A stretch of DNA of 64,000 nucleotides from Elusimicrobiota bacterium. GTDB lineage: Bacteria > Elusimicrobiota > Elusimicrobia > UBA1565. Shown here piece by piece: positions 1 to 64,000 of the stretch. Position numbers and translations under genes: made by a program. The notes beneath the pieces are model-generated. The model was not told the origin of the DNA, did no database searches, and saw only the letters and a program-made list of their open reading frames with translations. The DNA lies in NCBI GenBank assembly GCA_043827405.1, contig JBDRPD010000066.1, positions 32,001 through 96,000 of the forward strand, in the 5' to 3' direction. Position 1 is the first letter of the stretch. Every line of letters begins with the position of its first letter.

Positions 1-33
1 TTATTGTAGCAACTAAATTCGGTATTTGCGCTG

Positions 34-116
34 GGGCCATGTGGTCCCTTTTGTATGGGTAACCAGGTCCGTTTTTCTCGGGTCTATTACCCTTTTGGCG
101 TTAGGCCATGCGGTTC
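34..116 (+). promoter_or_regulatory. Array of four imperfect palindromic boxes (RGGNC-N4-GNYCY-like), exact 23-bp period, upstream of glgA
   Basis: GGGCCATGTGGTCC (34), GGGTAACCAGGTCC (57), GGGTCTATTACCCT (80), AGGCCATGCGGTTC (103); TATAAT at 140-145. Confidence 0.6.
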
Positions 117-152
117 AGGTCGCCACACTTTGAGGTGGGTATAATTGAAATA

Positions 153-2093
153 ATGATCCGCGCAATGCTTTGCCTGCTGCTGCTGGGGCAGCCGATTCAA
201 GCCGCCGTTTTGCGCGCGCCCGTGCGGATAAACGCGGGAGCCGGTGTCGCGGGCTCCGCCGGCGCGGCGGTCGGCGCACCGATTTCACCGAGCGGGCTTA
301 CCCGGCAGACCATGCTTAATACCGCAGCGGCCTTGCCCTCGGTCGATTTGCCGAAGACGTCGGTAGCTCCGGCGATCCAAGCCAAAGTCGCAGCGAAGCA
401 GCCCGAGGTCAAGACGGAGGCGCTGCCCAAGGCCGGCGGCGTAGAGACGGGAAGCGCGCGGACGTCGGCGGTCAGGTCCGCGGTGCGCGGCGATAAGAAA
501 GGAGAAAAGGGCGTCCTGCCGGAGGGGGCCTTTGCGGATCATTCCGAGGAATTGACGCGGCCGCGGCCCGGGCTGCTGGGCGCGGGTTTGAAAGCGGCGG
601 CTGATGCCGAATGGATGCGGCTTATGGGTGAGGCGCATAAGCCGCTCAATATTCTCATGGCCGCGGGCGAGGCGTATCCCTTCGTTAAGACGGGGGGGCT
701 GGCTGATGTCGTCGATGATGTCAGCCGCGGCTTGGCCGCTCGCGGCCATCATGTCACTCTCGTGCTGCCGAAATACGCGGATATCAGCGAGGAGCAGTTC
801 GGCATGAAGCGCCTGCCCGGCGCCTTCGGCGTTCCTGTCGGAGATCATGTCGAGACCGCGCGGCTGTGGCGGGCGGAGCATGAAGGCGTAGAGGTCTTAT
901 TCGTTGAGAACGAGGAGTATTTCGGCCGCCGCGGCGCCTACGGGCATATGGGCTACGATTATGTGGACAATGACTCGCGCTACATTTTCCAATCGCGTGC
1001 GACGCTGGAAGCGGTGCGCTTCCTCGAGCGGCAGGTGGATGTGGTGCATGTGCACGACTGGCAGGTCGGGCTCATCCCCGCCTATCTCAAACTGATCTAC
1101 AATGCGGATCCGCTGTTCTCCGCTGCGCGTTCGGTGATGACCATCCACAATTTGGCGTATCAGGGATTTTTCCACAAGGACACTTTGCTGCGGGCGGGCT
1201 TCTCCATGAAGGACTATACGTTCGATAAGCTGGAGTATTATGGGAACTTCAGCTTCCTCAAGGCGGGCCTCGCCTTTGCCGACGCGCTCACCACGGTGAG
1301 TCCGACCTACGCTAAAGAGATTCAGACCGAGGAGTTCGGTCACGGCATGCACGGTTTGCTCAGTAATCGCAAAAAGGACCTCGTCGGGGTTCTTAACGGG
1401 ATTGATTTGGACGCTAATGATCCGCGTACCGACAAGGTGCTGGAGGAGCAGTACGGTTCCGATACGGTCGCGAGCGGGAAAGCGAAGAACAAGGCCGCGC
1501 TGCAGCAGGCGTCGGGGCTGGCGGTGGACCCGGGGGTTCCGATCTTCGGCGTCGCTTCCCGGCTGGCAGGGCAGAAGGGGATTGACCTGATCGCCGAATC
1601 GATCGACAAGATCGTCAAACTCGGCGCCCAGGTTTACATTATCGGCTCCGGCGAGTCGGACCTTGAGGACGCGATTGACCGCATGGTGCGCCGATTTCCG
1701 AAGAACGTGCACCGCCACGGCTTCGACACGGCGTTTGTGAAAATGGTTTACGCCGCGAGTGATTTTCTGCTTATGCCGTCGCGCTTCGAGCCTTGCGGGC
1801 TGTCGCAGCAGCTGGCCCAGCGTTATGGGACTTTGCCTATCGCCAGCAGGACCGGCGGTCTCGCCGATACGATAATCGACGTGAGAGATAATCCGCGGCG
1901 CGGCGACGGTTTCTTCATCCGCGACCTTACCGTTGCCGCCATCGTGGAAACGGTTAAAGACGCCATCGCACACTTCCGGAACAAGAAAGTGCTGGCCCGT
2001 TCGCGCCGCGTCGCCATGCTCAAGAACATGTCCTGGGAGAGTTCCCTGAACCGCTACGTCGACCTTTACCGCAGTCTCCTGTCCCGGGAATAA
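153..2093 (+). CDS. glgA: Glycogen synthase (GT5) with ~165-aa N-terminal signal peptide/low-complexity extension
   Basis: KTGGLADV ADP-glucose motif, HVHDW, TIHNLAYQG, MPSRFEPCGLSQ, RTGGLADT. ORF track starts at 108; ATG 153 preferred because it lies 7 nt after TATAAT and begins a signal peptide. Confidence 0.93.
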   Translation: MIRAMLCLLLLGQPIQAAVLRAPVRINAGAGVAGSAGAAVGAPISPSGLTRQTMLNTAAALPSVDLPKTSVAPAIQAKVAAKQPEVKTEALPKAGGVETGSARTSAVRSAVRGDKKGEKGVLPEGAFADHSEELTRPRPGLLGAGLKAAADAEWMRLMGEAHKPLNILMAAGEAYPFVKTGGLADVVDDVSRGLAARGHHVTLVLPKYADISEEQFGMKRLPGAFGVPVGDHVETARLWRAEHEGVEVLFVENEEYFGRRGAYGHMGYDYVDNDSRYIFQSRATLEAVRFLERQVDVVHVHDWQVGLIPAYLKLIYNADPLFSAARSVMTIHNLAYQGFFHKDTLLRAGFSMKDYTFDKLEYYGNFSFLKAGLAFADALTTVSPTYAKEIQTEEFGHGMHGLLSNRKKDLVGVLNGIDLDANDPRTDKVLEEQYGSDTVASGKAKNKAALQQASGLAVDPGVPIFGVASRLAGQKGIDLIAESIDKIVKLGAQVYIIGSGESDLEDAIDRMVRRFPKNVHRHGFDTAFVKMVYAASDFLLMPSRFEPCGLSQQLAQRYGTLPIASRTGGLADTIIDVRDNPRRGDGFFIRDLTVAAIVETVKDAIAHFRNKKVLARSRRVAMLKNMSWESSLNRYVDLYRSLLSRE

Positions 2094-2125
2094 GCGCTGA
2101 AAAATAGTATTCTCCCCTCACCACT

Positions 2126-3277
2126 GTGACGAAGCGTGTTCTACCTGTAGTCGCTCTGTTGGCGCTGGGCAGCGTGGTCGGCTTGCTGCTGCTGGAAGGC
2201 CTGCTGCGTCTTGCCGGCGTTTCCTATCCGAACTTCTACGATTACGATTATGCTCGCGGCGGGGCTTTGCGTGCGGGCGCGGCGGGCTGGTGGACGCAGG
2301 AAGGACGCGCCTATATCGAGATCAGCCGCGACGGCCGGCGCGACCATGATTATCCCGAGCAGAAGCCGGCGGGGACGCTGCGCATCGCCGTTCTCGGCGA
2401 CTCTTATGCCGAAGCCCTGCAGGTCCCCGTCGAAGAGACTTTCTGGTCTGTCCTGGGCGGGCGGCTGGGAGCCTGCGGCGCGTTCAGCGGCCGCAAGGTT
2501 GAGGTTTTGAATTTCGGCGTCTCCGGCTACGGGACGGCGCAGGAATGGATCACCTTGCAGAAGCATGCCTGGCGCTATTCTCCGGATATCGTCGTGCTCG
2601 CTTTTGCCGCCGGCAACGATGTGCGCAACAACTCCCGGCAGCTCGACGGCGATCCGGTGCGCCCGTTTTACCTTTACCGCGACGGCAAGCTGGTTCTGGA
2701 TGAATCATTTAGAGAACATTCCCGCTTCCGGCGGGGGACTTCGGGCATCCGCCCGGTTCTGGGACGGTGGCGCAACCGTCTGCGTCTGCTGCAGGTCCTA
2801 TTTCGAATCAAAGACGTCGTGCGGGTTCGCCGCGAAGTGCGCTCGGCGGCGGAAACCGCCGCCGAACGGCCGGCCTTTGAGCCGGGGTTGGACGCCGCCG
2901 TCTTCGCGCCTCCCCAGGACGAAGCGTGGCGGGAAGCCTGGCGGGTCACTGAGGGCATTATCGCGGCGATGAACCGCGAGGTCGCCGCGCGCGGCGCCGA
3001 GTTCTGGGTTATGCTTGTCACCGCCGGCATCCAGGTGCGGCCGGAAGGCGCCCAGCCGCTCGACTATCCCAATCGCCGGCTGCTCGACTTGGGCCGGCGT
3101 GAAGGCTTCCCGGTGGTCGATCTCGCGCCGCCGCTGCGGGATTATGCGGAGAAACACAAGACGTTCCTCCACGGCTTCAGGGAGCAGGAATTGGGACGCG
3201 GACACTGGAATGCGCTGGGCCATCGTCTCGCCGGGGAAGAGGTCGCCCGCCGGCTTTGCGCGCGGAAAAATAAGTGA
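2126..3277 (+). CDS. SGNH/GDSL hydrolase family protein, membrane anchored
   Basis: N-terminal TM helix, LGDSY block I, NFGVSGYG block II, GND block III, GHWNALGH block V. Confidence 0.85.
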   Translation: MTKRVLPVVALLALGSVVGLLLLEGLLRLAGVSYPNFYDYDYARGGALRAGAAGWWTQEGRAYIEISRDGRRDHDYPEQKPAGTLRIAVLGDSYAEALQVPVEETFWSVLGGRLGACGAFSGRKVEVLNFGVSGYGTAQEWITLQKHAWRYSPDIVVLAFAAGNDVRNNSRQLDGDPVRPFYLYRDGKLVLDESFREHSRFRRGTSGIRPVLGRWRNRLRLLQVLFRIKDVVRVRREVRSAAETAAERPAFEPGLDAAVFAPPQDEAWREAWRVTEGIIAAMNREVAARGAEFWVMLVTAGIQVRPEGAQPLDYPNRRLLDLGRREGFPVVDLAPPLRDYAEKHKTFLHGFREQELGRGHWNALGHRLAGEEVARRLCARKNK

Positions 3278-3723
3278 TACGATACAGCGTGCGGCGGCGA
3301 GGGCGTTTGGGTTTTACCTTGATCGAGCTGATGATCGTGGTCGCGATCATCGGGATTCTCTCGCTGATCGCGCTGCCCAAGTTCGCCGATATGGTCCGCA
3401 AAGCCAAGGAGGGCGCGACCAAGGGCCGGCTCGGAGCGGTGCGCAGCGCGCTTATGATCTACTACGGCGACGCGCCGGGCTTTTTCCCGAATGATCCCTC
3501 GGTGTTGACCGCCGGAGCATCGTATCTTGACGCGTTCACCGCTGCCGAAACCCCGAACTATCACCCGAAATCGGCTGCGGTTGTGCTGGGCAGCGGTGCG
3601 GCGGCCCTCACCGATGCCGGCGGTTGGGGATATGTCAACGATGCGACGTCCCAGTGGTACGGGACCATCGTCGTGAACTGCACGCATACGGATTCCAAGG
3701 GATCCATCTGGACGGATTATTAA
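3274..3723 (+). CDS. Type IV pilin / pseudopilin
   Basis: Class III signal G|FTLIELMIVVAIIGILSLIALPKF; alternative start GTG 3289. Confidence 0.9.
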   Translation: MIRYSVRRRGRLGFTLIELMIVVAIIGILSLIALPKFADMVRKAKEGATKGRLGAVRSALMIYYGDAPGFFPNDPSVLTAGASYLDAFTAAETPNYHPKSAAVVLGSGAAALTDAGGWGYVNDATSQWYGTIVVNCTHTDSKGSIWTDY

Positions 3724-3743
3724 TATATGGGAGCGGAGTACCG

Positions 3744-4721
3744 ATGACTAAATATCAAACAGCTGCTTTTGCCGTCATCCTCACGATTCTGGCTGGCGGG
3801 CGATCCTTCGCCGAGAGCCCCGCGCGCTACGGCGTGGGCGTCTATGGCGGCGCCGCGCTGCCGATTATGGGTAAGCGGATACGTGAGATCACCGACAATG
3901 GCGGCCATATCGGATTCATCGTCCGCCGCAGCATGGCGCCGCGCTGGGAGGCGGCAATCTCCGTAGAACGGCTCAACGTACAGCGGGTGGACGTCACTCC
4001 CTTCTTGTTCTCCGCTATTTATACCTTCGCGCCCGAGGCGGTCGTCACTCCCGTCGCCCGGCTGGGCTTCGGCGTGGCGCGCGTTCACGGGGTCGGCGGA
4101 CCGACGGATATGGACGAGCGGCTGGCCTTCAAGCCAGGTATCGCTTTGGAGGGACGGATCAGCCGGGATTTCCGCTTAAGCGGCTACGCTGATTTCCTGT
4201 GGTCGCCTCAGGCGTCGCATGATGATAAGATTTTCGGCGCCTTTACTCCGGGAGTGTTGCTCACCTATTTTTTCGGCGCGACCAGCGCCGCGACGGTTAA
4301 GGCGCCGCCGGAACCGGTCGTTGAAGATTCTCCAGCGGACGAATCGCCGGCCGCTCTCCCGCCTGGAGAGAAGGTGCGGATCACGCTGAACGTCGAGTTC
4401 GATACGGACAAGTCCGAGGTTAAGGAGCAGTTTCGCGGCCGCATCAAGAAGGTCGCGGACTTCATGCAGGCCTACCCCGACACGACCGCGGAAATCGAAG
4501 GCCATACCGACAATGTCGGCGACGCCGCCTACAACCGGGCGCTGTCGGGCCGCCGCGCCGAAAGCGTGATGAGCTACCTGATCGAGGAGTTCGAGATCAA
4601 AGAGGAGCGCCTGTCTGCCGTCGGCTATGGCCCGGACCAGCCGGTCGCTTCCAATGCGACCAAGGCGGGACGCAGTCAGAACCGCCGCGTCGTGGCAACG
4701 CTGAGCGCCGTAAAGGAATAG
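3744..4721 (+). CDS. OmpA-family outer membrane protein (N-terminal beta-barrel + OmpA-C domain)
   Basis: Signal peptide from ATG 3744 (GGAG upstream); EGHTDNVG, NRALSGRRA, GRSQNRRV motifs. ORF track starts at 3624. Confidence 0.88.
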   Translation: MTKYQTAAFAVILTILAGGRSFAESPARYGVGVYGGAALPIMGKRIREITDNGGHIGFIVRRSMAPRWEAAISVERLNVQRVDVTPFLFSAIYTFAPEAVVTPVARLGFGVARVHGVGGPTDMDERLAFKPGIALEGRISRDFRLSGYADFLWSPQASHDDKIFGAFTPGVLLTYFFGATSAATVKAPPEPVVEDSPADESPAALPPGEKVRITLNVEFDTDKSEVKEQFRGRIKKVADFMQAYPDTTAEIEGHTDNVGDAAYNRALSGRRAESVMSYLIEEFEIKEERLSAVGYGPDQPVASNATKAGRSQNRRVVATLSAVKE

Positions 4722-4727
4722 CCGGAG

Positions 4728-5234
4728 CTACCGCCGCCGCAGGCGGCTCCTGGATATTCGGGGGCGCTTGCGAGTCAGCACCATGAAGGTGTGGGGCAGG
4801 GGCTCGGCGAATCTCTTCTGCTCGGTTACCGTATAGTCCGTCGGTTGGAACTCCGGGAAATATGCGTCGCCGATGAGTTCGTCGTGGATCAGGGTGAGGT
4901 ATATCCGGTCGGCGCGCTGGATGGCTCGCCGGTAGATTTCCTCGCCGCCGATGACAAAAACTTCGTCGCCTTTGGAGCGGCGGATGGCTTCATCAAAGGA
5001 ATGGACAACGACGGCGCCCTCCCGTTCGTATTTCCGGTCCCGCGTCATGATGATATTGGTGCGGTTGGGCAGCAGTTGGCCGATCGATTCGTAGGTTTTT
5101 CTCCCCATAATCACGGCATGTCCGGTCGTAATCCGCTTGAAGCGCTTCAAGTCCTCGCTGATATGCCAGGGGAGCCGGTTGTCCCGGCCGATCACGCGGT
5201 TTTCCGACATGGCGACGATGATGGATACGATCAT
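4728..5234 (-). CDS. folA: Dihydrofolate reductase
   Basis: VIGRDNRLPWH, MGRKTYESI, LPNR, VIGGEEIY; adjacent to thyA. Confidence 0.96.
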   Translation of the reverse strand: MIVSIIVAMSENRVIGRDNRLPWHISEDLKRFKRITTGHAVIMGRKTYESIGQLLPNRTNIIMTRDRKYEREGAVVVHSFDEAIRRSKGDEVFVIGGEEIYRRAIQRADRIYLTLIHDELIGDAYFPEFQPTDYTVTEQKRFAEPLPHTFMVLTRKRPRISRSRLRRR

Positions 5235-5236
5235 GC

Positions 5237-6031
5237 TCAGACCGCGATGGGCGCCTTGATGGCGGGATGGGGGGAGTAGCCGCTGATTTCCACGTCTTCG
5301 TATTTAAAGTGGGAAATATCGCGCACGTCAGGGTTGAGCCGGAGCGTCGGCGGCGTGCGCGGCTCGCGCGTGAGCTGGAGGCGCGCCTGTTCGAGGTGGT
5401 TGGAATACAGATGCGCATCGCCCAGCGTATGGACAAACTCTCCGGGCGTCAGGTCCGTCACCTGTGCGATCATCGCCGTTAGGAGAGCGTAGCTGGCGAT
5501 GTTGAAAGGAACGCCTAAAAAAACGTCGGCCGAGCGCTGATACAGCTGACAGGAAAGGCGGCCGTTCGCGACATAGAACTGGAACAGGGCATGGCATGGC
5601 GGCAGCGCCATCTTATCGAGCTCGGCCACGTTCCAGGCGGAGACGATGTGCCGGCGGGAATGCGGGTCCCGGCGGAGGCCGTCGACAACTCCCGCGATCT
5701 GGTCGATGGCGCCGCCGCCCGGCGCCGGCCAAGCGCGCCACTGACGGCCGTATACCGGGCCCAATTCGCCGTCGGCATCCGCCCATTCGTCCCAGATGGA
5801 GACCTGGTTGTCGCGCAGATATGCGATATTCGTGTCGCCGCGCAGAAACCAGATCAGCTCGTGGATGATCGAGCGGATATGACATTTTTTTGTGGTGACC
5901 AGCGGGAAGCCCGCGGCGAGATCGAAGCGCATTTGACAGCCGAATACGCCGCGCGTGCCGGTCCCCGTGCGGTCGGACTTCTCCGTACCGTGCGCCAGGA
6001 CATGCTGGAGCAGCTCAAGGTAGGGACGCAT
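5237..6031 (-). CDS. thyA: Thymidylate synthase
   Basis: DRTGTGT, LPPCH catalytic Cys, [18 protein letters not shown]. Confidence 0.98.
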
Positions 6032-6040
6032 GATCGCAAA

Positions 6041-7597
6041 TTATAGCTTAAGCGGAAGCGTCTCAATATTGCGCTGGATAAAGAGCACGCTCTCCGCCCC
6101 CAGCGGACGGCTGATGATGCGCTCAAACAGGCCGCGTAAGAGCTGGCCCGCGAAGCGCGCTCCGGCCTCGCCCTTGTCGACGGCCGCGCTTTCCCGCACC
6201 ACCGGCTCGTTCGCTTCCCACAGGAAGCTCTTTGTTCCGGTCTCCCACAGCGACAGCTTGCCGCCCACCTGGCGCTTGCCGTAAGCCCCGAGCATGATCT
6301 CCTCGAACTCCGTTATATGCCCGAACATCAGGCGCTGGGCGCCCAGCCATTGCGCGTACCTAACCTTTTGGCCTCCTTTGAGCTGTCCGCCCTGGGATAT
6401 CCCGTGCCCCCGCAGTTCTCTGTCGACCGCGTCCAGGTCGAGCATATTGTAGCCGCCGGCATGGAGCGATTTGTGCATGAGCTCCCTGAGGATGTCCGGT
6501 CCCTCGACGCTCGAGGTGACGTCCGAAAACGGCATGACCGCGGTGGGGGCGGCGAACCATTCAATGGCGGCTTGGGACCGCCGTCCCACGGCATCGAGCG
6601 CGCCCGCGAGCTCCTCGAGGATGCTCTGCCAATTTATTTCGCCGGCCGCCGGATCGCCGGCGGCGCTTTCCTGCGCTTTCCGGTACAGCCGATCGGCCTC
6701 CGCGAACTCCCGCCGCTTCTCCGCGGCGACGGCCAAGTTCATAAGGTCGCGCCAGCCGCCCTTGCCGGATTCCAGCCTTTCAGCCCAGAGTTCCGAGGCA
6801 CGTTCCCAGTCGCCGGCGAAGGCGGCTGAGCGCGCGGCAGCGGACAGGGGCTCCTCTTTGTCGGCGTTGATCATGCGTTTGCGCTCGATGACGGGCGTGC
6901 GCCCCAGTCCCTTGGCAATCTCCTGGGCGGCACGGGACAGGACCTGGCCCTCGATCTTGCGGTACCACTCGTCAGCCGAGGGTTTCTTTTGGGAGGTTTT
7001 ATATGAGGTGTCCGCCCCGGTAACGGTATGCGTTGATTCGTGGAGAACGCCGCCTCCAGGATGGACGACGAGGCGGGTTCGCAGCGTCAGGTGTGCGGTC
7101 AGCTTCCATTGCGTAGTCGTGCGCTTCTCGTATTTGCCTTCCTTGTTCTTGACCTGGGTTTCCGTCGATTCCTCTTTGATAGCGGTATGGAGCCGGGTAA
7201 AATCAACGCGCAGGATACCGGAAGGGCGCAGGCGTTCGAGAAACGGATCCGGGCCCGCGACGGAGGAAGGCATCGCCCGGTAGGCGATCAGATGCGCGCC
7301 GCGGCTGTCCAGCGTCTTGCCCAGCGCGCGCGCGAAATGTCCGGCGTCCACCCCGAACGAGATGCGCGCGCCCTGTCCGACTATGTCCTGAGCCTTGCTG
7401 AGGGCGCCGCCGATGAGGCTGCCGCTCAAGAGCGGGGGGCGGCCGACAACCAGGTACAGGTTCCCCAGTGAGCGGGACAGCTCGCGTCCCTGCGGCGTCT
7501 GCGGCTGCGGATAGGCGACGCGTACGCCGCTCGCCGCACAGCCGCATAGCAGGGCACCGCTCAGAACCGCCGGGACGGCGCGAAGGAAAGGGCTCAC
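6041..7597 (-). CDS. Lipoprotein with TPR-like helices and C-terminal DUF799/CsgG-like domain
   Basis: Lipobox LLCG|C; TPR-like segment (NLAVAAEKRREFAEADRLYRKA); AVMPFSDVT...FGHITEF pattern. Confidence 0.6.
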   Translation of the reverse strand: MSPFLRAVPAVLSGALLCGCAASGVRVAYPQPQTPQGRELSRSLGNLYLVVGRPPLLSGSLIGGALSKAQDIVGQGARISFGVDAGHFARALGKTLDSRGAHLIAYRAMPSSVAGPDPFLERLRPSGILRVDFTRLHTAIKEESTETQVKNKEGKYEKRTTTQWKLTAHLTLRTRLVVHPGGGVLHESTHTVTGADTSYKTSQKKPSADEWYRKIEGQVLSRAAQEIAKGLGRTPVIERKRMINADKEEPLSAAARSAAFAGDWERASELWAERLESGKGGWRDLMNLAVAAEKRREFAEADRLYRKAQESAAGDPAAGEINWQSILEELAGALDAVGRRSQAAIEWFAAPTAVMPFSDVTSSVEGPDILRELMHKSLHAGGYNMLDLDAVDRELRGHGISQGGQLKGGQKVRYAQWLGAQRLMFGHITEFEEIMLGAYGKRQVGGKLSLWETGTKSFLWEANEPVVRESAAVDKGEAGARFAGQLLRGLFERIISRPLGAESVLFIQRNIETLPLKL

Positions 7598-7624
7598 AAG
7601 GTTATTTCATACAATCTACCTCCC

Positions 7625-8593
7625 ATGGTCAAGCTCGCCCGCACCGACGGTCCCTCCTGGGCGCAGATTCTCGCCGCCAAGGAGCGCATCGGGTCCTGGA
7701 TTCATAAGACTCCGGTACTGACCTGCTCGGCGCTCGACCGCATGACCGGGGCGCGGCTGTACTTCAAGGCGGAAAACCTGCAGCGGACAGGCTCCTTCAA
7801 ATTTCGCGGCGCGTCCAACGCGGTGCTTAGTCTGGACGAGAAAGAGGCGAGGACCGGGGTCGCGACGCATTCCTCGGGCAACTTCGCGCAGGCGCTGGCT
7901 TTGGCTGCCAGGCTGCGGGGACTGCCCGCGTATATCGTCATGCCCGGCGACGCGCCCGCGACCAAGCGTGAGGCGGTCGAGGCATACGGCGGGATCGTGA
8001 CCGAGTGCGCTGCGAATCCGTTTTCCCGCGAGACGACGCTGGCGGCAGTCGTGCGGCGGACGGGCGCGGTATTCGTGCATCCTTACGATGATCCGGTGGT
8101 CATCGCCGGCCAGGGTACGGCGGCGCTGGAGCTGGTCAAGGAGATCCCGGATATGGACATGCTGGTCGCGCCGCTGGGCGGCGGCGGGCTGCTGTCCGGC
8201 ACCGCGATCGCCGCCAAGGGGCTGCGGCCGGACCTGCGGGTATTCGGCGCCGAGCCGGAGACGGCCGACGACGCGTATCAGTCCCTGGCGACGGGGCGGC
8301 TGGCGCCGCCGCGTCCCGGACGGACGGTAGCGGACGGGCTGCGAACGGGGCTGAGCGAGCGAACCTTCGCGATACTGCGTCGCGACCTCTCCGCGATTTG
8401 CCGGGTTTCGGACCGCGAGATCCTGCAGGCGATGCGGCTGCTCTGGGAGCGCGCAAAGACGGTGGTGGAGCCGTCCGGCGCCGCGGGGCTCGCCGCGGTA
8501 CTGCGGGAACGCGATACTTTCGCGGGAAGGAAAATCGGTATAATCCTGAGCGGTGGAAATATGGATTTTAAGCAGTTAAAGGACTGTCCCTGA
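7625..8593 (+). CDS. PLP-dependent serine/threonine dehydratase (serine racemase-like)
   Basis: KAENLQRTGSFKFRGA PLP lysine motif, SSGN, GGGGL, ILSGGN; no ACT domain. Confidence 0.92.
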   Translation: MVKLARTDGPSWAQILAAKERIGSWIHKTPVLTCSALDRMTGARLYFKAENLQRTGSFKFRGASNAVLSLDEKEARTGVATHSSGNFAQALALAARLRGLPAYIVMPGDAPATKREAVEAYGGIVTECAANPFSRETTLAAVVRRTGAVFVHPYDDPVVIAGQGTAALELVKEIPDMDMLVAPLGGGGLLSGTAIAAKGLRPDLRVFGAEPETADDAYQSLATGRLAPPRPGRTVADGLRTGLSERTFAILRRDLSAICRVSDREILQAMRLLWERAKTVVEPSGAAGLAAVLRERDTFAGRKIGIILSGGNMDFKQLKDCP

Positions 8594-8601
8594 GGTGCAA
8601 A

Positions 8602-10464
8602 ATGACCGATACGGTTGAGAAGATCGAGTTCGCGGCGGAAGTGCAGAAGGTGCTCGATATTGTTATTCATTCGCTTTACCAGCATCGCGAAATCTTCCTG
8701 CGCGAGCTGATCTCGAATGCGTCGGACGCGCTCGACAAGCGGCGCTATGAGGCGCTGACGGACGCGGAGCTTCTTCCCGAAGGCGAGGAGCTCGCGGTGA
8801 CGATCACGGCGGATAAAGAGAAACGCGAGCTGACGATTTGCGACAGCGGCATCGGGATGAACCGCCAGGATCTCATCGAGAATATCGGAACGATCGCCAA
8901 GTCCGGGACCAAGAGCTTCCTCGATGCTTTGAAGGAGCGGGGCAAGGAGGGGGCGCCGGAGCTGATCGGTCAATTCGGTGTAGGATTCTATTCGTCGTTT
9001 ATGGCAGCGGATTCGGTCACCGTGCGTACGCGGCGGGCGGGGCAGAAGAAGACATTTCTCTGGCGTTCGGAGGGCGCGGGCGGTTATACCGTTGAAGAGG
9101 CGGACGAGGCTCCCGTTGGTACTTTGATCACGCTGTGCCTGAAGAGGCCGGAGGAGGGAGAGATCGATTTTACGGACGAGGAACAGCTTAAGAGCATCAT
9201 TAAGAAGTACTCGGATTTTGTGACCTATCCCATCACGGTGGGAGCGGGCAAGGAGCCTGTCAACTCGATGAAGGCCATTTGGACCAAGCCCGCCAAGGAT
9301 ATTACCACCGACGAGCATGACGAGTTTTACAAGCACCTGACGCATGACTGGAACGACCCGTTGGAAGCGATCCGTTTTACCGCCGAAGCGGCAACGCTCA
9401 GCTTCGACGCGCTGCTGTATGTTCCGACGGAGGCGCTGATGGACCACTTCCATCCGCAGCGCAAGGGCGGGCTATGCCTCTATGTGAAACGGATCCTGGT
9501 TATGGATGAATGCCGCGACCTAACGCCCGACTATCTGCGTTTTGTGCGCGGCGTCGTCGACTGTCCCGATATTCCGCTTAATATCTCGCGCGAGACGATG
9601 CAGCATAATCCGCGCATAGTCCAGATGCGCAAAAGCATCATCAAGAAGGTCTTTGACGCCCTGGAGGCGATGAAGAACGACAAGCGGCTCAAATACGAAG
9701 ACTTCTGGCGGGCTTTCGGCAAGATTCTGAAAGAGGGACTATATTCCGATAAGGAGATTCAGGATCGGACAAAGAATCTGGTTCTTTTTGAGAGCTCAGG
9801 TAAGGATAAAGGCAAGCTGTCCTCGTTTAAGGAATATGTGGAGCGCATGAAAGAGGGGCAAAATGAGATCTATTACATCACCGGCGAATCGCGCGCGGCG
9901 GTGGAGAACTCGCCCTATCTCGAGGCGCTGCGGGCTAAGGGCTATGAGGTCATCTTCTTTACCGATCCCGTCGACGAGGTCGTGATCGAGAATATCGCGG
10001 ATGTCGAAGGGAAGAAGCTGCAGCCGGCCGGCAAAGGCGATATTAAGCTCGAGGACGATGCCGCCAAGAAGGAGGACAAGGAACGCAAGGAAAAGGACTA
10101 TAAATCGCTGCTGGAGTTCCTCAAGGGCAAGCTCGAGAAGCACGTTATCGAGGTCCGTTTTTCCGATCGGCTGACCGAAAGCGCGGTTTGTCTGGTCGCC
10201 CAGGAAGGGGGCTTGAGCGCGCGGCTGGAAAAGCTTATGCGCGAGAACCAGCGTCCCCTGCCCGCCAATAAGCGCATTATGGAACTCAATCCGGGCCACC
10301 CGGTCGTCGAGAAGATGAAGGCGATGTATGACAGCGACAAGGACGATCCGCTCCTGTCGGATTTCGCAGACCTGCTCTACGGCCAGGGCGCCTTGTCGGA
10401 AGGGTCGCCCTTGCCCGATCCCGCCGGCTATGCCAAGCTCGTCGCCAAGCTGATGGCGTCTTAG
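8602..10464 (+). CDS. htpG: Chaperone HtpG (Hsp90)
   Basis: IFLRELISNASDA, DSGIGM, GTIAKSGT, IGQFGVGFYS, LNISRE. Confidence 0.98.
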   Translation: MTDTVEKIEFAAEVQKVLDIVIHSLYQHREIFLRELISNASDALDKRRYEALTDAELLPEGEELAVTITADKEKRELTICDSGIGMNRQDLIENIGTIAKSGTKSFLDALKERGKEGAPELIGQFGVGFYSSFMAADSVTVRTRRAGQKKTFLWRSEGAGGYTVEEADEAPVGTLITLCLKRPEEGEIDFTDEEQLKSIIKKYSDFVTYPITVGAGKEPVNSMKAIWTKPAKDITTDEHDEFYKHLTHDWNDPLEAIRFTAEAATLSFDALLYVPTEALMDHFHPQRKGGLCLYVKRILVMDECRDLTPDYLRFVRGVVDCPDIPLNISRETMQHNPRIVQMRKSIIKKVFDALEAMKNDKRLKYEDFWRAFGKILKEGLYSDKEIQDRTKNLVLFESSGKDKGKLSSFKEYVERMKEGQNEIYYITGESRAAVENSPYLEALRAKGYEVIFFTDPVDEVVIENIADVEGKKLQPAGKGDIKLEDDAAKKEDKERKEKDYKSLLEFLKGKLEKHVIEVRFSDRLTESAVCLVAQEGGLSARLEKLMRENQRPLPANKRIMELNPGHPVVEKMKAMYDSDKDDPLLSDFADLLYGQGALSEGSPLPDPAGYAKLVAKLMAS

Positions 10465-11657
10465 TCGATCACCCGCAGGCGGATGGTTTCGCGGACGGCG
10501 CGCAGTGCCGCAACCACGTCCGAGTCGGATTTTTTGACGATATCCGTAATCACGTAGCCGACGTTATCGGTGGTCTTCAGGTACTGGCCCACGATATTGA
10601 TGCCGTGACTCGCCAGCAGGGTCGTGACCTGAGACATCACCCCGGGAACGTTCCGGTGGATGTGCAGCAGGCGGTGCGCCTTCTTGCGCACGGGCAGGCT
10701 CACGGGCGGCAGATTGACATTGTAATAGGTGTCTCCTGTGCGCACGTACTTGCCGAGATTGTCCGCGACATAAGCGGCGATCTCCTTCTGCGCTTCCAGC
10801 GTGCTGCCGCCGATATGAGGGGTGAGGATGACGTTCGGAAGTCCCTGCAGATTGCTGCGGAAGCGCTGCTGGCCGCTCTTCGGCTCCTGGGGATAGACGT
10901 CGACAGCGGCGCCCGCGAGACGGCCGTTACGGAGGTGCCTGGCCAGGGCGGCGAGATCCACGACCTTGCCCCTGCTCATATTGAGCAGAAACGAGCCGGA
11001 ACGCATCACCTTGAGTTCCCGGTCACCGATCAGGCCGACGTTCTGGGGGGAGTCGTCGACGTGCAGGCTGACCACGTCCGCTTTCCTTAGCAGTTCCCGC
11101 ATGGAGCGGCAGCGCCGTGCATTGCCCAGGTTGAGCTTCTCCAGAATGTCGTAGTAATAGACCTCCATGCCCAACGCCTCCGCGAGGAGGCTGACCTGCC
11201 CGCCGATATTGCCGAAACCGATGATGCCTAGCCGCTTGCCGCGGATTTCGTGCGCCCCTTGGGCGCTCTTGTCCCAGATACCGGCATGAACGGCTTTGGA
11301 CTTCTCGAAGATCCTCCGGAAGAGCATGATGATCTCGCCGATGACGAGCTCGGCGACGCTTCGGGTGCTGCTGTAGGGGGCGTTGAAGACGGCGATGCCG
11401 CTTGCGGCCGCCGCCTCGAGATCCACGTTTTTCGTTCCTACGCAGAAACAGCCGACCGCCAGCAGGGAGTCGGCTTCCTTGAGGATGTCGGCGGTCAGCG
11501 CGGTCCGTGAGCGCACTCCCAGCAGAGAGATGCCTTTAAGGCTCGCGCGCAGCTTCTTTTCGCTTAAGGCGCCGCTGAGGGTGCTGGCGCTGAAGCCGGC
11601 TTCTTTCAGCCGTTTCTCGGCGAAGGGATGAATGTTTTCTAGCAGGAGTGCTCTCAT
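10461..11657 (-). CDS. serA: D-3-phosphoglycerate dehydrogenase with C-terminal ACT domain
   Basis: GIIGFGNIG, TPHIGGST, HRNVPGV ACT motif. Confidence 0.95.
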   Translation of the reverse strand: MRALLLENIHPFAEKRLKEAGFSASTLSGALSEKKLRASLKGISLLGVRSRTALTADILKEADSLLAVGCFCVGTKNVDLEAAAASGIAVFNAPYSSTRSVAELVIGEIIMLFRRIFEKSKAVHAGIWDKSAQGAHEIRGKRLGIIGFGNIGGQVSLLAEALGMEVYYYDILEKLNLGNARRCRSMRELLRKADVVSLHVDDSPQNVGLIGDRELKVMRSGSFLLNMSRGKVVDLAALARHLRNGRLAGAAVDVYPQEPKSGQQRFRSNLQGLPNVILTPHIGGSTLEAQKEIAAYVADNLGKYVRTGDTYYNVNLPPVSLPVRKKAHRLLHIHRNVPGVMSQVTTLLASHGINIVGQYLKTTDNVGYVITDIVKKSDSDVVAALRAVRETIRLRVID

Positions 11658-11740
11658 AGGCGGTTATTCTACAAGATTGATTGGGAGGGTCGGTCCGCAA
11701 AACGCTAGAATAGCCGCTGTCGCATCGCAAACCGGAGGGT

Positions 11741-12949
11741 ATGATGATCTTCAGCAGGCAGACGCTCGAAAAGTACGCCGATGTGATGCTTTGGGGGCTT
11801 GAGACCGCGCGTAAAGGCGGTCGGCTTAATCCCTATGAGGCGGTCATGCTGCGTTATGATCCCGCGGCCCTGCCGCTCGCCGAAGCCGTGCACCGCCGGC
11901 TGCTGAAGCGGCGGCTGAACGTGGTCCTGCGCGCCGGCGCGAGCCCCGATATGGAGAAGGATTTTTATCAGCTGGCGGACAACCGGCAGCTCGCATTTGT
12001 TGATAAAGGGCAGAAGGAACTGGTCGAGAGCCTCAATGGATATATCGCGCTGATCGCTCCGACTTCTCTGACCCACCTGAAGGGTGTCGAGCCCCGGAAG
12101 TTCGGGGTGAGCGCTCTGGCGCGCAAGTTCCTGAAAGATATCTTTGATAAGAGGGAGGCGGCGGGACGCTTCAGCTGGACTCTCTGCATGTATCCGACCG
12201 AGGAACTCGCCCGGCAGGCGGGCATCTCCATCCGCAAGTTCGCCGAGCAGGTGGAGTGCGCCACTTTCATCGATCAGCCTCGTCCAGTGGAGAAATGGAA
12301 GCTGATCTTCCGGCAGAGCGCGCGGATCAAGAAAGGGCTCAACTCGCTGCCGATCGAGACGCTGCATATCCGCTCAAGGAATATCGACCTGAAAGTCCGA
12401 CTCGGAGAGAAACGGCGCTTCGTCGGCATCAGCGGCCATAATATCCCTTCGTTCGAGATATTCACTTCACCGGATTGGCGGGGGACGGAGGGCGTGTACT
12501 ATTCGGACCTGCCGTCCTTCCGGACCGGCAACCTCGTCAAAGGTGTGCGGCTGCACTTCAGGAAGGGACGCGTCGTCAAAGTCACCGCGACGAAAGGCCA
12601 GGAGTACGTGCGCAAGACGCTGAAGACCGATTCCGGCGCCTGCCAGCTAGGAGAGTTCTCTCTGACCGACCGCCGCTTCTCGCGGATCAGCCGGTTTATG
12701 GCCAATACTTTATTCGACGAGAACTTCGGCGGGCGCAACGGCAACTGCCATCTCGCCGTGGGCAGCGCCTATGCGGAGACCTTTACCGGGAGTTCCAAGA
12801 CGCTTACGCCGGCGCTGAGGAAGCGCCTCGGCTTCAACGACTCCTCCGTGCACTGGGACCTCGTCAACACCGAGGATAAGGTCGTAACCGCAGTACTCAA
12901 AGGCGGAGAGACTGTTACGCTCTACGAAAAGGGGCAGTTTAGAGTCTAG
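11741..12949 (+). CDS. Aminopeptidase, peptidase M29 family
   Basis: NIPSFEIFTSP, GEFSL, TLFDEN, HLAVGSAY, SSVHWD motifs. Confidence 0.9.
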   Translation: MMIFSRQTLEKYADVMLWGLETARKGGRLNPYEAVMLRYDPAALPLAEAVHRRLLKRRLNVVLRAGASPDMEKDFYQLADNRQLAFVDKGQKELVESLNGYIALIAPTSLTHLKGVEPRKFGVSALARKFLKDIFDKREAAGRFSWTLCMYPTEELARQAGISIRKFAEQVECATFIDQPRPVEKWKLIFRQSARIKKGLNSLPIETLHIRSRNIDLKVRLGEKRRFVGISGHNIPSFEIFTSPDWRGTEGVYYSDLPSFRTGNLVKGVRLHFRKGRVVKVTATKGQEYVRKTLKTDSGACQLGEFSLTDRRFSRISRFMANTLFDENFGGRNGNCHLAVGSAYAETFTGSSKTLTPALRKRLGFNDSSVHWDLVNTEDKVVTAVLKGGETVTLYEKGQFRV

Positions 12950-14976
12950 CGTCCGGCGCCGGTGTAGATATCCCGGCGGATTTGGGCCAGTAGTTCCTTG
13001 TAGTGCTGCTGCAGGGGGTCCGGCTTGTCCAGCAAGCGATCGAGCAGCTTCTGCGGGCCCGCATACGTCGTTCCCTCCGCGTCGATCACATAAGCCCGGG
13101 TCGCCGGATCCGAGTCGGTATGCCCGATCATGATATTGTCGGCGATATGCACATCCTCGGGCACCTTAATGCGCAGCTTGACCAGCTTGGCAAAGAGGGA
13201 TTTTACGAGCTCCAAGTCGGCGCTTGAGACGTTGCGCAGCGTCTTCCCGCGCACCCGTTCCTGCACGAGATAAGAAGTGTTCCACTCAATCCCGTTCTGG
13301 TCGCGCAGCAGCATGCGGCCCGCGCTCAGCGGCATGGGTGCGGTCATCTTATGCGGCAGCAGCAGCTTGCGGCCGTCAAGCTCGCCTTTCCGCGTCAAAC
13401 GGCTGACCGCCGTCGCCTCCGATATCTCCGCTGCCTGTTGGGCCTTGGTCAGGTATTTGAAGTTTTTTGGGCTTTTCTTGGGGAATATCGTAAGCAGGTA
13501 ATTCGGGAAGTTGGGATGCACGAAGAGCATCTTCGAACCGCTGCCGTCGAAGTATTCGAGAGGACGCCCTGCAAAGTAATATCCCTCCGTATGTCCGGGG
13601 CCTCTATGCTCCACATGGCCGACGAGAAGCGGATCGTCCGCTGGATTCATTGCCGGAGGGGCGCGGCTGCGTCCATCCTTCTGCGCGCCGGGTGAAGGGA
13701 CGCCCTTGCGCGCGGCGAAGCGGCGGTAGACGTCGCGGAAATTCGCCTGGAGATCGGAGGGCAGCAGAGCAAAGTGCGCGTTATCCATCAAGGGCTTAAG
13801 GAAGCCGGCCGTACCGTCGAGGATCATCTCGTCCGTGGGATTCTCCGATTTGGCGGCCGTGCGCAGCTCGTTGGCCAAGCCGCGTACCGCGCGCTCGGCA
13901 AAATCTCCCGTATCCAGATACATCGCCGTCTGGTCGGTATAGGCCAGGAGCCTGCCCAGCGCGATCCACTTGGGGGCGAGATCGGCGCCAAAGTGCGTTC
14001 TCGCCATAGCTTCGGCCTCGTTTTGCATCTTGGCCATCTCGTCCTTATTCAAGCTGAAATCGGTGAATTTGATAAGAGTCTTGAGCTGCCCGCGGCCGCG
14101 CTCGCCCAGGCCCAGTTGCGCCAGGAGGGCGCCGATATCCGGATCCTTGTCGATGTTCCGCAAGGTCGCCGTAACGCGCGCCGGGGTATTGGGCGCGCGC
14201 TGGGGATCGATATCGTGCAGCGCCCCGGCGACCAGAAGCAAAGCCTTTTCCGCCGGGGTGAGCTTCAGCGCGGCGCCGGCGGGGCTGTCGATGATCGCCG
14301 CCAAAGTGTTGGGTACGCGTACGGAATGGCTCGCGTTGTGATAGATATTCTTCTGGCTTCCGGGGTGCGTCACCTTCATGATATTGAGCAGGCGCGTGAG
14401 CGGTACGCGGCCGACGCCGTAGCCCATAAGGGAGCGGGCGAAGCTGCGCTGGCCGCCGCCGTTGGCCGCTCCGCCGCCGAAGCCCGAGGGAGCAATACCG
14501 CTTTCCAGGGCGGTCACGCCGCCGGTCTTCCCCTCGCGCAGATCTCCGCCGTCAAAGAGCTTATGACTGACGGCGGCGGACTTCTCGCTGCCGCCCTTTT
14601 TTTCGGCCTTAATCCTGCCGGTGCCGTCCTGAACAGTTTTTAAACCCCGTTGGAATTGCGCACTGCCGATCTTGAGTTCAGCGGGAGCGGTTTTTAGTTT
14701 CTGCCCTGCCGCGTTGATCGCCATGTCCTTGGGCGCGTTGAGCTGCGTATTGATCCCGCCCACGGAAGGCAGCCGCCCGCCGTCAAGCGTCGGAATCCCG
14801 AGACCGCCCGGCGTGTTGAGCGCCGTATTCGGCGTAGTCAACGCAGCGCCGGCGCCGCCGGCGCCGCCGATATTCGCTTTGGGGACAGGGACTTCAAGAA
14901 CGATAGCGGCTTGCAGGGATAGAGGAAAAACCAGGGGCAGGAACAGGCTGATTAGAGGCGGTGTTCGAGATATCAT
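12946..14976 (-). CDS. Hypothetical exported protein: signal peptide/low-complexity leader + HD-like domain + protein-kinase-like C-terminus
   Basis: Signal peptide from ATG 14976 (GGAG upstream; ORF track starts at 15063); YHNASHS..LHDID..TDQ HD pattern; YLVQERVRG..EDVHIADNIM..YVIDAE kinase-like pattern. Confidence 0.65.
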   Translation of the reverse strand: MISRTPPLISLFLPLVFPLSLQAAIVLEVPVPKANIGGAGGAGAALTTPNTALNTPGGLGIPTLDGGRLPSVGGINTQLNAPKDMAINAAGQKLKTAPAELKIGSAQFQRGLKTVQDGTGRIKAEKKGGSEKSAAVSHKLFDGGDLREGKTGGVTALESGIAPSGFGGGAANGGGQRSFARSLMGYGVGRVPLTRLLNIMKVTHPGSQKNIYHNASHSVRVPNTLAAIIDSPAGAALKLTPAEKALLLVAGALHDIDPQRAPNTPARVTATLRNIDKDPDIGALLAQLGLGERGRGQLKTLIKFTDFSLNKDEMAKMQNEAEAMARTHFGADLAPKWIALGRLLAYTDQTAMYLDTGDFAERAVRGLANELRTAAKSENPTDEMILDGTAGFLKPLMDNAHFALLPSDLQANFRDVYRRFAARKGVPSPGAQKDGRSRAPPAMNPADDPLLVGHVEHRGPGHTEGYYFAGRPLEYFDGSGSKMLFVHPNFPNYLLTIFPKKSPKNFKYLTKAQQAAEISEATAVSRLTRKGELDGRKLLLPHKMTAPMPLSAGRMLLRDQNGIEWNTSYLVQERVRGKTLRNVSSADLELVKSLFAKLVKLRIKVPEDVHIADNIMIGHTDSDPATRAYVIDAEGTTYAGPQKLLDRLLDKPDPLQQHYKELLAQIRRDIYTGAGR

Positions 14977-15034
14977 ACAACCACTCCAACCACGGTGCGT
15001 TTGCGACCGCGCCGCGCCACCTCCGGATACCGTT

Positions 15035-15063
15035 AGTGTAGCTCCGGAATGCGCATATTTCAA
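15035..15063 (-). promoter_or_regulatory. Sigma70-type promoter for 12946..14976
   Basis: Minus-strand TTGAAA-17 bp-TACACT. Confidence 0.5.
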
Positions 15064-15097
15064 GCCCGGAAGCAGCCCGGAAGCAGCCCGGAAGCAG
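15063..15097. repeat. Tandem repeat, 3 x 11 bp (AGCCCGGAAGC)
   Basis: Three exact copies plus AG, intergenic. Confidence 0.9.
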
Positions 15098-15098
15098 T

Positions 15099-15434
15099 TC
15101 AGCCGCCGATGCGCTTTACCTTATATCCTTCCGCGATGAACTCGCTCTCCAGGAAATCGCGGCGGTCTCCCTGCAGCTCCAAAACCCCGTTTTTGATGGT
15201 TCCGCCGCAGCCTAAGCTCTTCTTGAGCCGGCTGAGGAGTTTTTCCTTGAGACGGGGATGCATGTTAAGACGTTCGACGCGGGTTACTCCCTTGCCTTTG
15301 CCGCCGCGCTGAAAGGACAGGCGGAGAGGCTCGGGCTGGCGGCGAGCCGATTTTTCCCGACAGCCGCAGGGCGTGCGCCCGCAGCTGGAGCAGAAGTCTG
15401 GATCGGTCGAATAGACCAAGGGATCGCCGCTCAT
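15099..15434 (-). CDS. yciH: SUI1/eIF1-family translation factor
   Basis: LVYSTD, GGKGKGVT, LKKSLGCGGT, LELQGDRR. Confidence 0.9.
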   Translation of the reverse strand: MSGDPLVYSTDPDFCSSCGRTPCGCREKSARRQPEPLRLSFQRGGKGKGVTRVERLNMHPRLKEKLLSRLKKSLGCGGTIKNGVLELQGDRRDFLESEFIAEGYKVKRIGG

Positions 15435-15910
15435 CTCAGGTCCCGCGGGGCGCCCGCCGGTGTTCGTCGAGCACCGCGGACATGTTCCTTTACCAGGTCG
15501 GGGTTTCCGACGCCGTCAAAGCAAACTTCTATCCCGTCGCCGCCCGCGGATGATAGGCCGACGTCGCCGATGCCGATGAGGCGCTGGAAGAAAGTCTGTT
15601 CCAGCGTGATGTTCCTGATATCGCAGATTTCCACTTCGTCGAGGCGTCGTGCCAGCAGCCCGCGGCGGGTTATCGCCCGGTGATTGGTTAGAAGATAGCT
15701 GCTGCCGAGCCGGAGGATCGCGACGCCCGAGTACAGGAAAACAGCGCCGGCGAGGGAATAGGCGGCGTAGTCGTCGCGACGCGTCCACCATAATGCCGCC
15801 GCCAGGATGATAAGCAGGTCGGCGGTAAGCAGAGAGGCCCACCAATTCCACAATGAGGGCCGTCCCCGCCAGAGAGTCTTTTCGTTATGTGGGGGGGGAG
15901 TCGTCATCAT
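15431..15910 (-). CDS. Membrane protein with bacterial PH domain
   Basis: Two TM helices, then YLLTNHRAITRRGLL..IRNITLEQTFFQRLIGIGDV; start probably 15910/15907 (ORF track 15994). Confidence 0.8.
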   Translation of the reverse strand: MMTTPPPHNEKTLWRGRPSLWNWWASLLTADLLIILAAALWWTRRDDYAAYSLAGAVFLYSGVAILRLGSSYLLTNHRAITRRGLLARRLDEVEICDIRNITLEQTFFQRLIGIGDVGLSSAGGDGIEVCFDGVGNPDLVKEHVRGARRTPAGAPRDLR

Positions 15911-16562
15911 CTTTCTTGCCGGCCTTGTCGTGGCGGCGGCGGTTGCGTCGGACTTGCAGCCAAAATTGTACATCTTCCCAGTGCCGGCGCCCAAAGAACA
16001 GAGCGTAATTTATGAGGCCCGCGATGAGCGCTATGCGGGTGATCCAGCTTCCGCCAAGGAAACTGAGCACGATGCCGCCCCAGGCGAAGTAAGCGAGCCA
16101 TTTCACCTTTACCGGCAGGATGAAGAAGAGCAGCAGTTCGAAGTCGGGGTAAAGAGCGGCAAAGGCAAGAAAGATGCCGGTGTTCAGCGTCATGTTCGAG
16201 AGCCCGACTCTCAGCAGCAAGGAAGCGGCGATGGTCGCCGCGGCACCTATGCCATAGTACAGGTTGAAGCGGAAATCTCCCCATTCCCGTTCCAGGGCCT
16301 GGGCGTAAATAAAAAGCAGGTAAAGCCAGAAGAGCATCCACAGGGGGGATACCATCGGCGGGATGAATAAAAACGTGAGGGTGCGCCATACCTCTCCCCG
16401 CAGGATTAGTGCGGGGTCGAGTTCAAGCATGCGCCGGAATTCGGGCCTGATGACGCAGAGGATGTACACCGCCGCGTTCATCCCCACGATAAAAAGCGCC
16501 AGCTGCGGAAGATGCCAGTCCTCGAATCTCCGCTCAAGACGGTCGATCCAGTCGCTTGCCAT
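15885..16562 (-). CDS. Conserved membrane protein, rhomboid/Der1-like fold
   Basis: GEVWRTLTFLFIPP, FAALYPDFELLLFFILPVKVKWL; several TM helices. Confidence 0.7.
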   Translation of the reverse strand: MASDWIDRLERRFEDWHLPQLALFIVGMNAAVYILCVIRPEFRRMLELDPALILRGEVWRTLTFLFIPPMVSPLWMLFWLYLLFIYAQALEREWGDFRFNLYYGIGAAATIAASLLLRVGLSNMTLNTGIFLAFAALYPDFELLLFFILPVKVKWLAYFAWGGIVLSFLGGSWITRIALIAGLINYALFFGRRHWEDVQFWLQVRRNRRRHDKAGKKDDDDSPPT

Positions 16563-16631
16563 AGCACCTATTCTACTTACCCGCAGGGAGGCTGTCTAAT
16601 TCGCGGCGTTCATCTTTGATAGAATTATGCG

Positions 16632-17180
16632 ATGAAGGACCCCGGAAACATGTTCTGGATGGACTTGGAGATGACGGGTCTCGATCCGGAAACGGATACG
16701 ATCATGGAGATCGCCACGATCGTGACCGACGCTCGTTTGCGCACGATCGCCGAGGGGCCGGTGCTGGCGATCCGTCATTCCCGCGAACAGCTTGAGTCAA
16801 TGGACCCTTGGTGCATCAAGCATCACGGCGACTCGGGTCTGTCGCAGCGGTGTCTTGAGTCAACGACCACCTTGCGGGAGGCCGAAGAACTGACGCTGCA
16901 GTTCGCCAGGAAGTACTGTCCGGAAAATCAGATCCCGTTATGCGGCAACTCGATCCATCAGGACCGGCGCTTCGTCGTGCGATACATGCCGCGCCTGAAC
17001 GATTTTCTCCACTACCGGATTATCGACGTCAGTACGATCAAGGAGCTCGTTGAGCGCTGGTATCCGGGGCAGTACCGGCGGTTCAAGAAGCTCGGCAACC
17101 ACGAGGCGCATGGCGATGTTCTTGAGTCGATCGCCGAGCTGGCCGAGTACCGGCAGTTGTTTTTCCGGGAACCGGACTAA
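16632..17180 (+). CDS. orn: Oligoribonuclease
   Basis: WMDLEMTGLD, CGNSIHQDRRF, HYRIIDVSTIKEL, DEDDh exonuclease pattern. Confidence 0.97.
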   Translation: MKDPGNMFWMDLEMTGLDPETDTIMEIATIVTDARLRTIAEGPVLAIRHSREQLESMDPWCIKHHGDSGLSQRCLESTTTLREAEELTLQFARKYCPENQIPLCGNSIHQDRRFVVRYMPRLNDFLHYRIIDVSTIKELVERWYPGQYRRFKKLGNHEAHGDVLESIAELAEYRQLFFREPD

Positions 17181-17186
17181 AACGCG

Positions 17187-17516
17187 CTAGTTGTTTTTGC
17201 TGCGTTTGCCCGGATGTTTGTCGATGCCCTCGCATTGGCACCAATCCGGATGCGGCATTCCTTCCCGCCAACCCTTCTCTTCCAGATTGGTTTTTACCCA
17301 GCACGGATAGCACAGCATTAGGCGGTTGATCGGTTTGTTTTCTCCGCAACGGCGGCAGAGGCCTCGCTTTGGGGGGGCCGTTTTGCGGATTTTAGTGAGG
17401 TCCGGTTCCTCTTCTTCAAGCGCTTCTTGTTCAAGTTCCGTATCGGCGGCTGTCGCTTCGCCGATAATTTCCTCCAGCAATTGATCACCGCTAGGTATCG
17501 TGGTCGTGGGCATCAT
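17187..17516 (-). CDS. Hypothetical protein, acidic N-terminus + Cys/His zinc-finger-like C-terminus
   Basis: CRRC..CYPC..HPDWCQC; GAGGA RBS upstream. Confidence 0.65.
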   Translation of the reverse strand: MMPTTTIPSGDQLLEEIIGEATAADTELEQEALEEEEPDLTKIRKTAPPKRGLCRRCGENKPINRLMLCYPCWVKTNLEEKGWREGMPHPDWCQCEGIDKHPGKRSKNN

Positions 17517-17683
17517 TCCTCGTCTAATTTCGGCAGGATAAATATTTTGAAAATAAAAAATGCTTAATAATTATAGCAAAAACAGCATGTCGGGTGTGAC
17601 TAAAATTTAACAATTCTGTACTTGAAAATACATTAAATTGGACTCACAATTATAAACGGTGAGGTATCTTCAGGGGCAGCGGC

Positions 17684-18277
17684 ATGACAGACCATAAATC
17701 TGTTTCAAAAGCAGTATTTTTACTCCGTAAGGCCGCCATCGTATTAAGTGCGGCCGCCTTTGTCGCCGGGGTGGGCGAGATCCTCCGGGTGGCGGCGAGC
17801 GACCGCCCGCGCCTTATTGGGCCTCCGTTTACTATTGTCGCATCGAGCTTTGTCGCAGGTGGCGGGGATTTGCAGCCTGCCGGTTCAGGGCGCACTCTCT
17901 TGAGTTCGATCGGTGGAACAGGCATCCCCAAGATGGAGGGAGGGGATTTTAAGATCGGCACCGGGATTATCGGCGGCGTCGGGACTTCCGGCATCAATAT
18001 CGACAATGCGCACGCTTTCCCCAACCCCTACATCCCTTCCCAGGGGCATGCCGGCATTACGTTTTCTCAGCTGACGCAGGAAGCGACCGTGCTGATCTAT
18101 ACGCTTACGGGTGAACTCGTGCAGGAACTGTTCAAGACGGATGAGGCGACTGACCGCCTGGCGTGGTTTCCGGTTACCAATAAGCGCGGCAACGATATCG
18201 CTAGTGGAGTTTATCTCATCGTTATTAAGTCGGGCGACGGCCAGATCAAGACCGGTAAATTAATGGTGATCAAGTAA
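17684..18277 (+). CDS. Small exported protein consisting mainly of a T9SS-CTD/FlgD Ig-like domain
   Basis: AFPNPY..IYTLTGELV..W..N.RG..IASGVYLIVIK..GKLMVIK C-terminus; hydrophobic N-terminal segment. Confidence 0.8.
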   Translation: MTDHKSVSKAVFLLRKAAIVLSAAAFVAGVGEILRVAASDRPRLIGPPFTIVASSFVAGGGDLQPAGSGRTLLSSIGGTGIPKMEGGDFKIGTGIIGGVGTSGINIDNAHAFPNPYIPSQGHAGITFSQLTQEATVLIYTLTGELVQELFKTDEATDRLAWFPVTNKRGNDIASGVYLIVIKSGDGQIKTGKLMVIK

Positions 18278-19303
18278 GTGAGACATCCTCTGCCGTTGTT
18301 TCTGCTGGCTGCCATGCTGGTCGTTCCGCGGGCTCATGCCCAGGAGGGACCGGGCACGACCGGGGCCAACTTCCTGAAGATCGGTGTGGGTGCACGGCAG
18401 GTCGCGATGGGCGAGGCTGTCGTGGGCATCGCCGATGATGTTAATTCTATGTTCTACAACCCTGCGGGGCTTGGGATGCTGACGCGAAAGGAAGTCTCCG
18501 TGATGCACAACAGCTATATCGAAGGTCTGCGTCAGGAGGTCGGCGCGATGGCGTTTCCGACGCGGCACTTCGGGACCCTCGGCCTCGGTCTCAATATGCT
18601 CAAGGTGGAGGAGTTCGATTCGTACGACACTTTGGATCAGAAAGTCGGCTCTATCGATGCGCAGGATATGGCAGCCAATGTCTCCTATGCCATTGAGATT
18701 GGCCGGCTGCGGCGGGTCTCGGTCGGCGGAACAGCGAGGTTCTTGCGCTCGCGTCTCGATACCTATACGGCGAGCGCCACTATGTTCGATATAGGCATTT
18801 TGGCACGCTACGGTCTCGAGGGGGCGTACGAGAAGCGCTACCGTCTTGGCGCTTCGGTTCGAAATTTGGGCCAAGACCAGAAGTTCATCGGCCAGCCTTT
18901 TAAGCTCCCCCAGAGCCTGCATGTCGGCGGCAGCCGCGACGCCCCGCTGCCCCACCCTTTCGAGGATATGCGCAACATCATCTCGCTGGAAATGGTAGTG
19001 CCCAACGACGACATCCCTTATGTCGCTACGGGCCTGGAGTTGCGCATCGTCAAAGAGTTCGCGATCCGGGTGGGCTACCGCACGGGGCAGGATTTGGGAT
19101 TCGGCTTGACCGTGGGGTTCGGCTTCACCTCGCTGCACCGGGGCTTTGTCCCCAAATGGGTGCCCGAGGTTTCTATGGACTACGCTTTGGTAGACTATGG
19201 GCTGCTGGAGCAGGCGCACCGCATCGGTTTCTCGATGCGGTTCGGCAGCGACAAGTACATGCTGGATGAATTCGACTCTTTATTCGACCCGACGCAGGAT
19301 TAG
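18278..19303 (+). CDS. PorV/PorQ-family (FadL-like) outer-membrane beta-barrel
   Basis: Signal peptide; GTTGANFLKIGVGARQVAMGEA and YNPAGL family motifs; beta-strand pattern. Confidence 0.85.
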   Translation: MRHPLPLFLLAAMLVVPRAHAQEGPGTTGANFLKIGVGARQVAMGEAVVGIADDVNSMFYNPAGLGMLTRKEVSVMHNSYIEGLRQEVGAMAFPTRHFGTLGLGLNMLKVEEFDSYDTLDQKVGSIDAQDMAANVSYAIEIGRLRRVSVGGTARFLRSRLDTYTASATMFDIGILARYGLEGAYEKRYRLGASVRNLGQDQKFIGQPFKLPQSLHVGGSRDAPLPHPFEDMRNIISLEMVVPNDDIPYVATGLELRIVKEFAIRVGYRTGQDLGFGLTVGFGFTSLHRGFVPKWVPEVSMDYALVDYGLLEQAHRIGFSMRFGSDKYMLDEFDSLFDPTQD

Positions 19304-19312
19304 AGGCAGGTT

Positions 19313-21604
19313 ATGAGCAAACGCATATGCATGGTGCTGTGGGCGATACCTATACTACTAGCGTTGTGCGGTCGCGCACACGCGCTTTTCACGCCCGCCG
19401 CCACGGCTTCGTCGGGGACCGTGCCGTCGGGACTAATATACCAGGGTCGCTTGGAGGACGCCGGCGTGCCGGCCGCAGGCCTTAAGAATATGGTCTTTCG
19501 TCTATACGACACGGCTTCCGGCGGCACGCCGCTTTGGGACAGCGGGACGCAATCGGTGAGCGTTAATGGCGGCGTTTTCGGGGTCGTGCTGGATATTCCT
19601 CTGGGCGCGCTTGCGGGCAAGAAGCAACGGTACATTGAGCTTATTATTGAGGGTATTACGCTAACGCCGCGCGACCCGCTGCAGAGCGTGCCCTACGCCA
19701 AGATCGCGCAATCGGTTGAGGGGTCGATTGAGATCACCGGGGGCGGCTTCACGCTGTCGAACGCCGATGGCCCGATCCTGCATGTCGATTCGGCCACGGC
19801 GCAGGTCGGCATAGGTACGGATACCTTTTCCGGGGCGGGGATCAAGCTGCAGACGCATGGCGGCGACGTCGTTATCGGCAGCCCGGCGATGGTGGGCGGC
19901 ACCAGCGATGACGATTTGTTTGTCGAGGGCAACCTCAGCGTCGACGGTCAGGTGTCCTTCCAGGGCGCGAGCTTCGCCGACTTGGGGGTCGCGACGAATA
20001 CCAATACCGGGGAACTGTTTAAGGTAGGAGAAGGGACTTTTACGGTGCTCACTACGGGCCGCGTCGGTATCGGCACGAACAACCCCGGGGGGACCCTCGA
20101 TGTGGACGCCGGCGACGTGCCGGGCATCCTGCTCCAGCATGCGACCCGGCCGCAGATCAAGCTGCAGGCCAATCATGTGGATAAGCTGGTGCTGGAGCAT
20201 GATGGTTCGGTAGGACGCGTTAACGCCCTGACTTCGGATCTCGTGCTGGAGACCAACAGCAGCGAGGTCATGCGTCTTGAATCCGGCGGCAATGTCGGCA
20301 TCGGCGGCGCTCCCGGGGCCTTTAAGCTGGATGTGACGGGAAGCGTCAATATTTCGGGCGGGCTTACTCTGGGAACGGATCTGCCGCTCGGGTCCGGCGG
20401 GACAGGGGCTTCGAGCGCGGGGGCGGCGCAGACAAATCTCGACGTGCCGTCGCGCAGCGGCCAGAACGCCTCCGGCAGCTGGACCATCAATATCGTCGAT
20501 GTCGGCGGAGGCACCACCGGCAATGCCGCCAAGGCCGCGGCGCTGAGCGCCGCGCCGGCGACCTGCCTGGTCTCGGGACAGTTCGCCAAGGGCATTCAGG
20601 CCGACGGCGACGCCATCTGCGTCGACGTCGCCAGCGAAATCCCGGAGACCGGCATCGAGGATATTATCTACGACAATGACAACAATCTGACGACGATCGG
20701 CGGCCCTTGGGGAGTCGAGGCGTCGGGTACCAATGATATCAACTTCGACAAGACCGATAATACGTTCTTTATTGATGTGAGCCAGAATTATGTCGGCATC
20801 GGCACCAACCTGCCGAACGATAAGCTTGATGTACAGGGCGGGGACATCAATACCAGCGGCAAGATTCGCGAGGGCGGCAATGAGCTGGTGCCGGCGGGGA
20901 TGATTTTATTCTTCAATCTCGCTTCTTGTCCCGCCGGCTGGACCGAGCTCGCGGTGGCCAGCGGCCGGGCCATCGTCGGCAAGGTGCCGGCGGGGACGCT
21001 GCTCGGGGTGCCGCCGGGCATAGCGCCTTATACAAACCTGGAGGACCGTGCGCATACGCATGATATGCAGAACCATAAGCATACGGTGGACCCGGATAAC
21101 GGGACGCCGCATTCCCATGGCCCCGGAACCCATACCCATTCGGTCGATCCCGGCGGAAACCATAATCATACGGTCGCCGATCATAACCATTCCGTGGATC
21201 TAGGCAATCATAACCATACAGGACCGAACCATCAGCATGGATTCGATGTTCCCGGGTCTTGGTCTGGCGGGCCTAGTGGGAATGTGAATGTCGGTGGTGG
21301 TGGTACCGATGTCGGTAGTGGTAGCCATGGCCATTGGGTCGACCCAGGTGCGGGGACTTCGGGTTGGGGCGGCAACGGGAATACCAGCAATCACAACCCC
21401 GATCCGGTTACTAGCGGTGATGCCGGTTCGGGTAATACAGGAGATTATAATCCAGGAAGCGTGGCTAGTGGCGCCCCGAGCGCAAACAATACAACAACAA
21501 CCGACTTGGCACCGGTGCAGTCGGGCAATCCGAGCACGAATACGACGGGCTCGACCAGCCATACCCTGCCGTACATACAACTGCTGGTATGCGAGAAGAC
21601 TTGA
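19313..21604 (+). CDS. Exported phage-tail-fibre-like adhesin (paralog 1)
   Basis: Signal peptide; YQGRL..FRLYD..SVPYA N-domain; VGIGT repeats; collar-like VPAGMILFF..CPAGW; nine HxH motifs; ends LPYIQLLVCEKT. Confidence 0.8.
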   Translation: MSKRICMVLWAIPILLALCGRAHALFTPAATASSGTVPSGLIYQGRLEDAGVPAAGLKNMVFRLYDTASGGTPLWDSGTQSVSVNGGVFGVVLDIPLGALAGKKQRYIELIIEGITLTPRDPLQSVPYAKIAQSVEGSIEITGGGFTLSNADGPILHVDSATAQVGIGTDTFSGAGIKLQTHGGDVVIGSPAMVGGTSDDDLFVEGNLSVDGQVSFQGASFADLGVATNTNTGELFKVGEGTFTVLTTGRVGIGTNNPGGTLDVDAGDVPGILLQHATRPQIKLQANHVDKLVLEHDGSVGRVNALTSDLVLETNSSEVMRLESGGNVGIGGAPGAFKLDVTGSVNISGGLTLGTDLPLGSGGTGASSAGAAQTNLDVPSRSGQNASGSWTINIVDVGGGTTGNAAKAAALSAAPATCLVSGQFAKGIQADGDAICVDVASEIPETGIEDIIYDNDNNLTTIGGPWGVEASGTNDINFDKTDNTFFIDVSQNYVGIGTNLPNDKLDVQGGDINTSGKIREGGNELVPAGMILFFNLASCPAGWTELAVASGRAIVGKVPAGTLLGVPPGIAPYTNLEDRAHTHDMQNHKHTVDPDNGTPHSHGPGTHTHSVDPGGNHNHTVADHNHSVDLGNHNHTGPNHQHGFDVPGSWSGGPSGNVNVGGGGTDVGSGSHGHWVDPGAGTSGWGGNGNTSNHNPDPVTSGDAGSGNTGDYNPGSVASGAPSANNTTTTDLAPVQSGNPSTNTTGSTSHTLPYIQLLVCEKT

Positions 21605-21621
21605 TTAGGTAGATCGAGATA

Positions 21622-23967
21622 ATGAAGCGTGTCGGACATATTCTAATTCTGCTGAGCGCGGCCCTGATATGCGCCGGGGCGGTCCGGTATGCCGCGGCCA
21701 ATTACCGTCCGAGCATGACCTACGATACCGGGACCGTGCCCGGCGGCATCAACTTCCAGGGGCGCCTGGCGAATGACGGCACGGCGGTTACCGGTCAGCG
21801 CAATCTCGTGTTTCGGCTTTACGATGCGGCCGAGGGAGGCACCTTGCTGTGGCAGAGCCTGCTGCTTTCGACTCAGTTCGAAGAGGGTATTTTCGGCGTC
21901 ACGCTCGATATCCCCACCGACGCGCTTATGGGCGCGGGCATGAAGTATCTCGAGTTCGAGGTTAACAATATTATCCTGCTGCCGCGCGAGCCGCTGCGCC
22001 CCGTCCCCTATGCCCGTATCGCCGAGGTCGTCGAAGGCTCGATCGATATTTCCAGCGGCAGCCTGGCGGTATCTACCGCCGCTTTGGACGGCAATGCCAT
22101 CTACGCCTCTTCGGCCGCCGGGTCGGTCGGCTTCGGCACTACGCAGACGCAAGCCGGACAGATTATGCGGGTGGATGCCGGGGATTGGTCCGTGGGTTAT
22201 CCGACGAACAGTAATCCCTCGGCCCAAGAGGATATTTTCATTGAGGGGAATATCGTTATCGGCGGCATCCTGATCGGCGGTCCGGGATTCAGCAACCGGG
22301 TGGAGCTGCTCGTGGTCTCGACCGAGACCAATTCCGGCGAGCGTGCCAAGATCGGCGAAGGCTATCTCACCGTGCTCGACAGCGGCCGGGTCGGGATCAG
22401 TTCAATCACGCCGGGCGCGCCGCTGGGCATCGACGCCAATACGGTGCCGGCGGTGCAGCTTAATCATGCGACGCAGTCCCAGCTTCGCCTCACCCGAGCC
22501 GGCAGCTCCCGTCTGGTCGCGGAAGGCGGTGTTTCGATTTCGACGCTGGGCACGGTCGCGGCCGATGATCTGATCCTGGAAGCGAACAGCGTCGAGGTGC
22601 TGCGGGTCACCTCCGGCGGACGCGTCGGGATTAGCTCGGCGGTTCCCACCGCCGCCCTCGGGGTCGAGGGCAGCGCTAATGTCTCCCTGGGGGCGACTCT
22701 GGGAACGCCGCTGGCGGTCGTCAACGGCGGCACCGGCGGCGCGACCGCGGCGGCCGCCCGGACGGCCTTGGACCTCCCGTCGCGTACCGGGAGCGACGCC
22801 TCCGGCAGTTGGGCGATCGATATCGTCGCGGGGACCGCGGGAACCGGGTCCGCGGCGACCTTCGACGCCTATGTCGCCGCTCCGAGCGTATGCGCGACGG
22901 CCTCCTACTTCTCGACCGGCATCGCGGCCAACGGCGACGCGGTGGGATGCGCCTACAGCGCGGAGAGCGCCGATCTTTCGGAGGCCAGCGTGGAGCCGGT
23001 GATCTACGATAATGACAATATCCTGCGCAGCCCCTGGGAGGTCGCCTCCGCGGGAGCCTATGATATCTTTTTCGACTCCCCGACCTTCTATATCGACGTC
23101 TCGGCCAACCGGGTCGGCATAAGCACGCGGGTGCCGCCCTATACTTTGCATGTCGAGGACGGCGATATCGATACCAGCGGCAAAATCCAGGAAGACAACG
23201 CCGATCTGATCCCCGCCGGCGCGATCACCTTCTCGACGATCCCGGCGGGCTGTCCGTCCGGCTGGTCGGAGTTTACGGCGGCGCGCGGTTTTATGATCGC
23301 CGGCCTGCCCGGTATGGTCGTGGGCTCGCCCGCCACCGGTACGCCGGGTGGGGCGGTCGGCGTTGCGTTGGGAGATCAGGCGACCTTGACCACGCATGCG
23401 CATGATCTCTCGAATCATACCCATACCTTCGATACCCCGGCGCACTCTCATACTCCGGGCGTCCATTCGCATCAGTGGAGCGCAGGCGTTAGCCATAACC
23501 ATACCATTAGCGATCATCAGCATTGGTCGGATCCTATTGGGAACCATCAGCATAGTGGGCCTAGTCACACGCATTCTATGGATCCTCCATGGGATGATCT
23601 TCCAGACAATGATGATACCTTTCGCGTGGGAGGCAGTGCGTGTAGCCCGGCAAACTGCCCAGTAGTAATTAGTGATCACTGGCACGGTTATGATGCAAGT
23701 AGTTTGACTTCAGATGCCGGAGGAACAGGTAATACCGGGTTGACCGATCCGGGCGGCGCAAATTCCAGCTCGGACGGATCGGTCGGTACCGGCAACTCCA
23801 ACTACATCCCCGGCATCGCCACTTCAGGCGCGCCGAGCGCGAACAGTACCGATACTGAAACGATGAGCGGGACTTCCGGCGGGCCGGATGGGGGGCTTAA
23901 CACCACGAGCACGGACAATAATCCGACCGCTCCCTACCTGCAGCTTTGGGTCTGCCAAAAGACCTAA
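21622..23967 (+). CDS. Exported phage-tail-fibre-like adhesin (paralog 2)
   Basis: Colinear with 19313..21604: FQGRL..FRLYD..PVPYA, VGISS repeats, IPAGAITF..CPSGW, nine HxH motifs, ends APYLQLWVCQKT. Confidence 0.8.
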   Translation: MKRVGHILILLSAALICAGAVRYAAANYRPSMTYDTGTVPGGINFQGRLANDGTAVTGQRNLVFRLYDAAEGGTLLWQSLLLSTQFEEGIFGVTLDIPTDALMGAGMKYLEFEVNNIILLPREPLRPVPYARIAEVVEGSIDISSGSLAVSTAALDGNAIYASSAAGSVGFGTTQTQAGQIMRVDAGDWSVGYPTNSNPSAQEDIFIEGNIVIGGILIGGPGFSNRVELLVVSTETNSGERAKIGEGYLTVLDSGRVGISSITPGAPLGIDANTVPAVQLNHATQSQLRLTRAGSSRLVAEGGVSISTLGTVAADDLILEANSVEVLRVTSGGRVGISSAVPTAALGVEGSANVSLGATLGTPLAVVNGGTGGATAAAARTALDLPSRTGSDASGSWAIDIVAGTAGTGSAATFDAYVAAPSVCATASYFSTGIAANGDAVGCAYSAESADLSEASVEPVIYDNDNILRSPWEVASAGAYDIFFDSPTFYIDVSANRVGISTRVPPYTLHVEDGDIDTSGKIQEDNADLIPAGAITFSTIPAGCPSGWSEFTAARGFMIAGLPGMVVGSPATGTPGGAVGVALGDQATLTTHAHDLSNHTHTFDTPAHSHTPGVHSHQWSAGVSHNHTISDHQHWSDPIGNHQHSGPSHTHSMDPPWDDLPDNDDTFRVGGSACSPANCPVVISDHWHGYDASSLTSDAGGTGNTGLTDPGGANSSSDGSVGTGNSNYIPGIATSGAPSANSTDTETMSGTSGGPDGGLNTTSTDNNPTAPYLQLWVCQKT

Positions 23968-24012
23968 CAGCCGGGGCGGTCGTTACCGCCAAGAGATTGA
24001 TATAATCCCCGC

Positions 24013-24171
24013 ATGGAGACCGCTCTTCTTACTATCGGCGTGATGGCCCTATGCTTCGTGGGGCTGGGGATCGGTCTCATCCTGTCCAAGAAGATCTGCA
24101 TCAAGGGTTCCTGCGGCGGCGCCAATAAGGACCCTAACAGCGCCTGCCCGGACTGCAGCCGCAGAAAATAA
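24013..24171 (+). CDS. nqrM: Na+-NQR maturation factor NqrM (52 aa; absent from ORF track)
   Basis: Manual translation METALLTIGVMALCFVGLGIGLILSKKICIKGSCGGANKDPNSACPDCSRRK: one TM helix + IKGSCGG + CxxC; adjacent to apbE/nqr. Confidence 0.85.
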   Translation: METALLTIGVMALCFVGLGIGLILSKKICIKGSCGGANKDPNSACPDCSRRK

Positions 24172-24180
24172 GAGGACGGT

Positions 24181-25236
24181 CTAGCCGCCGCTCGCGCGCG
24201 GAAAGCCCGGCGTCGAAGTCACCGTAAATCCGCCCTTTTCATCGGCGGAGATGAAAAGCGCCTCCCAGCCGGGATGCTCTTCGATAAAGCCTCTCCCGCG
24301 CTCGGCGCCCAGCACCATGACGGCGGTGGCGGCCGCGTCGGCTTCCATGCATGTCGGGGCGGTAATCGATACGCTGGCCAGGCCGTGTTCGACGGGCCGG
24401 CCGGTGCGGGGGTCGATGAAATGGGCGTAGCGGCGGCCGTCGCGGGTATAGAAGTTGCGGTAGCCGCCCGAGGTCGCCAGCGCCGCGTTATGCAGGCTTA
24501 CGAAGGCGCTGAACTGTCCGCCCGGCGGAGCCCCGTCATGCGGGGTATCGATGCCGATTCTCCAGGGGCGCCCCCTGGGGTTTTTGCCCTGCGCGAAGAC
24601 TTCACCGCCTATTTCGACCATGAAGTTCTGGTGTCCGCGCGCCTTAATCAGGCGGGCAACCGCATCGACTCCGTAGCCTTTGGCTATGGCGCTGAGGTCC
24701 ACGCGCAGACTGGAGATATCTTTGCCTAAAGCGGGGGGGGTATCCCAGGTCTTGAGACGACGGTAGCCGGTATGGCTGCGCGCGGCGGCGATCGCCGTAT
24801 CGCCGGGGAGCTCCTTGCTCCGCGCCGCCGGACCGAAGCCCCATAGATCGACCAGCGGGCCGATCGTCGGATCGAAAGCCCCCCGGGTCTCCTCGGCGAT
24901 GCGCCGCGCCGTGCGTACGACATCGAGCGTTTCCGGAGAAACAGAGAATGGCTGCCGGCTTATTGAGCGGTTGAAGCGCGACAGCTCGCTCTCAGGGTCA
25001 TAGGTCGACATCTTCTTATTGATCGCCGCCAAGAGTATATCGATATCGCTTTTCAGCCTCCCCTGCCGGTCCGGAGGCATGGTTTCCGCGAGCGTGATGT
25101 GGTAAGAGGTCCCCATGGTGCGCCCTTCGAGCTTGACGGCTGTCGGCGCAGGCTGGGCGCAGGCAAGCGCCGCGGCGGCGAGGAGGGGGGTAAAACAGCA
25201 GGGCCTCTTGTTTAGAGGCCCTGCATCAGAACTCAT
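24181..25236 (-). CDS. apbE: FAD:protein FMN transferase
   Basis: GRTMGT, DLSAIAKGYGVD, EIGGE, ATSGGY, IDPRTG; lipobox. Confidence 0.95.
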   Translation of the reverse strand: MSSDAGPLNKRPCCFTPLLAAAALACAQPAPTAVKLEGRTMGTSYHITLAETMPPDRQGRLKSDIDILLAAINKKMSTYDPESELSRFNRSISRQPFSVSPETLDVVRTARRIAEETRGAFDPTIGPLVDLWGFGPAARSKELPGDTAIAAARSHTGYRRLKTWDTPPALGKDISSLRVDLSAIAKGYGVDAVARLIKARGHQNFMVEIGGEVFAQGKNPRGRPWRIGIDTPHDGAPPGGQFSAFVSLHNAALATSGGYRNFYTRDGRRYAHFIDPRTGRPVEHGLASVSITAPTCMEADAAATAVMVLGAERGRGFIEEHPGWEALFISADEKGGFTVTSTPGFPRASGG

Positions 25237-26458
25237 CGTACGCGATCATGTCCTTCTCGACGCCCAGATCGTAGAGCATCTTATTGACCGCGCTGTTCAT
25301 TAGCGGCGGGCCGCACATGTAGTATTCGATTTCGGTCGGGTCCGCATGGTCTTTCAGATAGTGTTCGTAGACGACTTGATGGATGAACCCCTTGGGCCCG
25401 GTCCAGTTGTCCTCGGGGAGCGGCTCCGAGAGCCCGACGTTGTAGGAGAAATTCGGGAAGTCGTTGGCAATCTGCCGGAAATCGTCGTCGTAAAACATTT
25501 CGCGCAGCGAGCGCGCGCCGTACCAGAAGGACACCTTGCGCTTGGTCTTAAGCGTCCTGAACAGGTGCAGGATATGCGAGCGCATCGGCGCCATGCCCGC
25601 GCCGCCGCCCACATACATCATCTCGCGGTCGGTGTCCTTGATGAAGAACTCGCCGTAGGGGCCGCTGACGGTCACTTTGTCACCCGCCTTGAGGTTGAAA
25701 ATCCAGGATGAGGCGATCCCCGGCGGAATGCCCGTGGTCCGCGGAGGAGGGGTGGCGATGCGGACGTTGAGCATTACAATATTGCCCTCGGCGGGGTGGT
25801 TGGCCATCGAGTAGGCGCGGATGACGGGTTCGTCGCTCTTGGCGACGTAGTCCCAGACCTTAAACTTGTCCCAGTCGCCGCGGTACTGCTGCTCGACGTC
25901 GAACTCGGTGAACTTGAGCGGGCCGTAAGCGGGGATTTCGATCTGGATGTAGCCGCCGGACTGGAAGTCGATGGACTCGCCGCCGCCGATCTCCAGGACA
26001 AGCTCCTTGATGAATGTCGCGACGTTGTCATTCGAGCGGACCGTGCAGTCGTACTTTTTAATGCTGAAAATTTCATCTGGGACCTTGATCTTCATGGCCT
26101 TGCGGACCTTGACCTGGCAGGCGAGCCGCCAGTGCTCCTTTTGCTGCGGGCGGGTCAAATGGCCGGTCTCGGTCGGCAGCACGTCGCCGCCTCCTTCGAG
26201 GACCTGACATCTGCACATGGCGCAGGTGCCGCCGCCGCCGCAGGCCGAAGGGATGAATATCTTCTGGCTCGACAGCGCGCTTAAGAGCGTTTGGCCGGTC
26301 GAGACTTGGGGGCTCTTCTCGGGGTCGTCGTTTATGAGGAGCTGGACATCGCCGGTCTGGACGAGATACTTCTCCGAGACGGAAACGAGGATGACCATGA
26401 GCAGGATTGTCCCGGTGAAGACGAGGACGCTGAGCAGAACGAAGCCGGTGATTCCCAT
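25226..26458 (-). CDS. nqrF: Na+-translocating NADH:quinone reductase subunit F
   Basis: SACGGGGTCAMC 2Fe-2S motif, RAYSMAN, GGGAGMAP, YMCGPP. Confidence 0.98.
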   Translation of the reverse strand: MGITGFVLLSVLVFTGTILLMVILVSVSEKYLVQTGDVQLLINDDPEKSPQVSTGQTLLSALSSQKIFIPSACGGGGTCAMCRCQVLEGGGDVLPTETGHLTRPQQKEHWRLACQVKVRKAMKIKVPDEIFSIKKYDCTVRSNDNVATFIKELVLEIGGGESIDFQSGGYIQIEIPAYGPLKFTEFDVEQQYRGDWDKFKVWDYVAKSDEPVIRAYSMANHPAEGNIVMLNVRIATPPPRTTGIPPGIASSWIFNLKAGDKVTVSGPYGEFFIKDTDREMMYVGGGAGMAPMRSHILHLFRTLKTKRKVSFWYGARSLREMFYDDDFRQIANDFPNFSYNVGLSEPLPEDNWTGPKGFIHQVVYEHYLKDHADPTEIEYYMCGPPLMNSAVNKMLYDLGVEKDMIAYDEF

Positions 26459-27069
26459 TAGAGGCTGATCCCCGAGAACGCCATGAAGGCCATTGCCATG
26501 AGTCCCGTGATAACGAATGTCATCCCCAGGCCGCGCAGGCCCTGCGGGATGTTTGAGTAGCGGGTCTTGTAGCGGATAGCGGCCATGACGGTGATGGCCA
26601 TGGCCCAGCCGATGCCGGAGCCCAGGCCGAAGACGACGGATTCCCCGAGCGTATAGTTGCGCTCAACGAGAAAAAGCGAGGCGCCAAGAATAGCGCAGTT
26701 GACCGCGATAAGCGGCAGGAAGATGCCGAGTGCGGCGTAGAGCTTCTGGCTGAAGCTGTCGATGGCCATCTCGACGATCTGCACCATGGCGGCGATGACC
26801 GCGATGAAGGTTACAAATGACAGAAAGCTGAGGTCGACGTTCGGCAGACCCGCCCAAGCCAGAGCTCCCGGGGCCAGCAGGTAATGGAAGATCAGCCAGT
26901 TAACCGGCGCCGTAAAGCCGAGGACGAAGGTTACCGCGGTACCGAGGCCGATGGCGGTTTCGACCTTCTTGGAACAGGCCAAAAACGAGCACATGCCCAG
27001 GAAGTAGGCGAGAATGATATTCTCGACGAATATGGATTTGACGGCGAGCGAGAGATAGTGCTCAATCAT
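26458..27069 (-). CDS. nqrE: Na+-NQR subunit E
   Basis: [23 protein letters not shown]; operon position. Confidence 0.97.
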
Positions 27070-27685
27070 CCTTCGTCACTCCCATTGCGGTGCGTTGGGC
27101 CCAGGTGAGGAGCCCGACGATGATGAAGGCGGCGGGCGCCAAAACCATGAGCCCGTTGTTGACATAGCCGAGGTCATAGAGCGCGGATGGGACGATCTTG
27201 ATCCCGAATACTGAGCCGCTGCCGAGAATTTCGCGAATGGTCGCCACCGCCATCAATAGGATGCTGTAGCCGATTCCGTTGCCGACGCCGTCGATGAACG
27301 ATTCCTTCGGCGGGTTGGCCATGGCGAAGCCTTCGCCGCGCCCCAGTATGATGCAGTTGGTGATAATAAGACCAACAAAGACGCTCAGCTGCTTGCTGAT
27401 GTCGTAAACGTAGGCTTTGAGGATCTGGTCCACGACGATAACGAGCGACGCAACCACCGCAAGCATTACGATGATGCGGATCTTCGACGGGATGTAATTG
27501 CGCAGGAGCGAGATGATGACGTTCGAGCCGATGAGAACAACGGTGAGCGCGATGCTCATGACGAGCGCTGTGTTCATCTGCACGGTCACAGCCAGGGCCG
27601 AGCAGACGCCGAGTACCTGGAAGGTTATGGGGTTGTTTTCCCAGACCGGCTCCTTAAAAAGCTTCTTATCCTTGCGGGAGAGCAT
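27062..27685 (-). CDS. nqrD: Na+-NQR subunit D
   Basis: [27 protein letters not shown]. Confidence 0.97.
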
Positions 27686-28395
27686 TATTGCTTCCTCCCT
27701 TTGGCCCGGTGCTGTCGGAAGAACCCGTCATAGTGCTTGAGGTCCGCGGCGAGGAATTTCATGACGCCTTTGCCGGTCAGCGTGGCGCCGCTGACGCCGT
27801 CAACCGCGTGGAACTGGTCGCCGGCGGGCACGGCTTCGGACGCTTTACCTTTGGCGACGATGATCGGGGCAAGGCCGCCCCGGTCGTCGACGATACGCTT
27901 GTTCTTGAAATTGTCAAGGAACCAGCTTTTTTCGATCTCGCCGCCCAGTCCCGGCGTTTCGCCATGCTGGTAGAAAGTGACGCCTTTGACGGTTACGCAG
28001 TCGGGCTCAAGCGCCATGTAGCCGTATATCGTCGACCATAGCCCCTTGCCCGAGACGGGGAAAGCGTAGGCTTCGATCTTCTCGCCGTCCTTGCGTACGA
28101 ATAGCGGCAGCAGGCCCGGGTCCTTTTTGGGGTCGAGATCCGCAGGCTTCTTATCCGCGACGGCATTGCCACCGGCGTCGATGACGCGTTCCTCGATGCG
28201 GGCGGCATAGAGCGCGGTGATTTTTTCGGGGATGGTCTCGTCGAAGCCGACCGAACGCAGAATATTCTTCTGGATGTCCAAGCGGACGTTGGCGGCCTGC
28301 TTGTCGCGCAGCAAGGTCGCGGCGCTCGATACAACGAGGCTGCAGGCGATGCAGACAGCGGCGGCGAAGCCGAAGGTGTAGCCCGTGCTACGCAT
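27685..28395 (-). CDS. nqrC: Na+-NQR subunit C
   Basis: [28 protein letters not shown]-attachment motif. Confidence 0.97.
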
Positions 28396-29590
28396 GCAGC
28401 CTCCGGGCGGTGCGGCGCGCGGCGCGTGATTTGAAGTGGGTCTGAATGACGAGATAGTCGATCAGCGGCGCCGTCACGTTCATGAACAGGATGGCCAGCA
28501 TCATGCCTTCAGGGTATGCCGGGTTGATGGTGCGCACGAGGATGCAGATGACGCCGATGAGGATGCCGTATACCCATTGGCCGAACTTGGTGCCGGCGGC
28601 GGATACGGGATCGGTGGCCATGAAGACAGTCCCGAACATGAAGCCGCCGAGACAGAGATGCCAGGTGTAGGGCAAGGACATCAGCGCCGAGGATTCCGGG
28701 CCGGCGAGATTCGCGACCAAAGACGACATGCCGATCGCGCCGATGACGCAAGCGGCCATAATGCGCCAGCTGCCGATTCCGGTGATGATGAGGATCGCGG
28801 CGCCGATGAGGCACCCAAGGGTGGAGACCTCGCCGATCGAACCTGGGATGCGGCCGATAAATGCGTCCCGCAGCGTGAAGCCGGCCGCCTCGAGCGTCTC
28901 GATAGCGCGGGGGCCTACGGCGTTGGAAGCCGCGAGCAGCGGCGTGGCGCCGGAGAAGCCGTCGATGAGCTTGTCCTTCGCCGGCTGGATATAGGTCCAG
29001 ACCTTGTCGCCGGAAATGCTTGCCGGGTAGGCGAAGAACACAAAAGCGCGCGCCGTCAGCGCGGGGTTCAGAATGTTCATCCCGGTGCCGCCGAAGACTT
29101 CCTTGCCGATGACGACGCCGAAGGATATGCCGACGGCCACCATCCACAGCGGGATCGTCGGGGGGAGCGTCAAGGGGAACAGCAGCCCCGTTACCAGGAA
29201 GCCCTCATTGATCTCGTGTTTGCGTACGATCGAGAACAATACCTCCCAGGCACCGCCGACCGCGTAGGAGACGATGATGATGGGCAGAATCGAGCGCAGG
29301 CCCGTCAGGATGCAGGAGACGACGTCCGCCGGCAGGCCCTTCGCCGTCAGCGCCTGGAAGCCGATATTGTAGGTGCCGAAGAGCAGACAGGGGACGAGCG
29401 CCAACACAACGACCGACATCAGTCGCTTCATGTCAAGGGCGTCGCGGACATGCGGCCCCTTCTTGGTTAGGTCCGGGGGCGAGAACAGGAAGGTCTCATT
29501 GGCCTCGTAAAGCGGATAGAACTTTTCAAACGGGCCTCCCTTCTCGAACTTCGGCCGCATCTCCTCGAGCTTTTCCAGTATGAACTTCAC
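28388..29590 (-). CDS. nqrB: Na+-NQR subunit B
   Basis: GKEVFGGTG, SGAT FMN-attachment motif, FMATDPVS, PAYPEG. Confidence 0.97.
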   Translation of the reverse strand: MKFILEKLEEMRPKFEKGGPFEKFYPLYEANETFLFSPPDLTKKGPHVRDALDMKRLMSVVVLALVPCLLFGTYNIGFQALTAKGLPADVVSCILTGLRSILPIIIVSYAVGGAWEVLFSIVRKHEINEGFLVTGLLFPLTLPPTIPLWMVAVGISFGVVIGKEVFGGTGMNILNPALTARAFVFFAYPASISGDKVWTYIQPAKDKLIDGFSGATPLLAASNAVGPRAIETLEAAGFTLRDAFIGRIPGSIGEVSTLGCLIGAAILIITGIGSWRIMAACVIGAIGMSSLVANLAGPESSALMSLPYTWHLCLGGFMFGTVFMATDPVSAAGTKFGQWVYGILIGVICILVRTINPAYPEGMMLAILFMNVTAPLIDYLVIQTHFKSRAARRTARRLHA

Positions 29591-29591
29591 T

Positions 29592-30938
29592 CTAGCCTTC
29601 CTTCATGAGCGCGTTCAGCCCTCGGCTGATGATCTCGCCGATCTCAATCTTCGACGGACAGACGAAGGTGCATAGACCGCATTCTGCGCAGTCGAGAATG
29701 CCGTGCTTTTCTGTCTCTTCGATATCGCCGGCGAGTATTGACTTGGCCAAGTACTGGGGGAGTATGTCCACGGGACAAAGGTCCTCGTAGATGCCGTTCA
29801 TCACGAAGTTGCGGATGCTCCCGCGCAGGGTGGTATCCAGCGCCCACGAGCCGCCGGGAACAAGCGATGACATGAACGTTCGCGATAGACTGAACTTATC
29901 GAATCCGGGACGCACAAAACTGAGCAGTTCGCGCTCGCCGCCTTCCTTTATTACGTAAAGAACCGTATCGTAATAGCCGATAAAGCCGTTTTTGTCTATC
30001 CGGCGTCCGGTCAGGATGCCGCCGGAGACATGCCGCAGTTCGCCGGGTTCTACCTTCCCCTGTGTCAGACTGTCAACGGAAGCGCCGACGCGGGAGCGGA
30101 AGTAAAAGCGTTCTTTAGCCGCCGCGCCGCAGACGGAGATTATGCGCTCTATCGGGTAGCGGCCGGTGGTGAAAAAACGGGCGATCGCCACGGCGTTCTG
30201 TGCCGACACGTACCAGGCGGTCTCTCGGGCCTGCGGGGGAGCGACATAGTAAATCTGTACGGCGGGGCTGCCCACCGGATAAGGGCCGGAAAAACGATGG
30301 ACTTCGCAGTTGCGCGCATTGACCAGCGGTTTGGCTGAAGCGCCGCCCCCGATGCAGAGATGTACGCCTCCGTCCGTGAGCTTGCCGAGGAGGTCGATAC
30401 CGAGCTGAAGCATATCACCCTGCTCGGCGATAATGGCGTTGGGATCGACGTCAAAAGGATCTTCCGCCATCGCATTCACAAAGACCGTTTTGGGCGCGAC
30501 GTCCGGCTGGGCGATCCGCGAGAAGGGCCGTTGGCGTATCATGGGCCACAGGCCGGCTGCAAGCAGGCGCTCGCTGATCTGCGCGCGCTCAAGCTTGCGG
30601 GCCGCCTCGGAGGTTAACTTCTCAAACTCTTCGTACTTCTCATCCTTATCGGTCTCGATGATGATTTCCAGAGGCTTGCGGCGCTCGCCGTAGCGAATCT
30701 GCACGACTTTGCCGCCGCCGGGCGAGACGAAGCGAATCCGGGTGTCGTCCTTGTCCTCCATCAAGACGGTCCCGACTTTAACCGAGTCGCCCTCGCGGAC
30801 CTTCAGGCGGGGACGCAGATAGCGGAAGTCCGGGGGCTGCAGCGCGACACGCGTCGTGCTGGGGCCGTCCATAACTTGGGGTTCGGGCCTGCCGGCGAGA
30901 GGGAGGGTTAGGCCGTTGTCGATTTCGATGTGCGTCAT
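29592..30938 (-). CDS. nqrA: Na+-NQR subunit A
   Basis: First gene of nqrA-F; GLTLPLAGRP, GLWPMIRQRPFS, VCPSKIE; start ATG 30938 (ORF track 30983). Confidence 0.93.
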   Translation of the reverse strand: MTHIEIDNGLTLPLAGRPEPQVMDGPSTTRVALQPPDFRYLRPRLKVREGDSVKVGTVLMEDKDDTRIRFVSPGGGKVVQIRYGERRKPLEIIIETDKDEKYEEFEKLTSEAARKLERAQISERLLAAGLWPMIRQRPFSRIAQPDVAPKTVFVNAMAEDPFDVDPNAIIAEQGDMLQLGIDLLGKLTDGGVHLCIGGGASAKPLVNARNCEVHRFSGPYPVGSPAVQIYYVAPPQARETAWYVSAQNAVAIARFFTTGRYPIERIISVCGAAAKERFYFRSRVGASVDSLTQGKVEPGELRHVSGGILTGRRIDKNGFIGYYDTVLYVIKEGGERELLSFVRPGFDKFSLSRTFMSSLVPGGSWALDTTLRGSIRNFVMNGIYEDLCPVDILPQYLAKSILAGDIEETEKHGILDCAECGLCTFVCPSKIEIGEIISRGLNALMKEG

Positions 30939-30991
30939 GGTGTTTAGCTGGCTTATTATAAGAAAAACAAATTTAAAAATCAAAACCTAAG

Positions 30992-31027
30992 TGAAAGAAA
31001 CGGCCCTCCGTCAACGGACGGAGGGCC
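30992..31027 (-). terminator. Rho-independent terminator of 31048..31854
   Basis: 11-bp stem GGCCCTCCGTC/GACGGAGGGCC (31002-31027) followed by GTTTCTTT on the minus strand. Confidence 0.8.
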
Positions 31028-31047
31028 AGGACGGATGTCTGTTTGTG

Positions 31048-31854
31048 TCAGCCTACGGGGAACTCGCGAATCGAGTCGGGGCTGGTGTAGATGTACCTCT
31101 TGTCGTGCCCGTCGTCGCGCAGCTTGAAGAGGAAGTCTCCGCTGCCGGTTCGCGTCGCCAGGATGGAGCGGTTTTTTCCTCCTCGCAGGTAGGCCGCCAT
31201 TTCCGCCGCCGCGGAGGATTTGTTCTCCGTTTGCTCATTCAGTTTCGCCGCGATACCCTGCAGCGCCGGGTGTTCGAGAAGCATGCCGAATGCGGACGGC
31301 TCGAGGATCAGCGCTTCCTTAAGGACACCCTTCTCGTGCTCGAGGATCCCGGCGGTAGATTCGATGGCCTCGAGATCCGGCGAAAGGCGGCGCACAACGA
31401 CCGCTCCCGTGCGCGGATCCCCGTAGGCCGCCATGAGCCCGTCATCGCGGACCTCCAGGGCGCTGCGTGCGAGCTTCGCCTCGCCGTATTCAATAGTCGC
31501 CGAGATGGGAACATAGTAGACTCCCTCGGTTTTGGGATCATAAAATGTGTAATGTGCCGCGTCACGGGCGGGGTCGCGCAGGATGAGCCAGCCGGCGCGC
31601 AACCCGTCCAGCATGCTGCCGACGTTCTTGCTGCCCATCTTGGCGGTTCTCAGGTACTCGCTGACCGATTTTGCGCTGAACCCCGCATCCCGCAGGTGCC
31701 AGAATAAGACGGCGTCTTCGCCTTCGAAGATGCCGAGCACGGCGTTGGGGTCCTGCCGGGTCCCCGCCTGAGCGCCCGGTATCTCGGCGCACAAGGGCTG
31801 GATGCTCAGGATGAGCGCCGTCAGCGCTCCGCAGAGTATTCTAAATCTTCCCAT
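31048..31854 (-). CDS. Hypothetical exported protein
   Basis: GGAGG RBS, signal peptide, own terminator; no family recognised. Confidence 0.7.
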   Translation of the reverse strand: MGRFRILCGALTALILSIQPLCAEIPGAQAGTRQDPNAVLGIFEGEDAVLFWHLRDAGFSAKSVSEYLRTAKMGSKNVGSMLDGLRAGWLILRDPARDAAHYTFYDPKTEGVYYVPISATIEYGEAKLARSALEVRDDGLMAAYGDPRTGAVVVRRLSPDLEAIESTAGILEHEKGVLKEALILEPSAFGMLLEHPALQGIAAKLNEQTENKSSAAAEMAAYLRGGKNRSILATRTGSGDFLFKLRDDGHDKRYIYTSPDSIREFPVG

Positions 31855-31898
31855 GTCCCACCTCCATCGAAAGGCCCAGCCTCTCTAGGACTAGTATG

Positions 31899-31959
31899 GG
31901 ACCGAACAGCCCCTTCTCCCAGGGCAGAAGGGCCTTGGCGGCATTGGGCCATAGGTCCC
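31899..31959. promoter_or_regulatory. Three imperfect palindromic boxes with 23-24-bp period in divergent intergenic region
   Basis: GGACCGAACAGCCC (31899), GGGCAGAAGGGCCT (31922), GGGCCATAGGTCCC (31946); resemble the boxes at 34-116. Confidence 0.5.
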
Positions 31960-32008
31960 ATCCCCCGATTCATTGAATAACGCCGCCATTCAGTTTATAC
32001 TATGCATG

Positions 32009-32512
32009 ATGAATAGATGGGGATGCTTGCGGTGCGGCTTGCTGCTGCTCTTGCTGACGGGGCTGTCCGCCGGTCCCGGGAAAAGAGCGGCTGTCGGGCA
32101 ATTCGGTTCGGACGTCGAATTGATGAGCGTCGTTAGCAAGCGTGCGAACGTCCGCGAAGAACCGGACGAAGATGCCGAAATCCTGTGGCAAATGTGGCGC
32201 TTCATGCCGGTCGAGGTGATCGCTTACCGAGGCGATTGGCGCAAGGTCCGTGATTTGGACGGCGATACAGGGTGGATGCATAAAGTGGCGCTGGCCGATA
32301 TCCCGACCGTCATGGTCAAGAGTAAAGACGCCAAGCTGCGTAAGTCGCGAGGCGGCAAGGTCGTATGGCTGCTTGATCGCGGTTTCGCTCTTCGTGTCTT
32401 CAGTGTTCGCGGCGATTGGATCGAGGTCAGCGATCTCTCGACCGCATCGGGGTGGATCCACAAGAGCGCCGTTTGGGGATATACCACGGACGCTTCCCTT
32501 AAAGATAACTGA
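32009..32512 (+). CDS. Exported protein with two bacterial SH3 domains
   Basis: ANVREEP..W..VRD.DG..GWMH and LR..GDWIEV..GWIH repeats; signal peptide; start 32006/32009 (ORF track 31973). Confidence 0.85.
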   Translation: MNRWGCLRCGLLLLLLTGLSAGPGKRAAVGQFGSDVELMSVVSKRANVREEPDEDAEILWQMWRFMPVEVIAYRGDWRKVRDLDGDTGWMHKVALADIPTVMVKSKDAKLRKSRGGKVVWLLDRGFALRVFSVRGDWIEVSDLSTASGWIHKSAVWGYTTDASLKDN

Positions 32513-32985
32513 TGAATGTCGTCCTTATCGAGCCGGAGATCCATTTCAATACCGGCAATATCGGCCGGACTTGTGTGGGGGCGGGAGCGGAACTGCATTT
32601 GGTGGGACGCCTGGGCTTTTCGCTCGACTGCGCGCAGATTAGACGTTCGGGGCTCGATTACTGGCCCAAGCTGCGGCTGCGGCGGCATGAGGATTTCGCG
32701 TCTTTTCTCGCGAGTATGACGGAGGCCGATCCTCCTTTATATTTCTTTTCGGCCGAGGCGTCGAAGACTTACTGGGAGGCCGATTTTCATCCGGGGAGCT
32801 ATCTCGTGTTCGGAAAGGAGTCGGTTGGTCTAGCGGCGGAGATTAGGGAAAAGTACCGCGACCGCACTTACCGCATTCCCCATTCCGGCAGGATACGTTC
32901 GCTCAATTTGGGGACCGCGGCGGCAGTCGTCCTGTATGAAGCGCTGCGTCAGACCGGACGTGTCGGCGCGAGTGGAGGCGGTTAA
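32512..32985 (+). CDS. trmL: tRNA (cytidine/uridine-34-2'-O)-methyltransferase
   Basis: EPEIHFNTGNIGRTC, RRSGLDYW, FGKESVGL, RSLNL. Confidence 0.95.
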   Translation: MNVVLIEPEIHFNTGNIGRTCVGAGAELHLVGRLGFSLDCAQIRRSGLDYWPKLRLRRHEDFASFLASMTEADPPLYFFSAEASKTYWEADFHPGSYLVFGKESVGLAAEIREKYRDRTYRIPHSGRIRSLNLGTAAAVVLYEALRQTGRVGASGGG

Positions 32986-33176
32986 GGGGCGACCGCTCGG
33001 TTGCAGTTCTTGCACCAGCCGCCGATCCTGCCGTTGGCGGCTTTGCGCGACAGCCTGACGGGTTTGCCGCATCCGGGGCAGCCTACGCTCAGCGGGCTCA
33101 TGTCGATTTTCGGATAGTCCTTCTCGAATATATCCTTGCCCGGATAGCGCGGAGCGAGCCATTTCCCTGGCTTCAT
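32982..33176 (-). CDS. Small zinc-ribbon protein (64 aa)
   Basis: GGAGG RBS before ATG 33176; CPGC..CKNC. Confidence 0.65.
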   Translation of the reverse strand: MKPGKWLAPRYPGKDIFEKDYPKIDMSPLSVGCPGCGKPVRLSRKAANGRIGGWCKNCNRAVAP

Positions 33177-33220
33177 TTTCCCTCCAATTTGAATGTTAGT
33201 ATAATCATCTTTCCCGAAAA

Positions 33221-33904
33221 ATGCCAAGCAGAAAACTCCCAGCCTTTGTGTTGGTCCGGCCCCGAAACCCCGGCAATATTGGAGCGGCCGCGCGCGTCAT
33301 GGCGAACTTCGGCTTCGCTGATCTGCGCATTGTCGCGCCCTATCCTCCTATTTGGGACGACGCGCTGAAACTGGCCGCGGATTCCAAGTCGCTGGTGCGC
33401 CGCGCCAAGGTATATAAGACGCTTCCGCTGGCGTTGGCGGACCGCGCTCGCGTTTACGGCACCAGCAGCCTCAAGGGCCGAACCTCGGGCCTGACGGCGC
33501 GGAGCCTCCCCGCCTTGCGAATCATCGCGGGGTGCGCGCTGGTTTTTGGTCCTGAAAATAACGGATTGTCGGAAGATGATCTGCAGTACTGCGATGAACT
33601 GCTGCATATCCAGACCACGGAACGCCACTCTTCCCTCAATCTGGCGCAGGCCGTGGCCATTGTCTGCTACGGGATCAGCTGTGCTGAGCCCACGGTGGAA
33701 AGCGAACGCGCTCTCATCCCCTGGCGCGGAGTTGAAAGGCTGATCGACGAGGGGGAGCGGGCGTTTAGAAAACTCCGTTATCGTCCCGCCATGACCCCGG
33801 CCGGTCGCCGTACCCGTCTGAGGAAGATCCTAAGGAAGCGGGGTCTGAGCAGGGAAGAGGCGGGGATGCTGTCCGAACTGCTGCGCCGGGTTATCGAGTC
33901 CTGA
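33221..33904 (+). CDS. TrmJ/LasT-family SPOUT RNA methyltransferase
   Basis: VLVRPRNPGNIGAAARVMANFG, FGPENNGLS, SSLNLAQAV. Confidence 0.9.
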   Translation: MPSRKLPAFVLVRPRNPGNIGAAARVMANFGFADLRIVAPYPPIWDDALKLAADSKSLVRRAKVYKTLPLALADRARVYGTSSLKGRTSGLTARSLPALRIIAGCALVFGPENNGLSEDDLQYCDELLHIQTTERHSSLNLAQAVAIVCYGISCAEPTVESERALIPWRGVERLIDEGERAFRKLRYRPAMTPAGRRTRLRKILRKRGLSREEAGMLSELLRRVIES

Positions 33905-33917
33905 CCTGGCCGCCGAT

Positions 33918-34865
33918 TCAGCGGTCGCGGGAAATAATGTAGTCCGCCAGATCGTGCAGCGGCGCGGCTTTGGCGCCGAAAACCTTAAGGCTGCGGTGAG
34001 CCCGGGCCGTCCACTTTTCAGCGAGATCGCGGGAACCTTCGATTCCGTAGAGTTTCGGATAAGTCAGCTTATTGTTATCGAGGTCTGAGCCGCGCTTCCC
34101 CATTTTCTCCTTGTCTCCCACGCGGTCGAGGATGTCGTCGGCGATCTGAAAAGCCAGGCCGATCGCGCGGCCATACTCCCGCAGCGCGCGCCTTTCCGCG
34201 GCATGCGCGCGGGCCAGGATCGCGCCGGCTTCGAGGCTGGCCGTGATCAGCGCGGCGGTCTTGTGCGTATGGATATATTCCAGAAGCCGGCGCGCGGCCT
34301 GTCGGCGGCCGTTCGTCATCGTCCGGGTCGAGAAGCCCTCGGCGTTTAGATCGGCCGCTTGTCCGCCGACCATCCCGCGAGAACCGGAGCCTGCGGCGAT
34401 GACGCGGATGAGCTCGGAGGACGCTTTACCGGGGAGCCCGAGAGCCTGGGCGTTCTCCGCGGCCAGCTCGAATGCCCAGGTAAGGAGGCCGTCTCCGGAG
34501 AGCACCGCCAATGCTTCGCCGAAGACTTTATGGCTGGTCGGCTTCCCGCGGCGGAGGTCATCATCGTCCATCGCCGGCAGGTCGTCATGGATGAGCGAGT
34601 AGGTGTGGATCATCTCCAGCGCGCAGGCGGTGCGCAGGACCTTCGCCCCCGGCTGCCGGCAGCACTCGGAAGCGGACATGACCAGGATCGGCCGCAAACG
34701 TTTGCCGCCGGCCAGCAGTGAATAGCCCATTGACTTGCGGATGCCGGCCGGCATCGGCTGCAGAAAGGGGATCGCCGCTTGGCCCTTGCGCGCCAACAGC
34801 CGCTTGAGTTCCCGTTCAACGCGGGCGCCCCGAGTTTTGAGATACTGCTTAAGTTTTCTGTTCAT
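33918..34865 (-). CDS. ispA: Polyprenyl (farnesyl/geranylgeranyl) diphosphate synthase
   Basis: GGKRLRP, HDDLPAMDDDDLRRGKP, GLAFQIADDILD. Confidence 0.92.
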   Translation of the reverse strand: MNRKLKQYLKTRGARVERELKRLLARKGQAAIPFLQPMPAGIRKSMGYSLLAGGKRLRPILVMSASECCRQPGAKVLRTACALEMIHTYSLIHDDLPAMDDDDLRRGKPTSHKVFGEALAVLSGDGLLTWAFELAAENAQALGLPGKASSELIRVIAAGSGSRGMVGGQAADLNAEGFSTRTMTNGRRQAARRLLEYIHTHKTAALITASLEAGAILARAHAAERRALREYGRAIGLAFQIADDILDRVGDKEKMGKRGSDLDNNKLTYPKLYGIEGSRDLAEKWTARAHRSLKVFGAKAAPLHDLADYIISRDR

Positions 34866-35562
34866 GCCTGTCCCCTGCCAGCCTGTTGATGAATTCTAAC
34901 AAGTACGCACCAAGAATTCGACCGCCGCGCCGCTGAGCGAGCGCGAGGCGGAGCAGTAGGGGGAGGTCCCGGAAATGGGACGCGGCGTAGCGGAGGATGT
35001 CCGGCAGCGCCGCGCTGACGGGGATGTCCGTCGGTATGCGGTGCTCTATTTCGTCGAGTATGACGCGCACGCTGACGGCGGTCGTTCCGCATTCCTGTGC
35101 CCAACTGCGCAGCGCGTCGCTTTCCATATCAACGGCGGCGGCACGCTTTTCGTCTCCCAGGGCGCGCTTCCGGGCCGGCTCCGCCACCACCTGGCTGCTT
35201 GATATGATTCGACCGAGGTGCAGCTCGCTGCGCAGCCGGTCCGCGGCGGAGCGCGCACAATCCGTGTAGCTCTCGGGAGCGCCATGCAGGTCGGCGACGA
35301 TATCTCCAGACGCGAGGCCGGCTTGTAGGGCGCCGGCGAAGCCCGTGCTGATCGCCGCGGTGAGCGGGTTGGACAGCCAGGGCGCAGCGTTCTTGAGGCT
35401 AGCCATTGTGGAAGCGGCGCCCATGCCGGTCTTAAGCAGTACGATATCCTCATGCATCACGCGTCCATTATGGATGAATCCCGCTTCGGGGTTTCGGCGC
35501 AGTCCGAGACTGTGCGCGATCGGGCCGACCTCCCAAGGCGTCGCCGCCGTCAGCAGGATCAC
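34849..35562 (-). CDS. hpnG: Hopanoid-associated nucleoside phosphorylase
   Basis: TGMG, STGFAGAL, AVDME, VRVILD PNP/MTAN motifs; in shc-hpnH cluster. Confidence 0.8.
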   Translation of the reverse strand: MILLTAATPWEVGPIAHSLGLRRNPEAGFIHNGRVMHEDIVLLKTGMGAASTMASLKNAAPWLSNPLTAAISTGFAGALQAGLASGDIVADLHGAPESYTDCARSAADRLRSELHLGRIISSSQVVAEPARKRALGDEKRAAAVDMESDALRSWAQECGTTAVSVRVILDEIEHRIPTDIPVSAALPDILRYAASHFRDLPLLLRLALAQRRGGRILGAYLLEFINRLAGDRHEQKT

Positions 35563-36575
35563 GGCATGCTCCGCGTCAGAGTATCGGGCATGGGTGCGTA
35601 GCCGTTGCGGCAGAACCAGAGAGCGGCATCGCGCAGCGCCGTGCGTGCGGGAGTCTGCGGGAGGCCGAGCTCACGGACGGCTTTGGACGAGTCATAAAAC
35701 ATCTTGTAGCGCGCCATGCGGACCGCGTCTAGAGGCGCGATAGGTTCGACGCCGAATAGTTTGGCGCGGGCGGAGTCGATTGCGCCGAAAATCAGCGCGG
35801 CGGCATAGGGCGTCCGGTAGCGGGGTGCCGGGAGCCCGGTCAGCTCAGCAAGGAGGTCAAGGATGTCCTTAAAAGGCAGATTCTCACCGCCGAGGATATA
35901 GCGCTCTCCGATGCGGCCCTTCACCGCCGCGAGGTAGTGTCCGACCGCGACGTCCCGGACATGGATCACGTTAAGCCCGGTGTCGAGATAAGACGGAAGC
36001 CGGCGGTTTAAGAAATCAACGACGACTTTCCCCGTCGGCGTCGGCTTGATGTCGTAAGGGCCGATCGGTGCGGCGGGGTTGACAATAACCACGGGCAGCC
36101 CGGCCGCAGCTTTCTCGAGGACCGCACGCTCCGCCAGCCATTTGGATTGTTTATAGACGCCGATGATCCCCGCGGTCCCCGTATATTCGGATTTTTCATC
36201 AACCGGGATATCTCCGTCCGGCGGCTTGATGGCGGCGACGCTGGAGCAGTAGACGATGCGTTCCGCTCCGGCGGCGGCTTCGAGCACATTGAGGCTGCCC
36301 GTGATATTCGCAGCGTACATCTCCTCGGGATCGGGGACCCAGATGCGGTAATCGGCGGCGACATGAAAGACGTAGCGGGCGCCGCGGCAGCCCTCGTCGA
36401 GCGAGGTCCGGTCGCGCAGATCGCCGACAACCTTCTCGACATCCAGTCCGGCGAGGTTGTCCAGGCGCGAGCCGCTGCGTACCAGAGCGCGGACGCGCAT
36501 CCCTTTATCAATTAGGACGCGGACGACATTGGAGCCGACAAAGCCTGTCGCGCCCGTTACGAAGGCGGTGTCCAC
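35559..36575 (-). CDS. hpnA: Hopanoid-associated NAD-dependent epimerase/dehydratase
   Basis: TGATGFVG, HVAADYRIW, YKQSK, DIKPTPTG. Confidence 0.92.
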   Translation of the reverse strand: MDTAFVTGATGFVGSNVVRVLIDKGMRVRALVRSGSRLDNLAGLDVEKVVGDLRDRTSLDEGCRGARYVFHVAADYRIWVPDPEEMYAANITGSLNVLEAAAGAERIVYCSSVAAIKPPDGDIPVDEKSEYTGTAGIIGVYKQSKWLAERAVLEKAAAGLPVVIVNPAAPIGPYDIKPTPTGKVVVDFLNRRLPSYLDTGLNVIHVRDVAVGHYLAAVKGRIGERYILGGENLPFKDILDLLAELTGLPAPRYRTPYAAALIFGAIDSARAKLFGVEPIAPLDAVRMARYKMFYDSSKAVRELGLPQTPARTALRDAALWFCRNGYAPMPDTLTRSMP

Positions 36576-37696
36576 TAGTTGCAGCGGCCGCCGCAGCCGC
36601 AGGCGCTGCTGCTCTCATCTTTGCGGGAGTGCGTTTTCGTCCCGTGCGCATGCGCGCAGCCCGCCTCCTTGCGCCCGCCGGTGTGCAGGACGTAGTCGGC
36701 GGCGAGTTCAAAGAACTTTCCAACGCTCGAGAAGGCGTCCTTGACTGCGGTGGGTTCGTAGCCGGCGTGGCACATGCAGTTGGCGCATTTGGGATTACCG
36801 GATTTGTAGCCGTAATCCTGCCATTCCGTAACTTCCAGCAGTTCCTTGTACGATTCGGCGTAGCCCGCATCGTCCATCAGGTAGCAGGGGCTCTGCCAAC
36901 CGAAGATATTGCGCAGCGGGATGCCCCAGGGGGTGCAGTCGTAATCGCGCTTGCCCTCCAGAAAATCCAGGTAGAAGGGGCTGTGGTTGAAATCCCAGCC
37001 TTTGTCGCGCCAGCCTTTGAGTGTCTCGGCGAACCACTTCTTGGTCTCGTCCCGCTTCAGGAACAGCTCCTGCTTTGGCGCTTTTTCGTAGCTGTAGCCG
37101 GGTGAGAGCATCATGCCGTCGACGCTCAGGGCCGTCATCTTGTCGAAGAAATCCCGGAAATCCGCGGAGGACTCTCCTTGGAAGATCGTGGTGTTGGTCA
37201 TGACATGAAAGCCGAGCGACTTCGCCTTTTTGATCCCGGCGATTGCGGTTTGGTAGACGCCGTCTTTGCCGACAACCCGGTCGTGGATCTTCTCATTGCC
37301 GTCGAGATGGATGCTGAATACTAGTTGGCTCGACGGTTTGAATTTATGCAGGCTGCGCTCCAGCAGCAAGGCATTGGTGCAAAGGTAGATGTATTTGCCG
37401 TGGGCTATCAGTCCCTCGACGATCTGGTCGATTTGCTCGTGGGCGAGCGGTTCACCTCCGGCGATCGCGACGATCGGCGCGCCGCATTCCTCGGCCGCGT
37501 CGATGCATTCCTGCGGCGACAGCCGCTTTTTGAGAATTTCCGGAGGGTGTTGGATTTTGCCGCAGCCCGCGCAATTCAGGTTGCAGGCGAACAGCGGTTC
37601 GAGCTCAAGGACTAAGGCGTATTTTTCGCGCCTCCGGAGCCTTCGCTCAAGGATGTGGCGGAACACGGCCAGCTGCATGCGAAAAGGGATCGCCAT
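36575..37696 (-). CDS. hpnH: Adenosylhopane synthase (radical SAM)
   Basis: LEPLFACNLNCAGCGKI CxxxCxxC motif, CTPWG, CANCMCHAGYEPTAV. Confidence 0.95.
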   Translation of the reverse strand: MAIPFRMQLAVFRHILERRLRRREKYALVLELEPLFACNLNCAGCGKIQHPPEILKKRLSPQECIDAAEECGAPIVAIAGGEPLAHEQIDQIVEGLIAHGKYIYLCTNALLLERSLHKFKPSSQLVFSIHLDGNEKIHDRVVGKDGVYQTAIAGIKKAKSLGFHVMTNTTIFQGESSADFRDFFDKMTALSVDGMMLSPGYSYEKAPKQELFLKRDETKKWFAETLKGWRDKGWDFNHSPFYLDFLEGKRDYDCTPWGIPLRNIFGWQSPCYLMDDAGYAESYKELLEVTEWQDYGYKSGNPKCANCMCHAGYEPTAVKDAFSSVGKFFELAADYVLHTGGRKEAGCAHAHGTKTHSRKDESSSACGCGGRCN

Positions 37697-37709
37697 ATGG
37701 GAAATTCTC

Positions 37710-39794
37710 CTAACGGTGCGGCACCATCTGCTTGCGCCGGCGCAGCTCTCTGCGGTACGCGCCGAGGGCGGTCAGCGGAAAGGTGTCGCGATACATGGTG
37801 TATTCGAGGTAGTAGACTTTCGGGAAGCCGGTCCCGGTATATTCGGTTTCGTCCCATGTCCCGTCTTCTCGCTGCGTGGTCAGTAGATGCTCCACCCCGC
37901 GTTTTACCGCGGGATGCTCGAAAAGACCGGCCGCGATCAGGCCCATAACGGCCCAAGCGGTTTGTGAAGGGGTGGCCGGCCCTTTTCCCTTCAGCGACGG
38001 ATTATCGTAGGTCTCGCAGGTCTCGCCCCAGCCGCCATTCGGCAGTTGAACTGAGAGGAGCCAATCCGCGGCCTTTTGGACATAAGAACGGCTCATGTCC
38101 TCGCCCACCGCCTGCAGGCCGCGCAGAACCTGCCACGTGCCGTAGATGTAGTTGACGCACCAACGGCCGAACCAGGAACCGTCCTCTTCCTGCTCTTCCC
38201 GGAGAAAGCGGATGCCCGAGCGTACGCAGGGGTAGCTCTTGTCATAGCCGATAAAGCCGAGAAACTCCAGGATGCGCCCGGTGATGTCGGATGTCGGCGG
38301 ATCGATCATCGCGTTATGATCCGCGAACGGAATCTTGGTCAGGATGGCCTTGGTATTGTCTTTGTCGAACGCCGCCCAGCCCCCGTCGGACGACTGCATC
38401 GACAGCAGCCAATGGATGCCGCGCAGGCATGCCTTTTCACGGGCGGCCGTGATCGTGTCGTCTAGGTCGACGTGGCGCAGGGCCAGCATGACCATCGCGG
38501 TGTCGTCGATGTCGGGGTAGAATTCGTTGTTGAACTCGAAGGCCCATCCGCCGATCGGGCCGGTCGTATTTTTAACCCGCCAGTCTCCGGGGCGGCGGAT
38601 TTCCTGTGACAGCAGCCATTCGGCGGCGCGGACGAGAGCCGGATGGCCGCGCTCGAGGCCGGATTCCGCGAGCGCGATGGCCGCGATCGCGGTATCCCAT
38701 ACCGGCGAATGGCAAGGCTCCATTTCAAGCATGTCGCCGCGGTCGATCTCCAGGTCCTCCAGCAGTCGGATTTGCTCGCGCAGGCGGGGGTCGTTGTCGG
38801 AGTAGCCCAGGCACTTCATGGCCAGGATCGTGTTGACAATGCCGGGGAAGATCGCGCCCAGGCCGTCGGAGTGCTTGAGGTGCTCCAGAATCCAGTCCTC
38901 GGCTTTTCGCATGGCCCAGGTTCTGATCCAGTGGGGGCACGCTCCTTCCACTCCCTTGAGCATCTCATCCCACAGCAGGAAGAAATTAGTCCAGGATACG
39001 AGGTCGTGCGGCGGCATGACATCCGCGAGCGGCACATATCGTCGCGAATCCGGAAAGAGCTCATCGAGCCGCGCGTGGTCGGGGCAGATGATTTTCGGCC
39101 GTTCCGACCAAATGATCGCCAACGGCACGACGATCGCCCGGGTCCATGAGGACATCTCATAGATGTTGAAATAGAACCAGTTCGGAAAAACCATAATCTC
39201 CGGCGGGATGGAGGGGACTCCGCGCCAGTCGTACTGGCCGTACATGGCCATATAGAACTTGGAGTAGGTATTTACTTTGTGGATGCCGCCGAGCGCCTCA
39301 ATCCGTTCACGGGCTTTTGCCAGAGACGGTTCTTCGGGGGAGAACCCGGCGAATTTCAGCGCCCAATACGCCTTGACGGTCGCCGAGATTTCCGATGGCC
39401 CGTTCTTGTATATGGGCCAGCCGCCGTCGGTGTTCTGCTGGCTGAGGATGAACTTCGCCAGGCGCGGAATTTTAGGCGAGTCGCCGCGTCCGAGGAAGTA
39501 GAGGAGCATGATGGTGTCGGAGTCGATGGTCGTGTCCGCACGCAGCTCCGCGCACCAGTAGCCGTCCTCAAAGTTCTGTTTGCGGAGGATGGCCTGCTGG
39601 GAGCGGCGCAGGCCTTCGCGCAAAGCTTCCGGCAGTCCCTGCTGGCTGCGCGGTCCCGAAGCCGGCTTCAGCGACTGCGCCCATCCGGAGGGCTTGCGAA
39701 AGCGGGCCCTGCCGAACGGAGTGAGCCACTCATTAACCATGCGCCTTACCATAGAATGCTTTCCTCTGCAGAATAAAGAAGTGAAAACGGACAC
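37710..39794 (-). CDS. shc: Squalene-hopene cyclase
   Basis: YPDIDDTA DxDD motif, multiple QxxDGxW repeats, TGTGFP; true start may be 39752 or 39740. Confidence 0.97.
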   Translation of the reverse strand: MSVFTSLFCRGKHSMVRRMVNEWLTPFGRARFRKPSGWAQSLKPASGPRSQQGLPEALREGLRRSQQAILRKQNFEDGYWCAELRADTTIDSDTIMLLYFLGRGDSPKIPRLAKFILSQQNTDGGWPIYKNGPSEISATVKAYWALKFAGFSPEEPSLAKARERIEALGGIHKVNTYSKFYMAMYGQYDWRGVPSIPPEIMVFPNWFYFNIYEMSSWTRAIVVPLAIIWSERPKIICPDHARLDELFPDSRRYVPLADVMPPHDLVSWTNFFLLWDEMLKGVEGACPHWIRTWAMRKAEDWILEHLKHSDGLGAIFPGIVNTILAMKCLGYSDNDPRLREQIRLLEDLEIDRGDMLEMEPCHSPVWDTAIAAIALAESGLERGHPALVRAAEWLLSQEIRRPGDWRVKNTTGPIGGWAFEFNNEFYPDIDDTAMVMLALRHVDLDDTITAAREKACLRGIHWLLSMQSSDGGWAAFDKDNTKAILTKIPFADHNAMIDPPTSDITGRILEFLGFIGYDKSYPCVRSGIRFLREEQEEDGSWFGRWCVNYIYGTWQVLRGLQAVGEDMSRSYVQKAADWLLSVQLPNGGWGETCETYDNPSLKGKGPATPSQTAWAVMGLIAAGLFEHPAVKRGVEHLLTTQREDGTWDETEYTGTGFPKVYYLEYTMYRDTFPLTALGAYRRELRRRKQMVPHR

Positions 39795-39910
39795 GTATTA
39801 TACTTTATTTCTTCCAGTTCTCCGTCGGGCGTTCCAGGTGCGGCGGCCCGCGTCTTTGATGGGAGACCCAAAGGGCCTAAAAATATCCGGGACTTTCGGG
39901 AAGTTTTCTC

Positions 39911-39939
39911 TTGACATAGCTATGTTATAGCTATACACT
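39911..39939 (+). promoter_or_regulatory. Sigma70 promoter overlapped by two palindromic ATAGCTAT boxes
   Basis: TTGACA (39911)-17 bp-TACACT (39934); ATAGCTAT at 39916 and 39927. Confidence 0.7.
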
Positions 39940-40060
39940 ACGAATGCAGTGAGCGCCGAACGCAGACTCGACAGCAGACGATGGGTCGGTTTGAGCACCC
40001 GGAAGGGGGGGGCGGGTCCGCGGTGTCTTTCTGTATTGACGGACGTGCGACGCGGCGGAA

Positions 40061-40303
40061 TTGCGAAAACCAGTGGCTTCAAATCCCGACGCAAAATCAA
40101 CAATCGGAAGGCGGTCCCGGAAACGGGGTGTCCGTCCGGTTCGCGTTGGGGGGAGGACTAGGCCGAGGAGCCGTCAAACGCCCACATCGATCCTGCTCTC
40201 CGAGGAGCTCATTGAGATGCTCAGGGCCAAAGCGGCCAAGCGCGGGATCGGATATCAGACAATGCTGAAGATTATCGTCTACGAGAATGTGGACGAGTAC
40301 TGA
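40061..40303 (+). CDS. CopG/BrnA-like ribbon-helix-helix protein (antitoxin-like)
   Basis: C-terminal TSILLSEELIEMLRAKAAKRGIGYQTMLKII; start uncertain. Confidence 0.65.
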   Translation: MRKPVASNPDAKSTIGRRSRKRGVRPVRVGGRTRPRSRQTPTSILLSEELIEMLRAKAAKRGIGYQTMLKIIVYENVDEY

Positions 40304-40354
40304 GGGCGGGCGGCTCGGGGAATACTAGATAAAAACCGGAACCACTCGTTCGGC

Positions 40355-40383
40355 CCGGCGGAGTCCCGCGAGGACTCCGCCGG
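40355..40383. terminator. Stem-loop between convergent genes
   Basis: Perfect 12-bp stem CCGGCGGAGTCC/GGACTCCGCCGG; weak U tract. Confidence 0.6.
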
Positions 40384-40408
40384 CACCGTTTATGGGCTAA
40401 AGAATGCT

Positions 40409-40882
40409 TCAGTAGAATCGACGGGCGCCGAGGAAGCGTTTTTTCCAGTAAGGGGCGGTCAAACGATCGGTGCGCACGCCCTTGCCGGAGCTCGGCGCGT
40501 GGACGAACCGGCCGTCTCCCAGGTAGATGCCGACGTGCGATGGGCCGCGCTTATCGGTCGTGAAAAACAAGAGATCTCCCGGCGCGAGGTCTCGGGGAGA
40601 AACCTTGCGTCCCCGCTTGAACTGCTGCCGCGATGTGCGGGGAATCCGTATGCCGTGACGCTGGTGCGTCCAGGAGGTCAGGCCCGAGCAGTCGAAGCCT
40701 TTTTCCGGGGCGCTGCCGCCGAGGCGGTACGCCGCGCCTGTTTGTTCTTCTGCTGTTTTCGCTATGGCTTTACCTAGATCACGGCGCTGGCGCGGAAGGC
40801 CGCTCGTTGCGCAGGCCGAAACCGTCAGCGACAGGAGGACGAGGCAAGCTGGACGGAGGAGCGCCCAGCGCTCAGGCGCCAT
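40409..40882 (-). CDS. NlpC/P60 (peptidase C40) lipoprotein
   Basis: Lipobox VSA|C; GFDCSGL, PGDLLFF, HVGIYLG, FVHA; start 40882 (ORF track 40912). Confidence 0.93.
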   Translation of the reverse strand: MAPERWALLRPACLVLLSLTVSACATSGLPRQRRDLGKAIAKTAEEQTGAAYRLGGSAPEKGFDCSGLTSWTHQRHGIRIPRTSRQQFKRGRKVSPRDLAPGDLLFFTTDKRGPSHVGIYLGDGRFVHAPSSGKGVRTDRLTAPYWKKRFLGARRFY

Positions 40883-42536
40883 GGCCTGGCGAGGAGGCCG
40901 GCGGACCGGCATTCGGCGGCACGGCCAAAGGCTCTATGGCAGCGTAGAAATCCATGGCTTTCGCGAAGCGCAGTTGCGGTTCAGGCTGCAGCGCCTTGTC
41001 GAACACCAGGTCGAGTCCTTGCGGGATGTCCGCGGCAAAGCGGGAGACCGGCCGGTAGCGTTTTTCGCGCTTCTGAGCGAGGAAGTTCGGGCCCTCGAAC
41101 GGCAGTCGGCCGGTAATCATCTCGTACAGAATGATCGCCAAGGAGTAGATGTCGGAAGCGGGGAAAGCCGACCCCAGTTCCTGTTCCGGAGCCATATAGG
41201 CCGGGCTGCCGATCGATTCCGTCCAATTGAGCTTGGCCGCAGTCTTGCGTGCCTCCAGGCCGATGCCGAAATCCATCACTTTCGCGGCCCCCTGCTTGTT
41301 GATGAAGATATTGGACGGCATAAGATCGCCATGCAGAATTTTTTTCGAATGCGCGAAATCGATGAGCCCGCAAACCTGCTTCATCAGGCGCTTGGCGGAG
41401 GCCAGCGCGATGCGGTTCCCGGTGTCCAGGAACTTGCTCAGCGGCGAGCCTTCCGGGTCCTCAATGACCAGGTGAATCCGCTCTTCTTCGAGAAATACGG
41501 AATAAACCTCGGCCAGGTTCGGGTGCTTCATTGATGCGACGAAGCGTGCGCGCGCCAGGAAGCGTTCCATGTCTTTTTCCGTGCGGTGCAGCTCTTCGCG
41601 GATGCGCTTGATAAGGACTTTTTTGCCCGAGGTCCTGTCGTGCGCTTCGTAGACCGGTCCGAGCGCGCCCTTCTCCTTCTCGCGGACGACCTTGTAGCTG
41701 CCGCCGATCATGTCCGGGATCAGCGGCGCCGGCATTGGAGTGGACTGACCGAGCAGCGCGGGCATGGGCGTGCCTCCGGCGACAGTGATCGGTCGGCCCG
41801 GCGGCGTCGCCTGTGCGGGAAACTGCGGCAAGGCGCCTTGGGCCGCCGCGACCGGGACTCCCGTAACCGTTCGCATGCGGCGGGCTTTGCGGGCGCGTGC
41901 CAGAAAAATGATAAATGCCGCGAAGATGCCGGCGCCGAGACCGCCGAGGATATAGAGCTGGCGGCGGCGGCGGACCGCCTGATGCTGATCCACGATCTTT
42001 TGGTAGCTTGTTTGGTCGATATCCAGCGCATTCGTCGCGTCGTGGATGACTCGTTTGACGCGATCGGGATAATCGCCGAGATCGAGTACCGCTTTTAGAT
42101 CCTGGTCGACCTTATTGGGCTCATCTCCCGTCATGAACTGGGCAAGGATCATGACCCCGCGCTTGTACTGGAACTCTTTGCGCAGCGTCTTGAACTCTTC
42201 GAGCAAAGCTTTCAGATCCTCTTGGCTGTCCAGTACGCTGCTGCGGACCTGCTGCCGCTCGGCGGCGATGGTCTCGAGATCCTCGGTGTCCGGATATTTC
42301 TGGGTGAAAGCTTTCAGCGCCGCGATGCGGGGCTTGACGGTCTTCATCTGCGCTTCGATACGGCCTTTAAGATCGCTAATCGCCCGGTCGTCGCTGAGCT
42401 GCTGCTGCTGCTGCTGCGGAGGCGCCGCCGCCGCTCGCCGGCTCCTCTTCTTGGCCGCCGCCGCTGGAGCGAAGAATATCAAGACAAAAATTAACGCCGC
42501 CAAGCCCGCAGGCCCGCCGTACGGGGGAAATTTCAT
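40872..42536 (-). CDS. Membrane Hanks-type Ser/Thr protein kinase with N-terminal extracytoplasmic helical domain
   Basis: Signal peptide, helical region, TM helix, then HPNL, HGDLMPSN, DFG, GSPAYMAPE, SDIYSL. Confidence 0.9.
   Translation of the reverse strand: MKFPPYGGPAGLAALIFVLIFFAPAAAAKKRSRRAAAAPPQQQQQQLSDDRAISDLKGRIEAQMKTVKPRIAALKAFTQKYPDTEDLETIAAERQQVRSSVLDSQEDLKALLEEFKTLRKEFQYKRGVMILAQFMTGDEPNKVDQDLKAVLDLGDYPDRVKRVIHDATNALDIDQTSYQKIVDQHQAVRRRRQLYILGGLGAGIFAAFIIFLARARKARRMRTVTGVPVAAAQGALPQFPAQATPPGRPITVAGGTPMPALLGQSTPMPAPLIPDMIGGSYKVVREKEKGALGPVYEAHDRTSGKKVLIKRIREELHRTEKDMERFLARARFVASMKHPNLAEVYSVFLEEERIHLVIEDPEGSPLSKFLDTGNRIALASAKRLMKQVCGLIDFAHSKKILHGDLMPSNIFINKQGAAKVMDFGIGLEARKTAAKLNWTESIGSPAYMAPEQELGSAFPASDIYSLAIILYEMITGRLPFEGPNFLAQKREKRYRPVSRFAADIPQGLDLVFDKALQPEPQLRFAKAMDFYAAIEPLAVPPNAGPPASSPGHGA
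42399..42416. repeat. (CTG)6 microsatellite encoding poly-Gln in the kinase
   Basis: Six CTG units; QQQQQQ in the protein. Confidence 0.85.
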
Positions 42537-42562
42537 CCTTTGAAGGATACCAGAGATGGAGG

Positions 42563-44413
42563 CTATGCGCCAGAGGAAGTCAGCGGCAGGGTGAAGTGGA
42601 ACACCGAGCCCTTTCCGAGCGTGGAATCGACACCCATCTCGCCGCCGTGGGCCTTTACGATCTCCTGCGCGATTTTGAGACCCAGGCCGAAGCCGGCGTT
42701 GCGCATGACCTGAGCGTTCTTCGCCTGAAAGAAGCGTTGGAATATGCGGGGGAGGTCCTCCTTTGAGATGCCGATACCCGTATCGCGTACGCTGATCTTC
42801 AGCAGCGGGGGCTGCAGTTCCAATGTGATATAGACAGCGCCGCCCTTCGGTGTGTATTGGATGGCGTTGGTACAGAGATTCTGTACGACCTGTCCGATGC
42901 GCAGGGGGTCGCCGCTCATCGGCGGCAGCTCTTTGGGCGTTGCTACGTGCAGCTTGATTTCACGTTTGTCCGCGGCAACTTTGACTCGGGATCCCACTTC
43001 ACTGATGACCTCCAGCAGGTTCATGCGTCCGATGTTAACGCGCAGCTTGCCGGATTCGATTGCCGCGAAATCGACCAGATCCGATACTAGCCCATCCAAG
43101 GTATGTGAAGCCGCGCGGATATGATGGATCGGCTTCGCTAAATCCGGGCTCTTTGCTTTCATCTCTAAAAGATCAGCATAGCCGATGACGGCGTTGAGCG
43201 GGTTTTTTATGTCATGGGCGACCATGGCGAAGAATTTGGATTGAAAGTCCGTGAGCTGCTCCAGCTTCTCATGCGTGGCTTTGAACTCCTGCATAAGGCG
43301 CATGTTCTCGATCCGCAGCCGGCGCCGGTCGAGGGCGCGCGTGATGGAGAACTTGAGCCGTGATGGCTCCAGCGGTTTGAGCAGGCAGTCGTCGAGCCCG
43401 ACTTCAACCATCTGGGTGACTCCGCGCAGCGCGTCTTTTAAGGGATATTGATCCACCGTTAGAATCAGTTTTAGGTCGGAATCCTGCTCGCGCAGTTTCT
43501 GCGCCAGCTCAAACCCGCCGTCCGCTCGGCCGTCGAGCGCGGCGCTGATCACGGCGACGAAGAAGGTGTCTCCCCTTGTGCGCTCCAGCGCGTCGGCGGC
43601 GCTGCCGCAGGCGGAGACATCGTAACCGTCCTCCATCAGGTTCTGCGTAAGCTTGACCAGTTCCTGCTGCGAGCCGTCGACCAGCAGGATGCGCCCGAAA
43701 GACATCGGATCCACCGCGGGGCGCCCCAGCAGCAGGTCGACCGCTATTTCCATAAGCTTGCGGGGCAGAAACGCCGGCCGCTTGGCGCCGATGTCCACTT
43801 CCGCCGCGTGGATCGGGCCGCGGCTGTCCACCAAGCAGATTTGTCCGCTTTTGGGCAGCGCTTTAATCCAGCGGCACCACTCTTCGGCTTGGTAGAGATT
43901 CCCCGACCAACGGATTATGATCGCCGGCGGCGCGGTCCGCATTGCCTCCATCAGCGGTTGAGGATTATCAACAGCTTTCGCCGCGATGCCGACTTCTCGC
44001 AGTCTCTCCTGCACGAGGCCCGTTAGGTACAGGGTCGGATTGACCAGGAAAAAGAGTGTAGAGTCTCCGCTCAGCTGCGCCAGGTCAAGAAACGACGGAT
44101 CGATGGGCCATGGCAGCCGCATCAGCGGCTCCGCGTCTTTGAGCGGGTAGGCGGACTGGGGCGGATCGAGGAGTATCAAGCCGGGCGTGTCAGGCGGACG
44201 ATGCAGGTCAATAAGGTAGCGGCGCTCTTTTTCGCGCAGAGAGATCGAGTCGGCGACGACGCCGGTCAGCGGGCCGTCATCGCTGCGCCAAAAAGCCGAA
44301 GACTCGGCTGCCGAGACTGCGTGCAGAGCCTCGACGCCGCGGTGGGCGCAGGCGCTCTCGTACGATTCGATGAGCGTCTTGTCGGAAGAAATCAAAAGCA
44401 GGCGGCCCTTCAC
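42563..44413 (-). CDS. Histidine kinase with N-terminal receiver-like domains
   Basis: VAHDIKNPL H-box, NLCTNAIQY, DTGIGI, GFGLGL; receiver-like domain ending CLLKP; start probably GTG 44413 (ORF track 44482). Confidence 0.88.
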   Translation of the reverse strand: MKGRLLLISSDKTLIESYESACAHRGVEALHAVSAAESSAFWRSDDGPLTGVVADSISLREKERRYLIDLHRPPDTPGLILLDPPQSAYPLKDAEPLMRLPWPIDPSFLDLAQLSGDSTLFFLVNPTLYLTGLVQERLREVGIAAKAVDNPQPLMEAMRTAPPAIIIRWSGNLYQAEEWCRWIKALPKSGQICLVDSRGPIHAAEVDIGAKRPAFLPRKLMEIAVDLLLGRPAVDPMSFGRILLVDGSQQELVKLTQNLMEDGYDVSACGSAADALERTRGDTFFVAVISAALDGRADGGFELAQKLREQDSDLKLILTVDQYPLKDALRGVTQMVEVGLDDCLLKPLEPSRLKFSITRALDRRRLRIENMRLMQEFKATHEKLEQLTDFQSKFFAMVAHDIKNPLNAVIGYADLLEMKAKSPDLAKPIHHIRAASHTLDGLVSDLVDFAAIESGKLRVNIGRMNLLEVISEVGSRVKVAADKREIKLHVATPKELPPMSGDPLRIGQVVQNLCTNAIQYTPKGGAVYITLELQPPLLKISVRDTGIGISKEDLPRIFQRFFQAKNAQVMRNAGFGLGLKIAQEIVKAHGGEMGVDSTLGKGSVFHFTLPLTSSGA

Positions 44414-44512
44414 GATAAAAATAATAGCCTTTCCCTGAGTAATTCGCCATAGACGACCCATCCCGTCATGCTCGTGTCGCATCTGCGGCGCGCATAATGA
44501 TACGCTAGCGTT

Positions 44513-45757
44513 ATGCTGCGGCTCTTGATTTCCGCGGCGGCGCTGCTGAGTCTGCGCGCCGGCGCACTGGATACTGTATTCGTCTCATCAATTCCTCTTT
44601 CGCCCGCTCCCCTGACCGCGCCGTCCGCTGAGCGTCCTGAATTCTTCGATTTGGACGAAGATTTACAGGTCCCCACTTATCTGGGCGAGCATGAAACGGC
44701 GGGGCCCGGTGAAGACGGCGCGCCGCCGCCGGAGTATCCGACGGTGCGCGGCGTGCATCTCACGTCCTGGGTCGGCGGCTCGACGCAATCGCGGACCCGG
44801 TTCCTGGATAAGTTGAAAGGGACGGTCGTTAATGCGGTCGTCATCCCGCTAAAGGAATCTGACGGCCGGGTGTATGTCCCCGGGATCGAGAAGGCGCATG
44901 AATACGGGAGCGAGCGCATCGCTATTCCGCAGCCGCGCCGTATGCTGGCGGATCTGCGGGATCGCGGCTTGTATACCATCGCCCGCATCGTCGTTTTTAA
45001 GGACAATGTCCTTCCTGTGAAGAAGCCGGAATGGGCGATTCGCGATATGGACGGCGGCTTGTGGCGCAATGATAAGGGTCTCGCCTGGGTGGATCCCTAC
45101 CGGCGCGAAGTGTGGGAATACAACCTGGATATCGCCGTGCATGCAGCGGAGCTCGGTTTTGACGAGATTCAGTTCGACTATATCCGCTTCCCTTCGGACG
45201 GCAAGATCAAGCGCTGCCGCTACTCGCGGAAAGATCACAGCGGAAGCACGTCGGTTGAGGCGATGAATGAATTCCTGCGCTACGCCCGCAAGCGTCTCGA
45301 ATCGCATGGAGTGGAGATGTCGGTCGCCGTCTTCGGCATGACGGCGACCGCCTCGGACGGTCTCGGTATCGGGCAGCGCATCACCGATATGATCCGTCTG
45401 GCCGATCACTTGAGCCCGATGATGTACCCGTCCCACTACCGCAAAGGCGCGTACGGTCTGAAGAGCCCGAATCATGAGCCGTACAAGGTTATTAAGTACG
45501 GCCTGCGCGACGCCAAACGGCAAGTGGGCGAAAACTCTTACAAGCTGCGGCCCTATCTCCAGGATTTTTCGCTAGGTGTACGCTACGGTCCACAGCAGGT
45601 GCTGGACCAAATTCGCGCGGCGCGTGAGCACGGCATTGAAAACTGGATTTTGTGGAATCCCGTCAACCGTTACAACTGGGACGCACTGCGGTTCGATCCG
45701 CCACGCCCCGATGTGAGCCCTCCCGATGAGCGAAGTCCAGCGCCCGGTCGGCCTTAA
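44513..45757 (+). CDS. Putative glycoside hydrolase (DUF4015-like TIM barrel), exported
   Basis: IARIVVFKD, WVDPY, GFDEIQFDYIRFP, SPMMYPSHY, RPYLQDF. Confidence 0.82.
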   Translation: MLRLLISAAALLSLRAGALDTVFVSSIPLSPAPLTAPSAERPEFFDLDEDLQVPTYLGEHETAGPGEDGAPPPEYPTVRGVHLTSWVGGSTQSRTRFLDKLKGTVVNAVVIPLKESDGRVYVPGIEKAHEYGSERIAIPQPRRMLADLRDRGLYTIARIVVFKDNVLPVKKPEWAIRDMDGGLWRNDKGLAWVDPYRREVWEYNLDIAVHAAELGFDEIQFDYIRFPSDGKIKRCRYSRKDHSGSTSVEAMNEFLRYARKRLESHGVEMSVAVFGMTATASDGLGIGQRITDMIRLADHLSPMMYPSHYRKGAYGLKSPNHEPYKVIKYGLRDAKRQVGENSYKLRPYLQDFSLGVRYGPQQVLDQIRAAREHGIENWILWNPVNRYNWDALRFDPPRPDVSPPDERSPAPGRP

Positions 45758-48700
45758 AGACCGAAGCTTCCAGGGTCTGCTCTGGACGCAGGCGCTCGGG
45801 GCGTTCAATGACAATGCCTTCAAGACGACGATCGCCCTGCTGGCTGTCGCATCGCTGCCTGCGGCACAAGCGAGCCGGCTCATCGCTCTGGCGGGGGCGT
45901 TGTTCGTCCTGCCGTTTATTCTGTTCTCCGGCGCGGCGGGCACTCTCGCCGACCGCTGCCGCAAGAACAAGCTTATCGTGCTCTTTAAGGCGGTCGAGCT
46001 TGCGCTGATGGGACTGACCTTCATCGCGCTCTATACCTGGAATATCCCTTTCCTGCTCGTCCTGCTGACTCTCATGGGGGCGCAAAGCGCGTTTTTCGGT
46101 CCGGTCAAGCTCGCGATCCTGCCGGAACTGCTCGACGATTGCGATCTCTCTCACGGCAACGGATTGATGCAGATGATGACGTTCGGCGGGATTCTGCTCG
46201 GTACGGTCGCGGCGGGCTTTCTTGTGCACGCGCTGCGGACGCGGATACATTGGGCGTCGCTGCTGTTCATCGTGGTCGCGGCCGCGGGTTTGGGCACGAG
46301 CCGCTGGGTCTCCGACGTCCCGGCGGCGGACGACGCGGCGCCGTTCCAGCTGAACTTTATCCGACAGGCCTGGCGTAATCTGCAGGATATTCACCAGCGC
46401 TACGGCGTCTATCTCGCATTGATGGGCACGGCATACTTTTGGTTTCTTGGCGCCATCTTCCAAATGAACATCCTCGTTTACGGAAAGGAATTGATGGGCG
46501 TCGGGGAGGCGACGCTGGGCGGCTTTCAGGTCCTGGTCGCCGTCGGGATCGGCGCCGGCAGCTGGCTGGCCGGACGCATGTCGCGCGGCCGCGTGGAGCT
46601 GGGATTGGTGCCGGCCGCCGCGCTGGGCCTCTGCCTCTTCTCGCTGGATCTCGCCTTCGCTTTTCGTTCGCAGATCCGGGCGTTGGCGGACTTGTTTATG
46701 CTGGGCGTCAGCGCCGGCGCCTTCGCCGTCCCCCTGCAGGCGTTTATTCAGCAGCGGAGCCCCAAGGGGGAGCGGGGGAAGTATATCGCCACCGGAAACG
46801 TGGTTTCTTTCACCGCCGTCCTGGCCGCGTCGGGCTGCCTGTGGGCCCTGACCGACATTTTCCGTTTGCATGCCGGACAGGTGTTTCTCGTGGTGGCGGC
46901 TATGACGCTGGCGGTGGCCGCCTACATTGTCTGGATGCTGCCCGACTTTTTTCTGCGTCTCATCCTCTATCCGATCGCGCATCTGCTCTATGCGCTCGAT
47001 GTGCGGGGCGGCAATCACGTCCCGATGCGCGGCCCAGCGCTCATCGTGGCGAACCATGTGTCGCATGTGGACCCCCTCTTTATCTCGGCCGCCACTCCGC
47101 GACTGATCCGCTTTCTCATGTACCGGGTCTACTATGACCTTCCGGTTGTGGGACAAATATTCCGCATGATGCGGTGCATCCCGATCGCGGGCAGCGACAG
47201 CCCCAAAGAGATGATGCGTTCGTTCGGTGCGGCGCGCCAAGCGCTTGAGAAGGGTGAACTCGTCGCTATTTTTGCGGAAGGCTCTATCACCCGTCACGGC
47301 CAGATGCTCGGTTTTAAAAAAGGCTTTGAGCGCATCGTCAAAGGGCTCGATGTCCCGGTGATCCCCGTGCATCTCGATCGCGTTTGGGGCAGCATCTTCA
47401 GCTACGAGCGCGGGCGTTTCCTGTTCAAGCGTCCCCGGCGGATCCCCTATCCGGTGACGGTCAGTTTCGGCGAGCCCATGCGCGGCATGGTCTCGGCGCA
47501 TGCCGTGCGGCAGAAAATACTGGAACTGGGGGCGGCGGCTTTCGGCTCGCGGCTGGCCGAACAGGCGCCGCTGCCGGCGGCTTTTGTGCGCGGCGCGAAA
47601 AAATACCCGCGGCGATTCGCGATGGCCGATAGTTCGGGCCAGACGCTTACCTTCGGCCAGGCGATGGTTCGGGCGCGGGTTTTGGGCCGGGCTATAGTCG
47701 ACGCTCTGCCGAATGGAAATGCCGTCGGCCTGCTGCTGCCGCCGTCGATCGGCGGGGCTTTGGCGAATCTCGGCGTAGCAATGGCGGGGAAGATCACGGT
47801 CAATTTGAACTATACGGCGTCGCCCGCGGTCGTCCGGCAATGCGCGGCGAAGGCGAAAGTCTCGGGCATTGTCACGTCGCGGAGGTTCCTGGAAAAGCTG
47901 GGATGGGATAAGACGGAGGATATGTATTTTATCGAGGATATCGCCGCCGGGATATCCAAGCTCGCCGCGGCGCTGACCGCCGCGGGCATGCGCCTGCTGC
48001 CGGCGTTCGCGGTCGAACGCCTGTATCTCGCCTCGCCGCGGCGGCCGCTTGAGTCGCCCGCCACCGTGATCTTCACCAGCGGCTCTACCGGTGAGCCGAA
48101 GGGCGTGCTGCTGTCGCATGCGAATATCCACGCCAATATCGAAGGCATGGCGCAGCTCTATCAAGTTACCGCTGAGGACCGGGTCATGGGCGCCCTTCCC
48201 TTCTTCCACTCGTTCGGCCACACCGTCACGCTTTGGTTTCCGCTCATTGCCGGCTTTGGCGCCGTCTATCACTTTAACCCGCTTGATTCCCAGCGCATCG
48301 GCGATATGATTCAGCGGTACCGGGCGACGTTCATGATGGGGACTCCGACCTTCCTCCTCGCATACCTGCGGCGCATCGACGCGGCAAAGCTCGCCAGCGT
48401 TCGCTACGTGATCGCGGGAGCGGAAAAGCTGCGGGAAGAAGTGGCGCGGGCCTTTGCCGAGAAATACAAGCTGCTGCCGCTCGAGGGCTACGGCTGCACC
48501 GAGCTCTCTCCCGTGACGTCGGTGAATATCCCCGACTTCCAAGCGAAGGGGCATCGCCAGCGAGGCCAGAAGCTGGGCACCATCGGACAGCCCCTTCCCG
48601 GAGTGCTGATCAAGATCGTCGATCCCGAAAGCGGGGAGGAGCGGCCCGTCGGCGAGGCCGGGCTCATGCTCGTCAAGGGACCCAATGTTATGCTGGGCTA

Positions 48701-49130
48701 CATCGATGACCCGGAGGCGACCGCGGAGGCGCTGCGCGACGGCTACTATGTCACCGGCGATATCGCCGCGATTGATGAGGACGGTTTTGTGCGCATCACC
48801 GACCGGCTCAGCCGTTTCAGCAAGATCGGCGGCGAGATGGTGCCGCATATCAGGATCGAAGAGGCGCTCCACGATCTGGCTGGGATCGTCGACCGGACCT
48901 TCGTGGTCACGGCGGTTCCGGATGAGAAGAGGGGCGAGCGCTTGGTGGTCTTGTGCAAAGACTTTCAGAAGACCGATGACCTGTGGCGCAAGCTCCGGGA
49001 CAGCGACCTGCCCCGGCTGTGGCTGCCCGCGCAGGATGCGTTCCATGCGGTCGATGAGATTCCCGTGCTGGGCTCCGGCAAGCTCGACCTGCGGAAGCTC
49101 AAAGCCCTGGCTCAGGAGTTCGCGTCATGA
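45726..49130 (+). CDS. aas: MFS (LplT-like) + acyltransferase + AMP-binding fusion (acyl-ACP:lysophospholipid acyltransferase)
   Basis: QALGAFNDNAFK MFS start, NHVSHVD acyltransferase motif, FTSGSTGEPKG, EGYGCTE, TGD, RFSKIGGEMV. Confidence 0.92.
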   Translation: MSEVQRPVGLKDRSFQGLLWTQALGAFNDNAFKTTIALLAVASLPAAQASRLIALAGALFVLPFILFSGAAGTLADRCRKNKLIVLFKAVELALMGLTFIALYTWNIPFLLVLLTLMGAQSAFFGPVKLAILPELLDDCDLSHGNGLMQMMTFGGILLGTVAAGFLVHALRTRIHWASLLFIVVAAAGLGTSRWVSDVPAADDAAPFQLNFIRQAWRNLQDIHQRYGVYLALMGTAYFWFLGAIFQMNILVYGKELMGVGEATLGGFQVLVAVGIGAGSWLAGRMSRGRVELGLVPAAALGLCLFSLDLAFAFRSQIRALADLFMLGVSAGAFAVPLQAFIQQRSPKGERGKYIATGNVVSFTAVLAASGCLWALTDIFRLHAGQVFLVVAAMTLAVAAYIVWMLPDFFLRLILYPIAHLLYALDVRGGNHVPMRGPALIVANHVSHVDPLFISAATPRLIRFLMYRVYYDLPVVGQIFRMMRCIPIAGSDSPKEMMRSFGAARQALEKGELVAIFAEGSITRHGQMLGFKKGFERIVKGLDVPVIPVHLDRVWGSIFSYERGRFLFKRPRRIPYPVTVSFGEPMRGMVSAHAVRQKILELGAAAFGSRLAEQAPLPAAFVRGAKKYPRRFAMADSSGQTLTFGQAMVRARVLGRAIVDALPNGNAVGLLLPPSIGGALANLGVAMAGKITVNLNYTASPAVVRQCAAKAKVSGIVTSRRFLEKLGWDKTEDMYFIEDIAAGISKLAAALTAAGMRLLPAFAVERLYLASPRRPLESPATVIFTSGSTGEPKGVLLSHANIHANIEGMAQLYQVTAEDRVMGALPFFHSFGHTVTLWFPLIAGFGAVYHFNPLDSQRIGDMIQRYRATFMMGTPTFLLAYLRRIDAAKLASVRYVIAGAEKLREEVARAFAEKYKLLPLEGYGCTELSPVTSVNIPDFQAKGHRQRGQKLGTIGQPLPGVLIKIVDPESGEERPVGEAGLMLVKGPNVMLGYIDDPEATAEALRDGYYVTGDIAAIDEDGFVRITDRLSRFSKIGGEMVPHIRIEEALHDLAGIVDRTFVVTAVPDEKRGERLVVLCKDFQKTDDLWRKLRDSDLPRLWLPAQDAFHAVDEIPVLGSGKLDLRKLKALAQEFAS

Positions 49131-50077
49131 AAACCGTCGATGTCCATGTCCATCTCGCCGCGTTTCCGACTCCGGACAACGGCTGCCGGCTGTCCAGAAG
49201 GATGCGCACCGGTCCGCTGGCGCGCTTGATCGCGTTTGTCCAGAACCTGCCGCTTGACGATCCGGAGAAGGCGAACCGGCGCTACCTGGACTGTCTCGAA
49301 CAGGAGCTGCGGGCTTCGGAGGAGGTCGAACGCGCCGTGCTGCTGGCGATGGACGGGGTGTATGACGCCAAAGGAAAGCTGGATGAAAAGCGCACGAACT
49401 TTCTCATCTCCAACGATTATCTTTTCGCCGTGACCGCCGCCCGGCCCTGCTTCCTCCCCGGGGCTTCGGTGAATCCCATGCGCGCGGATGCGCTCGATGA
49501 GATCGACCGCTGTGCGGATAAGGGGGCGGTGCTGATTAAGACGCTGGCGAACGCTCAAGTCTTTAACCCGGCGGACAGCCGCTTTACGCCTTATTTCCGC
49601 CGGCTCGCCAAGCGCGGACTGCCGTTTTTGAGCCATGTCGGCTTCGAGTTCAGCCTGATCGGGCACGACCAGAGCGTCGGCGACGTCGATCGCCTGATCC
49701 CCGCTTTGGAGGAGGGGGTGACCGTGATCGCGGCGCATGGCTGCAGCAGCGGCTTGGTCTTATTGGAAAAGCACTTCCGGACGATGTGCGCGCTGGTGCG
49801 CCGCTACCCGAACTTCTACGTTGATCTCTCGGCGCTCACTCTGCCCAATCGCGTGGGCGCACTGATGCGCATCCGGCGGCGCCCCGAGCTTTTCGACCGC
49901 CTGCTCTTCGGCACGGATTATCCGCTGCCGGTCTTTTCCTATCCCGCGCTGGTGGGCGGGGGATATCTGCACGCGCGCGCGGCGGGGAATCGCTTTGACC
50001 GGCAGGCTCGCGTTCTAAGGTCTCTCGGACTTCCTGTCGACAATATCCTGCCGTCCCTTCAGCAATACGTCCTTTAA
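49127..50077 (+). CDS. Amidohydrolase family 2 protein
   Basis: DVHVH, SHVG, IAAHG, LFGTDYP. Confidence 0.88.
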   Translation: MKTVDVHVHLAAFPTPDNGCRLSRRMRTGPLARLIAFVQNLPLDDPEKANRRYLDCLEQELRASEEVERAVLLAMDGVYDAKGKLDEKRTNFLISNDYLFAVTAARPCFLPGASVNPMRADALDEIDRCADKGAVLIKTLANAQVFNPADSRFTPYFRRLAKRGLPFLSHVGFEFSLIGHDQSVGDVDRLIPALEEGVTVIAAHGCSSGLVLLEKHFRTMCALVRRYPNFYVDLSALTLPNRVGALMRIRRRPELFDRLLFGTDYPLPVFSYPALVGGGYLHARAAGNRFDRQARVLRSLGLPVDNILPSLQQYVL

Positions 50078-50097
50078 CGATTGTCCTACTCGGGTTT

Positions 50098-50134
50098 GGG
50101 TCGAATAACGCCGTAAAAATAGGCCTTTAGACTC
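50098..50134 (+). promoter_or_regulatory. Palindromic boxes with 23-bp period upstream of the MscS-like gene
   Basis: GGGTCGAATAACGC (50098), AGGCCTTTAGACTC (50121), possible half box near 50083; TAGAAT at 50158. Confidence 0.45.
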
Positions 50135-50170
50135 ACCGGCATCGCGGGCGCCATAAGTAGAATGGTAGCT

Positions 50171-51970
50171 ATGAGAAAACCGATTTCGCTTGTCCTATGC
50201 GCCGCAGTTTTTCATCTCTCCTTAGGGCCCGGGACGGCGCAAGCTGCCGTTGCGGTAGCGGCCTCGATCAAGGCCGCCTCCGTCAGCGGGAGCGCAGGTG
50301 CGGTCGGAGCTTCCTTGAACCTTCCCGTGCCGCATAACCTGCTTGGGACCGGGGCGGGGGGGATAAAACTGGATATCGGCTCCACGCTGTACCGTCCGGA
50401 AGCTGTCGCGGCGGTCAATGGCATAAAATCGTTGCGGATAATGACCCCCGCCAAGGCGGTTTCGTCGGTGCGTGAGATGGCGGGACGAAGCGCCGCCGGC
50501 AAGATGCCTGAGGTTTCGGTGCGCGGCACGCTCGCAACAATGGGATCTGCCGTTCAACAGCAGGATGGAGCGCGGCCGTCGGGCACCTCCGCCAAGATGC
50601 AGTTGGATAAGCTGTGGGACTTTTCCCGGCGCCGCGATAATACCTCGCCGGTCAGCGCCGGCAAGGGCTGGATGCAAAGAGGCTTCTCCTCTCTCGAGAT
50701 GAAGAAAGGCGAGACGGATGCGGATTTGACTTTCAGCGCGGCCGCCAAGAAGAAAGCTCCCCAGGTTTACGAAAAGAAGCCGGGACAGCTGCGGCGCATG
50801 CTTGTGCTTCCGGCGGCTATGGCGGCAATTGCCGGCCTGCCCAAGCTGTTGAATTTGATACTTGATCATCCCGCGCTGCAGGCCCATATCGGCCGGTTTC
50901 TGACGGTCATGACGGCTATGCCGGGATGGCTGCAGACGGGACTGACCCTCGGCACCGGCTTCGGCGCGGCCTGGGTTTTGCCCAAGCTGGTGCGCGCGGT
51001 CGGTAAATGGCTGTTTAACCAAGTGGATTGGGACGAGCTGCGTGAATCCTATCTCGTGAACCTCGCCTCGGCCGCCGCTTGGCTAGGCGCTATCAGCTTC
51101 GCTGTCTATACGCTTGGCGGCTTCGCCGCCCTCGGCGTCAATGCCGGTTTATTCGCGGCCACCATGGCTCTCGCCAACCAGGATTTGGCGAAGAACCTCG
51201 CGTCGGGTCTTCAGCTCTACCGCAACCGCGAGTTCGAGTTCGACTTCGATGATGAGATCACGCTATGGGGCGAGAAGGGGCGGCTGGAGTCGATCAATAT
51301 CCGCTTCCTGACTCTGGACACGAGCATGAATCCCGACGCGGCGTACAACAGCGTTATGATGGCTAATGAAAAGGTCCGCGGTCTTGGCCTTACCAATCAC
51401 AGCAAGGTCGGCAGCAAGGTCGGGCTGCTCGCGGCGGCGGCGCTGCCATTGGCGGCGCTCGCTCCTTTCTTCCCGTATCTCGCCATCGCCGGGCTGTGGC
51501 TGGCCGGCGGTCTGTCCAAGGAGTGGGCACAGAGCATCCAGCTGAAAGCGGAAAAGGCCCTGCCCGATCGCGAGCGCTACAAGAAGCTGCGCGCTCGTTC
51601 GCGGCTGGTCGGCTGGGGCGCCAACGCTTCCTACGTTGCCGGCCTTGGCTATATCCTGAAGCTGCTCGGAGTGTCCGTCTCGGGTGTTACCTCCGTCGTC
51701 GGCATCCTGTCGGCAGCGGCCGGCTTCTGGACCAAGGAGATTGCCGACGACCTCGTGGCCGGTCTGATGATCGCCGTTTGGAGACCCTTCGGCAAGGGAG
51801 AGGTCGTCCAGATCGGTAAACATCCGCGGGGCATGGTCGAGACCATTACTCCGCGGACCATCCGCCTGCGTCTCGATGACGGCTCGGCGCACTTCGTCCC
51901 GTTGGCGGATTTGATGAAGGAAAAAATCCTGATTGGGCTTAAGCCTGTCTCAGTCGCGAACGCTGGCTAG
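50171..51970 (+). CDS. Membrane protein with two MscS-like modules and a signal peptide/low-complexity leader
   Basis: ANQDLAKNLASGL..GRLESINIRFL and KEIADDLVAGL..PFGKGEVV..GMVETITPRTI; start 50171 or 50162. Confidence 0.75.
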   Translation: MRKPISLVLCAAVFHLSLGPGTAQAAVAVAASIKAASVSGSAGAVGASLNLPVPHNLLGTGAGGIKLDIGSTLYRPEAVAAVNGIKSLRIMTPAKAVSSVREMAGRSAAGKMPEVSVRGTLATMGSAVQQQDGARPSGTSAKMQLDKLWDFSRRRDNTSPVSAGKGWMQRGFSSLEMKKGETDADLTFSAAAKKKAPQVYEKKPGQLRRMLVLPAAMAAIAGLPKLLNLILDHPALQAHIGRFLTVMTAMPGWLQTGLTLGTGFGAAWVLPKLVRAVGKWLFNQVDWDELRESYLVNLASAAAWLGAISFAVYTLGGFAALGVNAGLFAATMALANQDLAKNLASGLQLYRNREFEFDFDDEITLWGEKGRLESINIRFLTLDTSMNPDAAYNSVMMANEKVRGLGLTNHSKVGSKVGLLAAAALPLAALAPFFPYLAIAGLWLAGGLSKEWAQSIQLKAEKALPDRERYKKLRARSRLVGWGANASYVAGLGYILKLLGVSVSGVTSVVGILSAAAGFWTKEIADDLVAGLMIAVWRPFGKGEVVQIGKHPRGMVETITPRTIRLRLDDGSAHFVPLADLMKEKILIGLKPVSVANAG

Positions 51971-52028
51971 AGCGTTTTGCCTGGGGCGGTTCGGTAGAAA
52001 TCCATATAATTGCTGTATAAAATGCGTA

Positions 52029-52042
52029 TTGATCGACATCAA
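52029..52042 (+). promoter_or_regulatory. FNR/CRP-family box at a class II activator position upstream of PFOR
   Basis: Perfect TTGAT-CGAC-ATCAA; extended -10 TGCTATTAT at 52062-52070. Confidence 0.85.
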
Positions 52043-52077
52043 TAGCCGCTGGCAGGAATATTGCTATTATTTTCGTT

Positions 52078-55000
52078 ATGAAAACGAAAACTATGAATAA
52101 AACCAATATGCTTACTAAGCCGATGGACGCCAACGAGGCGGCGGCGAATGTCGCCTACTCTTTGAGTCAAGTCATAGCGATTTATCCGATTACGCCGGCC
52201 ACCCCTATGGGCGAGTTGTCCGACGCCTGGGCCGCTGCCGGCCGCCCAAACATTTGGGATACCGTGCCTCAGGTTATAGAGATGCAGGCCGAAGGCGGCG
52301 CCGCCGGCGCCGTACACGGCTCGCTGACGGCGGGCGCTTCAACAACGACCTTTACGGCGTCGCAGGGCCTTCTCCTCATGATGCCGAACATGTATAAGCT
52401 CGCCGGCGAGTTGACGCCCTGCGTCATTCACGTGGCCGCGCGCTCCGTCGCCACTCAGGCGTTGTCTATTTTCGGCGACCACAGCGACGTCATGGCGGCG
52501 CGGCAGACCGGCTTCGCCATGCTGTGCTCGAACTCGGTGCAGGAAGCGCACGACTGCGCCATGCTCTCACATGCGGCGACGCTCGAAACGCGGGTGCCCT
52601 TTCTGCACTTCTTCGACGGCTTTCGCACCTCGCATGAGATTCAGAAGGTCGCGGTGCTCGGCACGGAAGAGATGAAGGCGATGATCGACCAGAAGGCGCT
52701 GCTCGCGTTCCGCAAGCTGGGCCTTGATCCGGAGCGGCCGTCGATGCGGGGTACGGCGCAGAACCCGGACGTCTTCTTCCAGTCGCGCGAGGCGATCAAC
52801 CCTTTCTATCTCGCTTGCGCCGATACCGTGCAGAAGGTTATGGATCGTTTCGCGGCGCAGACGGGACGCGCCTATAAGCTGTTTGACTACGTCGGAGCGC
52901 CCGACGCCGAGCGCGTCATCGTCATGATGGGCTCCGGCTGCGGCGCCGCCGAGGAAGCCGTCGAGCACCTCGTGAAGAAAGGAGAGAAGGTCGGCCTGGT
53001 GAAGGTCCGGCTGTACCGGCCCTTCTCCTCCAAGCATTTGGTCGAGGCGCTTCCCGCTGGTGTAAAGCGGGTCGCCGTTCTTGACCGCACCAAGGAGCCG
53101 GGCGGCGTCGGCGAGCCGCTCTTCCTCGACGTGGTCGGCGCTTTGGACGATCAGGCGAACGCGGTGTTTAAGAAGTTTAAGGACGGCGCGCCCAAGATCA
53201 GCGGCGGGCGCTACGGCCTGTCGTCGAAGGAGTTCTCGCCGGCGATGGTCAAGGGGATCTTCGACGAGCTGTCGAAGGACGCGCCGAAGAAGCACTTCAC
53301 CGTCGGCATCAACGACGACGTGACCAAGCTGTCGCTTAAGTGGGATCCCGCGTTCAATACTGAGCATAAGGATACCTATCGCGCGCTGTTCTACGGCTTG
53401 GGCTCGGACGGGACCGTCGGTGCCAACAAGAACAGCATCAAAATGATCGCCGAAGGGACCAACCTGAACACGCAGGGCTACTTCGTCTACGACTCCAAGA
53501 AGTCCGGCTCGAAGACGACCTCGCACCTGCGCTTCGGCCCCCATCCCATAAGCTCGACCTACCTGATTACTCAGGCGAACTTCATCGCCTGCCACCAGGA
53601 GCTGTTTCTGAACTCCGTGCCGATGATCGAGCGCGCCGCCCAGGGCGCGACCTTCCTGCTCAACTCCACGGTTCCAGCCGACAAGGTTTGGGACAGCCTG
53701 CCGAAGAATGTCCAGCAGGGGCTCATCGAGAAGAAGATGAAGTTCTATGTTGTCGATGCCTATAAAGTCGCGCGCGAAGCCGGTCTAGGCGGTCTCACCA
53801 ATACCGTCATGCAGACCTGCTTCTTTGAGCTCGTCGATCTCCTCCCGGATGCGATCAAGGCGATCAAGGATGCGATCGAGAAGACCTACGGCAAGAAGAG
53901 CAGCGAGGTCGTTAAGAAGAACTTCGCCGCCGTTGATCAGGCGATCGCCAATATGACCGAAGTGAAGGTGCCGGAGAAGGTGACCTCGGAGCTCGTGCCC
54001 GAGCCGCCGATCCCCGAGGAGGCCCCGGACTTCGTCAAAAAGGTGACGGGCGAGATCGTCGCCGGCCGCGGCGATCTGCTGCCGGTCAGCGCCTTCCCCG
54101 TGGACGGCACCTATCCGACCGGGACGACCAAGTGGGAGAAGCGGAACCTCGCCATGGAGATCCCGATCTGGGATAAGGCGCTCTGCATTCAGTGCAATAA
54201 GTGCTCCATGGTATGTCCGCATGCCGCGATCCGGGTCAAGGCGTATCCGAAAGACGCCCTCAAGGGGGCGCCGGAAGGCTATAAGAGCGTCGACTGGCGC
54301 GGCAAGGAGTTTCCGCAGGGGACGCAGTATACCGTCCAGGTCGCGCCCGAGGACTGCACGGGCTGCGGCGTCTGCGTCGAAGTATGCCCGGCCAAGAACA
54401 AGAAGGAAGAGGGCCGCAAGGCGATCAATATGGAAGAGCAGAAGCCGCATCGGGATCAGGAGGCCGGCTGGTTCAAGTTCTTCCTGGATCGGCCTGAAGC
54501 CGACCGCTCGCTGGTCCCGGTCGGAACCGTGAAGGGTTCGCAGCTGCTGCAGCCCTTGTTCGAGTTCTCGGGCGCTTGCGCCGGCTGCGGCGAGACCCCT
54601 TACCTCAAGCTGCTGACTCAGCTCTACGGCGACCGACTCGCCGTCGCCAACGCGACGGGCTGCTCCTCGATCTACGGCGGCAACCTGCCGACGACACCAT
54701 GGGCGGACGGCAAGGACGGACGCGGGCCGGCCTGGTCGAACTCGCTGTTCGAGGATAACGCCGAGTTCGGGTTGGGCTTTCGTCTGGCCTACTCCAACAA
54801 AAAGCGTTACGCTGAGGGCTTGATCGAACGCCATAAGGGAGAGCTTCCCGGCGACCTCGCGAAGGGGCTGCTTGAAGCAACGCAGCGCTCCGAGGCCGAC
54901 ATCGTGGCCCAGCGCAAGCGCGTCAAGGAACTCAAGGACAAGCTGAAGAGCAGCAAGGAAGTTTGGGCCCAGGAGCTGGTCTCAGTCTCCGACAGCCTGA

Positions 55001-55647
55001 TCCGCAAGAGCGTCTGGGCCGTGGGCGGCGACGGTTGGGCCTACGATATCGGCTACGGCGGGCTCGATCATGTCATCGCTTCGGGCGAGGACATCAACAT
55101 CCTCGTCCTAGATACCGAGTGCTACGCCAATACCGGCGGGCAGGCCTCGAAGGCCACGCCGCGCGCGGCGGTCGCCAAGTTCGCCTCGGCCGGTAAGAAG
55201 CTGGCGCGCAAGGACCTGACCTGGGCCGCCATGGGATACGGCACCGTTTACGTCGCCCGCGTCGCGATGGGAGCGAACGATACCCAGACCGTTAAAGCCT
55301 TTGTCGAGGCCGAGTCCTATCCGGGGCCGTCCTTGATTGTGGCCTACAGCCACTGCATCGAGCACGGCTTCCCGATGTCGCAGGGAATGCAGCAGCAGAA
55401 GCTCGCGGTCGACAGCGGCTACTGGCCGCTGTTCCGCTATGACCCCAGGCTCGCGGACGAGGGCAAGAACCCGCTGCAGCTGGATTCGAAGAAGGCGAAG
55501 ATCCCGCTCATAGACTACGTCTACACCGAGTCGCGCTATAAGCGGCTGACGAAGGACCATCCCGACGAGGCCAAGCGTCTGCTCGAGCTGGCGCAGCAGG
55601 ATGTCGACAAGCGCTGGAAAATGATCGAGGAACTCGCCCAGAAATAA
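52078..55647 (+). CDS. nifJ: Pyruvate:ferredoxin/flavodoxin oxidoreductase (homodimeric)
   Basis: YPITP, TTFTASQGLLLM, two CxxCxxCxxxCP motifs, GACAGCGE, GGDGWAYDIG. Confidence 0.98.
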   Translation: MKTKTMNKTNMLTKPMDANEAAANVAYSLSQVIAIYPITPATPMGELSDAWAAAGRPNIWDTVPQVIEMQAEGGAAGAVHGSLTAGASTTTFTASQGLLLMMPNMYKLAGELTPCVIHVAARSVATQALSIFGDHSDVMAARQTGFAMLCSNSVQEAHDCAMLSHAATLETRVPFLHFFDGFRTSHEIQKVAVLGTEEMKAMIDQKALLAFRKLGLDPERPSMRGTAQNPDVFFQSREAINPFYLACADTVQKVMDRFAAQTGRAYKLFDYVGAPDAERVIVMMGSGCGAAEEAVEHLVKKGEKVGLVKVRLYRPFSSKHLVEALPAGVKRVAVLDRTKEPGGVGEPLFLDVVGALDDQANAVFKKFKDGAPKISGGRYGLSSKEFSPAMVKGIFDELSKDAPKKHFTVGINDDVTKLSLKWDPAFNTEHKDTYRALFYGLGSDGTVGANKNSIKMIAEGTNLNTQGYFVYDSKKSGSKTTSHLRFGPHPISSTYLITQANFIACHQELFLNSVPMIERAAQGATFLLNSTVPADKVWDSLPKNVQQGLIEKKMKFYVVDAYKVAREAGLGGLTNTVMQTCFFELVDLLPDAIKAIKDAIEKTYGKKSSEVVKKNFAAVDQAIANMTEVKVPEKVTSELVPEPPIPEEAPDFVKKVTGEIVAGRGDLLPVSAFPVDGTYPTGTTKWEKRNLAMEIPIWDKALCIQCNKCSMVCPHAAIRVKAYPKDALKGAPEGYKSVDWRGKEFPQGTQYTVQVAPEDCTGCGVCVEVCPAKNKKEEGRKAINMEEQKPHRDQEAGWFKFFLDRPEADRSLVPVGTVKGSQLLQPLFEFSGACAGCGETPYLKLLTQLYGDRLAVANATGCSSIYGGNLPTTPWADGKDGRGPAWSNSLFEDNAEFGLGFRLAYSNKKRYAEGLIERHKGELPGDLAKGLLEATQRSEADIVAQRKRVKELKDKLKSSKEVWAQELVSVSDSLIRKSVWAVGGDGWAYDIGYGGLDHVIASGEDINILVLDTECYANTGGQASKATPRAAVAKFASAGKKLARKDLTWAAMGYGTVYVARVAMGANDTQTVKAFVEAESYPGPSLIVAYSHCIEHGFPMSQGMQQQKLAVDSGYWPLFRYDPRLADEGKNPLQLDSKKAKIPLIDYVYTESRYKRLTKDHPDEAKRLLELAQQDVDKRWKMIEELAQK

Positions 55648-55650
55648 CGA

Positions 55651-57048
55651 ATGGATAAGGTGAAGGTTCTGGTCGTCGGCGGCGGCCCGGGAGGGTACGC
55701 CGCCGCCTTTTTGGCGGCGGATCTCGGGCTGGAGACGGTTCTCGTCGATTGCGAGGCGAATCCGGGCGGGGTCTGTCTGTATCGGGGGTGTATCCCATCC
55801 AAGGCGCTGCTGCATGCCGCACGCATTATCACCGAAGCCAAAGATGCCGCGGCCATCGGGCTGGCTTTCTCCGCTCCCGCGGTGGATGTCGACAAGCTGC
55901 GGTCCTGGAAGGACGGGATCGTGCGCCGGTTGACCGGCGGCCTCGGCATGCTCGCCAAGCAGCGCAAAATCCGGTTGATTCAAGGGCGGGCGAAGTTCAT
56001 CGACCCTCATACGGTCGAGATCGACGGCCATGGTAAGCTCGGCTTCGAACATGCGATCGTCGCCACCGGCTCGCGGCCGGCTCCGCTCCCGGGCATCCAG
56101 CTCGAATCGGAACGCCTGTGGGACTCCAGCGATGCTCTGGCATTGAAGAATATCCCGCAAAGCCTGCTCGTCATTGGCGGCGGTTATATCGGCCTCGAGA
56201 TGGGAACGCTCTACGCCGCCTTGGGAACCCGGGTCACAACGGTGGAGATGCTTCCTGCGCTGCTGCCGGGGGCGGACAAGGATTTAGTGGATATCCTTTC
56301 CCGCCGCGTCAGGAAAAACTTCGAAGCGGTTTTTTTGGCGTCCAAGGTGGCCGCTATTGAGGAGGCACCGGACGGGCTCAAGGTCCTCTTCGAAGGCCGG
56401 CCCGAGCAGCTATTCGAAAACGTTCTCGTTGCCGTAGGGCGCAAACCCAACTCCGCAGGCTTGGGGCTCGAGAATACGAAAGTCGGAATCGACGAGCGCG
56501 GCTTCATTGTCGCCGACGACCAGGCTCGGACCGCCGAGCCGTCCATTTTCGCGATCGGCGATGTCGCGGGGGAGCCGATGCTGGCGCATAAAGCGTCCCA
56601 TGAGGGACGCGCCGCCGTGCGCGTGATCGCGGGGGAAGACGTTCGTTTCGCTCCCAAAGCTATCCCGGGCGTGGTCTTTACTGATCCGGAAGCGGCCTGG
56701 TGCGGCCTGACTGAAGCGCAGGCGGCGAAGGATGAGCGCAGGATTGAAGTGCTGCGCTTCCCCTGGGCGGCCTCGGGGCGGGCGCTGACCCTCAACCGCA
56801 CCGACGGGATGACCAAGCTTATTGTTGAGCCCGGCAGCGGAACGGTGCTCGGTGCCGGCATTGTCGGGGCCGGCGCGGGCGATCTTATCGCCGAGGCGGC
56901 GCTGGCGGTGGAGGCCGGAATCACGGCCAAAGAATTGGCGCATGTGATTCATGCCCATCCGACAACCTCCGAAACGCTCATGGAAGCGGCCGAAATCCTG
57001 AGCGGCACCTGCACCCATATCTATCGTCCTAAACACGCCCAGAGGTAG
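55651..57048 (+). CDS. lpdA: Dihydrolipoamide dehydrogenase
   Basis: GGGPGG, GGVCLYRGCIPSK, GGGYIGLE, HAHPTTSE. Confidence 0.95.
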   Translation: MDKVKVLVVGGGPGGYAAAFLAADLGLETVLVDCEANPGGVCLYRGCIPSKALLHAARIITEAKDAAAIGLAFSAPAVDVDKLRSWKDGIVRRLTGGLGMLAKQRKIRLIQGRAKFIDPHTVEIDGHGKLGFEHAIVATGSRPAPLPGIQLESERLWDSSDALALKNIPQSLLVIGGGYIGLEMGTLYAALGTRVTTVEMLPALLPGADKDLVDILSRRVRKNFEAVFLASKVAAIEEAPDGLKVLFEGRPEQLFENVLVAVGRKPNSAGLGLENTKVGIDERGFIVADDQARTAEPSIFAIGDVAGEPMLAHKASHEGRAAVRVIAGEDVRFAPKAIPGVVFTDPEAAWCGLTEAQAAKDERRIEVLRFPWAASGRALTLNRTDGMTKLIVEPGSGTVLGAGIVGAGAGDLIAEAALAVEAGITAKELAHVIHAHPTTSETLMEAAEILSGTCTHIYRPKHAQR

Positions 57049-57052
57049 TTCC

Positions 57053-59056
57053 ATGCGTATCGGTATTGGCCTGAGCCGCGACAAGGACTGCGCGCGCGCG
57101 GCGGCGGCGGCGATAGACGAGGCGCTCAAGGCCGTCCCCGAGCCGGACCTGGCCCTGGTCTACGCATCGTACCATCGCGATCATGAGAAGGTCATGGAAG
57201 CGATCCGGGCCAAGGTCGATCCGGACGTGCTTCTCGGGGGCTCGTCCTACGCCGAGATAACAACGGCCGGCGTCACCAAGGGCAGCATCGCGGCGCTCCT
57301 CCTCTCGTTCGACGGCGCCGCCGTCCGCGTGGCCGACGTTGCAGCGGAACCGGTCCCGTACGAAACGGGAAAGGCCCTGGCCGCGAAGTTCCTGGACTGG
57401 CGGCCGCGGGCCGGCAGCTTCCCGCTCGGCCTCATGTCCACGAACTTCGCGACCGGCCGCGAGAACGACCTTCTCAAGGCGCTGCGGGAGCGTCTGGAGA
57501 AAGCCCCGGTCTTCGGCGGCATGTCCTGCGGCGACTACGAGGCGGGGAGCATGCATCCCGACTTCTGGAAGAGCTATCAGTACTGCCGGGACGGGCTCAG
57601 GGAGAAGTCGGCGCGCCTGGCGCTTCTCGAGCTGCCGGCGGAGGACTACCGCGCCGGCTTCGGCTTCGCGCACGGCTGGCAGCCGGTCGGCCCCGTGGTC
57701 GAGCTTACCCGCTGCGAGCACAACAAAGTCTACGCGGTCGGGGGCGTGCCGGTCATCGACTACTACCGGCAGTTCATCAGCCGCGAGGAGAGCGAGGAGT
57801 TCTTCGAGCGGGACTTCCAGCGTTACGCCTTCTCGATGCTTCTCGACCAGAATAGCGCGGTCCGCTCGGTGATGAAGGTTCCGGTCGCCGTCGACTTCGA
57901 AAAAGGCTGCATCACCTATTTCCCGGCCGAGGACATGCAGGGCCGCAAGGTGCAGATGATCCTCTCCAGCCGCCGCAGCGCGATCAAGGGCGCGCGCGCC
58001 GCCGCCGTCCACGCCAAGGAGTCTTTGGACGGCATGGCGCCGGCCCTCGTCCTCATCGTCAGCTGCTGCACGCGCAACGCCATCCTCCACAGTCGCATGG
58101 CCAAGGAAGTCGACGCCGTGCGCGAGGTGTTCGGCCGGGACGTCCCCGTATTCGGCTTCTACTCCGCCGGTGAGATCGTGCCGTTCTTGAGCCGCTACGA
58201 GGACGTCGTCGATCCAAAGCAGGAGTTTTCCGGCTCGCATTCACACGCCACGACGATCGGAGTTCTGGCTCTCGGGGCGAAGAATCCGGCGCTCGCGGGC
58301 GTGCCGGACGCCGGCGAGAACGCCGAGAAGGATGCCGCCTATCTGCGGGGCCTGCTGGAGAAGAGCGAAGAGATCCTCGACAACACCGAGAGCTTCATGG
58401 CCAACCTCAGCCGCAAGTCCTACCAGGACAGCGAGCAGATTCAGAAGCAGAACGAGATCATCCACCGCTACACGCCGCACGACGTCTGGAAGCAGATCGG
58501 CGATAACGTATCGCGCGGCGACTACGAGCTCCACGACGACGAATTCAACGGCTGCTTTCTGTTTATGGACGTAAAGGGATTTACGTCGTACAGTGAGGAG
58601 CATGGTTCAAACGAAGTCGTCTGCGCGCTAAACGAGATTTTCAAGCCCGCTACCGAGGCGATCTATGAGTGCGGCGGCGACGTCGATAAATATATCGGGG
58701 ACTGCATCTTCGCCGCCTTTCGTGACCTGGACGCGGGAGTGGAGGCGGGGCTCAGGATTCAGCGGCTGTTCGCGGTTCTTAAGGAACAAGGGAACCCCTT
58801 TACCGTGCGGGTCGGCATCAACGCGGGGCGAGCGGTGCGGGCCAACGTGGGGGGAACCGAACGGCGGGAGTATACCTTCATCGGCGACGCGGTCAATACG
58901 GCGCAGCGGCTGGAGTCGAACTGTACGCCGGGGAAGCTTTTGATCGCCGAAGAGCTCTACCTCAGAGGAAAGGAGAGATTTTCCGCAGCCGAGCGGCGGG
59001 AGATCATGGTTAAGGGAAAAAAGAAGCCGGTGGCGGCGTATGAGGTGTCGGCCTAA
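57053..59056 (+). CDS. FIST (NosP-like) domain fused to class III adenylate cyclase
   Basis: FIST-N/C motifs (VFGG, HGWQP, SCCTR, FGFYSAGEI); FMDVKGFT, DKYIGD, YTFIGDAVNTAQRLE. Confidence 0.9.
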   Translation: MRIGIGLSRDKDCARAAAAAIDEALKAVPEPDLALVYASYHRDHEKVMEAIRAKVDPDVLLGGSSYAEITTAGVTKGSIAALLLSFDGAAVRVADVAAEPVPYETGKALAAKFLDWRPRAGSFPLGLMSTNFATGRENDLLKALRERLEKAPVFGGMSCGDYEAGSMHPDFWKSYQYCRDGLREKSARLALLELPAEDYRAGFGFAHGWQPVGPVVELTRCEHNKVYAVGGVPVIDYYRQFISREESEEFFERDFQRYAFSMLLDQNSAVRSVMKVPVAVDFEKGCITYFPAEDMQGRKVQMILSSRRSAIKGARAAAVHAKESLDGMAPALVLIVSCCTRNAILHSRMAKEVDAVREVFGRDVPVFGFYSAGEIVPFLSRYEDVVDPKQEFSGSHSHATTIGVLALGAKNPALAGVPDAGENAEKDAAYLRGLLEKSEEILDNTESFMANLSRKSYQDSEQIQKQNEIIHRYTPHDVWKQIGDNVSRGDYELHDDEFNGCFLFMDVKGFTSYSEEHGSNEVVCALNEIFKPATEAIYECGGDVDKYIGDCIFAAFRDLDAGVEAGLRIQRLFAVLKEQGNPFTVRVGINAGRAVRANVGGTERREYTFIGDAVNTAQRLESNCTPGKLLIAEELYLRGKERFSAAERREIMVKGKKKPVAAYEVSA

Positions 59057-59084
59057 AGCCCTAAATATTGTAAAATCAAGCATT

Positions 59085-59121
59085 GCCGAGATAGCTCAAC
59101 GGTAGAGCAATCGCTTCGTAA
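59085..59121 (+). tRNA. 5' half of tRNA-Thr(CGT), truncated at the anticodon loop (probable att junction)
   Basis: GCCGAGA-TA-GCTC-AACGGTA-GAGC-A-ATCGC-TTCGTAA; the expected GCGAT and T-arm are absent; TAAAAT -10 at 59071. Confidence 0.82.
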
Positions 59122-59275
59122 TCCTTCCTCTAGATCTATCCTCTCTCTCACCGCCCGACGTAGGATCGTTTACTCGACGGAGAGATAGAAAAACGTTGAG
59201 TTGGCTCTTGTTACTGCTCTATGGGGGAGTGAGGTCGTTTTGAGCTTAGGAGTGGACACTTTTTGGGCACTTGGG

Positions 59276-61273
59276 TTAGAATCTTTTCTCGATCAGTTTC
59301 TTCTGCCAGTTGGTTATCGCATCTTTGCTGAAGTCTTCTGCTCCAAATAGCGGCAGTATGCGCATAATGAACCTATTAGAGATGCCTTCCCAGGACTCTC
59401 GTAGGTCGGTAATGTCGATATCTTCTTTGAGGACTATTTGTGGTTCCTGAGCGATATAGTCTCCTCTGAAGTCGATCCCAGGGTCGAGGCAGACAAGATT
59501 TCGGTTTCCGGTTCCGTTGAGTGTTAGGCTCACGTGCACTCCGTCGATAAGAGGCTGTTCTCCGTAATATTGTTTTAAGAAGAGGAAAATTTCCGTAGTC
59601 TCCCAAATCAAATAGATGTAGGAGAGAATCCGTCGCCCCTGCTCATCTCTTTTATTTTCTAGATCTTCCCAGAAGATTCTTTTCCATACGAACAGTCCGC
59701 TTTGATAAGCGCGATAGCCTTCTATGTAGCGCTCCCAGGTCGTTTTGGACTGGTAGCCCTTTAAAAAATAACTTGAGGTTTCTTTATCGGTGTGGGGGAA
59801 GTTCCAGCCCCGGAGACTGACTTCTGACGCGCTTACCAACCGTTTCACGTCTCTCGGGTCCGGCAGTCGCTCAGCTTTGTACCTCGTCGGGTGGGAGAGA
59901 ACTTCCCAGCCGCCAAAGTGCATAAATTTACTAGCGACCTCTGCATAAAGAAAATCGTCCGCAGCTTTGGTTTCTGCCACATACTTCGCCGCCGATTCTT
60001 CTATGGAATCGACAGTTTTGGGCTGTGCGGCCTCGCTCAAGCGTTCGGTAAGATGCTTGGTTGTAATCTCGATTCCTTTTGCTATTTCCCGGATGCTCTT
60101 TTTCGCACCGAACTCAGGAACAAAGGTCTTCTCTCGTTTTTTGACAGCCATGAGGAGAGCCTCTCCCAGATCGTTGCAGATACCTAAGACGGCCTTGACC
60201 CCGACATCGGCTTCTTCTGCGAGCCTTTCCCAGTGCCGCTTCATGATCCAGTTCGGACGGTTCTCTCCGCCGATTTTCATCGCCAACTTCTTGGAAAGTT
60301 CGGGATAAACCACGGTAGACATCAGATCGTAGAATGGCGCGAGACGTATGCCGTCGCGCGTGATTAGTATGGATGCATTTTTTGCATGGGCATCGCAGTT
60401 CCCGATAAGGTAATTGAAGACGACCCAGCGGAGAAGATTCCGCTTATCTATGATCGGCTCGGAGCTGCGCTCCTCTAGTAAGGTAAAACATTCTTTTAGT
60501 CCAGGGCCTCCGGCAGATTCATATTTTTGATCGTGGTTGTATCCGAGAGCTTGGCAGAAATCCTCCTGATGTAGGCGAATGGGGGATCCAGCGGCCAGCG
60601 TGCGATCATAGCGTTCGACTTGAAGCGCTCGAATCTTGCCTCCTCGAATATCAACCTTCGGTACGGGCAAGGCACATTCTCTCGCGAGCATCATGCAGAA
60701 GGCCTCATTTTCGACTGTGTCAGTATAATCTGGAATCGTTGGTTTTAAGATATGTGAACTTGAAAATGCGCCCTTTGGCAGGAAGATGGAACCATCCTTT
60801 ACGTAGACGGGTAATTTGTGTTGCGCTCCGGCCAAAGATAGACGTAGGCCATCTTTGCCTGCAATCAATGCTCTCCGAGGCATTGCCTCGATCATATGGT
60901 CGAGAACTTCTTCGGAGAGTTCCTCGTAACTGCCATCTTCCTCGGGGGGGAGTCCGTCGGGCAGGAGGGACAACGCGCCGGCGCACTCTCCTCCCAATTC
61001 TTCCAGGAGCTTAAAGTCGTTTGTTGTTGAAACGCCGATATTCTTTGCGATCATGTCCCGAATGTCAGCTTCAGGCAGGAGGTTGGTAAAGAAAGGTTTA
61101 GAGACGTCGGTTTCGAATGGTTCCGCTTGAAGTGGCAGCCTGAGTGAAATCGGAAGCGCTTCCGGTGATGAAACCCAATCGGAATCGTACTGAAAGATGA
61201 AAGCCCTTTTATCCGTGAGCCACAGGCGACCGACTTTTTGCTGAGCCCAATAAACGTTGAGTAGGTTATTCAT
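59276..61273 (-). CDS. hipA: HipA-family kinase toxin with ~245-aa C-terminal fusion domain
   Basis: FFTNLLPE, SLAGAQHK, HILKP, ERYDR, HQEDFCQ, IGNCDAHAKN, LAPFYD; extra domain after ~aa 420. Confidence 0.92.
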   Translation of the reverse strand: MNNLLNVYWAQQKVGRLWLTDKRAFIFQYDSDWVSSPEALPISLRLPLQAEPFETDVSKPFFTNLLPEADIRDMIAKNIGVSTTNDFKLLEELGGECAGALSLLPDGLPPEEDGSYEELSEEVLDHMIEAMPRRALIAGKDGLRLSLAGAQHKLPVYVKDGSIFLPKGAFSSSHILKPTIPDYTDTVENEAFCMMLARECALPVPKVDIRGGKIRALQVERYDRTLAAGSPIRLHQEDFCQALGYNHDQKYESAGGPGLKECFTLLEERSSEPIIDKRNLLRWVVFNYLIGNCDAHAKNASILITRDGIRLAPFYDLMSTVVYPELSKKLAMKIGGENRPNWIMKRHWERLAEEADVGVKAVLGICNDLGEALLMAVKKREKTFVPEFGAKKSIREIAKGIEITTKHLTERLSEAAQPKTVDSIEESAAKYVAETKAADDFLYAEVASKFMHFGGWEVLSHPTRYKAERLPDPRDVKRLVSASEVSLRGWNFPHTDKETSSYFLKGYQSKTTWERYIEGYRAYQSGLFVWKRIFWEDLENKRDEQGRRILSYIYLIWETTEIFLFLKQYYGEQPLIDGVHVSLTLNGTGNRNLVCLDPGIDFRGDYIAQEPQIVLKEDIDITDLRESWEGISNRFIMRILPLFGAEDFSKDAITNWQKKLIEKRF

Positions 61274-61535
61274 TCGTTAGAGTCTTTTTCTTTAGCTGTA
61301 CAACTAGGCCGAAGGCACGGAGAACCTGCATTGTTTTTCCAAGGTGGATGCTGGACTTTCCGTTCTCTAAATCGGAAAGAAACCGAGTGCCCACCTTGCA
61401 CATCGAGGCGGCTTCGATTTGAGACAAGCCAGCCGATTTTCTCGTTTGCCGGACTATTGCTCCAATTTCAGCAGGTAGCTTGACAATGATTGCGGATATA
61501 GTTTTTTTGGGCCCTGTTTGGTTTCTGTCAGCCAT
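61266..61535 (-). CDS. hipB: HipB-like XRE HTH antitoxin
   Basis: RKSAGLSQIEAA..VGTRFLSDLENGK; overlaps the hipA start. Confidence 0.9.
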   Translation of the reverse strand: MADRNQTGPKKTISAIIVKLPAEIGAIVRQTRKSAGLSQIEAASMCKVGTRFLSDLENGKSSIHLGKTMQVLRAFGLVVQLKKKTLTNE

Positions 61536-61538
61536 TTC

Positions 61539-61654
61539 ATTCCCGTACGGTATTATTTAACTGTTTTATAAATAAAATGAACTATTTATTCCCGTTCGGT
61601 AATATTATATCCAGGAATGGAGAAAAGTCAATGGATATTCCCGAACGGTAATAT
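61539..61654 (-). promoter_or_regulatory. hipBA promoter with three operator repeats, 49-bp period
   Basis: ATTCCCGWWCGGTAWTAT at 61539, 61588, 61637; minus-strand TTGACT-16 bp-TATAAT (61631-61604). Confidence 0.85.
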
Positions 61655-61706
61655 CTGTTGAGATAGGTGATACTAGTTCAGTCTTGACAAGAAGAATGCA
61701 GTACTG

Positions 61707-61887
61707 CGGTTTAACCTAAATTTCCACGAACTTATCTGACGCTCAACATTCGTAGCCCTGGCAGAAGCCGAGGTCATCATTACGGCATTCGGGAGGGAGT
61801 TCAACGACGAACGGCCGCACAGCTCACTCGGCACAACGCCGTCTCTGTTTGCGGCCCGGCATCAATCTGGATTTTGGGGCAGGGTCG
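61707..61887 (+). pseudogene. IS3-family transposase C-terminal remnant with degraded right end
   Basis: Manual translation RFNLNFHELI*RSTFVALAEAEVIITAFGREFNDERPHSSLGTTP; followed by TGGATTTTGGGGCAGGGTC resembling an IS3 right IR. Confidence 0.75.
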
Positions 61888-62046
61888 GGGGGCTTCGTGA
61901 TCGCCTGTCGCCATTGGCCCAATTGCCAGGGGAGACGTTGATCGCAGCCGCGTAGCTAGAAGAACTGCCATATTGTACTTAAGAATTATACATGTTATAC
62001 TAGCTTAAGTAACCACGCCGCCGGACGCCTCACCCAGGAGCAAACC

Positions 62047-63975
62047 ATGACCTTCGGCATCGGTAAGCGCGCGGACGCAGAGATCCGTAAGCTCGACTGC
62101 GCCATCGAGCAGGCCCCTTACGGCATACTTATAACCGACCGCAAGGGCGACATCGAGTACGCCAACGCCATGTTCACTAAAATATCCGGCTATACCCTCA
62201 AGGAGATCGTCGGCAAGAACCCGCGCATTCTCAAGTCCGGCAGACAGGACGGCGATTTTTATATCGGGCTGTGGGAGACGATTTGCGCCGGCAAGAGCTG
62301 GCAAGGGGAACTCCAGAATAAGAGGGAAAACGGTGAACTATATTGGGAACGCATGACCATCTCGCCGGTCAAAGATGTCGCCGGCGCGGTCACGCATTTC
62401 GTGGCCATGAAGGAGGATGTCACCAAACTAAAACAAGCCGAGCGCGAACTCGTGCAGGCGGGCGTCTACCTCGACGTCATGGGCGACGCCTTGGTCGCAT
62501 TAACTCTGGACGCCAAGATAACGAAGGTCAATAGGGCGTTCCGCGACCTCTGGGGCTATACGTCCAAGGAGGTGCGCGGCGTGTCCGCCTGGTCCCTCTT
62601 CCCCGAGGCGGAGCGGACCAAGCTCGAAGCGATGATGGCGGAAAACCTGAAGGAACCGGCCGTGAAGAAGCGGCTCGAGAGCGCGGCGCTGAGAAAGGAC
62701 GGCACTACGATCCCGGTCCTGCTCACCGGCTCGGTGATATCGGATCCGCGCAACGGCCCGACAGGCTATCTCGGGGTGTTTCGCGACATAACCCAGCTCA
62801 AGGAGGCTGAGGAGGCGCTGCGGCGCTCGGAGCAGCAGTTCCGTCAAGCGCAAAAGATGGATGCCATCGGCCGGCTGGCCGGCGGCGTCGCCCACGACTT
62901 CAACAACATCCTGACGGCGATCCTCGGCAACTGCGCCTTCCTGCTGCAGACGCACGTAAAAGACGTCCAAATGATAGAGGATGTCAATGCGATCAAAGCG
63001 GACGCGGAGCGCGCGGCTCAGCTGACGAGGCAGCTCTTAGCTTTCAGCCGCAAGCAGCCGCATCAACCCAAGGTTTTGGACCTCAACGCCGTCATCGGAA
63101 ATATGGACAAGCTGCTGCGGCGGCTGGTGCGAGAGGATATCGAGCTGATCACATTGCCTCGGATCGGGCTGGGCAGCGTTCTGGCCGATCTCGCCCAGGT
63201 CGAGCAGGTGATCATGAATCTTGTGGTCAACGCCCGCGACGCTATGCCGGATGGTGGGAAGTTGAGCGTCGAAACCGCCAACTGCGAGCTCGACGAGGAC
63301 TATAGCTGCAAACATTTTGAAAGTCGCCCGGGCCCTCACGTCGTGCTCTCGGTCAGCGACAACGGCTGCGGCATGAACGAGGAGACGCTGAGCCAGATAT
63401 TCGAGCCGTTCTTCACCACCAAGGAGCAAGGCAAGGGCACGGGGCTTGGACTGGCCGCGGTCTACGGCATCGTCAAGCAGAGCGGCGGCAGCATAGAGGT
63501 CTATAGCGAGCTGGGGCACGGGACCACGTTTAAGATCTACCTGCCGCGCGTGGACGAAAGCGCGGAAGCGCTCCGGCGGCCGTCGGTGCCGGCGCGTCTG
63601 GATCGAGGTACGGAGACGGTCCTGCTCGCAGAGGACAACGACCAGGTGCGGAGAATGGCCGCGCGGGCGCTGCGGGAGCAGGGCTACGATGTCCTGGAGG
63701 CGCGCGACGGCATGGAGGTGCTGCAGATCAGCGAGACGCATACGGGATGCATCCATCTTCTGCTGACGGACATCATCATGCCTAAGCTGAAGGGGCCCGA
63801 ATTAGCCAAGCGTTTGCGTTCATATCGTCCGGGTTTGAAGGTGTTGTTTCTGTCCGGCTACGCCGAAGGTTCCGCGACGCATAACGGCCTGCTCAGCGGC
63901 GATATCGAGTTTCTTGCCAAACCATACACCCCGGAAGTCCTGCTGCAGACCGTGCGCCGGATACTAGACAGCTAG
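62047..63975 (+). CDS. PAS-PAS hybrid histidine kinase/response regulator (CckA-like architecture)
   Basis: Two PAS/PAC domains, [35 protein letters not shown], receiver LLTDIIMP. Confidence 0.95.
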
Positions 63976-64000
63976 AAGATACGAGCGCTTTTCGGCCGCT

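Follow-up and report, generated by a model that had tools for sequence, protein, structure and literature searches.

A common N-terminal leader on unrelated proteins across an order of Elusimicrobiota, and its possible role as an address label for delivery into other cells

Dozens of proteins in an Elusimicrobiota genome start with a common leader of about 150 residues, in which a signal peptide is followed by a tag and then by one of many unrelated cargo domains. The leader was described on three proteins in an earlier note on a 64,000-nucleotide stretch, here called the window (GCA_043827405.1, contig JBDRPD010000066.1, positions 32,001 to 96,000), where Rfam and tRNA scans are empty. In the genome of origin (G000, 4.3 Mb, 98% complete, not a reduced parasite) a profile HMM search identifies many more carriers, 51 well-supported proteins and 69 when weaker ones are added. 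Judging from sequence, we lean towards the view that the leader is a Sec-dependent address label that sends proteins into the cell of a host or prey, probably via a conserved locus encoding a giant TolC-like protein and an ATPase. No description of this tag system was found in the literature.

The leader is ordered: a signal peptide is followed by a GAAGA box, an LPS box and a linker rich in Ala/Pro/Ser, which in many members closes with a Φ-x-x-Φ-F-D-G motif. The spacing of the boxes is fixed, but the leader is non-globular and of low complexity, with a low mean column identity (22%) and only 2 cysteines in 9,660 residues. By eye, no lipobox-type start is seen in the members and no recurring gene is seen beside their genes. 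HMM iterations 3-5 drifted to generic signal peptides, and 19 of those 37 matches were dropped by eye together with one Tat-type protein. An NCBIfam scan of 49 leaders and an ESM Atlas query with the MscS leader returned no family. When 50%-identity representatives were searched, the leader model gave 65 matches, 24 of them from G000 and a few from unrelated Gly-rich proteins; the matches are few because a short low-complexity model is weak at such a scale.

The likeness exceeds chance. With each protein's paralogue cluster taken out of the model first, 49 of the 51 core members score above the best of 20,494 reversed or shuffled N-termini (12.2 bits), and the three window proteins reach 25.5 (GlgA), 16.3 (HD protein) and 30.3 bits (tandem MscS). 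Part of this signal stems from the signal peptide, since scores fall to 13.4, 4.1 and 5.9 bits, respectively, against a decoy at 12.0, when its n/h part is excluded; without the signal-peptide core, 29/51 core members still exceed the decoys. The terminal motif, searched as [FW]D[GN] at residues 96-200, is found in 30/69 members and 47/1,799 control ORFs, i.e. at about 29-fold odds. Other signal-peptide proteins show no such enrichment (18/434 vs 55/2,042), and a short signal-plus-FDG class among them was rejected for this reason.

A simple rule (basic n-region, hydrophobic h-region, small residues at -3/-1), used here in place of SignalP, is satisfied by 58 of the 69 members, all three window proteins included, compared with 596 of 2,829 other proteins. 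Translation starting downstream of the leader, raised in the earlier note, is disfavoured in silico, as -10 promoter boxes lie directly before the signal-peptide start codon in 29/69 members but before only 5/315 downstream in-frame ATGs.

All three window ORFs, and the motifs quoted for them earlier, are present. The GlgA gene (153-2093, forward strand) starts 7 nt after a -10 hexamer, TATAAT (140-145), which would be a leaderless-mRNA arrangement. The rule-based signal peptide (aa 1-17, 153-203) ends in IQA/A, with QA/A at aa 16-17, and is followed by the GAAGA box AGAGVAGSAGAAVG (aa 28-41, 234-275), the LPS box LPSV (aa 61-64, 333-344) and a low-complexity linker (345-647). The cargo (648-2093) is an ADP-glucose-type glycogen synthase (Pfam GT5/GT1) with intact KTGGLAD, HDW and PSRFEPCGL motifs, and a leaderless paralogue is present elsewhere in the genome. 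Leader-bearing GlgAs form a single clade (47 leaves, support 1.0). Among the long-form orthologues, 40/44 have a hydrophobic signal and 31/44 have FDG adjoining the enzyme, while the 13/44 without FDG include the window GlgA. Most of these FDG-less leaders end in an A-D/E-x-W/F-type helix, which in the window GlgA is ADAEW (aa 150-154, 600-614), at the end of the linker and directly before the enzyme, replacing FDG in this subtype. The AFAD at aa 126-129, earlier read as a weak FDG counterpart, is therefore probably not one.

The HD protein (14976-12946, reverse strand) has GGAG 7 nt upstream of its signal peptide (aa 1-23, 14908-14976; LQA/A, with QA/A at aa 22-23). The h-region of this signal peptide is proline-rich. 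The GAAGA box GGAGGAGAAL (aa 37-46, 14839-14868), LPSV (aa 69-72, 14761-14772) and the terminal KLFDG (aa 139-143, 14548-14562) follow. The cargo (12946-14400) had been called HD/kinase-like. The HD-type phosphohydrolase part stands, with a YHNxxH...HDxD signature and a weak Pfam match below the cut-off, whereas for the kinase part there are only degenerate motifs, DVHIADN and IDAEG, picked out by eye in a C-terminal domain without a match among Pfam and NCBIfam models.

The tandem-MscS gene (50171-51970, forward strand) also starts 7 nt after a -10 hexamer (TAGAAT, 50158-50163). Its signal peptide (aa 1-25, 50171-50245) has a PG-type c-region and AQA/A (QA/A at aa 24-25), and the leader continues with the GAAGA box SGSAGAVGASL (aa 39-49, 50285-50317) and KLWDF (aa 147-151, 50609-50623). 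The cargo (50798-51970) contains two MscS-like units of TM segments and a beta-domain, the second recognised by Pfam and PDB and the first by eye, Pfam itself finding one MscS beta-domain; a basic stretch precedes the first TM segment. Both this protein and the HD protein have few relatives: a search of 5.8 billion sequences gives 4 proteins for HD, itself counted, and likewise 4 matches for MscS.

That the leader is a modular tag on unrelated cargoes, as first proposed from three proteins, is strongly supported by the 55 cargo clusters among the 69 members and by its order-wide occurrence. The cargoes include hydrolases, MFS/ABC/MscS membrane proteins and apparently intact duplicates of cytoplasm-type enzymes, namely GlgA, adenylate kinase (ADK), PPK2, RNase R, Clp and MoxR. 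Catalytic motifs are kept in the cargoes that depend on ATP, polyphosphate or ADP-glucose (ADK, PPK2, two Clp, MoxR, GlgA). Leaderless paralogues exist for all six enzymes and for Udk, Cdd and M3, and 10/10 of those tested fail the signal-peptide rule. A MoxR gene adjoins that of its vWA/DUF58 partner, and both are tagged. Normally extracytoplasmic types are also found (EndA, S41, DegP, S8, M28), while 26/69 members have no Pfam match and an NCBIfam run on 33 sequences leaves the unannotated cargoes nameless.

The membrane proteins pose a topological problem. In 6/6 MFS cargoes no segment of TM strength separates the signal peptide from MFS TM1, so with a standard MFS fold the leader would face the cytoplasm. 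Such a placement is at odds with the protein staying in the inner membrane of its producer once the signal has been cleaved. Among polytopic proteins, the most hydrophobic TM segments are less hydrophobic in 23 that bear the leader than in 245 leaderless ones (median 1.14 vs 0.32, P=1e-4), in a comparison that pools families and has an MFS-only control of n=1. The positive-inside charge ahead of MFS TM1 is mixed, and a PDB sequence search with an MFS cargo returned nothing.

One leader-bearing protein is a giant of 5,435 residues, with a predicted outer-membrane barrel, a long coiled coil and six TolC half-repeats in a single chain. An AlphaFold model (pTM 0.69) shows six repeats of a beta-hairpin and two long helices, and Foldseek matches this model to TolC with probability 1.0 and TM-scores of 0.60-0.65 over TolC chains; the predicted fold is thus that of TolC. 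Sequence-level recognition is weaker, with OEP/TP096X clusters in the ESM Atlas at 0.95 and a recognition value just below its threshold, Pfam OEP at E=0.49 only, and nothing from PDB searches with profiles of the TolC region and the ATPase. A TolC-width duct would let through unfolded chains only, and because TM segments lie near both ends of the giant, its role may be that of a trans-envelope scaffold and not of a duct for cargo.

A conserved locus encodes the giant (4,000-5,700 aa) together with an SF2/SecA-like ATPase of about 2,400-3,100 aa that bears a signal peptide. In G000 the ATPase has 3,018 residues, with SF2 motifs I, II, III, V and VI in order (MKTGAGKT, GDEMD, FSGT, GRGLD, QAQGR); motifs I/II/III/VI recur, each in several divergent syntenic copies. 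There is no SecA_DEAD match, and hhalign aligns the ATPase collinearly to the genome's own SecA at E ~0.006 and a probability of ~6%, so that kinship with SecA would be at the level of motifs only. The locus also encodes several Gly-rich proteins whose C-termini contain hydrophobic hairpins and which could be pore-formers; FDG-like strings in them are not above decoys. Pfam finds no ABC/MFP family in eight locus genes, and the contig ends within the locus.

Searches for FlhA/SctV, TssC and VirB4, each with matches in control genomes, gave 0 matches in G000, i.e. no core genes of type III, IV or VI secretion. SprA_N has no match in G000 or in the control genomes. FlgD_ig/CHU_C domains are absent from the 69 members; proteins with this type of CTD exist in G000. 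Pfam finds one SecA, and a second SecY was rejected as a partner since it stands alone and occurs in 3/21 genomes, unlike an accessory Sec system, where SecA2 and SecY2 are conserved and lie in a cluster with their substrates. Type I substrates lack a Sec signal and have a C-terminal signal, whereas the members carry an N-terminal Sec-type signal and tag. Neither does an anchor of the APD/MafB-N type, a globular domain with a lipobox or a MafA-like partner gene, describe the leader. Tad/Flp is uninformative as a specific partner, with RcpC in 207/251 genomes of the phylum, but could serve as a contact device. About 17 PilB/PilT-type ATPases in G000 suggest a contact-dependent lifestyle.

The leader is present in 75/86 genomes of the order and scarcely beyond. 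In a sample of 251 genomes of the phylum, the 20 from the order contain the giant in 17, the ATPase in 18 and the leader in 17 cases. All three are found in one genome outside the order (G227), while neither the giant nor the ATPase occurs in three other large families (0/79, 0/20 and 0/70 genomes). This co-distribution amounts to about two independent lineages. A correlation within the order between leader number and the ATPase (P ~1e-5) was withdrawn, as the locus persists in the 'negative' genomes, with syntenic copies and leaders that have diverged. The association is not strict: G008 has 21 leader matches, yet its giant gene ends after ~364 codons, no giant match is found in seven leader-positive genomes, and in family f8 the giant and the ATPase have distant homologues, with no match to the leader.

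We suggest that the cleavable signal peptide would first take these proteins through Sec into the periplasm. A dedicated apparatus could then recognise the exposed GAAGA and LPS boxes and the F-D-G-terminated helix, kept apart from the cargo by the cysteine-free, acid-poor flexible linker. The candidate apparatus would consist of the giant, its fold predicted, the SF2/SecA-like ATPase, whose motifs are present, and the putative hairpin pore-formers. Finally, the cargo would reach a host or prey cell, most likely prokaryotic, and settle in its cytoplasm or inner membrane, where nucleases, proteases, amylases and nucleotide-recycling enzymes could mobilise nutrients and MFS/SDF/ABC/MscS proteins could release solutes. 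GlgA, the HD protein and tandem MscS would be three such cargoes. Two-step export, possibly into another cell, as envisaged in the earlier note, would be compatible with the cargo list and the candidate conduit. It can be speculated, more tentatively, that the order consists of contact-dependent predators or parasites in which the giant is duct and barrel, the exported SecA-like ATPase works inside the target, and a PEXEL-like tag installs 40-70 enzymes, even 12-TM transporters, within another microbe's cytoplasm and inner membrane.

Alternatively, and much as for MafB-N and APD1/2, the leader could direct proteins to a site outside the cytoplasm but still belonging to the producer, be it the periplasm, an energised compartment between membranes, vesicles or an anchor at the surface. 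The enzymes would then act on whatever is taken up or lysed at the cell surface, with the giant as a scaffold. The Sec-type signals and the numerous ordinary secreted hydrolases agree with this, lineage-specific post-signal anchors have been described before (PMC3482391), and PPK2 with ADK could regenerate ATP locally from polyphosphate. However, ATP, ADP-glucose and RNA substrates would be required outside the cytoplasm and the MFS/ABC/MscS proteins would have to be inverted. The leader is moreover non-globular and lacks a lipobox-type start, and rare, fast-turnover cargoes, many without a Pfam match, look more like an effector repertoire than a pathway; we consider this explanation unlikely, but a serious competitor.

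It is less probable still that the hydrophobic N-terminus is a tether to the cytoplasmic face of the producer's membrane or of an internal organelle and not a working export signal, as in Atribacter laminatus, where 34 genes have N-terminal extensions on cytoplasmic proteins (PMC7736352). The topology conflict would vanish, as the cytoplasmic cargoes would all stay in a cytoplasm, and some h-regions, such as that of the window HD protein, are proline-rich. Yet a basic n-region, an h-region and an AxA site are conserved in 44 GlgA orthologues and in hundreds of unrelated cargoes as well, and the same leader is found on the barrel/TolC protein and on periplasm-type hydrolases, which must be exported. 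Further, the tagged enzymes are duplicates, while the Atribacter examples listed in that source are core cell-process genes, e.g. FtsZ. A purely compositional likeness, i.e. ordinary signal peptides with Ala/Pro/Ser/Gly-rich and possibly O-glycosylated spacers in which FDG is a junction or processing site without routing, agrees with the low identity, the loss of core members when the signal-peptide core is excluded and two O-antigen-ligase/TPR genes in G000 that could be protein O-glycosyltransferases, but it is very improbable given the ordered boxes, the restriction to the order and an FDG enrichment absent from other secreted proteins, and it offers no reason why cytoplasmic enzymes should be exported.

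Type III, IV and VI systems inject proteins into other cells, mostly bypassing Sec, while Sec-dependent two-step routes usually stop at the surface. If delivery into another cell is correct, dozens of cytoplasmic enzymes and polytopic transporters marked by a Sec-dependent tag would represent a design unlike these and an undescribed protein-delivery route. The order, which is widespread and described as free-living heterotrophs (10.1101/765248; PMC9476967), would be recast as host-interacting. The tag alone would be a variation on the theme of lineage-specific post-signal domains. With a tag, a mutable motif and a candidate machine named, it becomes possible to test why Omnitrophota and Elusimicrobiota equip glycogen synthases and SecA-like domains with export signals.

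The giant shares the TolC fold with TolC-family factors of type I secretion, but it has six half-repeats per chain and a separate barrel and coiled coil, and its presumed cargoes have Sec signals and an N-terminal rather than C-terminal tag, with no ABC/MFP pair recognised in the locus. In Plasmodium PEXEL/PTEX and oomycete RXLR-dEER export, a signal peptide and a short motif are likewise found on unrelated soluble and membrane cargo, with a pore and an ATPase beyond the first membrane. These systems are eukaryotic, with another motif and no homology, and the analogy is functional only. Chlamydia trachomatis secretes a bacterial glycogen synthase into the host cytosol (PMC3722199), whereas here an extra GlgA copy carries a Sec-type leader and a type III export gate is not found in G000. 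Atribacter laminatus, likewise from a little-known phylum, also has unusual N-termini on proteins of cytoplasmic type, but its extensions measure 10-73 aa on core cell-process genes, and the account of them describes no shared multi-box tag (PMC7736352).

Omnitrophota giants are described as signal-peptide or TM proteins that contain cytoplasm-type domains, GT5 glycogen synthase among them, and divergent SecA DEAD domains, and have been given a predatory or host-dependent reading (10.1101/2023.11.21.568195; 10.64898/2026.06.07.730766). The word 'TolC' is absent from the former source and 'motif' from the latter. As described, their cargo domains are fused within the giants, while here they are separate genes with a common tag and the giant is barrel/TolC-like. 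A similar layout is described for APD1/APD2 of Amoebophilus and MafB-N of Neisseria, likewise lineage-specific conserved elements that directly follow the signal peptide on diverse cargoes. SecA-like helicase domains are among the cargoes of APD, and both elements are proposed surface anchors, MafB-N described as globular and APD as following a lipobox (PMC3482391). The leader reported here is instead a non-globular tag of about 150 aa after an SPase I-type site, carried by duplicates of housekeeping enzymes and by polytopic transporters.

The leader previously proposed for GlgA, the HD protein and the tandem MscS protein is present in all three genes with the motifs as described, and it is not restricted to them. 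A hidden Markov model built from the three leaders was iterated over the N-termini of long ORFs in the source genome (G000, 4.33 Mb, 63% G+C, 98% complete; the window is C66:32001-96000), with reversed decoys as control. Two rounds brought the family to 52 proteins, of which a Tat-type one was removed to leave a core set of 51, and 18 out of 37 later-round matches were retained by eye as weaker members; the other 19 were judged by eye to be generic signal peptides and discarded. The resulting 69 members form 55 clusters in a BLAST comparison of their cargoes. With the own cluster left out, 49 of the 51 core members exceed the top score among 20,494 decoys (12.2 bits), and 29/51 do so without the signal-peptide core; since alignment columns and decoy threshold were taken from the full set, this test is slightly favourable.

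The consensus begins with a basic n-region, an h-region, often PGxGxY, and AxA, followed by a V-rich strand, GAAGAAG, about 20 residues and L-x-S-V-L-P-S. The linker is rich in A, S, P, T and V, poor in D and E and almost without Cys. In 30/69 members versus 47/1,799 controls it closes with [FW]D[GN] at residues 96-200, and the hydrophobic residues at -4, -1 and 0 of this motif lie on one helix face. No FDG enrichment was found in the other signal-peptide proteins of the genome. A second type of ending, in which FDG gives way to an amphipathic helix containing L/I-L-T/M-G-R, is seen on some of the membrane and AAA cargoes (e.g., contig positions C50:59163, C91:14841, C91:25008, C35:11433 and C49:35910).

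A TAnnnT box lies 5-8 nt upstream of the signal-peptide start in 29/69 members; at the same spacing it precedes 389/3,316 other genes (crude calls) and 5/315 internal ATGs. The leader dicodon score is coding-like in 65/69 members. From these boxes and the coding-like leaders, the leader is most likely included in the translated protein. Apparent leaderless mRNAs, recognised by a -10 box 5-8 nt ahead of the start codon, occur about 3.6 times as often among tagged genes as among other called genes.

The cargo is diverse. Pfam assigns 43/69 members, including sugar and nucleotide enzymes (GlgA, two amylases, adenylate kinase, PPK2, uridine kinase + cytidine deaminase), nuclease or phosphoesterase types (RNase R-like, endonuclease I, EEP, PLD, HD and HD-GYP), Fic, AAA types (two Clp ATPases, LonB and MoxR), one vWA/TPR/DUF58 protein, peptidases (M3, M28, M48, M50, S8, S41, DegP and CAAX) and membrane proteins (six MFS, SDF, an ABC exporter and MscS). 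A pattern search finds the catalytic motifs of ADK, PPK2, Clp, MoxR, M3, PLD, HD-GYP and GlgA; the patterns used missed the motifs of Udk and Fic and the Walker A of Lon. Duplication of housekeeping enzymes among the cargoes is evident, as leaderless paralogues exist in the same genome for GlgA, ADK, PPK2, RNase R, Clp, MoxR, Udk, Cdd, M3, SDF, ABC and vWA/DUF58, while none was found there for LonB, Fic, EEP, M28, S41, MscS and two MFS queries. The closest named GlgA relatives belong to Elusimicrobiota. In four relatives with two GlgAs each (G002, G015, G019 and G188) the second copy carries the leader and the first does not; a further two-copy genome, G181, lies outside the order. Long leaders occur on 44 GlgAs among 116 scored of 120 matches, and these, together with three N-truncated GlgAs, form one clade with support 1.0 (FastTree, midpoint root).

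PGxxY-type signals are commoner on multi-TM cargo (16/21 vs 16/48, P=0.0015, paralogues not being independent). None of the six MFS cargoes has a segment of transmembrane strength before TM1 (maximum KD 1.32). The N-terminus of MFS proteins is on the cytoplasmic side, so the leader would sit on the cytoplasmic face, which would conflict with the periplasmic placement expected of a cleaved signal. The charge evidence on the orientation of these cargoes is mixed.

A profile of 49 leaders matches in 75 of the 86 genomes of the order, which is probably UBA1565 in GTDB, with 1 to at least 43 matches per genome, and in 17/20 own-order genomes of a 251-genome phylum sample. Among the 231 genomes outside the order, 12 give one or two matches each, all of them weak (E between 5e-5 and 9e-4); a match in G227 corresponds to a leader of full length with the signal-linker-FEG layout. 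Inspection revealed divergent leaders in some order genomes scored negative by the profile.

Two members of the source genome, both outside the window, are giants without Pfam match: one of 5,435 aa (C22:34432-50739) and a weak member of 4,027 aa (C99:25740-37823). Residues 2560-3030 of the former are modelled as an outer-membrane beta-barrel (pLDDT 68.5; OpdQ, best VIA Z 18.2, rmsd 4.0 over 270 residues) and residues 3030-4130 as six hairpin-helix-helix repeats matching TolC, which in the model are the equivalent of a trimer within a single chain. About 1,200 coiled-coil-like residues precede the barrel and repeats, and the protein has TM segments close to each terminus. The segment is found in 75/86 order genomes (36-62% identity over long matches) and outside the order only in G227 and, as a distant match, in another family, f8.

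Upstream of the 5,435-aa giant are at least five unannotated genes, a Y1-transposase-like/HTH gene and the gene of an ATPase of 3,018 aa. This ATPase starts with a PG-type signal peptide, its SF2 motifs are arranged in SecA-like order, and its profile matches 74/86 order genomes and 4/231 others. Gene order is conserved in G157 and G013 and also, between divergent copies, in G304, G299, G303 and G312. Several of the unannotated genes encode proteins that begin with a basic N-terminus and a signal anchor, continue with a Gly-rich linker and finish, after TPY, in C-terminal hydrophobic hairpins. The unannotated family with this N-terminal architecture (C22:67160-73127, C22:32945-34435, C1:47371-48801, C1:76349-78205 and C108:79738-81357) ends either so or in Cys-rich helices. 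Directly upstream of the giant gene, a single fused gene (C22:50879-51733; L227:83-934, minus strand) encodes the Y1-transposase-like domain and a DnaA-type HTH. It has this upstream position in G000 (the source genome), G157, G013, G227, G304, G294, G311, G299, G269 and G312, and resembles a conserved, domesticated regulator more than it does a mobile element.

Tag and locus share their lineage distribution. Against a link between them, G008 is a genome with 21 leader matches whose giant gene breaks off at about codon 364, and family f8 is without leader matches. The G008 break, beside a HipA-like gene (L077, G008:C12:29312-32773), is either a true truncation or an assembly artefact. A quantitative correlation of leader number with the ATPase was rejected as a sensitivity artefact.

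The source genome has one SecA and three secretins, along with a Tad cluster that is phylum-wide and about 17 ATPases of the PilB/PilT type; FlhA/SctV, TssC and VirB4 gave no match in it. A second, stand-alone SecY (C66:14697-15962, L134) is 36% identical to the main copy and occurs in 3/21 genomes searched. The genome also encodes more than 20 receptor-type Ser/Thr kinases, and a second cluster resembling T2SS/T4P (C66:106761-123252) includes two genes of the O-antigen-ligase/TPR type. In the window, a PorV-like barrel gene is followed by two paralogous secreted proteins of about 770 aa without Pfam match (18278-23967, plus strand).

A delivery machine for tagged proteins is a plausible candidate role of the locus. 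We suggest that Sec would export the tagged proteins, the apparatus would recognise the tag and the cargo would pass through the giant, with the ATPase acting where ATP exists; the destination could be a host or prey cell. The 69 members gave no ankyrin, F-box or U-box hit, which, together with ADP-glucose-type GlgA, MscS, MoxR and PPK2, points to a prokaryotic target cell.

An amoeba culture that was not axenic yielded a UBA1565 genome, described as that of an auxotrophic aerobic heterotroph (PMC9476967). The terms 'secret', 'signal peptide', 'predat' and 'pili' have no occurrences in the available part of 10.1101/765248. The accessible portions of reports on Omnitrophota giant proteins (10.1101/2023.11.21.568195, 10.64898/2026.06.07.730766), Atribacter N-terminal extensions (PMC7736352), APD1/APD2 and MafB-N (PMC3482391) and the secreted GlgA of Chlamydia (PMC3722199), and of PMC11573180, describe neither tag nor locus. 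Full-text searches, which take in few subscription journals and no supplements, gave no description either, so that one could have been missed. The tag on cytoplasm-type enzymes and transporters is real, order-wide and, as far as these searches reach, undescribed, with a putative role in export.
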